NCBI GenBank assembly: GCA_027488135.1 | Contig: JAIYCH010000092.1 | Span: forward strand, 1,680-33,679 | DNA length: 32,000 nt | Direction: 5' to 3' | DNA from: Saprospiraceae bacterium | Lineage (GTDB): Bacteria; Bacteroidota; Bacteroidia; Chitinophagales; Saprospiraceae | In this document: one piece after another, positions 1 to 32,000 of the stretch | Layout: each line of letters begins with the position of its first letter | How positions within the stretch are numbered: the stretch's first letter is position 1 | The notes under the pieces: model-generated | Databases searched by the model: none | What the model was told of the DNA's origin: nothing | The model's input: only the letters and a program-made list of their open reading frames with translations | Translations under genes and position numbers: made by a program

Positions 1-92
1 TGGCAGCACAACAGTTTCTCCTCGGGACTAAGTCCGTTTTTCCTATATTTATGCTCTAGGGCGAACATGTTCGCTATCTCTTTCCCAAGCAT
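1..92 (-). CDS. Possible 5' end of a minus-strand ORF that runs off the left edge of the window; function unknown
   Basis: The reverse complement has an ATG at 92-90 and then reads MLGKEIANMFALEHKYRKNGLSPEEKLLCC with no stop before the window edge. The composition looks protein-like. Plus-strand frame 1 is also open up to a TGA at 97-99. Only about 30 codons are visible. Confidence 0.25.
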   Translation of the reverse strand, partial: MLGKEIANMFALEHKYRKNGLSPEEKLLCC

Positions 93-150
93 ATTATGAC
101 GCCTGAGGATAATGTCCTCTGGCTCCTAAAAACTTGCAACCGTCACCTTC

Positions 151-309
151 AAAGAACCAAGTCCTTTCATAGGCTAGCTCTTACCCCTGCCTTTGTGACC
201 ATCGAATAAAACCAGGTTATTCATCGGTTTTTTAACATTCATTTAGTATCTTTATTAAGTGAAAAAAGAGAAAATAATATTAGTAGAAATTGCCATCGAC
301 AAATTGACG
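151..309. repeat. Direct repeat copy 1 (159 bp), paired with 2224-2382
   Basis: Hand alignment at a constant offset of 2073 nt, with no gaps, gives 149/159 identical positions. Similarity ends abruptly on both sides: 141-150 versus 2214-2223 and 310-319 versus 2383-2392 are unrelated. Confidence 0.9.
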
Positions 310-336
310 CCTGGTAATTTCTTCAAAAAACTATAA
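259..336 (+). pseudogene. Truncated 5' stub of the GNAT-like gene (25 codons)
   Basis: GTG at 259 followed by VKKEKIILVEIAIDKLT. This matches the first 17 codons of the ORF starting at 2332 with one V/I difference. At 310 it diverges to PGNFFKKL, with a stop at 334-336. Confidence 0.55.
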
Positions 337-436
337 TCGAAAATTAGTATTAAATCATGCTTAATCCTTTTGTCAAATACTTCAGACTTGACTGTTGAAA
401 AAATAATCGTAATATTACTTAGATAAATTATTGTAA

Positions 437-2143
437 ATGGCGACTCTTCTTATAAATACTGGCACAGCTTCATATAACGACTTAATTTCAAACGGTCGAA
501 CTTTTAGTGTACCGCCTTACCAAAGAGATTATTCCTGGGAAAAAGAATATTGGGAGGACCTGTGGCTGGATATACTTGATTTACCGAAAGAAAAATACCA
601 TTATATGGGGTATTTAGTTTTTCAAGAAGATAGCACAAAGACAAAAACTTCATTTATCATTGATGGACAACAAAGATTTACCACATTGAGTATATTGTGC
701 CTTTCAGCCATCAGACTTTTAAAAGAGTGGGCCGACAGTGGCATTGATAAAGAAAATAATGAAATCCGAATGGTGAAACTTACGGAAAAATTTCTAGGAA
801 ATTTTTCTACATCAAAACTTACAATTACACCTAAATTGATACTTAATAAAAATAATGATGACTTTTATAAAAGTTATTTGTTAAACCATAGGAAACCTCC
901 AGTAGTTGGAAAACTTAAACCTAGTCAAAAAAGATTATGGGGTGCTTATGAGTATTTTTATCAAACTTTAAATACTAAAATATCTTCTAAATCTGGAACA
1001 GAACTAGCCACATTAATTGATGATGAAATTTCTAACGCACTCATTTTTACAACAATAAATGTCAGTGACGACCTCGATGCTTATAAAGTTTTTGAAACAT
1101 TAAATGCAAGAGGGGTTAAATTATCACCTTCTGATTTATTAAAGAATTATTTGTTTTCTAAAGCTTTTGAATCAGGCAGTTCTGAATTGGAAGAAACCGA
1201 AAGAAGATGGCAAAGCATAAACGACTTCTTAGGTAAATCAGACCTACCAACTTTTTTACGCCATTATTGGAATTCAAGATTTGAACTCGTAAGGATTTCG
1301 AATTTATACAGAGCAATTAAAAGTACCATTCAAACGCCAGAAAACGTTTTTGATTTACTTCATGAATTGGAACAGCTGGCCCCTATGTACACGGCTTTTG
1401 AAAACCCCGCTGACCCAATGTGGAATAAAGAACAGCGTTCATTTATACGTTCAATGAATCTTTTTGGTGTTTCAACCTGGTATTCTTTGATGCTTGTTGC
1501 TAAGCAAAAATTCCCAGAAGAGGAGTTTACAAAACTTTTACATGAGTTAAACGTGATAACATTCCGATATAATGTCATTTCTGATTTACATACCAATGAA
1601 ATCGAAGTTGTATTTAACAAGTTATCAATCAAAATTTTTTCAGGTGAAGTTTCAAAAGCTTCACAAGCATTTGAATTTTTAAAATCGATTTATGTACCAG
1701 ATGAAAGTTTTGCTCAAGCATTTTCAACGAAGCTTCTTAGCACCAAAAGAAACAAAAACCTTGTTAAGTACATTTTAGTGGAACTTGAAAATACAATTTC
1801 AGAGACAGCCAATCAATTCGAAGATGCATCATCTACCATCGAGCATATTCTTCCAGAAAATCCTTCTGCAGAATGGGAAACATCATTTTCAGCAGACGAA
1901 CAAGAGGATTATATTTTTTTAATAGGAAATTATACATTACTTGAGGATACCTTAAATAAGAAGGCAAGTGATAGGCTTTTCAATGAAAAATGCCTACTTT
2001 ACAAATCATCAAACTATAAGATGAGCAAGGATGAATTAAATTATACAGAATGGACACCAATTATTCTTCGTAAACATCAAGACAAGATGAGTAAATGGGC
2101 TTGTACTGCTTGGAAAAGTAATTACATTCAAAATAAATCCTAA
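437..2143 (+). CDS. DUF262/DUF1524 two-domain nuclease, GmrSD-family; putative type IV modification-dependent restriction enzyme
   Basis: 568-aa ORF. The N-terminal part carries DUF262 hallmarks (PPYQRDYSW and IIDGQQRFTTL, the DGQQR motif). The C-terminal part carries a DUF1524 His-Me/HNH-like pattern (IEHILPENP ... GNYTLLEDTLNKKASDRLFNEK). The gene appears AT-rich on a single 60-nt spot count (see the composition finding). Confidence 0.85.
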   Translation: MATLLINTGTASYNDLISNGRTFSVPPYQRDYSWEKEYWEDLWLDILDLPKEKYHYMGYLVFQEDSTKTKTSFIIDGQQRFTTLSILCLSAIRLLKEWADSGIDKENNEIRMVKLTEKFLGNFSTSKLTITPKLILNKNNDDFYKSYLLNHRKPPVVGKLKPSQKRLWGAYEYFYQTLNTKISSKSGTELATLIDDEISNALIFTTINVSDDLDAYKVFETLNARGVKLSPSDLLKNYLFSKAFESGSSELEETERRWQSINDFLGKSDLPTFLRHYWNSRFELVRISNLYRAIKSTIQTPENVFDLLHELEQLAPMYTAFENPADPMWNKEQRSFIRSMNLFGVSTWYSLMLVAKQKFPEEEFTKLLHELNVITFRYNVISDLHTNEIEVVFNKLSIKIFSGEVSKASQAFEFLKSIYVPDESFAQAFSTKLLSTKRNKNLVKYILVELENTISETANQFEDASSTIEHILPENPSAEWETSFSADEQEDYIFLIGNYTLLEDTLNKKASDRLFNEKCLLYKSSNYKMSKDELNYTEWTPIILRKHQDKMSKWACTAWKSNYIQNKS

Positions 2144-2223
2144 TAGCATACACAGAATGAAAACCATGTGTTGCACACTACAGCTAACTATGATACAACC
2201 CTTAATTTATACAGCTGATTTAT

Positions 2224-2382
2224 AAAGAACCAAGTCGTTTCGTAGGTCAGCTCTTACCCCTGCCTTTGTGATCATCGAATAAAACCAGGTTATTCATCGG
2301 TTTTTTGACATTCATTTCGTATATTTATCAAGTGAAAAAAGAGAAAATAATATTAATAGAAATTGCCATCGACAAATTGACG
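2224..2382. repeat. Direct repeat copy 2 (159 bp), paired with 151-309
   Basis: See copy 1. This copy covers 108 nt upstream of the GTG at 2332 plus the first 17 codons of the intact downstream ORF. Confidence 0.9.
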
Positions 2383-2856
2383 AACTCGATAGAAAATGTA
2401 GTTTCGGGCGACATCTTTAATACTGAAGTTATTCAACTTTTTAGCAAAGACACAAGACAAATAAATAAAACCGATTGGCAGTTTAATTGGCATGGACAAT
2501 TAAAACTTGCTGAAAGAGAAGTTTACAAGCTTGTTATTAAAGACAATGTAAAAATCATTCAAGGTCTTATAAGTTTGAGTGACAAAGGCGACCACATTTA
2601 CATGCACCTTATCGAAAGCGTAAAGTTCAATAAAGGCGAGACAAAAATTTATGCAGGAGTTCCTGGTAACTTAGTTGCGTTTGCTTGTAAAATTGCTTTT
2701 GCCAAAGGTTATGACGGTTATCTTGCTTTTGACGCTAAAACAGTTTTAATAAAACACTATCAGGAGACACTATACGCAACTCATTTTAGTGGGACAAAAA
2801 TGATTATTGAAACTCCAGCAGCTAACAGATTAATTAAACAATATTTTAAATCATAA
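2332..2856 (+). CDS. GNAT-fold (acetyltransferase-like) protein of unknown specificity
   Basis: The ORF track starts this ORF at a TTG at 2305. I prefer the in-frame GTG at 2332 (reading VKKEKIILIEIAIDKLTNSIEN), because the duplicated stub keeps that GTG while the TTG position is TTA in copy 1. The size (174 aa) fits the fold. YAGVPGNLVAFACKIAFAKGYDG resembles GNAT motif A (acetyl-CoA binding). The family assignment is from memory of similar Bacteroidota proteins and is not verified. Confidence 0.55.
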   Translation: MKKEKIILIEIAIDKLTNSIENVVSGDIFNTEVIQLFSKDTRQINKTDWQFNWHGQLKLAEREVYKLVIKDNVKIIQGLISLSDKGDHIYMHLIESVKFNKGETKIYAGVPGNLVAFACKIAFAKGYDGYLAFDAKTVLIKHYQETLYATHFSGTKMIIETPAANRLIKQYFKS

Positions 2857-2861
2857 ATAAA

Positions 2862-3029
2862 ATGGGACTAATCAGAGAACCTAAAAATGTTGACTTCACT
2901 GTTCTTGACAAACCTTGGACAGACGAAGAACTTAAAGAGTTTAGTGCATTTATCAAATTGCGTAAAGAACAACGAAAAAAAATACTAACCCAGTCAACGA
3001 CATCAACTCGTAAAAAAGTTGTTTCCTAA
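2862..3029 (+). CDS. Small hypothetical protein (55 aa) with a basic C-terminus, not in the supplied ORF track
   Basis: ATG at 2862, 5 nt after the GNAT-like stop. It reads MGLIREPKNVDFTVLDKPWTDEELKEFSAFIKLRKEQRKKILTQSTTSTRKKVVS, with TAA at 3027-3029. Same strand, tight spacing and non-repetitive composition support it. It falls below the 60-aa cutoff of the track. Confidence 0.45.
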   Translation: MGLIREPKNVDFTVLDKPWTDEELKEFSAFIKLRKEQRKKILTQSTTSTRKKVVS

Positions 3030-3169
3030 AAGCAACAACAGACCTTTGGTACAGAGTAGCACGGCGGCACGTTAGCAGTAAATGCAGAAAAATGACCTGC
3101 CAACAAGTTTGTAAAGTTCTAAATAAACAACAAATAAAAGTGCCAAATATACCCCGACGCTCAGTTTAA

Positions 3170-4831
3170 TTACTCCGATTTCAGCTCTCTCCTAAGTATT
3201 TTACCAACATTGGTTTTAGGTAATTCAACTTTAAAAACAATCTCCTTCGGTATTTTATAAGCCGTTAAATTTTCCCGGCAATACGCTAATAGCTCCTTTT
3301 TATTGGTTTCCTTGTTTTTTAATACGACAAAAGCCTTTACCGCTTCCCCCGATTTGCCGTCTTGCATACCTACCACCGCCGCTTCCAACACATCGGGATG
3401 AGAAACGAGCACTTCCTCAATTTCATTGGGATAAACATTAAAGCCCGAAACAAGGATCATGTCCTTTTTACGATCTACGATTCTGAAAAATCCGTCAGGT
3501 TCCATATATCCCAAATCACCGGTGGAAAACCAGCCATCTTTCAACGAAACCGCCGTTTCCTCTGGCTGATTATAATAACCTTTCATAATCTGAGGGCCCG
3601 AAGCCTGAATTTCCCCAATTTCTCCCGGTTCCAGCACTTTCCCATTATCGTCCACAATTCTCATGCTTGTAGAAGGTAATGGCAATCCGATACTTCCCAA
3701 TTTTCCGTTGCCATCAATGGGGTTGACAGACAAAGTGGGAGATGTTTCGGTCAGTCCATATCCCTGCGCCAGATAACAACCTGTTATTTTCTCCCAGGCA
3801 ACAGCTACCGGATTTTGAACCGCCATGCCACCTCCAACGGTAGCTTTTAACTTTGAAAAATCTAATTTCACAAAGTCATCTTGCTGTAACAAGGCATTAA
3901 ATAAGGTATTAATGCCCGTAATTAAACTGGGCGGATTATTTTTTATCGTTTTTATCAGTCCACTTATATCTCTTGGATTGGTAACCAATACAGAATGGGC
4001 GCCAAACTGTAACATAGATAAGCAATTTACCGTAAAAGCAAAAATATGATACAACGGTAAAGCGCATAACGCTACTTCAACTCCTTCCGACAGGAAAGGC
4101 TGCATGATGGCTCTATTTTGCAATACATTAGCTACCAAATTTCTATGCGTCAACATAGCTCCTTTTGACACCCCTGTAGTTCCCCCTGTGTATTGTAACA
4201 GCACGGTATCTTCAGGAAGTGGGTGAATATCAGGTTTTGGAAAATGGCTTCCTTCTGCCAATGCTTTTGAAAATGAAATGGCATTGGGCAAATGATATGC
4301 CGGCACCATTTTCTTCAGATTTTTAATGACAAAATCAACGATTTGTGCCTTTGGGAAACCCAGCATTTCGCCAATACTGGTTTTTATGACCAGTTCAATG
4401 GACGTTTCACCAATAATTTTTTGCAAGTTCGACGCAAAGTTTTCAACAATAACTATGGCCTTCGCCCCCGAATCGGCAAATTGATATTGCATTTCCCTGG
4501 GCGTGTACAGCGGATTGGTATTCACAACGACTAAACCGGCACGAATAGCACCAAATAAAGCAATGGGATATTGTAAAAGATTAGGCATCATGATGGCAAT
4601 CCGATCGCCCGGTTGAAGTCCTTTGCCAAGCAAAAAGGCAGCAAAATGATCGGCATATTTATTAACCTGATTAAAGGTTAATTTTTTATCCATGCAGGAA
4701 AAGGCTGTTTTATTTCCATAACGATTCAGCGCATCCGTAATAAGCTCATTCAGATTAGGAAATTCATCAGGATTAATATTAGCGGGAATGCCAGCAGGAT
4801 AATTCTTCAACCAAGGATGAGACTCTGTCAT
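3170..4831 (-). CDS. fadD: Long-chain-fatty-acid--CoA ligase (AMP-binding enzyme family)
   Basis: Motifs seen: AMP-binding YTGGTTGVSKGAMLTHRNL, GYGLTETSP, and TGDLGYMEPDGFFRIVDRKKDMI. I place the start at the ATG at 4831 (MTESHPWLKNYPAGIP) rather than at the 16-codon upstream extension of the track ORF. Confidence 0.9.
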   Translation of the reverse strand: MTESHPWLKNYPAGIPANINPDEFPNLNELITDALNRYGNKTAFSCMDKKLTFNQVNKYADHFAAFLLGKGLQPGDRIAIMMPNLLQYPIALFGAIRAGLVVVNTNPLYTPREMQYQFADSGAKAIVIVENFASNLQKIIGETSIELVIKTSIGEMLGFPKAQIVDFVIKNLKKMVPAYHLPNAISFSKALAEGSHFPKPDIHPLPEDTVLLQYTGGTTGVSKGAMLTHRNLVANVLQNRAIMQPFLSEGVEVALCALPLYHIFAFTVNCLSMLQFGAHSVLVTNPRDISGLIKTIKNNPPSLITGINTLFNALLQQDDFVKLDFSKLKATVGGGMAVQNPVAVAWEKITGCYLAQGYGLTETSPTLSVNPIDGNGKLGSIGLPLPSTSMRIVDDNGKVLEPGEIGEIQASGPQIMKGYYNQPEETAVSLKDGWFSTGDLGYMEPDGFFRIVDRKKDMILVSGFNVYPNEIEEVLVSHPDVLEAAVVGMQDGKSGEAVKAFVVLKNKETNKKELLAYCRENLTAYKIPKEIVFKVELPKTNVGKILRRELKSE

Positions 4832-4943
4832 GATAATAGGTATATGTGTTTCACAATATAAGCTATTGCATCGAACCATTCAAATAATTATTTTAACAAA
4901 GCCATCATTAGGGTGGATTTATTTTATACTATTGAACTTATTG

Positions 4944-4997
4944 AATGTATGTCTTCCGTAATCATTTATTACTATTTGATTACGATAGACATACATT
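4944..4997. repeat. Imperfect inverted repeat (21-nt arms, 12-nt spacer) between queD and fadD
   Basis: The 4944-4964 arm, aatgtatgtcttccgtaatca, is complementary to the 4977-4997 arm, tgattacgatagacatacatt, at 19 of 21 positions. The two mismatches are central. No U-tract follows on either strand. Confidence 0.7.
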
Positions 4998-5058
4998 TGT
5001 AAAATAAAATAACGAATGCTCTTATTTACAAATAACCTTCACTTATAAAAACAACAGG

Positions 5059-5466
5059 TTACGCTGGATATTCCACATAATTTCTTGGCGTTTCGTATAA
5101 ACGAACCACGATATCATATTTTGATTCCATTTTTGCTCTTAAAATTTGCCATATAACGACACAAATATTTTCAGCCGTCGGATTTAAATCCTTAAATTCC
5201 GGACATTCCAAATTAAGGTTTTTATGATCGAACCGATTCTCAATTTCTTCTTTAATGATATCTTTCAAGTATTTTAAGTCTATCAAATAGCCTGTTTGAG
5301 GATCGATTTCGCCCACAATTTTTACTTCCAGGTCATAATTATGCCCATGATAGTAAGGATTATTACACAAGCCAAACATTTTTATATTTTGCTCATCGGA
5401 CCAACCTGGATTATGTAACCGATGCGCCGCATTGAAATGAGCCTTTCTATAAGCAGCAATTTTCAT
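5059..5466 (-). CDS. queD: 6-carboxytetrahydropterin synthase / 6-pyruvoyl-tetrahydropterin synthase family protein
   Basis: 135 aa. Motifs FNAAHRLHNP and CNNPYYHGHNYDLEV are typical of the QueD/PTPS fold. The sequence alone does not tell me whether it acts in queuosine or pterin metabolism. Confidence 0.8.
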   Translation of the reverse strand: MKIAAYRKAHFNAAHRLHNPGWSDEQNIKMFGLCNNPYYHGHNYDLEVKIVGEIDPQTGYLIDLKYLKDIIKEEIENRFDHKNLNLECPEFKDLNPTAENICVVIWQILRAKMESKYDIVVRLYETPRNYVEYPA

Positions 5467-5501
5467 TTTATTTTGTTTGTGCTTTAAACAAGAAATAGCC
5501 C

Positions 5502-6308
5502 CTAAGGTTGCGGTGGAATAGTTAGGAAAAGGTTTTTTAGCTCTTGATTGATGTCCTTGTTTCCTGCAATCACTTTACCACCAAACCATTGTGTATTTCC
5601 TCCATTAAAATCGCAACTTGAACCTCCGGCTTCTTCGACGATCAATAAGCCCGCGGCGACATCCCAGGCATTGAGAGAGCCTTCAAAAAAACCATCGAAC
5701 CGACCGCAGGCAACGTAAACCAAATCGACCGCTGCAGCACCCCATCTTCTGATACCTCTACAATTCCGCAATAAATGGTTGAAAACAGGCAGATATACAT
5801 CAAAATGAGAAAAATCGATATAAGGAAAGCCTGTTGCTATTAAAGCGTCTTCCAGCTTATGGGTATTACTTACCCTAATTGGGTTATTGTTCATATATGC
5901 TCCACCACCTTTCCATGCCTTAAAAAGTTCGCCCCTGTTAACCTCTAAAACCACCCCTATTTGAATTTCATTGTTAAATGCCAGAGCAACACTGATAGCA
6001 AAACAGGGTAATTGGTGTAAAAAATTAGTCGTTCCATCTAAAGGATCAATAATCCAGGTATATGCTGAACTTGTTTTTTGTGCTTGATCTGTTTCTTCCT
6101 CGGTCATAAAAGAAGCACCTGGAAGAAGAGGCTTCAATCCCTTCACCAACATTTGTTCTGCTGTCTTATCCACATAGCTGACCAGGCTATTTTTATCTTT
6201 TGTTTCAATCTGCTCATTAGCCACTTTTCCTAATTCCGCAGCAATAAAGATACCAGTCTCTCTTACTAATCCGGCTACCTGCGTGGTCAGCCATTCCAAA
6301 TCGATCAT
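5502..6308 (-). CDS. suhB: Inositol monophosphatase family protein
   Basis: IMPase motifs WIIDPLDGTTNF and WDVAAG are present. The start overlaps the hpt stop by 4 nt. Confidence 0.85.
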   Translation of the reverse strand: MIDLEWLTTQVAGLVRETGIFIAAELGKVANEQIETKDKNSLVSYVDKTAEQMLVKGLKPLLPGASFMTEEETDQAQKTSSAYTWIIDPLDGTTNFLHQLPCFAISVALAFNNEIQIGVVLEVNRGELFKAWKGGGAYMNNNPIRVSNTHKLEDALIATGFPYIDFSHFDVYLPVFNHLLRNCRGIRRWGAAAVDLVYVACGRFDGFFEGSLNAWDVAAGLLIVEEAGGSSCDFNGGNTQWFGGKVIAGNKDINQELKNLFLTIPPQP

Positions 6309-6862
6309 ATTATTGGTTTTTCTGTCAGTTGATATAGATGACTTAATTGTCGCCCTTGTTCATTATAATCGAGTCCGTATCCTATGACAAATTCATTGGT
6401 TATAGAAAAGCAATGATGATCAAGTTGAATTGGATATTTGATTGCCAGAGGTTTATAAAGTAAAGCAACGGAAGTAACCGACAGAACTTTAGCTTCATGA
6501 AGCATATCATATAAAAAGGCCAGCGTTTTCCCTGAATCAACAATATCTTCAACCAATAAAACGGTTCTGCCCTCAAAGGAAATATCAGGTGGCAGCACCA
6601 CATCCATTTTTCCTGAAGAGACCGTTCCCTCATAGGACTTCATTCTTAAAAAGGCAATTTCACAAGGTATATTCATCGCCCTGACCAGATCTGCCATAAA
6701 AATGAAACAACCATTTAGGACACCAATAAGGATTGGATTCTTGCCATTGAGTTCCTTTCCAAGGAGCATACCCATTTCATTTACCCTAATTTTTATAACC
6801 TCTTCAGAAATAATTGGTTTAAACCAAAGATTCCCCACTTCAACTACGTTTTCGTCCAGCAT
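6305..6862 (-). CDS. hpt: Hypoxanthine phosphoribosyltransferase
   Basis: PRPP-binding motif VLLVEDIVDSGKTL, a size of 185 aa, and a GYGLDYNE tail. Confidence 0.9.
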   Translation of the reverse strand: MLDENVVEVGNLWFKPIISEEVIKIRVNEMGMLLGKELNGKNPILIGVLNGCFIFMADLVRAMNIPCEIAFLRMKSYEGTVSSGKMDVVLPPDISFEGRTVLLVEDIVDSGKTLAFLYDMLHEAKVLSVTSVALLYKPLAIKYPIQLDHHCFSITNEFVIGYGLDYNEQGRQLSHLYQLTEKPII

Positions 6863-6871
6863 AAATTTGTT

Positions 6872-8269
6872 TTAAAGGCCAAATTTATCCATTAAAAATA
6901 TAAAACTGGCCATGGAAGCCGAACCTAATTTTAATTCTCTGGGATTTACCGCTTCGAGGACATCAGTGGCCGTATGGTGATAATCGAAATACCTTTGTGA
7001 ATCAGGTTCAAAACCAACCAAAAATACGCCCTGAGGTTTTAATGGCCCAATATCCGCTCCAGAACCACCTGGTTTTAGAAATAAGCCATACGATTCCAAT
7101 AAAAAGAAGGACTCATTTAGCCTTTTTAACTGTTTTTCAAAATCAGGATTTGAACTTTCACAAGTAAATCCACGGGGGGTAAATCCACCTCTATCAGATT
7201 CTATCGCTGCAAAATGCTTTTCTCTTGCTAATAACGCTTGTGCTGCATATTCCCGTCCCCCGCGCAAGCCATTTTCTTCATTCATAAATAATACACATCG
7301 GATGGTTCTTTTAGGTTTGTAACCTATTTTCTTAAAAAGATGTAAAACCTCCATAGACTGAACGCAACCGGTACCATCGTCATGCGCTCCCTCACCGACG
7401 TCCCATGAATCGAGGTGTCCGCTAACTACAATGACCTGATCTGGATATTCTGACCCTTTTATTTCCCCAATAACATTATAGGATAATTTTTCGGAGAGCA
7501 TGCGACTTGTATTTCTGATATAGACATTAACGCTTTCTTTTTTGAGTAAATCACTTAAAATTTCAGCATCTAAGGTACTGATACCCAAGGCTGGAATTTG
7601 TGGAATACCCGGTTGGTAACTCATTCCGCCTGTATGAGGATGAGCGTCAAGCTGGTTAGTTAAAGAACGCACTAAAACGGCAGCTGCTCCATATTTTGCT
7701 GCTCTGGCTGCACCTGAACCCCGTTGATCTGCAGCTGAACCATAAGCATTAAAAGTATTAAGCGGTCTTGGATCCATCGGTCTGTTAAAAAAGACAATTT
7801 TATTGGCAATTTGGCTGCTTCCTAATTGGTCTAACTCATCCAGACTCTTCACTTCCAGCACTTCAGCAAGGAGTCCTGCCGGACCAGTTCCAATGGAATT
7901 TCCTAACGAAAGGGCACGTAAAGTAATGTCACCTTGACTTTTTGACCCTACGATACGAACGACCTCTTTCTCTCCTCTGTCCCAGTGAGGAACCATAACA
8001 GGTTGAAGCCAAACACTATCTAAAGAAAGCGTATCCAGTATTTGTCTCGTATAATTTACAGCGGCTGCGGCCTGAGGGCTACCACTTATGCGGGCACCGA
8101 TTTTTTTACAAAGGAAGGTCAACCATTCATACGAAACATCACTTGTCAAAGCTTCGTCATATATTTTCCGGATAAAAAAAGCGTCTTCATTATTTGCTTT
8201 TGGTGCCTGAGCATTTAGCCCCAAAAAGGAAATAATTAAAAATAAAAATAGTGTCCCTATTTTTTTCAT
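6872..8269 (-). CDS. Secreted M28-family metallopeptidase (aminopeptidase-like)
   Basis: N-terminal signal peptide MKKIGTLFLFLIISFLGLNAQA, plus a Zn-ligand context (SGHLDSWDVGEGAHDDGTG and FMNEENGLRG) typical of M28. Confidence 0.8.
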   Translation of the reverse strand: MKKIGTLFLFLIISFLGLNAQAPKANNEDAFFIRKIYDEALTSDVSYEWLTFLCKKIGARISGSPQAAAAVNYTRQILDTLSLDSVWLQPVMVPHWDRGEKEVVRIVGSKSQGDITLRALSLGNSIGTGPAGLLAEVLEVKSLDELDQLGSSQIANKIVFFNRPMDPRPLNTFNAYGSAADQRGSGAARAAKYGAAAVLVRSLTNQLDAHPHTGGMSYQPGIPQIPALGISTLDAEILSDLLKKESVNVYIRNTSRMLSEKLSYNVIGEIKGSEYPDQVIVVSGHLDSWDVGEGAHDDGTGCVQSMEVLHLFKKIGYKPKRTIRCVLFMNEENGLRGGREYAAQALLAREKHFAAIESDRGGFTPRGFTCESSNPDFEKQLKRLNESFFLLESYGLFLKPGGSGADIGPLKPQGVFLVGFEPDSQRYFDYHHTATDVLEAVNPRELKLGSASMASFIFLMDKFGL

Positions 8270-8574
8270 AATCTATCGTTTTAATGTCTAAATTAAAAAA
8301 TAAAAAGTTTTTACTTTTTATGATAAAAAAAATAATTTCTTAGTTCCTTCAATATAAAAATTTTAATTTGGAAAAAAAGGTATTTAAAAACAATTCTATG
8401 GTAATCCCATTTTGAAAAAATCGTCCCTATTCTTTTGTCCTTAATAAAATTTGTAAAAATTCAATCAAATTACTATTTTTATGAAATATTTTGAAAATTA
8501 ACATTATTTATTTGCTACTATCACAATGAGCAATAAAATAATTTAAAATAATTTGGTTTTATTTGGTTAGGGCG

Positions 8575-8612
8575 GAGGTAGTGCATTTTTTTTAGCGCTG
8601 CCTCTTTTTTTT
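8575..8612 (+). terminator. Terminator-like hairpin plus T8, plus-strand orientation, with no upstream plus-strand ORF
   Basis: gaggtagtgc (8575-8584) pairs with gcgctgcctc (8595-8604) over 10 bp, including two G-U pairs. The loop is 10 nt and is followed by tttttttt (8605-8612). On the minus strand the two wobble pairs become C-A mismatches and no T-tract follows. Confidence 0.35.
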
Positions 8613-8724
8613 GAAAAAAAATACAAATACTAAGTAAGTTTAATATATATTTACGTCATCAAGAATTGCTCCCGTTTTCAGCATAAAAAATTTTATAGAT
8701 TACCCTTTACACTGTTGAACACGG

Positions 8725-8751
8725 GGAGATAGTATTACTATCTCCTTTTTT
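8725..8751. terminator. Perfect palindromic hairpin overlapping the stop codon of the minus-strand lipoprotein gene; T6 tract only on the plus strand
   Basis: ggagatagta (8725-8734) and tactatctcc (8736-8745) are exact reverse complements, followed by tttttt (8746-8751). On the minus strand the hairpin sits at the gene end but is followed by ccgtgttcaac. Confidence 0.4.
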
Positions 8752-9295
8752 GTTTAAAAAAGCCTTCTACCATTATTTCGTCTTTATTTCCCATAAAATA
8801 CTGCTCATTCTTTATAACATATCCATTTTTAGGCCTGTATATAAGGTGTTGAACATTTTTAGTAATTGGACTACCGTTAAACAATCTGATGTCAATAAAT
8901 ACCACTTTATTTTGATTATCCACTTGAACACCTAACTTTCTGGTTGTCATTTTTTCATCATTAGCTGTATAGGTAATTTTATATAACTTACCTGAACTGA
9001 AAATGGAATCCACCCTATATTTATCAGAAAGCGCCGGCCTATTAATGTCAGCTTTTATAAATACATCCAGCTCTGATGCAAAATTTGGCTGCACTATATA
9101 TAAGGTATCCGTTTCTCCGTTCAACGATAAAATTTTAGTTAAAGATATATTATCATTTACCATCCATTTTTTCTCCTCTTCCATAAAATCTATCATAGAA
9201 AAAAAAGAAGAAGGTAGTTGGCTGTTCACTTCTCCCTTTTGGGAGCATGAAAAAACAAGCGTAAAAAGGAAGGAAATAAGGATTGAGCGAAACAT
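8738..9295 (-). CDS. Lipoprotein of unknown function
   Basis: The internal Met at 9295 gives MFRSILISFLFTLVFSCSQKGE, a signal peptide with a lipobox Cys. The 17-codon upstream extension in the track looks spurious. I recognise no family motif. Confidence 0.6.
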   Translation of the reverse strand: MFRSILISFLFTLVFSCSQKGEVNSQLPSSFFSMIDFMEEEKKWMVNDNISLTKILSLNGETDTLYIVQPNFASELDVFIKADINRPALSDKYRVDSIFSSGKLYKITYTANDEKMTTRKLGVQVDNQNKVVFIDIRLFNGSPITKNVQHLIYRPKNGYVIKNEQYFMGNKDEIMVEGFFKQKRR

Positions 9296-9438
9296 TTTTT
9301 TAACAAATATAGGTAAGTCCATCGGGGATGCAAGGACAAAATACATTTATCTATCTAAGGAATGACCCTATTTATCTAATTTAAGTGCGGTACCAACCTC
9401 CTTATTATTATATTGCGTTCGAATTAATTAGTAAATAA

Positions 9439-10680
9439 ATGAATCTACTTGAAAATATTCGTTTAGCCCTCCGGTCTATCCGAGCAAATTTATTGCGTGC
9501 TATTTTAACCTTGATGATTATCGCTTTTGGCATCATGGCTTTAGTAGGTATTTTAACAGCTATTGACAGCACCATTTATTCGTTGAACGATAGTTTTTCA
9601 GATCTTGGTGCCAATGTTTTTGAAATTGACCCGCTATCATCTGACGGAGCAAGAGGAAGAAGAGGGGGTTTTGTTGAAAAAAGAGGTAAAATTTTTACTT
9701 ACAGAGAAGCCGTTGATTTTAAAGAGCGTTTTATCTTCCCTGCGGAAACCTCTATTTCTTTTAACTGCACAGGCAGTGCTGCCGTAGGTTTTGGTGAAAC
9801 TAAAACCAATCCCAACGTAGCTATTTATGCCGTAAATGAAAATTATCTGGAGGCAAAAGGATTTGAAGTTGCCGTAGGTCGAAATTTTTCAGCATCAGAA
9901 GCATTGGACGGTTTACCCATTGGAGTCATTGGCGCTGATATCGTGAACCTACTTTTCGACGGGAAACCAGAAAAAGCCTATAATCAACTCATTTCTATAG
10001 GAAAACTGAAAATAAAAGTAATAGGTATTCTGGCATCTAAAGGTTCTGCCATGGGTGGGAATGAAGACCGTCGAGTGATTATTCCTTTAGCAACAGGTAA
10101 AAAATATTACGCTAATGCCAATTCAAATTATAAAATTTTAGTGGCTGTTAATGAACCTACTCAAATCGACTATGGTATTGCCGTTGCCACAGGTTTATTA
10201 AGGAATATAAGAAAACTTCGCACCTGGGATGATAATGATTTTGAGATTCAAAGAAGCGACAGTTTAATTGATGTAATTAAAGAAAATACCCTTTATTTGA
10301 GATTGGCCGCTGTGGTCATTGGGGTAATCACCCTTCTTGGTGCTGCCATTGGCCTCATGAATATCATGTTGGTTTCAGTTACAGAACGTACCCGGGAAGT
10401 TGGTATTTCAAAAGCTTTAGGAGCAACCAAACGGGTCATTCTCATCCAATTTTTGACAGAAGCCATATTTATCAGTTTAATGGGTGGCATTGTGGGTATT
10501 ATTTTCGGTGTGCTCATTGGAAATAGCGTTACTTTTTTAATGGGTGGAAGTTTTTTAATTCCCTGGCTTTGGATTGGTGTGGCAGTCTTTACCTGTACGT
10601 TAGTTGGTTTATTCTCAGGCTTATATCCCGCTATGAAGGCAGCAGAATTAGATCCGATAGAATCTCTTCGTTATGAATAA
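9439..10680 (+). CDS. ABC transporter permease, MacB/FtsX-like (periplasmic core domain plus FtsX 4-TM domain)
   Basis: The N-terminus [37 protein letters not shown] and the C-terminal block [27 protein letters not shown] ... [18 protein letters not shown] are typical of MacB/LolE-type permeases. No ATPase gene is adjacent. Confidence 0.85.
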
Positions 10681-10705
10681 CCGGCCAATGCTGGTTTATT
10701 AAAAC

Positions 10706-12181
10706 ATGGAGCATTCAAAAAAATTACACCGTGATTTTCAGGGGAATATCCTTTTGGTCCTTTTCCTGAATGCCGTCATCAAACCTTTATATTTGTTGGG
10801 TATCGACCGGGGCGTTCAAAATATACTCCCCCCCGAAGAGTACGGTGTATATTTTACCCTATTTAATCTTTCCTTTATTTTTCAAATTTTATCGGACTTT
10901 GGCTTGCAGTCTTGGTTAACCAGAACTTGCGCGCTAAATACACAGGAAGCCAGGGAGCAATACCCCAATTTCTTATCCTTAAAAGCTATTTTATCTCTAC
11001 TTTATATCACTTTAACCAGCCTCGTCGCCTTTTTTCTTGACTTTTGGTCTAAATACCCCCTTTTTCTGACCGTCATTTTGCTTTTTCAATTAAGCAGCTC
11101 CTTTTTATTGTTTCTGAGAGCTACTCTATCCGGCCTGGGATTTTACCGCTTAGACAGTATTTTATCTATTACTGACAAAAGCTTGAGTATCCTCGTAATG
11201 GGAGCATTTTTATGTATTCCCTCCTTACATTCAAAAATAACCATTGTACTTTTTACATCGGTTCAACTACTCTCTATTCTTCTAACCATAAGTATAGCCC
11301 TATTTATTTTATATAAAAATGCCTTCTCATTCAAGCTCCATTTTGATGTATCCAAACTAACATTATTACTCAAAGAGGGATTACCTTACGCAATTTTGGT
11401 ATTATTAATGAGCATCAGTTCAAGAATTGATACCTTAATCATACCCTTTTTTTCATCGGATAAATTTAGTAGTTCCGCTGTTTACGCTGGAAGTTTCAGA
11501 ATATTAGAAGCCGTAAATATCATCGGTTATTTATTTGCAGGATTATTATTGCCGCTATTTTCAAAAAGCATTCACCAAAAGGAAACCACCGCAAATTTAG
11601 CCAATATAGCCATTCGCTTACTTTGGACAATCACCCTGCCACTCGCCATTGGTTTTTCTATTTTTTCAGAGGGAATCATTCTTATTTTATATAAAAATGC
11701 AACGCCTGAAATGGTACATACCTTTTCAATACTCATATTAGCTCTTATTCCGATGAGTGGAAATTATATTTACGGTACATTGTTAACCGCTTCAGGCAGC
11801 CTTTGGTCAATGAATCGTATCTTTGTTTTAATTTTAGGATTTAATTTAGTGCTAATTTTTGTTCTTTTACCATTGCTTTCTATTCCAGGCGTAGCATTAG
11901 CGTCATTGATAACACAATCATTGGCACTTATTCTGCAAATAAATCTGTGTATAAAAAAACAACTGGTAAAACGGTCTTTGTCTTTAATTCTTAGCATTTT
12001 AATTTTTTCTTTTTTAACTATGTTGTTTATTTATTTAATTAAATCATACCTGCCTTTCAAGCCTTCTAATTTACCATTCATCCTTTTAAGTGGTTTATTA
12101 TCTACAGGAATAGCTATGATATCAACAGGAATGATTAAAAAAAATGAATGGACTCATTTATTTAGTGAAACCATCAGATAA
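10706..12181 (+). CDS. Polysaccharide/oligosaccharide flippase (Wzx-like, MOP superfamily)
   Basis: 491 aa and hydrophobic along the whole length, with many predicted TM segments. It sits directly upstream of Wzz-like and Wzy_C-like genes. The call rests on architecture and context. Confidence 0.7.
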   Translation: MEHSKKLHRDFQGNILLVLFLNAVIKPLYLLGIDRGVQNILPPEEYGVYFTLFNLSFIFQILSDFGLQSWLTRTCALNTQEAREQYPNFLSLKAILSLLYITLTSLVAFFLDFWSKYPLFLTVILLFQLSSSFLLFLRATLSGLGFYRLDSILSITDKSLSILVMGAFLCIPSLHSKITIVLFTSVQLLSILLTISIALFILYKNAFSFKLHFDVSKLTLLLKEGLPYAILVLLMSISSRIDTLIIPFFSSDKFSSSAVYAGSFRILEAVNIIGYLFAGLLLPLFSKSIHQKETTANLANIAIRLLWTITLPLAIGFSIFSEGIILILYKNATPEMVHTFSILILALIPMSGNYIYGTLLTASGSLWSMNRIFVLILGFNLVLIFVLLPLLSIPGVALASLITQSLALILQINLCIKKQLVKRSLSLILSILIFSFLTMLFIYLIKSYLPFKPSNLPFILLSGLLSTGIAMISTGMIKKNEWTHLFSETIR

Positions 12182-12184
12182 TTT

Positions 12185-13288
12185 ATGGAACCCAAACCGA
12201 CGAACTTATTAAGCTTAATTACCATATTATTTCGATGGAGAAAGCCTGTCTTTCTTATTACCCTGTTTTCAGGATTACTCACTGTGGTGGTAACCTTATT
12301 TATGCCTGATTTCTACGCTGCTGAAGCAAAATTTCTGGCCATAAGTCCGGAACAATCCAGACCAGAGAATCTATTTGGAGGCTCTGAACAAATACGATAT
12401 TATGGGGGTGAGGAAGATATAGACCGCTTATTAATTATCGCAGAATCTAACGTCATCATAGACGAAATGGTTGATTCTTTTCAACTCTACAAGAATTATA
12501 AGATAAATCCAGCCTCACCAAAAGCCCACTTTAAAGTACGAAAAAAATTCTCCTCCTATTATACCGTAGAGAAAACAGATCGGGATGCAATCTCTTTAAT
12601 TATTGAAGATAAAAAACCTGAATTAGCAGCACAAATGGTACAATATGCGGGATTCCTCATTGACGAGAAAGCTAAAAAACTGATTAAAGACGGCTACTCA
12701 AAAATGATATATTCCTTAAATACTGACATCGCAGAAAAACAACTGGAAATCAAAATTTTAAGTGATAGCCTAAGCAAAACGCGAAAGAAATTTAATCTTT
12801 TTAACACTAAAACGCAGTCCGAAATTATTTCCGAGCAATTTGATGTGGTAAAAAGTGAATATATCCGATCGAATGCAAGACTGAATAATTTAAAAACGGG
12901 CGGTAATATACCCAAAGATACCATTCAATACTTAGAAGCTGAAGCAGAGGGCTTAAAAGCTGAATTGGATACCATAGAACGACGGGTAACCATGCTTAAT
13001 GAAGGTCAACTTACACTTAACGAATTAGAGGTGCGATATTATTCCTACATAGAACAAATATCACAGGAAAAACAACGATTAAAACTACTTTATTCGGCAC
13101 AGAATGCCAATATTCCCGCCTTACTTGAAATGGAAACGGCTGAAATACCTTTGATGAAAAGCAGACCAAAACGTTCCTTCATCGTTCTTGGCGCAGTACT
13201 GGGAGCATTCCTTCTAAGTATTTTCGTAGTGATAATACTGGACAGATATAAAGAAATTAACTGGAAGGAAGTATTACATGATAAATAG
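12185..13288 (+). CDS. Polysaccharide chain-length determinant (Wzz/PCP-family) protein
   Basis: An N-terminal TM segment followed by FYAAEAKFL, a long coiled-coil-like charged middle region, and a C-terminal SRPKRSFIVLGAVLGAFLLSIFVVIIL TM segment. This is the classic PCP topology. Confidence 0.7.
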   Translation: MEPKPTNLLSLITILFRWRKPVFLITLFSGLLTVVVTLFMPDFYAAEAKFLAISPEQSRPENLFGGSEQIRYYGGEEDIDRLLIIAESNVIIDEMVDSFQLYKNYKINPASPKAHFKVRKKFSSYYTVEKTDRDAISLIIEDKKPELAAQMVQYAGFLIDEKAKKLIKDGYSKMIYSLNTDIAEKQLEIKILSDSLSKTRKKFNLFNTKTQSEIISEQFDVVKSEYIRSNARLNNLKTGGNIPKDTIQYLEAEAEGLKAELDTIERRVTMLNEGQLTLNELEVRYYSYIEQISQEKQRLKLLYSAQNANIPALLEMETAEIPLMKSRPKRSFIVLGAVLGAFLLSIFVVIILDRYKEINWKEVLHDK

Positions 13289-14732
13289 AGGGTTAGCCAT
13301 TTTTCACGAAAAAATAAGTGTTTCCCAGCGTAATTTATTTATTTGCTTTGCTCTTATTTTTAATATAGCCTGGTTTATTTCTCTGTTAGAAAACCAATGG
13401 CTTTGGTTGTTACTCATCCCCGCTAGTCTAATTATCTGGTTTAGCATCATTGATTTTAAGCTAATTTTCTTTCTCCTCTTATTTTTTATACCACTTTCCA
13501 CCGAAATTACTTTTGACAATGGCCTGGGAACTGACCTACCTACAGAGCCCCTTATCATAGGATTAATGGGCATTGGTTTGCTATATTTTCTGATACATTT
13601 TAAAAAAATAGGAAGTAACTTCCTTACTCATCCCATAACCCTGCTTATTTATTTACACCTTTTCTGGACCTTTTTCACCAGTCTAACTTCCTATTCTATT
13701 TTAATTTCCTTAAAGTTTCTATTGGCAAAAATCTGGTACGTGTGTACTTTTTATTTTATGGCAGGGTACCTTCTAAGGACAGAAAAGAGCATTAAACTAA
13801 TGTTTTGGGTAGTACTCATACCGATGATTTTAAGCGTAATAGTCATTTGGTACAGACATGCTTCTTATGGATTTTCATTTGGTGACATTCATCGCGTGCT
13901 GCATCCGTTTCAAAGAAATCATGTAAATTATGCTGCATTACTCGCTTTATTATTCCCATGGATTTTCCTGATGCGCTTTGAGTACCTGAAAGGAAGCTTC
14001 GAAAGATTGTTCTTGACGATTCTTTTACCTATCTGGCTTGTAGCTATTTACCTGAGTTTCACCAGAGCTGCTTACGGTGCCATTTTAATTTCTGCCATTG
14101 CAGGTCTCTTAATATGGTGGAGAAGTCTAATACCTTTTGTTTATGCAGGTATTTTAGTAGTTATCATTGGCATTTTCTGGCTTACAAACAATAATAAATA
14201 CTTAGCTTTTGCGCCAAATTACGATCGGACAATTTCACATACAGAATTTGATAATTTACTGGAAGCAACGGTTAAATTAGAGGATATAAGCACTATGGAG
14301 CGATTATATCGCTGGGTTGCCGGCGCGCACATGTCCGTAAAAGAACCTGTTGTTGGCTTTGGTCCTGGTAGTTTTGTTCAGCACTATAAAGCCTATACAG
14401 TAAAAGGGTTTCGTACTTATGTCAGCAATAATGAAGAAAAATCAGGCATTCACAGTTACTTTTTAATGATCCTCGTAGAACAAGGATTTCCGGGACTTAT
14501 CATTTTCAGCCTCTTAATATTAGCTATCTTAAAAACCGGACAGCGAGTGATAAAAGACCCAAGGTCTCGTCACCAATCCTGGATTCCACTGGCTACAATA
14601 ACCAGTTTTATCGTAATTCTTACTTTTTTGACTATTAATGACCTGGTCGAGACTGACAAAATTGGTTCTTTTTTTTTCCTGTTCATTGCCATTTTGGTTA
14701 ATACCGATATTCATTTTTGGGAAAAAAAATAA
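13278..14732 (+). CDS. O-antigen ligase/polymerase family membrane protein (Wzy_C-type)
   Basis: Polytopic membrane protein with an SFTRAAYGAILIS block and a large loop (residues ~310-390) typical of Wzy_C/WaaL proteins. The start overlaps the Wzz-like stop by 11 nt. Confidence 0.75.
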   Translation: MINRGLAIFHEKISVSQRNLFICFALIFNIAWFISLLENQWLWLLLIPASLIIWFSIIDFKLIFFLLLFFIPLSTEITFDNGLGTDLPTEPLIIGLMGIGLLYFLIHFKKIGSNFLTHPITLLIYLHLFWTFFTSLTSYSILISLKFLLAKIWYVCTFYFMAGYLLRTEKSIKLMFWVVLIPMILSVIVIWYRHASYGFSFGDIHRVLHPFQRNHVNYAALLALLFPWIFLMRFEYLKGSFERLFLTILLPIWLVAIYLSFTRAAYGAILISAIAGLLIWWRSLIPFVYAGILVVIIGIFWLTNNNKYLAFAPNYDRTISHTEFDNLLEATVKLEDISTMERLYRWVAGAHMSVKEPVVGFGPGSFVQHYKAYTVKGFRTYVSNNEEKSGIHSYFLMILVEQGFPGLIIFSLLILAILKTGQRVIKDPRSRHQSWIPLATITSFIVILTFLTINDLVETDKIGSFFFLFIAILVNTDIHFWEKK

Positions 14733-15073
14733 CCAAGTAAGAGCGCAAGAAACCCAAGTGCGAGACTTAAAAAAGAATAGACAAGGGCTACGCCAATATT
14801 TCCAATACGTATGGCTTGCCAATTTTCCAGCATAAAGGTCGAGAAAGTACTAAATCCACCACAAAATCCGGTGGCTAAAATCAAATAAGAACTATCTGAC
14901 AAATTCGCACGCATTTTTAGTCCGGCAAGATAACCGAGAATAAAGCAGCTCAGGATATTAGCAGATAAGGTAGGAATTGAGAAATTTGAAGCATTGGGCA
15001 AATAATATTGAAACCCAAATCGTGCTAAACTTCCGAGGCCTCCACCCAAAAAAACGAACCAAATTTTCACCAT
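14711..15073 (-). CDS. crcB: Fluoride ion channel CrcB/FEX
   Basis: 120 aa with motifs GGGLGSLARF and GFCGGFSTFSTF. Its 3' end overlaps the convergent Wzy_C-type gene by 22 nt. Confidence 0.9.
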   Translation of the reverse strand: MVKIWFVFLGGGLGSLARFGFQYYLPNASNFSIPTLSANILSCFILGYLAGLKMRANLSDSSYLILATGFCGGFSTFSTFMLENWQAIRIGNIGVALVYSFLSLALGFLALLLGYFFSQK

Positions 15074-15257
15074 AATTTAAGTTAATTTGAAAACATTCTG
15101 CTAAAATGAACTATTTTTTCACTCTTTTAGCCCCTTTTTCAACATTTTTTATACTAAAATCAAAGGTAAAGAGAATGAAATCAAGGGGGTAAAATTTCTT
15201 TTATTATCTTTGTCCACTGTTTTAATAAAAAACAGATTAGAAAACTCATTTTTCCCA

Positions 15258-16028
15258 ATGACGGATTTAAAATCGCAAATTATTCCAGCAAAATTGCCAA
15301 AACATGTTGCTATCATTATGGACGGTAATGGTCGCTGGGCACAAAGTCAGGGTAAGGCCAGGATTTTCGGTCATACCTCTGCGATACAGGCAGTTAGGGA
15401 AGTAACCGAAGGGGCTGCAGAAATAGGCGTTGAATACCTGACTCTTTATGCTTTTTCTACAGAAAACTGGGCCAGACCAAAATTCGAGGTCAATGCTTTA
15501 ATGAATTTATTGGTTGAAACACTTAGTCGCGAACTCGATACGCTTCACAAAAATAATATACGATTACAAGCCATAGGAGATATAGATGGGCTTCCTGAAT
15601 ATACCAAAAAAGCGCTATTGGCCGGTATTGAAAAAACAAAGGATTATACCAGAATGACACTCATTCTAGCTTTGAACTATAGTGCTAAATGGGAAATACT
15701 GGAAGCTACAAAAATGATTGCCACCGAAGTTAAAAATGGGTTGCTTTCCCCGGACGAAATTGATGAAAATGTTTTTCAGCAAGCGCTTTGTACCCACGGT
15801 ATCCCCGATCCTGAACTATTGATAAGGACGAGTGGCGAATACCGCCTAAGTAATTTCCTCCTTTGGCAAATTGCTTACGCCGAATTGTACTTTTCGCCTT
15901 TATTCTGGCCTGATTTCCGAAAAAATGATCTTTTTAACGCTATTTTGGAATTTCAAAAAAGAGAAAGGCGCTTCGGTCTAACCAGTGAACAACAGGCTTT
16001 AAATAACTCCCCCATACAACCACATTAA
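15258..16028 (+). CDS. uppS: Di-trans,poly-cis-undecaprenyl-diphosphate synthase
   Basis: Motifs HVAIIMDGNGRWA, LYAFSTENWARP and IRTSGEYRLSNFLLWQIAYAELYF. I place the start at the ATG at 15258 (MTDLKS), not at the TTG at 15210. Confidence 0.9.
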   Translation: MTDLKSQIIPAKLPKHVAIIMDGNGRWAQSQGKARIFGHTSAIQAVREVTEGAAEIGVEYLTLYAFSTENWARPKFEVNALMNLLVETLSRELDTLHKNNIRLQAIGDIDGLPEYTKKALLAGIEKTKDYTRMTLILALNYSAKWEILEATKMIATEVKNGLLSPDEIDENVFQQALCTHGIPDPELLIRTSGEYRLSNFLLWQIAYAELYFSPLFWPDFRKNDLFNAILEFQKRERRFGLTSEQQALNNSPIQPH

Positions 16029-16059
16029 CCCCTTTTTTCTCTTTGATTGATATATTAAA

Positions 16060-18606
16060 ATGAAAATTAACCATACTTCTTTACGCTTTAGTTTACTCTT
16101 CGCCTTAGTTGCCTTGAGTACAACCTTTTTGTCAGGTCAAATTTCAAACGACTCTACACCAACGTTTGATTACTCAAAACCGGGTGAATTCGAAATAGGT
16201 GCTATTTCTGTAACCGGCGCTGAATTTAGTGATGACAATGCAATCATCAGTATTTCCGGCCTTGTTGTTGGAGATAAAGTGAGAATCCCCGGAGCAAAAA
16301 TTCCCAGGGCTATCAAAAACCTGTGGAACTTGCGACTCTTTACTGATGTGCGTATCATCAAATCCAAAAATATTGGAGATGTCGTTTTTCTTGAAATCAT
16401 TGTGGTCGAGCGACCCCGATTAAGTACTCACTCTTTCACAGGCATTGGAAAAAGTCAGCACGAATCACTAAATGAAGTAGTCAACAAATTTTTGGTGAAA
16501 GGTGGGATTATTACAGATAATATCAAAGTTAATGCCGCTGAAGGACTGGAAAGACACTTTGCTGATAAAGGATTTTTTGATTCTAAAGTAACCGTCACAG
16601 AGGTGAAAGATACCGCCAGAGTCAATTCTGTGAACTTGGTTTTCGATGTAGCCCGAGGAGAAAAAATCAGAATTGAAGAAATTGTCCTAGATGGAAATAT
16701 TGAGGTTCCCAATAAGAAACTTCTTAAAAAATTATCGAAAACCAAAGAAAGAAAGAAATTACTCGCTGCTTCTAAGTTAGTGCAAAAAGAGTATAAAGAA
16801 GATAAGAAAAAGTTAATAGATTACTATAACACCATTGGTTACAGAGATGCGAGGATTTTAAAGGATAGTGTCTGGCGTGATGCAGAAGGATATTTAAGGA
16901 TAAAGCTTTTTCTGAACGAAGGAAAGAGATATTATTTTAGAAATTTAACCTGGAAAGGAAACTCTATTTATGATGATAAAACCCTGACCTCTGTTTTAGG
17001 TATCGATAAAGGGGCTGTTTACAATCAGGAATTGTTAGATAACAGACTTAAATTTAGTCAGGATGGTAGAGATGTTAGTTCTCTTTATATGGATTTTGGT
17101 TATTTATTTTTTCAGGTAGATCCTGTAGAAGTTGCCATTATTGGAGATTCCATTGATATTGAATTAAGAATTTTTGAGGGCCCCCAGGCAAATATTGACA
17201 AGGTAGTCATTGCTGGAAATGACCGTACACACGAACATGTCATTCGTCGGGAATTAAGAACATTACCAGCTGAAAAATTTAGCCGTTCTGATATCATTCG
17301 CTCTCAAAGAGAGATTACGAACCTGAACTATTTCAATCCTGAAAATATGGGTATCAATACCCCGGTAAATCCTGACAGAGGTACGGTAGATATTGAATAT
17401 AAAGTGGAAGAAAAACCCTCCGATCAGCTTGAGTTATCCGCCGGATGGGGTGGTTTCAACCGGGTTATCGGTACTTTAGGCGTTTCATTCAATAATTTCT
17501 CTATGAGGAATATATTTAATAAAGAAGCCTGGAAGCCTCTACCAATGGGTGATGGTCAGAGATTAAGCCTTAGAGCACAGACAAACGGTGATTTTTACCA
17601 GTCTTATAACCTGTCTCTTTCAGAACCCTGGTTAGGAGGAAGGAAACCAAATTCATTCACTATTGGAGGCTTCTACAATCGCTTTGCTTATGGGCAGCGG
17701 GGAACAAGCACCTATCAGAGTTTAAATATTAAACAGGGTTCCGTTAGTTTTGGTACCCGTTTAAAATGGCCCGATGATAACTTTGTTGCCAGCACAGCGC
17801 TTAATATTCAAACATTGACTTTGCAAAACTGGCAGGGCTTCCAAACTGATAAAGGGGAGGCAGTGAATATTGGAAATTTCAACAATTTCTCTCTACGCCA
17901 AATCGTTTCCCGAAGCTCTATAAATGATCCGTTGTTTCCAAAGCAAGGTTCAAATATTTCTCTTTCCGTCCAGTTTACATTGCCTTATTCTCTTTTTCAA
18001 CCTAATAAGGATTACACGGACCTGCCTGTTGCTGAAAAATTCCGCTATCTCGAATATAACAAATGGCGCTTTGATGCTGAATGGTACACGACGCTTACTG
18101 GCAAGTTAGTGTTAAAAGCTGCGGCAAAAATTGGTATTCTGGGATCATATAATAAAAATATCGGTGCCCCTCCTTTTGAAAGATTCCAATTAGGTGGTGA
18201 TGGTATCAATAACCAACAATTTGGATTTCAAGGGGTTGATATCATCTCTATGAGAGGCTACGAAATCAATCAATTGGAGGCTAATATTAGCCCGGGTACA
18301 ACAACAGGAACAGCAGCGACACCCATTTTCGATAAATTTACCATTGAACTTCGTTACCCGGTTTCATTGAATCCAAGTAGTACGATTTACGTACTTGCCT
18401 TTGGACAAGGTGGAAATTCCTGGCGTTCCATTAGAGATTTCAATCCTTTTGATATGAAAAGATCGGTTGGATTCGGACTTCGTGTTTTCTTGCCGATGTT
18501 CGGAACTTTAGGTTTTGATTATGGCCTTGGTTTTGATAAGGCTAATGCAAAAGGACTCCGTGAATACGGTGATTTCAATATTATATTAGGTTTCGAACCT
18601 GAATAA
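16060..18606 (+). CDS. bamA: Outer membrane protein assembly factor BamA (POTRA repeats plus Omp85 barrel)
   Basis: 848 aa with a signal peptide, repeated POTRA-like modules, and a C-terminal barrel containing QLGGDG...SMRGYE. The position directly downstream of uppS is, as far as I recall, a common arrangement in Bacteroidota. Confidence 0.9.
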   Translation: MKINHTSLRFSLLFALVALSTTFLSGQISNDSTPTFDYSKPGEFEIGAISVTGAEFSDDNAIISISGLVVGDKVRIPGAKIPRAIKNLWNLRLFTDVRIIKSKNIGDVVFLEIIVVERPRLSTHSFTGIGKSQHESLNEVVNKFLVKGGIITDNIKVNAAEGLERHFADKGFFDSKVTVTEVKDTARVNSVNLVFDVARGEKIRIEEIVLDGNIEVPNKKLLKKLSKTKERKKLLAASKLVQKEYKEDKKKLIDYYNTIGYRDARILKDSVWRDAEGYLRIKLFLNEGKRYYFRNLTWKGNSIYDDKTLTSVLGIDKGAVYNQELLDNRLKFSQDGRDVSSLYMDFGYLFFQVDPVEVAIIGDSIDIELRIFEGPQANIDKVVIAGNDRTHEHVIRRELRTLPAEKFSRSDIIRSQREITNLNYFNPENMGINTPVNPDRGTVDIEYKVEEKPSDQLELSAGWGGFNRVIGTLGVSFNNFSMRNIFNKEAWKPLPMGDGQRLSLRAQTNGDFYQSYNLSLSEPWLGGRKPNSFTIGGFYNRFAYGQRGTSTYQSLNIKQGSVSFGTRLKWPDDNFVASTALNIQTLTLQNWQGFQTDKGEAVNIGNFNNFSLRQIVSRSSINDPLFPKQGSNISLSVQFTLPYSLFQPNKDYTDLPVAEKFRYLEYNKWRFDAEWYTTLTGKLVLKAAAKIGILGSYNKNIGAPPFERFQLGGDGINNQQFGFQGVDIISMRGYEINQLEANISPGTTTGTAATPIFDKFTIELRYPVSLNPSSTIYVLAFGQGGNSWRSIRDFNPFDMKRSVGFGLRVFLPMFGTLGFDYGLGFDKANAKGLREYGDFNIILGFEPE

Positions 18607-18633
18607 ATACTACCCATTTTATTAGTTAAGAAA

Positions 18634-18665
18634 AGAGGCTGTCTAAAAAGATAGCCTCTTTTTTT
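18634..18665. terminator. Bidirectional intrinsic terminator between the convergent bamA and rsgA genes
   Basis: agaggctgtc (18634-18643) pairs with gatagcctct (18650-18659) over 10 bp with one G-U pair. The loop is 6 nt. An A-run precedes it and tttttt (18660-18665) follows. Confidence 0.7.
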
Positions 18666-19617
18666 AGTACCCCTTCTGTCTTTCCCAATAATTTTGCTCT
18701 TCTATTTCAGCAAGAATCATAAGATAGCTTTGATACCTTGACTCACTAACTATTGTTTTTTCCAAGCCTTCTTTTACGGCGCAATTCGGTTCGTTTTTGT
18801 GTAAACATTTTCCGCCAAACCTGCACAGTTTTGATAATTCAAAAAACTCCCGAAAATTATGAGCAACCTCTTCTTGTGAAAGGTAGTTAAAACCTAATGT
18901 TTTAATTCCAGGTGTATCGATAATATACCCTCCCCTAGAATATGGAAACATTTCTGCAAAAGTAGTAGTGTGCTGTCCTTTCCCTGAATAATCGGAAATA
19001 ATGCCCGTTTTTCGTACGTTGGAAGGATCTAACCTATTCAACAGACTTGACTTTCCGACCCCTGATTGTCCCCCAATAAGGGAAATTTTATTCGTTAACT
19101 TATCTGATAATACGTCCAGACCGAGACCAGTTTCAGCACTTAACAATAAACAATCATATCCGATTTTTTCATACATATTCCGGAGATTATTAAAAATCTC
19201 CATATCCCCGTCGTTGTAAAGATCTGCTTTGTTAAAAACAATCAATGTGGAGATATTATAAGGTTCCGTCATTAACAAAAACCTGTCAATAAACCCTTGT
19301 TTTAATTTAGGTCGTACCATGGTAATCACTACAACGGCCTGATCTACGTTACTGGCAAGAAGATGTACTTCATGTTTATTTCGGGGGGATTGTCTAACTA
19401 CATAATTTTTCCGGGGGAAAATTTCTTTGATGGTACCTTTACCTATTTCATTATCTGGAATAATCAATACCTGATCTCCAACGGCAATAGGATTAGTGGT
19501 TGGCAAGCCATCCAGTCTAAATTTCCCTGACATCCGACATTCTATAATAGATAAATCTTCCTTCTCTACGACATACCAACTACCTGTTGATTTCAAAACC
19601 ACCCCTTTTTCAGACAT
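18664..19617 (-). CDS. rsgA: Ribosome small-subunit-dependent GTPase A
   Basis: N-terminal OB-fold region, circularly permuted GTPase motifs (NKADL ... GQSGVGKSSLLNRL) and a C-terminal zinc knuckle CRFGGKCLHKNEPNCAV. Confidence 0.9.
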   Translation of the reverse strand: MSEKGVVLKSTGSWYVVEKEDLSIIECRMSGKFRLDGLPTTNPIAVGDQVLIIPDNEIGKGTIKEIFPRKNYVVRQSPRNKHEVHLLASNVDQAVVVITMVRPKLKQGFIDRFLLMTEPYNISTLIVFNKADLYNDGDMEIFNNLRNMYEKIGYDCLLLSAETGLGLDVLSDKLTNKISLIGGQSGVGKSSLLNRLDPSNVRKTGIISDYSGKGQHTTTFAEMFPYSRGGYIIDTPGIKTLGFNYLSQEEVAHNFREFFELSKLCRFGGKCLHKNEPNCAVKEGLEKTIVSESRYQSYLMILAEIEEQNYWERQKGY

Positions 19618-19627
19618 TTATATACAT

Positions 19628-20404
19628 TTAAATACTTTGACGGACCTTAATTTTTCCAGCACAAACGGCTGACATTTCTCTCAAAAGAGATGGATTTTTC
19701 TCTAAAACATTCCCAACAACCACAATATCGGCACCTGCATTAAAATGTAAGGCTACTTGTTCTGCACTTCTCACACCACCACCAACAATAAGAGGACCTG
19801 AAATAAGACTTCTGACTTGTTTAATCATTTCACCGGAAACGGGATTTTTTGCTCCCGATCCTGCATCTAAATAAAATAATTTCAACCCTAACATTTCTCC
19901 AGCTAAAGCTGTATGAGCGGCAATACCTGGTTTATCAGCAGGAATCGGCGCAGTATTACTCATATAAGAAGCGGTATTCGGTTTTCCCCCATCGATTAAA
20001 AGATAAGCCGTAGCTATTGATTCTAATCCTGATTCTTTAATATAAGGTGCGGCAACTACTTGTTGGCCGATTAAAAACTCAGGATTTCTACCAGAAATCA
20101 AAGAGAGAAATAAAATAGCATCGGCTAAAGCATTCACTTGAAAATAGTGCCCGGGAAAAAGGATGAGCGGTAAATCTGTATTTTCCTTTAAATAGCGAAG
20201 ACAAGTATCCATCCTATCCTTTTGAATAAAACTACCTCCTATAAAAACATACCCAATACCAGGTAATTGAAGTTGTTCCGTTATAGAAAAAAGATTATCA
20301 GGATCGATTCCATCAGGATCAATCAAAACAGCTAATTTTTTTTTGCCGAGGGCCTGACACGAAGTCATTTCCGCAAATATGGAGGGCGGGCGATTTGGTT
20401 TCAT
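19628..20404 (-). CDS. Geranylgeranylglyceryl/heptaprenylglyceryl phosphate synthase family protein (PcrB/GGGPS)
   Basis: Family pattern LAVLIDPD, FIGGS, LFPG, SLISGRNPEFLIG, FYLDAGSGAKNPV, and IVGGGVRS...GADIVVVGN. The start is uncertain. I prefer Met16 (MKPNRPP, 20404) over the track start at 20449. Confidence 0.8.
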   Translation of the reverse strand: MKPNRPPSIFAEMTSCQALGKKKLAVLIDPDGIDPDNLFSITEQLQLPGIGYVFIGGSFIQKDRMDTCLRYLKENTDLPLILFPGHYFQVNALADAILFLSLISGRNPEFLIGQQVVAAPYIKESGLESIATAYLLIDGGKPNTASYMSNTAPIPADKPGIAAHTALAGEMLGLKLFYLDAGSGAKNPVSGEMIKQVRSLISGPLIVGGGVRSAEQVALHFNAGADIVVVGNVLEKNPSLLREMSAVCAGKIKVRQSI

Positions 20405-20449
20405 CTGATTGGCTCCTAAATCTTTAAATATACAATCAAAGATAAGCAA

Positions 20450-21007
20450 TCAAAAACCATCTTTCGATTTATTTTTCACCTCCATGCTTCCATCAATCGC
20501 TCTCATTTGAATTTGATTAAAGGATTGATCCGCGTTAAAGCCTTGACTAAAAACCGTATCTTTCGGAGTGGCTATAACCACAAATTTATTGGTATATAAG
20601 TTTTGAGTTTCCTCATTCCATGTCAACTCGGGTGACTCCATTACTTCCTTATTAACACTCATCCAGCGAACATTTTTTTTTAAAAAAGTTTTCTTTTTTG
20701 ATTGATATCTTGCTGCATAATCTGCGGTAAGTGTACTTGTTATTTTACCTTGTGGGTTAAAAAAGTCAATATGAATACCTTCCGAAAATTCTTGAAATGG
20801 GTCACTTGCCTGTAGATGAAAAATTAATACAGGCGCCTTTATTCTAATTCTAACTACAGCAGAGTCAGAATATAATATTTCGACGTCTTTTGTTTTTTCA
20901 ATTTTTAAATCACTTTCAGAAAAAGTTACCAACTCTTCTGCTTTGTCACAACTAGAAAACACAATGAAAACCAAAAAAAATAAACCCGGATAATTGATAA
21001 GCCTCAT
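20450..21007 (-). CDS. lptC: LptC-like periplasmic LPS-export lipoprotein
   Basis: 185 aa with a lipoprotein signal (FIVFSSCDK). The pattern EILYSDSAVVRIRIKAPVL ... FQEFSEGIHIDFFNPQGKITSTLTADYA matches my recollection of Bacteroidota LptC. Not verified by search. Confidence 0.55.
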   Translation of the reverse strand: MRLINYPGLFFLVFIVFSSCDKAEELVTFSESDLKIEKTKDVEILYSDSAVVRIRIKAPVLIFHLQASDPFQEFSEGIHIDFFNPQGKITSTLTADYAARYQSKKKTFLKKNVRWMSVNKEVMESPELTWNEETQNLYTNKFVVIATPKDTVFSQGFNADQSFNQIQMRAIDGSMEVKNKSKDGF

Positions 21008-21009
21008 TT

Positions 21010-24000
21010 TTAACGCATTAAATGTACATTTCCCGAAAAAGATAAAGCAGTATCATCTATGAATAAAATGGTGAAAGTATATAAATAGACCCCTGTATTT
21101 AAAGCGGCGCCTTTTGCATCGGTGCCGTTCCAACCACTGGTTTCGTCGTTAATTTTTATATTTTCCACCTTGTAAATAATACCTCCATAACGATCATAAA
21201 TGGTTAAATCCTTTACAAGTTTTGCTGATTCATTGGCAAATGCCGTAAAAAAATCATTTACACCGTCATTATTTGGAGAAAAAGCACTGGGAATAAAGAC
21301 CGGTCTGTTTTTCGCTACCTCGATGCTAATATCATCTTCTGCTACACAACCATCTGGATTAGTAACCTGTACCTTATAAGTAATTTGACTATTAACTCTT
21401 TCTTTAGTTCTCGTGCTCGAACAGGTACTACAAACGACAAGGTCCTGGGGTATCCATTTATAAAGAACCGGGCTCTGGTTAGCCATGGATGTCAATTGAA
21501 AATAAGTACCCAAATTGACTAAGGTATCAAGACCTGCAAAAACGGTTAATTTACCCGGTTGTTTAACGGTAACCTTTTGCTGAACGGTGCATCCTAAAAC
21601 ATCAGAAATACGCAAAATATAATCTCCCGCAGCCAGATTTTTAAAATTATTTTGGGTTTGAAAAGATCCGACATCGATGGCATAAGAATATGGAGGCGTT
21701 CCACCGGAACCAATAGAAGCGATACTTCCCGCCTTAAATCCAAAACATAGATTATCAATTACCTGAATGGTGCCAATTTGAAGGGAAGTCGGTTCAAAAA
21801 TCTGTTGGAATGTATCCAATTTGCAACCATTTCTATCAAAAATGGTCAGACCATAATTCCCTACGCCTAAATCTTTAATGAATGGCTCTCTTTCACCACT
21901 TTGCCATCTGAACACGTAATTACCATTTCCACCCAGGCCATTTGCTTGTATAGATCCATCTTTCAACCCGTTACAACTAACATTTACGGGAGATAGATTT
22001 ACGCTCAACGGAGGAAAATCATTCACTGAAAAAGAAAAATTTCCCAAACATTTATTTTTATCCCTTACCTGAACCTCATATTTTCCCGCTTTAATATTAG
22101 CCAGGGAATTGGCAGACTGAAAACCTTTACTATTCTTCCAGTCATATTCAAAGGGTGCGCTGCCATTATCGATATTCACTTCAATTTTACCGTCGGAAAA
22201 ACCAAAACATCGGGGTGGAACAATAGATTCTACGGAAGGATCTAAAATGAGTTCCAATTCTTTTAAATTAAGGGTGGTATCAAAAAGGCATTGATTCGCG
22301 TCTTTTATCTGAATTTTGTAATTTCCTACGGGTAATGCGGAAAGTAAATTTTGAGTATTAAAACTGGCATTATTCCAGCTATATTGGTAAGGAGCCGTTG
22401 CGCCTGCCACTTTAAGACGAATGGAACCATCTAAACCACCGTTACAAGTTGGCATTTTCAATTCAGGGACAATGTCTATTTTCTTTGGACTATTCACAAA
22501 AAAAGCTAAGGAAGTAGAGCAGGTAGTTTTATCAACAACAGTTACGGTATAATTACCCGTAGCCAATCCTGATCTTGAACCATCCGTTTTACCGTCGTTC
22601 CAACGGTAAACATAAGGACTGTAATCGTTTGAAATGTCTAAATCAATTTTACCGGTCTCTGTATTCGGACAGGCAATATCTGACACCCGGGTATTTGTTT
22701 TAAAATGATCATTACAGCAATTTATTTTAATATCAATCACTTTGCTGACACTGCAACCTTCCGCACTCGTTACCCTCAGTAACACGGGGGTAGTTCCAGG
22801 CTGATCAAAAACAACAGAATGAGGGCCCTTTCCTAAATTATTTTGTATTCTGGCAGCGGGGCCAAAGGACCAGTTCCATGTTCTTATAGATCCCGGTGTT
22901 GTGGAATTATCGCTAAAAACAATAGGACTTCCTACACAAGCCTCAGAAACATCGGTAACGAAATTTACCTGCGGACCTTTGAATTTGCTTGTTCCACCAA
23001 ACTTCAATTCATAACCAAATCCTGTTTGACTGTAATTGATGATAACTAAAGCATAAGATTTTCCCACTTCCATTACCGCCGGCTTAACGAAGCTATTTGC
23101 GCCATTATTACACCCACAGTTTTCAATTTCATCTGGTTCACCTTCCCTCAGACCTGTTGCACCAGTGCAGGCAATCCATCTGTTTATTGGCTCACTAACA
23201 TTCTCACCTACAATACTATACCTCAACATTTTCTTATTGCTACAATTATTTAACGCAGTCAATTCATATAAAACCCAATCCAGATCATCACTCGGGTTAC
23301 TTGGTGTTATAGTGAAAGTCAGCGAACCAGCAGTTTGTATAGTCCATTTATACCAGGTAGATTGTTCCTCAATAACGGGAGCTCTTCCTCCCAAATTATC
23401 CGTACAAAAGGCATCATTAATATTATCTAAAACAGTCCCCCGATCTCTGACCGAACTAACGGTAAATGGCCTGTCGTCACACAAAATGACGGCTGATTGA
23501 CAATCCCCTGAGGGAGAACCCGCTGAGGTATAACTATTAACACATAATTTAAAAGTCCCACTATTTGTCCCTCTGGCACTTACCCGCACATAATATTTTT
23601 GTCCAACTACCATGCTGCTCGACAAAATCTGAACCACGTTATTAGAAGGTGCCGTATTATCAGAAATACAGGCTACCTGCGTTAACACTCCACAAGTACC
23701 TCTATAAATGGCCATTTGTGGCGATCTCAGACTTCCCCCTTTTCCAAGCCGGGTATCTCCAACGACCTGAATACTAATATTAGTTCCCCGTGATGTAAAT
23801 ATAAACCATACATCCCGCTGTGTCTCCTGGGGAAAACAGGTAGCCGGCGCAACACCCTCATCTACAGCGCCCACAGTGGTGAAAGCTGCTGAATCAGAAC
23901 ACCAATTATCAAGATTTGTAAGTATTTTTGCCTCATCACACTTATCATGAGGTACGCTCCCAAAGGAAAAACGTACTAAAGCCTGAAAAAAAATTAGCGC

Positions 24001-24018
24001 AAATATTCTGGTCATCAT
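21010..24018 (-). CDS. Large secreted surface protein: N-terminal domains, PKD-like domain, five SprB-type repeats, and a T9SS type-B (gliding-motility-associated) C-terminal sorting domain
   Basis: Signal peptide MMTRIFALIFFQALVRFSFG. PKD-like WNWSFGP block around aa 346-432. Repeats follow the form C.G..DGSI......G..PY.Y.W. The C-terminal VFIPSAFSPNNDGVNDFFT is the signature of the TIGR04131-type CTD. Confidence 0.85.
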   Translation of the reverse strand: MMTRIFALIFFQALVRFSFGSVPHDKCDEAKILTNLDNWCSDSAAFTTVGAVDEGVAPATCFPQETQRDVWFIFTSRGTNISIQVVGDTRLGKGGSLRSPQMAIYRGTCGVLTQVACISDNTAPSNNVVQILSSSMVVGQKYYVRVSARGTNSGTFKLCVNSYTSAGSPSGDCQSAVILCDDRPFTVSSVRDRGTVLDNINDAFCTDNLGGRAPVIEEQSTWYKWTIQTAGSLTFTITPSNPSDDLDWVLYELTALNNCSNKKMLRYSIVGENVSEPINRWIACTGATGLREGEPDEIENCGCNNGANSFVKPAVMEVGKSYALVIINYSQTGFGYELKFGGTSKFKGPQVNFVTDVSEACVGSPIVFSDNSTTPGSIRTWNWSFGPAARIQNNLGKGPHSVVFDQPGTTPVLLRVTSAEGCSVSKVIDIKINCCNDHFKTNTRVSDIACPNTETGKIDLDISNDYSPYVYRWNDGKTDGSRSGLATGNYTVTVVDKTTCSTSLAFFVNSPKKIDIVPELKMPTCNGGLDGSIRLKVAGATAPYQYSWNNASFNTQNLLSALPVGNYKIQIKDANQCLFDTTLNLKELELILDPSVESIVPPRCFGFSDGKIEVNIDNGSAPFEYDWKNSKGFQSANSLANIKAGKYEVQVRDKNKCLGNFSFSVNDFPPLSVNLSPVNVSCNGLKDGSIQANGLGGNGNYVFRWQSGEREPFIKDLGVGNYGLTIFDRNGCKLDTFQQIFEPTSLQIGTIQVIDNLCFGFKAGSIASIGSGGTPPYSYAIDVGSFQTQNNFKNLAAGDYILRISDVLGCTVQQKVTVKQPGKLTVFAGLDTLVNLGTYFQLTSMANQSPVLYKWIPQDLVVCSTCSSTRTKERVNSQITYKVQVTNPDGCVAEDDISIEVAKNRPVFIPSAFSPNNDGVNDFFTAFANESAKLVKDLTIYDRYGGIIYKVENIKINDETSGWNGTDAKGAALNTGVYLYTFTILFIDDTALSFSGNVHLMR
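21559..22692 (-). repeat. Five tandem ~75-aa SprB-type repeats inside the coding sequence (aa ~443-820)
   Basis: Repeat cores are IACPNTETGKIDLDISNDYSPYVYRWNDG, PTCNGGLDGSIRLKVAGATAPYQYSWNN, PRCFGFSDGKIEVNIDNGSAPFEYDWKN, VSCNGLKDGSIQANGLGGNGNYVFRWQSG and NLCFGFKAGSIASIGSGGTPPYSYAID. Each is followed by a GNY/GKY/GDY ... C segment. Confidence 0.7.
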
Positions 24019-24174
24019 TTAATGATTATAATATCCTATTAAACGTAAAATTAACATATTAGGTGTATTTTCTCTAACAAACTTAAGGTCTGCTTTCCTT
24101 CATTTTCCACTCATTTTAATCAAATAGCGTTATATTTACTTCTTAATGCCCTGGCTCATCAAAATTCATCTATA

Positions 24175-24888
24175 ATGAAGACGCATATTCCCAATGTAAT
24201 CACTTTATTAAATCTGCTTTTTGGTGTTTTCGCTTCCCTTTCCTTGCTCTATGGCCAATTGGAATTAGCTCTCTTGTGGATTGGATTAGCAGCATTGGCA
24301 GATTTTTTAGATGGATTCGTTGCCAGATGGCTAAATGTTCAATCTCCTTTAGGAAAAGAACTGGATAGCCTGGCAGACATGGTTTCCTTCGGATTCGTAC
24401 CCGGAATTATTTTCTATGGCCTGATAGTCCAAAATCAAACGGGATCCTGGCCAGATGCATGGCATTGGACAGGAATGCCGGCTTTTGCTATTACCCTTTC
24501 TGCCGGACTACGATTGGGTCGATTTAACATAGATATTCGTCAAAATACTGACTTTATTGGCTTACCAACGCCTGCATGCACCCTTTTTGCCGTTGGCCTC
24601 CTTCTCATTCATTTGTTTTACAAAGAATCATTCCTCCATAACCTGCTTGATATTAAATTATTAATTGGATATATCGTTGCCCTTAGCTTGCTCATGCAGG
24701 TAAATCTGCCGATGTTCAGTTTAAAGATAAAAGGGGGCTGGAAAAATAACCAACTTAAAATTATTTTTGCTGTTTTTTGTGCAATAGTGTTAATTTGGCA
24801 GCCTAAACTGGCACCATTAACCTGGATAACCAGTTATATTCTAATGTCTTTATTTATTCATTTCTATACTTCAAAAAAAATAATATGA
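24175..24888 (+). CDS. pssA: CDP-diacylglycerol--serine O-phosphatidyltransferase (CDP-alcohol phosphatidyltransferase family)
   Basis: The CDP-alcohol motif DFLDGFVARWLNVQSPLGKELDSLADMVSFG is present, in a polytopic membrane protein of 237 aa. Confidence 0.85.
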   Translation: MKTHIPNVITLLNLLFGVFASLSLLYGQLELALLWIGLAALADFLDGFVARWLNVQSPLGKELDSLADMVSFGFVPGIIFYGLIVQNQTGSWPDAWHWTGMPAFAITLSAGLRLGRFNIDIRQNTDFIGLPTPACTLFAVGLLLIHLFYKESFLHNLLDIKLLIGYIVALSLLMQVNLPMFSLKIKGGWKNNQLKIIFAVFCAIVLIWQPKLAPLTWITSYILMSLFIHFYTSKKII

Positions 24889-25139
24889 AATTTTTGGCGG
24901 AAATTGACATCATGCCTCATAAGGAACTACTTGATCCTCAGGGCAAGACCGTGGCAAAAAATCTTCACCATATCCCTGTAGAGGGTATATTAGATATCAG
25001 GGTTGGGAAGCACATTCAAGTGCAATTAGAGGCGGAAGATGAATCTGAAGCAAATGAAAAAATCAATTTGGCATGTAAAAAATTACTGGCTAATCTGATC
25101 ATGGAAAATTATACATTCCACATCAAGGAGATAGATTAA
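24885..25139 (+). CDS. purS: Phosphoribosylformylglycinamidine synthase subunit PurS
   Basis: 84 aa with LLDPQGKTVAKNL and IRVGKHIQVQLEA, as in PurS. The ATGA overlaps the pssA stop. Confidence 0.8.
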   Translation: MKFLAEIDIMPHKELLDPQGKTVAKNLHHIPVEGILDIRVGKHIQVQLEAEDESEANEKINLACKKLLANLIMENYTFHIKEID

Positions 25140-25148
25140 TCGGTACCT

Positions 25149-25820
25149 ATGCTATATCTGGTGCCTACGCCCATTGGAAATCTGGAGGACATTACCTTAC
25201 GTGCCATTCGCACACTAAAGGAATGTAATTATATTTTAGCGGAAGATACACGGACATCGAGGAAATTGCTTGATCATCATGGGATTTCCACCCAGTTACG
25301 TCCGTTTCATGCCTTTAATGAACATCATGTAACGGAAAATATAGTAAAAGAATTAATTTCTGGCATCTCCATTTCTCTTATTTCTGATGCAGGCACTCCG
25401 GGTATATCCGATCCTGGATTCCTATTGGTTCGGGCCTGTGTCCGTGCTGGTGTTGAAGTAACCTGTCTTCCTGGTGCAACAGCCATTATACCTGCGTTAG
25501 CGGCTTCTGGATTACCGACGGATAGTTTTCATTATGAAGGATTTTTACCGCATAAAAAAGGGAGGCAAACCAGATTAAAATATATTGAGCAACTCCCGGA
25601 AACCTCCGTCATTTACGAATCCCCACACCGATTGGTAAAGCTAATAGACGAACTTTCAACTATTTGCGGACCTGACAGGAATGCTTGTGTTTGCAGGGAG
25701 TTATCGAAACTACATGAAACATTTCACAGAGGTTCCCTTGTTGAACTCCAGGCATACTTTAAGGAGCATCCCGGTCAGGTTCGTGGCGAAATAGTTTTTC
25801 TGCTTGCAGGAAAAAGTTAA
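25149..25820 (+). CDS. rsmI: 16S rRNA (cytidine1402-2'-O)-methyltransferase
   Basis: Motifs LYLVPTPIGNLEDITLRAIRTLKE, SDAGTPGISDPG and YESPHRL. Confidence 0.9.
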   Translation: MLYLVPTPIGNLEDITLRAIRTLKECNYILAEDTRTSRKLLDHHGISTQLRPFHAFNEHHVTENIVKELISGISISLISDAGTPGISDPGFLLVRACVRAGVEVTCLPGATAIIPALAASGLPTDSFHYEGFLPHKKGRQTRLKYIEQLPETSVIYESPHRLVKLIDELSTICGPDRNACVCRELSKLHETFHRGSLVELQAYFKEHPGQVRGEIVFLLAGKS

Positions 25821-25831
25821 CCGGCCTGGTT

Positions 25832-27235
25832 TCAAATATGAATGGCACGGTTACTTGTCGCTGCTAAAGCTGCTTCTTTTATAGCTTCAGAGTACGTTGG
25901 GTGTGCATGACTCATACGGCAAGCGTCTTCCGCTGAAGCTCTAAACTCCATTAAGGTTACCCCTTCCATTATTAAATCGGCCGCTCTTGCGCCTGTTATA
26001 TGTAAGCCCAAAATTTCATCTGTCTCAGCATGGCAAAGCATTTTTACCAACCCCTCTATATCTGTGCTGGCCCTTGCTCTTCCCAATGCTTTAAATGGAA
26101 ATTTACCTGACTTAAATGGAATGCCTGCCTCCTTCAACTGGGCCTCTGTCTGACCGACACCTGCCACTTCAGGCCAGGTATAAATAACATTGGGAATAAG
26201 ATTATAGTTAATATGAGGTTTTTGCCCTGCCATAACTTCAGCGACAAAAATACCCTCTTCTTCTGCTTTATGCGCCAACATAGGGCCTTGAATTACGTCA
26301 CCAACAGCATAAATGGTAGGGACAGAGGTTTGTAAATGTTCATTCACTTTTATCTTACCCTTTGCATCCACTGCTATACCAACATTTTCCAATCCAAGAT
26401 TATCGGTGTATGGTCTTCTTCCAATAGAAACCAGGCAATAATCTGCTGAAATTTCTACCTCCGTTTCAGTTCCCTTTTTTTTATAAAATACAGCCACCGA
26501 TGTATCAGAGGGCTCAACCCGGGTAACCTGCGCACTCAAATGGAAGGCTACTCCCATTTTTTGCATTGATTTTTGCAATTCTTTTACACATTCCGTGTCC
26601 ATGGAAGGGACTAAGGTATCCATAAACTCAATGACCTCTACTTTAGTTCCTAGTCTGGCATATACAGAACCTAGTTCCAAACCAATAACCCCTCCTCCTA
26701 TTACCACCATTTTTGAAGGAACCTCTTGAATACCTAAAGCCTCCGTTGAGGTAATTACTCTTTTCTTATTATAATTGAAAGCTTCCGGAACGATTGGTTT
26801 TGAACCGGTAGCAATGATAAATTTATTAGATTCCACCACTAAGGCTTCGCCATCATTTTTTAAGACTTTAATTTTATTGCTGTCAGTAAACGAAGCATGG
26901 CCGTGAAAAACATCAATCTTGTTTTTTTTCATCAAAAACTCAATGCCTTTTACAGTTTGATCAACCACCTCGTTTTTACGTTGAATCATTTTGGGCATAT
27001 CCACGCTCAGACTTCCCACGTTTATACCGTGACTGCTAAATTTTTCCTTAGCTGCAAAATAGTGTTCCGAAGAGTCTAACAGTGCTTTTGAAGGAATACA
27101 ACCTACGTTCAAACATGTGCCACCCAATGAATTATACTTTTCTACCAGAGCCGTTTTCATACCTAATTGCGCACATCTAATAGCTGCTACGTACCCTCCA
27201 GGACCTGCACCAATAACTGTTACATCATATTTCAT
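25832..27235 (-). CDS. lpdA: Dihydrolipoyl dehydrogenase (E3 component)
   Basis: FAD-binding motif GAGPGGYVAAIRCAQLG, redox-active disulfide GGTCLNVGCIPSK, and C-terminal HAHPTYSEA. I place the start at the ATG at 27235 (MKYDVTVIG) rather than the TTG at 27244. Confidence 0.9.
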   Translation of the reverse strand: MKYDVTVIGAGPGGYVAAIRCAQLGMKTALVEKYNSLGGTCLNVGCIPSKALLDSSEHYFAAKEKFSSHGINVGSLSVDMPKMIQRKNEVVDQTVKGIEFLMKKNKIDVFHGHASFTDSNKIKVLKNDGEALVVESNKFIIATGSKPIVPEAFNYNKKRVITSTEALGIQEVPSKMVVIGGGVIGLELGSVYARLGTKVEVIEFMDTLVPSMDTECVKELQKSMQKMGVAFHLSAQVTRVEPSDTSVAVFYKKKGTETEVEISADYCLVSIGRRPYTDNLGLENVGIAVDAKGKIKVNEHLQTSVPTIYAVGDVIQGPMLAHKAEEEGIFVAEVMAGQKPHINYNLIPNVIYTWPEVAGVGQTEAQLKEAGIPFKSGKFPFKALGRARASTDIEGLVKMLCHAETDEILGLHITGARAADLIMEGVTLMEFRASAEDACRMSHAHPTYSEAIKEAALAATSNRAIHI

Positions 27236-27345
27236 TACTGCCAAAATTTTTACGAATTTACAAACGAACTATACGATTTACTATTACAAACAACAATATC
27301 TGCTAAATATTTGTTCCTTGACACATTAAATGTAGCTTTCAAAAG

Positions 27346-28902
27346 CTAAGCTTCACCTTTTTGATTATTATCCTCTTTACGATTTTCATTTAATCTGTTT
27401 TCCGGCCGGTTACCGCCCTGACGAAATGGAGGACGATTCCCTTGTGGACGGTTACCTTGAGGAGGCCTGTTACCTTGTGGCCTGTTACCTTGCGGACGAT
27501 TTTCACCTGGCGATCTTTGTTCTGGTCTTGGTCCCTCATTCTGCCTGTTCCCAGTAGGTCTTTCCCCCGTATTTGGTCTTTCCGAAGGGTTTGGTCGGTT
27601 GCTTTGTTGGGGCCTGTTTCCTTGCACAGGTCTTTGATCAGACCTGTTATTTTCCTGGGGACGTCCCTCCGGACGATTTCCTGGTTGCTGCCTATTATCT
27701 GGTCTGTTTGGACCCGGTCTGTTTGTCGCTTGTTGAAGACGATTATCCGGTTCATTTCTGTCTTGATAACGGCTGCTTTTCTTTTTCTTTCTGCGAATTT
27801 CTTCTGGTAATTCAACTGCGCCGGTAACATCGGAATAATCCTTTCCACCACCTTCAAATTCATCAGGTTTCAGAATCCCTTCTATTTCCCTAAAATCAGG
27901 GAGTAAATTTCCCCTAACTGCCGACTGTTGTATTTCTTTAACCATATCAATGGTCTGCGGATACAATTTACCCCTACCATGATCGTGTTCATAAGCATAG
28001 AACAGTAAGCCTTTAAAAATATCCGTTTTAACTAAAATGGCTTTTCCTTTTTGTGTTTCCACCCTATCAGCTCGTTCAGGAAACGATTCTATGGCCTCCA
28101 TGTAGGTATCCAGTTCAAAATTGAGGCAGCATTTTAACCTACCACACTGACCCGACAATTTTGCCTGATTAATAGCCAGGTTCTGATATCTGGCTGCCGT
28201 GGTAGAAACTGATTTAAAATCAGACAACCAGGTGGAACAGCACAATTCTCTTCCACAAGAACCTATACCCCCAATTCTGGAAGATTCTTGTCTGGCTCCA
28301 ATTTGTCTCATTTCAATTTTAACTCTAAATTCTCTCGCAAAGATGCGAATCAATTCACGAAAATCAACTCTGCCATCAGCCGTATAATAGAAGGTAGCCT
28401 TTCTTTTATCTCCCTGATATTCAACATCTCCGATCTTCATATCTAAGTCTAAAGACCTGGAAATGGCTCTGGCTTTGATTAGCGTTGGAATATCCTGTTG
28501 ACGGGCATCATCCAATCTTTCAAGATCACGTTCATTGGCTAATCGAATAACCGAGGTAAAGACCGTATTTTCTCTTACTCTTTTTTTCTTTAATTGTAAG
28601 CGAACAAGCTCCCCCATCAAGGTAACTCTACCAACGTCATACCCTGTCCCGGTTTCTACGACAACATCGGCGCCAACATAAATTTCAGGTAAATTTTCAA
28701 GAATAAAGAAGCCTTTATGTGAGCCATTTTTGAAACTTACCTCCACTAAATCGAACGGATAAGCATCGCGAACATCCAAAGCAGACAACCAATCATAAGT
28801 ATTGAGTCTATTACATGAACCCGTAGCACAACTACCGTTACTTTTACACCCTTTTACCTCTCCATCACTTGTATTACACACTGTACAACCTGCACATCCC
28901 AT
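27346..28902 (-). CDS. PSP1-domain protein (YaaT/RicT-like) with a Cys-rich N-terminus and a long low-complexity C-terminal tail
   Basis: The PSP1-type core has paired Cys blocks, GSCGRELCCSTWL and GQCGRLKCCLNFE. The N-terminus is MGCAGCTVCNTSDGEVKGCKSNGSCATGSC. The position next to holB matches the Bacillus holB-yaaT arrangement. Confidence 0.8.
   Translation of the reverse strand: MGCAGCTVCNTSDGEVKGCKSNGSCATGSCNRLNTYDWLSALDVRDAYPFDLVEVSFKNGSHKGFFILENLPEIYVGADVVVETGTGYDVGRVTLMGELVRLQLKKKRVRENTVFTSVIRLANERDLERLDDARQQDIPTLIKARAISRSLDLDMKIGDVEYQGDKRKATFYYTADGRVDFRELIRIFAREFRVKIEMRQIGARQESSRIGGIGSCGRELCCSTWLSDFKSVSTTAARYQNLAINQAKLSGQCGRLKCCLNFELDTYMEAIESFPERADRVETQKGKAILVKTDIFKGLLFYAYEHDHGRGKLYPQTIDMVKEIQQSAVRGNLLPDFREIEGILKPDEFEGGGKDYSDVTGAVELPEEIRRKKKKSSRYQDRNEPDNRLQQATNRPGPNRPDNRQQPGNRPEGRPQENNRSDQRPVQGNRPQQSNRPNPSERPNTGERPTGNRQNEGPRPEQRSPGENRPQGNRPQGNRPPQGNRPQGNRPPFRQGGNRPENRLNENRKEDNNQKGEA
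27349..27813 (-). repeat. Coding low-complexity region (aa ~364-518) rich in N, R, P, Q, G and E, including tandem GNRPQ/GNRPP pentapeptides
   Basis: I count 11 NRP tripeptides plus ERP, GRP, QRP and PRP variants. The run GENRPQGNRPQGNRPPQGNRPQGNRPP corresponds to a 15-nt DNA periodicity around 27420-27500. The overlapping out-of-frame and antisense ORFs in the track are shadows of this region. Confidence 0.85.
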
Positions 28903-28965
28903 AATTTATTATTTATTATTGTTTCCTATACGGCCTTCTCCAAAATTAAAAAATGGATTAAAAAG

Positions 28966-30087
28966 CTATATATTAAAAAATTTATTTTGCATAATCTGAT
29001 GAAATTTAATGGACAAATCTAAAAACAAAATTTTAGGATTTGCATTTCTTTCCAAATGTGCAAAATTCTCATCGGCTAAATGAGCCATTTGTTCCAACTG
29101 TTTATCAGTCAGAATGGCTCTTAACTTTTCTGAAGTAGCTATCATTTCCTTAGGTATATTTGATTTTTCCTGACCTAAAATAGGTAAGACCAAAAGACCT
29201 CTAAAAAAATGTAAACTATATCTTATAAATATTTTTTGTTTCTCCTTTGTCCAAACGGATATTTCATCAACCCATCGGCTCATTTCCAGTCCATTTCCCT
29301 TATAACATTTTCTCATCCAGTCAATTAGAATACCAGCATTCAGATCTTCCTGTTCTGCCATTAAAGCAATGGCTTCAGAGAAACTACCGTTAGCCAATTG
29401 AATAACGGTATTGAGTTGTAAGTTGGTAACGGAAGGATAAATGCTCTTCAGTGTTTTATCCAATACCTCGTCAGTCAACAAAGGTACTTTAATCAATTGG
29501 CAACGAGACATAATCGTTTGCAATATTTGATCTGATTGTTCTGCAACGAGAATAAAATGAGTATCCGGTGGAGGTTCCTCCAGTATTTTCAGCAATCTGT
29601 TGCCCTCTTTACCTAAGTATTCCGGCAACCAGATAATCATAACGCGAACCTCCGCCTCGGCACATTTAAGACTTAATTTTCTTCTAATATTAAAACATTC
29701 CTCTTTATTGATGTTGGCTTGTTTATTGTCGGCGGCAATTTCATTTATCCAGTCATCTTTTGTAAAATAATGCTTTTTCATCAAAAGGTTTCGCCAAACT
29801 GGCAATAGATTATCACTGGTGACATCCTTTCCTGTAGTTGGAAAAGCAAAATGAACGTCTGGATGAAGGTATTTAAAAGAGCGGTTACAAGACGGACAGG
29901 CACCACAGGCTTCTCCCTGAACCGGGCTTGGGCAAACCATGGCATGCGCCATAGCGATAGCCAAAGGCAAAGCGCCAACACCTGAAGAACCTAAAAGCAA
30001 CACAGCATGAGGAACTTTATGCTGTATTATCATGCTTCGAATATTGTCCTTAACCCTTTCCTGACCTACAACCTCTGAAAATTTCAT
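28966..30087 (-). CDS. holB: DNA polymerase III subunit delta' (clamp-loader)
   Basis: HAVLLLGSSGVGALPLA is a degenerate P-loop lacking Lys, as expected for delta'. A Zn module CPSPVQGEACGACPSC and the SRC motif IMSRCQLIKV are present. Starting at the ATG at 30087 (MKFSEVVGQERV) avoids overlap with polA. Confidence 0.8.
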   Translation of the reverse strand: MKFSEVVGQERVKDNIRSMIIQHKVPHAVLLLGSSGVGALPLAIAMAHAMVCPSPVQGEACGACPSCNRSFKYLHPDVHFAFPTTGKDVTSDNLLPVWRNLLMKKHYFTKDDWINEIAADNKQANINKEECFNIRRKLSLKCAEAEVRVMIIWLPEYLGKEGNRLLKILEEPPPDTHFILVAEQSDQILQTIMSRCQLIKVPLLTDEVLDKTLKSIYPSVTNLQLNTVIQLANGSFSEAIALMAEQEDLNAGILIDWMRKCYKGNGLEMSRWVDEISVWTKEKQKIFIRYSLHFFRGLLVLPILGQEKSNIPKEMIATSEKLRAILTDKQLEQMAHLADENFAHLERNANPKILFLDLSIKFHQIMQNKFFNI

Positions 30088-30136
30088 TTGTGACGTAATA
30101 TTTTCCCATTCAATACAAAAATAAGTATAATAATGG

Positions 30137-32000
30137 CTAATGCGCCTCCAGCCAATTATTTCCACTTTTCACCTCAACCTCTATAGGAACTTTCAAAGAA
30201 GGCATAGCATGACACATTTTATCTCTTATGAGCAATGATAATTTTTCAACTTCCGCTTTTGGTACATCAAAAACTAATTCGTCATGTACCTGAAGAATCA
30301 TTTTCGCACCCCAGTTTCCACTTTTCAATTCTTTATGAATAGAAAGCATGGCCATTTTAATTAAATCGGCAGCTGAACCTTGAATTGGGGTATTAATAGC
30401 CATTCTTTCAGCATTACTTTTTTCCAGCGAGCTATTTGAATGAATATCCCTTAAAATTCTTTTTCGACCCATTAATGTCATGACGTAACCTTTTTTACGA
30501 GCCATATCAACGGTTTTCTCCATATAGGATTTTAGACCGTGATATTGTAAAAAGTAGGCATCAATCAATGTTTTCGATTCATTGCGGGAAATACCCAACT
30601 GCTTTGAAAGGTTGGTCGATCCAGCACCATAAATGATACTAAAATTAACAGTCTTCGCCCTATACCTTTGCTCTTTAGAAACCTCTTCATAAGGAATGGC
30701 AAATACTTTAGCCGCCGTTGCCCTGTGAATATCCTGACCCTTTTGAAAAGCCTCCAGCATACCTTCATCTCCACTTATTTCTGCAATAATCCTAAGCTCT
30801 ATTTGTGAGTAATCTGCCGCTACTAACACATGATTTTCGTCCCGTGGAATAAATGCTTCCCTCACTCTGGCGCCTTCCTCTGTTCGAATGGGAATATTCT
30901 GTAAATTTGGATTATTGGAGCTAAGCCTTCCCGTTGCGGTCAATGCCTGATTAAATGAAGAGTGAATTCTTTTGGTGTTCGGGTTCACCATATTGGGAAG
31001 AGCGTCAACGTAGGTTGATTTGAGTTTAGACAGACCTCTGTGATTAAGAATTTCTCCAATGATGGCGTGTTGCCCCTCCAGTTCCGCCAGTTTTTCCTCA
31101 TCCGTAGCATATTGTCCCGATTTAGTTTTCCTCCATTTGTAAGGTATTTTTAATTTGTCGAACAAAATTTCCCCTACTTGCTTAGGTGAAGCAATATTGA
31201 AAGAAGTGCCGGCAAGCTCGTAAATTTTATTTTCAAGAAGCTTTATTTCCTCCTTGAGTTGAATAGAATAGGTATTTAAAAAATGGACATCTACACGGAT
31301 ACCTTCATATTCCATATCAGCTAAAACCTTTAATAACGGCGCTTCCAGATGATTAAACAGCTCATATAAATTTTCTTTTATTAACAAAGGTTCTAAATGA
31401 TTTTTAAGTTGCATCGTTATATCTGCATCTTCGGCCGCATATTCCTTAACCAAATCCACTTCAATATTTCTCATAGTCTTCTGCCCCGCACCTTTTTTAC
31501 CAATCAACGAAGTAATAGAAACAGGTTTATAATCGAGGTAAGACTCCGCAAGATAATCCATGTTATGCCTCAATTCAGGTTCCAGAAGATAATGGGCAAT
31601 CATAGTATCAAAGAACGGACCTGGGAGTTCCACGCCATAATTTTTCATGACCATGGCATCGAACTTAATATTCTGACCGACCAATATTATTCGATTATTT
31701 TCCAACACAGGTCTTAATAAGTCAACCATTTCCATAGCGATTTTTCTATCTGCCGGAATAGAAATATACCAGGCGACACCCTTTTTGTAAGCAAAAGAAA
31801 TACCTACCAGATTGGCTAATGTAGCGTCAATATTATCTGTTTCTGTATCAAAGCAGATGGTATCTTGTTGTAAAAGTTTCTGGACCAACTTTTTTATTTC
31901 TGCAAGCTCTTCGACCAAATAATAGGTGTGGGGCGTATTCTCAATATTAAAATTGGCAATCCTAGCTGTTTTTTCAGATATATTTTCAGTCGTAGGTTCA
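30137..32000 (-). CDS. polA: DNA polymerase I, partial (5' part lies beyond the right window edge)
   Basis: Motif A is DYSQIELRI, motif B region is RYRAKTVNFSIIYGAG, and motif C is QVHDELVFD. My hand translation shows the frame stays open from 31918 to 32000 (...EPTTENISEKTARIANFNIENTPHTYY-LVEEL...). The track start at 31918 is therefore an internal TTG (Leu). Confidence 0.9.
   Translation of the reverse strand, partial: EPTTENISEKTARIANFNIENTPHTYYLVEELAEIKKLVQKLLQQDTICFDTETDNIDATLANLVGISFAYKKGVAWYISIPADRKIAMEMVDLLRPVLENNRIILVGQNIKFDAMVMKNYGVELPGPFFDTMIAHYLLEPELRHNMDYLAESYLDYKPVSITSLIGKKGAGQKTMRNIEVDLVKEYAAEDADITMQLKNHLEPLLIKENLYELFNHLEAPLLKVLADMEYEGIRVDVHFLNTYSIQLKEEIKLLENKIYELAGTSFNIASPKQVGEILFDKLKIPYKWRKTKSGQYATDEEKLAELEGQHAIIGEILNHRGLSKLKSTYVDALPNMVNPNTKRIHSSFNQALTATGRLSSNNPNLQNIPIRTEEGARVREAFIPRDENHVLVAADYSQIELRIIAEISGDEGMLEAFQKGQDIHRATAAKVFAIPYEEVSKEQRYRAKTVNFSIIYGAGSTNLSKQLGISRNESKTLIDAYFLQYHGLKSYMEKTVDMARKKGYVMTLMGRKRILRDIHSNSSLEKSNAERMAINTPIQGSAADLIKMAMLSIHKELKSGNWGAKMILQVHDELVFDVPKAEVEKLSLLIRDKMCHAMPSLKVPIEVEVKSGNNWLEAH

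Follow-up and report, generated by a model that had tools for sequence, protein, structure and literature searches.

A predicted GmrSD-family defence gene between two 159-bp direct repeats is a gain/loss polymorphism in freshwater Bacteroidota

Single crossovers between circular molecules and the E. coli chromosome leave duplications of the homologous segment, 109-950 bp long at lacZ (PMC3240628). In such Campbell-type integration, the insert is flanked by direct repeats of the homologous segment, one of resident and one of incoming type, and its reversal by recombination between the repeats gives hybrid units. For T6SS effector-immunity and Rhs arrays, homology-facilitated illegitimate recombination or "anchor"-mediated module displacement has been proposed (PMC5361080 and references therein). 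Integron gene cassettes are also found in CALINs (attC clusters without an integrase), and defence systems occur as cassettes (PMC8618304; bioRxiv 10.1101/2024.07.02.601686), while TA cassettes stabilise integron arrays (PMC13108822). Recombinase-associated arrays of Bacteroidales have been described as rAID-1 (Ross et al., bioRxiv 10.1101/471110).

We compared these systems with a locus in a window of 32,000 nucleotides, the whole stretch of Saprospiraceae DNA that was analysed. As in Campbell-type integration, the insert is bracketed by direct repeats equal to one target segment, one repeat is of the resident type (0/159 differences) and the other is diverged (8-9/159) with the divergence confined to the repeat, and a single-unit allele with its crossover inside the repeat occurs (L003/L004, in Logan contigs only). 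Unlike the described cases, this is a natural event involving a chromosomal defence gene and no plasmid; the circular intermediate is putative, and the joint that closes it (309|310) is unexplained. With the T6SS and Rhs arrays, the locus shares a conserved stretch that would serve as a homology anchor beside variable cargo, and the stub of a displaced gene. However, in those arrays the resident module is displaced downstream and orphan arrays build up, whereas here the gene is restored and the 159-bp stub lies upstream.

The features of the locus are as follows.
151-309, forward strand: repeat copy 1, with 13 nt, a degenerate cassette-boundary-like core (GTCCTTTCAT), the ORF174 leader, GTG at 259, and 17 codons
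200-233, no strand: identical stretch of copy 1, 34 nt, containing the crossover of the hybrid empty allele L003/L004
259-336, forward strand: truncated reading frame of 25 aa, with GTG, 17 ORF174 codons, 8 unrelated codons, and TAA
310-332, no strand: linker of 23 nt between copy 1 and the conserved GmrSD segment, absent from GmrSD loci elsewhere
333-436, forward strand: GmrSD upstream region, which travels with the gene
437-2143, forward strand: predicted GmrSD-family gene, with a DUF262/ParB-like N domain carrying DGQQR and a DUF1524 His-Me-finger C domain
2144-2188, forward strand: 3' untranslated segment, common to L021 and ending in AGCTAAC
2189-2223, no strand: filler of 35 nt at the place of the attC body in L021
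2224-2382, forward strand: repeat copy 2, the 159-nt unit that opens the intact ORF174
2273-2306, no strand: identical stretch of copy 2, partner of 200-233; the Logan unitigs L017/L018 break exactly at its edges (204 and 2302)
2332-2856, forward strand: ORF174, member of a conserved family of Bacteroidota (over 7,400 homologues)
2862-3029, forward strand: ORF55, the constant partner of ORF174

The repeat search and the alignment of the two copies agreed with the earlier note in giving a gap-free direct repeat of 159 nt (151-309 and 2224-2382, spacing 2073) with 149/159 identical positions (94%) and similarity that breaks off sharply at both edges. This pair was the sole repeat family returned in the 32-kb window, with no other direct repeat of at least 35 nt at high identity, and a 21-mer of the unit occurred twice where 0 occurrences were expected. 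The 10 mismatches lie at 164, 169, 174, 175, 199, 234, 245, 250, 256, and 283, so that 9 are upstream and 1 is in the 51 coding nt, as the note had counted, the single coding change being 283 (G/A, Val/Ile, codon 9). The stretch 200-233 is identical over 34 nt to 2273-2306. Reading the sequence also confirmed that GTG (259 and 2332) and 17 codons are common to both copies, and that the frame of copy 1 diverges at 310 and stops at TAA 334-336; copy 1 is a dead stub of the ORF174 cassette. A dispersed element, which the note had proposed to check for, was not found, with 2 copies in the window and all public matches at the present locus. The exact 34-mer of the unit had no match in GTDB species representatives and matched only 2 contigs in JGI metagenomes, each carrying the occupied allele, and neither the 159-bp unit nor ORF174 was found in viral contigs. 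Scans for sigma-70 promoters, terminators, and the Bacteroidota -33/-7 pattern returned nothing above chance at the unit.

In relatives and in other Bacteroidota alike, we observed attC-like sites on both sides of the ORF174-ORF55 pair, within arrays of short ORFs that all run in one direction; ORF55 was present in 73 of 92 related loci. In the relatives, homology of the ORF174 cassette starts 90-95 nt before the GTG, at a GTTAKGC-type core (GTTATGC/GTTAGGG). At this distance the window shows a degenerate GTCGTTTCGT / GTCCTTTCAT, and the repeat starts 13 nt further left. Between lineages with flanks 4-11% apart, the cassette is highly conserved and differs by 0-0.8%. To judge by these comparisons, ORF174-ORF55 is a mobile two-gene cassette residing in integron-type attC arrays of other Bacteroidota, and the 159-bp unit is its 5' end (13 nt upstream, a leader of ~95 nt, and the first 17 codons). 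The "resident gene" of the earlier description is intact, as stated there, and is better described as part of a mobile cassette. The hotspot of cassettes sharing a 5' anchor, suggested as another possibility, has a counterpart in the arrays of relatives and is not literally true of this locus, since only ORF174-type sequence follows the unit. An inverted match of 19 nt that pairs 3102-3120 with part of the ORF174 coding sequence was judged to be due to chance.

The locus resembles integrons and CALINs in the attC-like sites and GTTAKGC-type left boundary of the cassette in relatives, in an attC after GmrSD in L021, and in low-GC, co-directional genes in variable contexts (GC of 30-35% over 151-3100 vs 40-44% in the flanking core genes). 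It differs from them in that the window has no intact attC or IntI, the repeated unit is not an attC, and the unit's ends are off the canonical G|TT crossover. No attC beside a gene, no IntI, and no set of at least 2 attC sites was identified in the window, and there was no intact attC in the 5 kb to its left. The attC candidates at 2178-2246, 60-173, and 3030-3080 had arm-complementarity z values of -0.8 to -0.1 and unremarkable DNA folds, whereas the same test gave 2.8-4.8 in the relatives L105, L015, L038, and L021. Domain and tRNA scans upheld the earlier statement that no integrase, transposase, or tRNA is visible: no integrase, transposase, or recombinase domain was found in any large ORF of the window, no tRNA or Rfam family in the window, and no integrase (Phage_integrase) in the gene calls of the adjoining 5 kb on the left. 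The likeness to rAID-1 comes from the relative L096, in which a 544-aa protein with Phage_integrase and SAM_4 domains, a 5' tyrosine recombinase, lies next to 130-nt intergenic repeats, co-directional low-GC genes, and the ORF174-ORF55 cassette; this is a likeness by array description. The window itself has the low-GC co-directional genes, but unlike rAID-1 it has no recombinase near the locus, the 159-bp pair is its sole repeat, and the cargo is a restriction-type defence gene and not T6SS immunity genes.

The 1914 bp between the copies contain one real gene (437-2143). Pfam matches to GmrSD_N (residues 14-240, 1.4e-36) and GmrSD_C (residues 421-554, 5e-23) bear out the claim that a DUF262/DUF1524 gene is the only gene between the repeats; IIDGQQRF and STIEHILPEN are legible in the translation. 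In PADLOC, the gene matches HEC-06 (1.2e-193) and a model named Orf5. GmrSD/BrxU-type type IV restriction enzymes (PF03235 and PF07510) act on modified DNA. The gene shares with them both domains in one polypeptide, matched at full length, and the HEC-06 match, and we predict it to be a GmrSD-family, type IV restriction-type defence gene; unlike those systems, it has no BREX, Dnd, or Ssp partner genes in the window.

The GmrSD segment was also found away from this locus. In L021-24, GmrSD has 94% nucleotide identity over 333-2188 in an unrelated housekeeping context, and the left edge of GmrSD homology falls at ~325-333 in three unrelated contexts (the window, L021-24, and L118), with right ends that vary among contexts (2133-2188). 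The segment has no terminal repeats in the contexts compared, and no direct repeats surround GmrSD in L021, L023, and L025; therefore, GmrSD is not itself the repeat-generating element. We observed in L021 that a complete attC (arm complementarity z=4.8) comes after GmrSD; it is homologous to the one that follows ORF55 in L015/L038, and is itself followed by ~95 nt of ORF174 leader with the window-specific TTATTCATYGGTTTTTT.AC.TTC (score 36, 0/500 shuffles). Only this leader stub and no complete ORF174 is present there, and GmrSD upstream of a complete ORF174 was found in 0 of 80 other genomes. The joint occurrence of GmrSD, an attC, and an ORF174 leader stub in an unrelated genome shows that part of ORF174 travels along with GmrSD. 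The AGCTAAC that ends the 3' untranslated segment of the window is homologous to the R''-type core TGTTAAC that opens the L021 attC, and is the sole relic of an L021-type attC in the window; the 35-nt filler after it (2189-2223) has no arm complementarity and no homology elsewhere. The 23-nt linker showed no significant resemblance to attC 3' ends, including that of the ORF174-ORF55 attC (279/500 shuffles).

We observed both occupied and empty alleles of the locus. The two-copy arrangement recurs in at least 11 independent assemblies from three assembly pipelines (NCBI MAGs L001, L026, and L031; ENA L029, L030, L033, and L121-L123; JGI L036 and L037) and is not an assembly artefact of the source record. 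The empty sites that the earlier note had proposed to look for, with one unit and an intact downstream gene, were found in 5 contigs without GmrSD (L124, L129, L126, L003, and L004). In L124 (ENA scaffold, 40,305 bp) and L129 (JGI, 17,993 bp), the order is AHSA1, one unit, ORF174, and ORF55, and the locus is 2,073 bp shorter than in occupied contigs; L126 belongs to a more divergent, outgroup-like lineage. GmrSD is a gain/loss (presence/absence) polymorphism in the population. The insertion is young relative to strain divergence, the GmrSD segment having a diversity of 0.9-1.2% vs 2.6-3.6% in the adjacent AMP-binding gene.

The single unit of L003/L004 is a hybrid (1111122222), with copy-1 states at 164-199 and copy-2 states at 234-283, the copy1-left/copy2-right form expected from recombination between the repeats; its crossover maps to 200-233, inside the repeat. 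This allele is known from k=31 Logan contigs alone, in two different run series (samples SRR35819065 and SRR31285116), and reads as a signature of homologous deletion between the repeats. The hybrid has A at 283, a state otherwise restricted to copy 2 in the window, L001, and L002, and its flanks match the window without a difference, down to the window-specific G at position 2; therefore, the deletion arose in the window's own sublineage. An assembly artefact as the source of the repeat or of the empty alleles is almost certainly the wrong explanation: the 34-nt identical stretch is at least as long as the Logan k of 31, and a path from the left of copy 1 to the right of copy 2 is possible without a hybrid read if both GmrSD junction k-mers are missing, yet the two-copy allele comes from three pipelines, the empty alleles stand in 40-kb ENA and 18-kb JGI contigs, the Logan unitigs show the expected breaks, at 204 and 2302, in samples that carry the occupied allele, and the hybrid contig was recovered in both run series.

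The single unit of L124/L129 is identical to copy 1 (0/159). The L124 unit matches copy 1 of L029/L030 at 0/159 differences, including the private 211C, vs 8-9/159 for copy 2, and next to it 1-2/474 positions of the ORF174 body and 0/173 of ORF55 differ. The single unit of strains without GmrSD is 5-6% different from copy 2. By these comparisons copy 1 would be the resident allele. Copy 2, which has 8-10/159 differences from copy 1 and from the resident single-copy allele, most likely arrived together with GmrSD. Among copy 1, copy 2, and the L126 unit, all pairwise distances are similar (9-10/159).

We consider it probable that a decayed cassette array was the source of a fragment with GmrSD and an ORF174 stub, which entered a resident ORF174 cassette through a single crossover and can be deleted again. 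GmrSD would once have been a second cassette immediately upstream of the ORF174 cassette in an integron-type array, and the incoming fragment would have consisted of GmrSD and the first 159 bp of its neighbour's ORF174 cassette. The recipient strain would already have had the ORF174-ORF55 cassette at the chromosomal site, and integration may have run through the common 159-bp sequence, by a single (Campbell-type) crossover of a circularised fragment or by one homologous and one illegitimate join, so that we infer a circular or one-ended intermediate. In the product, copy 1 would be what is left of the resident 5' end, a dead stub, followed by GmrSD and by copy 2, the incoming 5' end fused to the resident body, with no site-specific enzyme nearby and the attC sites presumably decayed. 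Homologous recombination between the repeats would remove GmrSD precisely and leave one unit, hybrid or copy-1-like; as the repeats are substrates for homologous recombination, GmrSD is a presence/absence polymorphism. The pop-out foreseen in the earlier note agrees with the empty alleles and the hybrid unit, and we infer its dependence on RecA. The same note's proposal that recombination dropped a defence gene into a resident 5' end stands as to recombination, and is modified in that GmrSD, given the L021 stub, probably came pre-attached to a diverged 5' end. The L124/L129 allele may represent the ancestral recipient, or else a pop-out whose crossover fell in the right-hand interval 251-309, so the direction of the original event is not fixed.

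Several observations at the locus run against capture. A donor in which an intact GmrSD-attC-ORF174 arrangement occurs without copy 1 was not found, L021 having a leader stub only. At the 309|310 joint, neither microhomology nor a site is recognisable. Both copies include 13 nt upstream of the predicted G|TT boundary, which pure cassette logic does not predict, and an independent deletion in L122 also ends at 150|151, which hints at a preferred break or recombination site and not a simple limit of homology. The equidistance of copy 1, copy 2, and L126 fits an old duplication too.

Such an old duplication is part of an array-internal origin, which is unlikely but has a real chance of being right. 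Two paralogous ORF174-ORF55 cassettes would have flanked the GmrSD cassette, the upstream one would have been deleted from codon 18 to near its attC end, leaving copy 1 as a deletion remnant, and every empty allele would be a later pop-out. Duplicated cassettes are ordinary in integron arrays, tandem ORF174-type cassettes occur in L073 (76% and 56% copies, 930 nt apart), and L109 has an ORF174 fragment beside a full copy; an ancestral GmrSD|ORF174 adjacency and the equidistant units also fit. However, copy 1 is identical, private SNP included, to the single-copy allele of strains without GmrSD; the outgroup-like L126 is empty, so this origin needs at least 3 independent pop-outs; the linker is unlike the 3' end of the ORF174-ORF55 attC; and neither an intact attC nor an integrase lies in the window or the 5 kb to its left. 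Single-crossover integration remains our preferred reading.

A long target-site duplication in situ is very unlikely. Here, the 1,914-bp GmrSD fragment would have entered at two breaks staggered by 159 nt, or between sister chromosomes, and the copies would have been identical at first and diverged later. The order of flank, unit, insert, unit, and gene fits this geometry, and copy 1 continues leftward into a marginal attC-like 3' half (11/300 shuffles vs 22/300 for a control, and left unused elsewhere in the analysis). It leaves unexplained, however, the window-subtype ORF174 leader and fuller attC after GmrSD in an unrelated genome, and needs 8-9 substitutions in copy 2 and 0 in copy 1 relative to the resident unit, while the adjoining 474 nt of ORF174 have 1-2. 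A transposon with a target-site duplication was rejected, in line with the earlier remark that the duplication is unlike one made by a transposase: it is 159 bp long and 6% diverged, no transposase domain was found, and the insert ends carry no inverted repeats.

The junction at 150|151 bears on a further alternative, with a slim chance of being correct, in which a recombinase encoded elsewhere inserted and excised the segment enzymatically, the left end of the ORF174 module carrying an unrecognised site with its crossover points at 150|151 and perhaps 309|310. Three sequences join AAAGAACCAAGTC at one nucleotide, within a 3-nt microhomology, namely the native flank, the end of the GmrSD segment, and the end of an HTH_5 gene (L122); a small hairpin spans the junction (z=-2.4), and related arrays such as L096 carry tyrosine recombinases. 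In contrast, the hybrid crossover lies inside the repeat (200-233) and not at its ends, as homologous and not site-specific exchange would typically place it. No motif is common to both ends of the unit, neither 150|151 nor 309|310 has a G|TTRRRY, and the window contains no recombinase. The 3-nt microhomology of the L122 junction, where the HTH_5 gene end is joined, is typical of illegitimate deletion.

Under single-crossover integration, the locus would be a natural case, at nucleotide resolution, of a single-gene phage-defence system gained and lost without a dedicated mobility enzyme: GmrSD would hitch-hike on a piece of a widespread cassette, integrate by homology, and stay flanked by repeats that permit its precise loss. 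Since such gain and loss needs no mobility enzyme, decayed integron-type arrays could still swap defence cargo after losing their integrase and attC sites. Since both mechanisms invoked, single-crossover integration and repeat-mediated deletion, are textbook ones, the value lies in a well-documented case of a known kind of event and not in a new principle. It is a speculative and rather doubtful extension that ORF174-ORF55 acts as a portable homology anchor, through whose 5' end adjoining defence genes spread among Bacteroidota without an integrase and are shed via repeats, or, in a variant, that 150|151 is a new recombination site for an unlinked recombinase. The locus offers a simple PCR-testable system for defence-gene turnover in uncultured freshwater Bacteroidota.

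ORF174 had no sequence match in Pfam, NCBIfam-type scans, or PDB, and ORF55 had no family match. An AF2 model of ORF174 from the deeper alignment (pLDDT 79.5, pTM 0.78) was used, the shallow-alignment model (pLDDT 49) being unusable, and all of its top Foldseek PDB matches were GNAT proteins (E down to 5e-5, TM up to 0.61). The best full-length structural matches were the tRNA-acetylating TA toxins TacT3, AtaT, and KacT (TM 0.54-0.61), at a sequence identity of 12-15%. ORF174 is thus predicted to have a GNAT fold, and the "GNAT-like" label given earlier to the downstream gene is borne out by fold alone (AF2 and Foldseek) and not by sequence. With GNAT toxins (TacT, AtaT, KacT), the pair shares this predicted fold and a two-gene cassette with its own leader; unlike them, it has its small gene downstream and not upstream, ORF55 has no RHH or HTH match, and the identity is low. 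A GNAT toxin-antitoxin pair may be taken as a lead and not as an assignment. In L121, L122, and L125, a frameshifted ORF174 stands beside an intact ORF55.

A repeat search of the window returned one family only, a 159-nt direct repeat unit with copies at 151-309 (copy 1) and 2224-2382 (copy 2), 94% identical at a spacing of 2,073, and a unit-derived 21-mer occurred twice in the window against 0 expected. Neither the 32 kb nor the extended left flank holds a further long direct repeat of high identity. The earlier note had described the pair accurately in every checkable detail: similarity starts and stops abruptly in a pairwise alignment with flanks, and copy 1 repeats the downstream gene's GTG (259) and first 17 codons before running through 8 unrelated codons to a TAA (334-336). 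The copies differ at 10 positions (164, 169, 174, 175, 199, 234, 245, 250, 256, and 283), with 283 the sole mismatch within the 51 coding nt (Val/Ile at codon 9). A single gene lies between the copies and the window has no integrase or transposase, both as the note had it; no tRNA or Rfam family was found there either. The genes of the locus are as follows.

437-2143, GmrSD, the defence gene between the copies
2332-2856, ORF174
2862-3029, ORF55, a small ORF
right of 3170, Bacteroidota core chromosome: AMP-dependent ligase, PTPS, Pol I, Pol III delta', BamA, UppS, RsgA, and SprB/T9SS protein

The GC content of 151-3100 is 30-35% versus 40-44% in the flanking core genes. A stretch of 19 nt at 3102-3120 agrees at 17 of 19 positions with ORF174 coding sequence (2519-2537) read as its reverse complement; we rejected it as a real element, the match being probably due to chance (E about 0.02-0.1).

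Searches by exact protein and by pattern found the two-copy arrangement in assemblies of three kinds, namely NCBI MAG contigs (L001, L026, and L031), ENA scaffolds (L029, L030, L033, and L121-L123), and JGI contigs (L036 and L037), all 97-99.5% identical to the window. GmrSD was missing from 5 contigs (L124, L129, L126, L003, and L004). The two-copy arrangement is real and the GmrSD allele is polymorphic. Empty sites, which the note had suggested looking for in relatives, were thus found with one unit and ORF174 but no GmrSD. The ENA scaffold L124 (40,305 bp) and the JGI contig L129 (17,993 bp) carry HipA, HTH_5, AHSA1, one unit, ORF174, ORF55, and the AMP-binding gene, and lack about 2,073 bp relative to occupied contigs; L126 represents a more divergent lineage, 10.7% different from the window over the 150 nt left of the unit.

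The remaining 2 empty contigs, L003 and L004, are Logan assemblies from two different run series with flanks exactly as in the window, including a G at position 2 otherwise confined to it. The one unit they carry is cleanly hybrid: the 5 left diagnostic sites show copy-1 states and the 5 right ones copy-2 states, which places the crossover within the identical 34-nt stretch 200-233. At 283 the hybrid has A, as does copy 2 in the window, L001, and L002 only; G is found in copy 2 of most occupied strains, in copy 1, and in outgroups. Carrying this A and the window's flanks, the hybrid arose in the sublineage of the window itself, through a deletion between the repeats. The recombinational pop-out of GmrSD that the note considered possible would leave such a unit, seen here in Logan contigs only. 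These contigs were built at k=31 and the stretch common to both copies is 34 nt; Logan unitigs of occupied-allele samples break at 204 and 2302, as expected. An artefactual hybrid would arise only if two independent samples each lacked both GmrSD junction k-mers, and the long contigs L124 and L129 independently show that empty alleles exist. We therefore give practically no weight to an assembly artefact, which is ruled out for the repeat and, taken as a group, for the empty alleles.

The single unit of L124 and L129 shows 0 differences in 159 nt from copy 1 of the occupied scaffolds L029 and L030, including the private 211C, and 8-9 from copy 2; in the same comparison, the adjoining ORF174 body differs at 1-2 of 474 positions and ORF55 at 0 of 173. 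By these distances, copy 1 behaves like the allele resident at the site and copy 2 like one imported, already diverged, along with GmrSD. Diversity among occupied strains is 0.9-1.2% in the GmrSD segment versus 2.6-3.6% in the neighboring AMP-binding gene. We lean towards capture of GmrSD together with the imported unit by recombination through the ORF174 5' end, circular or one-ended. A circular molecule with the insert and homology would meet the chromosome and recombine by a single crossover through this 5' end, so that the insert and then the imported unit come to lie between the resident unit and the resident gene body, which is the geometry of such a crossover. The one-ended variant would combine homologous exchange in ORF174 with an illegitimate join at 309/310. 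Both variants would require this one illegitimate joint, and no microhomology or motif was found at 309/310. The locus works like a Campbell-type insertion, one that homologous recombination between the repeats can reverse by deleting GmrSD. In Escherichia coli, single-crossover events duplicated 109-950 bp of the homologous segment (PMC3240628), and the one-ended variant resembles homology-facilitated illegitimate recombination, or the "anchor" model for T6SS and Rhs arrays (PMC5361080).

ORF174 and ORF55 are a constant pair. Over 7,400 homologues occur, chiefly in Chitinophagales and other Bacteroidota, and in relatives the flanks are unrelated to those of the window. ORF174 5'-region sequence recurs elsewhere in the locus in 23 of the 79 genome loci examined, most clearly (e.g., L039, L056, L096, L102, and L105) as the upstream non-coding region repeated downstream at kb-scale spacing. 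The recurring elements have attC architecture: a CATAAC-type core at one end, a GTTATG-type core at the other, and arms with significant complementarity (z 2.8-4.8 in L105, L015, and L038). They separate short co-directional ORFs, one a WapI-type immunity protein. Integrons and integrase-less attC clusters are already known from Bacteroidota. Across relatives, the left end of ORF174-module homology is a GTTATGC/GTTAGGG core that precedes the GTG by 90-95 nt, the predicted start of an integron cassette. This cassette behavior in relatives marks the window's unit as the 5' end of a mobile cassette. The unit consists of a 95-nt leader and 17 codons, preceded by a degenerate core (copy 2, GTCGTTTCGT; copy 1, GTCCTTTCAT) and, before that, by 13 nt that both copies share upstream of the predicted cassette boundary. 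No intact attC was found in the window: its candidate regions lack arm complementarity, and shuffled sequence folds at least as well.

In L105 (1200-12300), short co-directional ORFs, including a WapI-like immunity protein and the ORF174-ORF55 cassette, lie in a long array between attC sites of ~140 nt (CATAAC ... GTTATGC cores, complementary arms), with no integrase in the 12.5 kb covered. L096 (1187-9770), from an uncultured freshwater Bacteroidetes MAG, encodes a 544-aa tyrosine recombinase and a Fic protein followed by 5-6 copies of a 130-nt intergenic repeat separating small co-directional genes, ORF174-ORF55 among them; the recombinase and repeats recall rAID-1 instead of an attC array. 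ORF174-ORF55 differs by 0-0.8% between lineages with flanks 4-11% apart (L126 vs. the window), which suggests that the cassette spread recently among lineages and that purifying selection is not the sole cause. Next to this nearly invariant pair, the intergenic stretch 3' of ORF55 (3014-3141) has two haplotypes with ~16 differing sites in 130 nt (~12%).

GmrSD has full-length GmrSD_N and GmrSD_C domains and matches PADLOC HEC-06 (1e-193). Its close relatives (88-95% amino acid identity) stand alone in unrelated housekeeping contexts with no flanking repeats around them; the right ends of homology vary between contexts and the left ends cluster at window 325-333 in three. The lack of flanking repeats and the varying right ends indicate that GmrSD is not itself a repeat-generating element. 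In one such locus, L021-24, homology spans window 333-2188 and ends ...CTGTTAAC (window ...CAGCTAAC). In L021 this end core opens a complete attC (arm z=4.8) homologous to the attC 3' of ORF55 in L015 and L038; this attC is followed by ~95 nt of ORF174-cassette leader, first L015-like and then with the window-specific TTATTCATYGGTTTTTT.AC.TTC (both alignment scores reached by 0 of 500 shuffles); ORF174 itself is absent at the locus. GmrSD followed by ORF174 leader thus occurs at two unrelated chromosomal sites, with the attC more complete in L021, so the adjacency is older than either locus, and a stub of the neighbor travels along with GmrSD. In-situ duplication of a 159-bp target with later divergence is very improbable, leaving unaccounted for both this adjacency and the one-sided divergence of the copies. 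A 54-aa ORF directly upstream of GmrSD in L021 (5733-5897) resembles the N terminus of RhuM-family proteins. It ends where window homology begins and so may be a gene cut short by GmrSD insertion.

An ancestral array with two ORF174 cassettes flanking GmrSD, the upstream one truncated, is rather unlikely; tandem ORF174 cassettes do exist (L073), but copy 1 matches the resident allele, GmrSD is missing from the divergent lineage L126, and the linker of 23 nt is unlike an ORF174-cassette attC end. Site-specific recombination by an unlinked enzyme could draw on the occupied scaffold L122, where an independent deletion of 1,327 bp (1280-1300, window 150/151) with 3-nt AAA microhomology ends at the unit's left edge and joins the HTH_5 3' end to 151. 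The edge has three different left partners in the population, each abutting AAAGAACCAAGTC at 150/151, but the hybrid's crossover is internal to the repeat and neither edge has a recognizable core, which makes this route quite improbable compared with capture through the ORF174 5' end.

The locus is a new, well-resolved instance of known processes, not a system of a new type. Integron-type cassettes are the source of its parts, but without attC and IntI the window belongs to neither integrons nor CALINs; transposon insertion and rAID-1 were likewise rejected. Defence systems as integron cassettes are already documented (bioRxiv 10.1101/2024.07.02.601686). It is distinctly doubtful that the ubiquitous ORF174-ORF55 pair acts as a portable homology anchor for integrase-free exchange of adjacent defence cargo, or that 150/151 is an unrecognized recombination site.

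ORF174 had no match by sequence methods. Once its alignment was deepened, an AlphaFold model became usable (pLDDT 79.5), and its top PDB matches were all GNAT acetyltransferases, the best full-length ones being the tRNA-acetylating toxins TacT3, AtaT, and KacT (TM 0.54-0.61, E about 1e-4); the predicted fold supports the "GNAT-like" label. A toxin-antitoxin role of the pair is only a lead from this model, one that would fit the cassette's own leader, the common occurrence of toxin-antitoxin cassettes in integron arrays, and frameshifted ORF174 beside intact ORF55 in several strains. ORF174 is called as a 100-, 84-, or 126-aa fragment in L121 (3471-3773), L122 (3741-3995), and L125 (1890-2270), corresponding to window 2332-2856; the 84-aa form occurs on 9-16 contigs, and ORF55 is identical in occupied strains with fragmented ORF174. 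Such apparent disruption is compatible with a dispensable or toxic ORF174.

The surrounding region is also variable. Window ~4867-4939, beside a palindrome at 4944-4997 (inverted repeat with 21-nt arms), is the site of an indel: in the GmrSD-less L124 and L126, genes for a MerR regulator and a short-chain dehydrogenase separate the AMP-binding gene from PTPS, and the window lacks both. Beyond the window's left edge, L001 (123-3564) has a segment of 3.4 kb with an HTH gene and HipA that is absent from L031 and L036, a second presence/absence polymorphism with no long direct repeat flanking it. The ~1.2 kb upstream of copy 1 (L001:4366-5300, window -781 to 150) has no ORF above 84 aa and looks like decayed DNA; the preceding AHSA1 gene (121 aa) may be truncated. 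A 31-nt piece at window -389 to -359 has an inverted match 540 nt upstream of GmrSD in L021.
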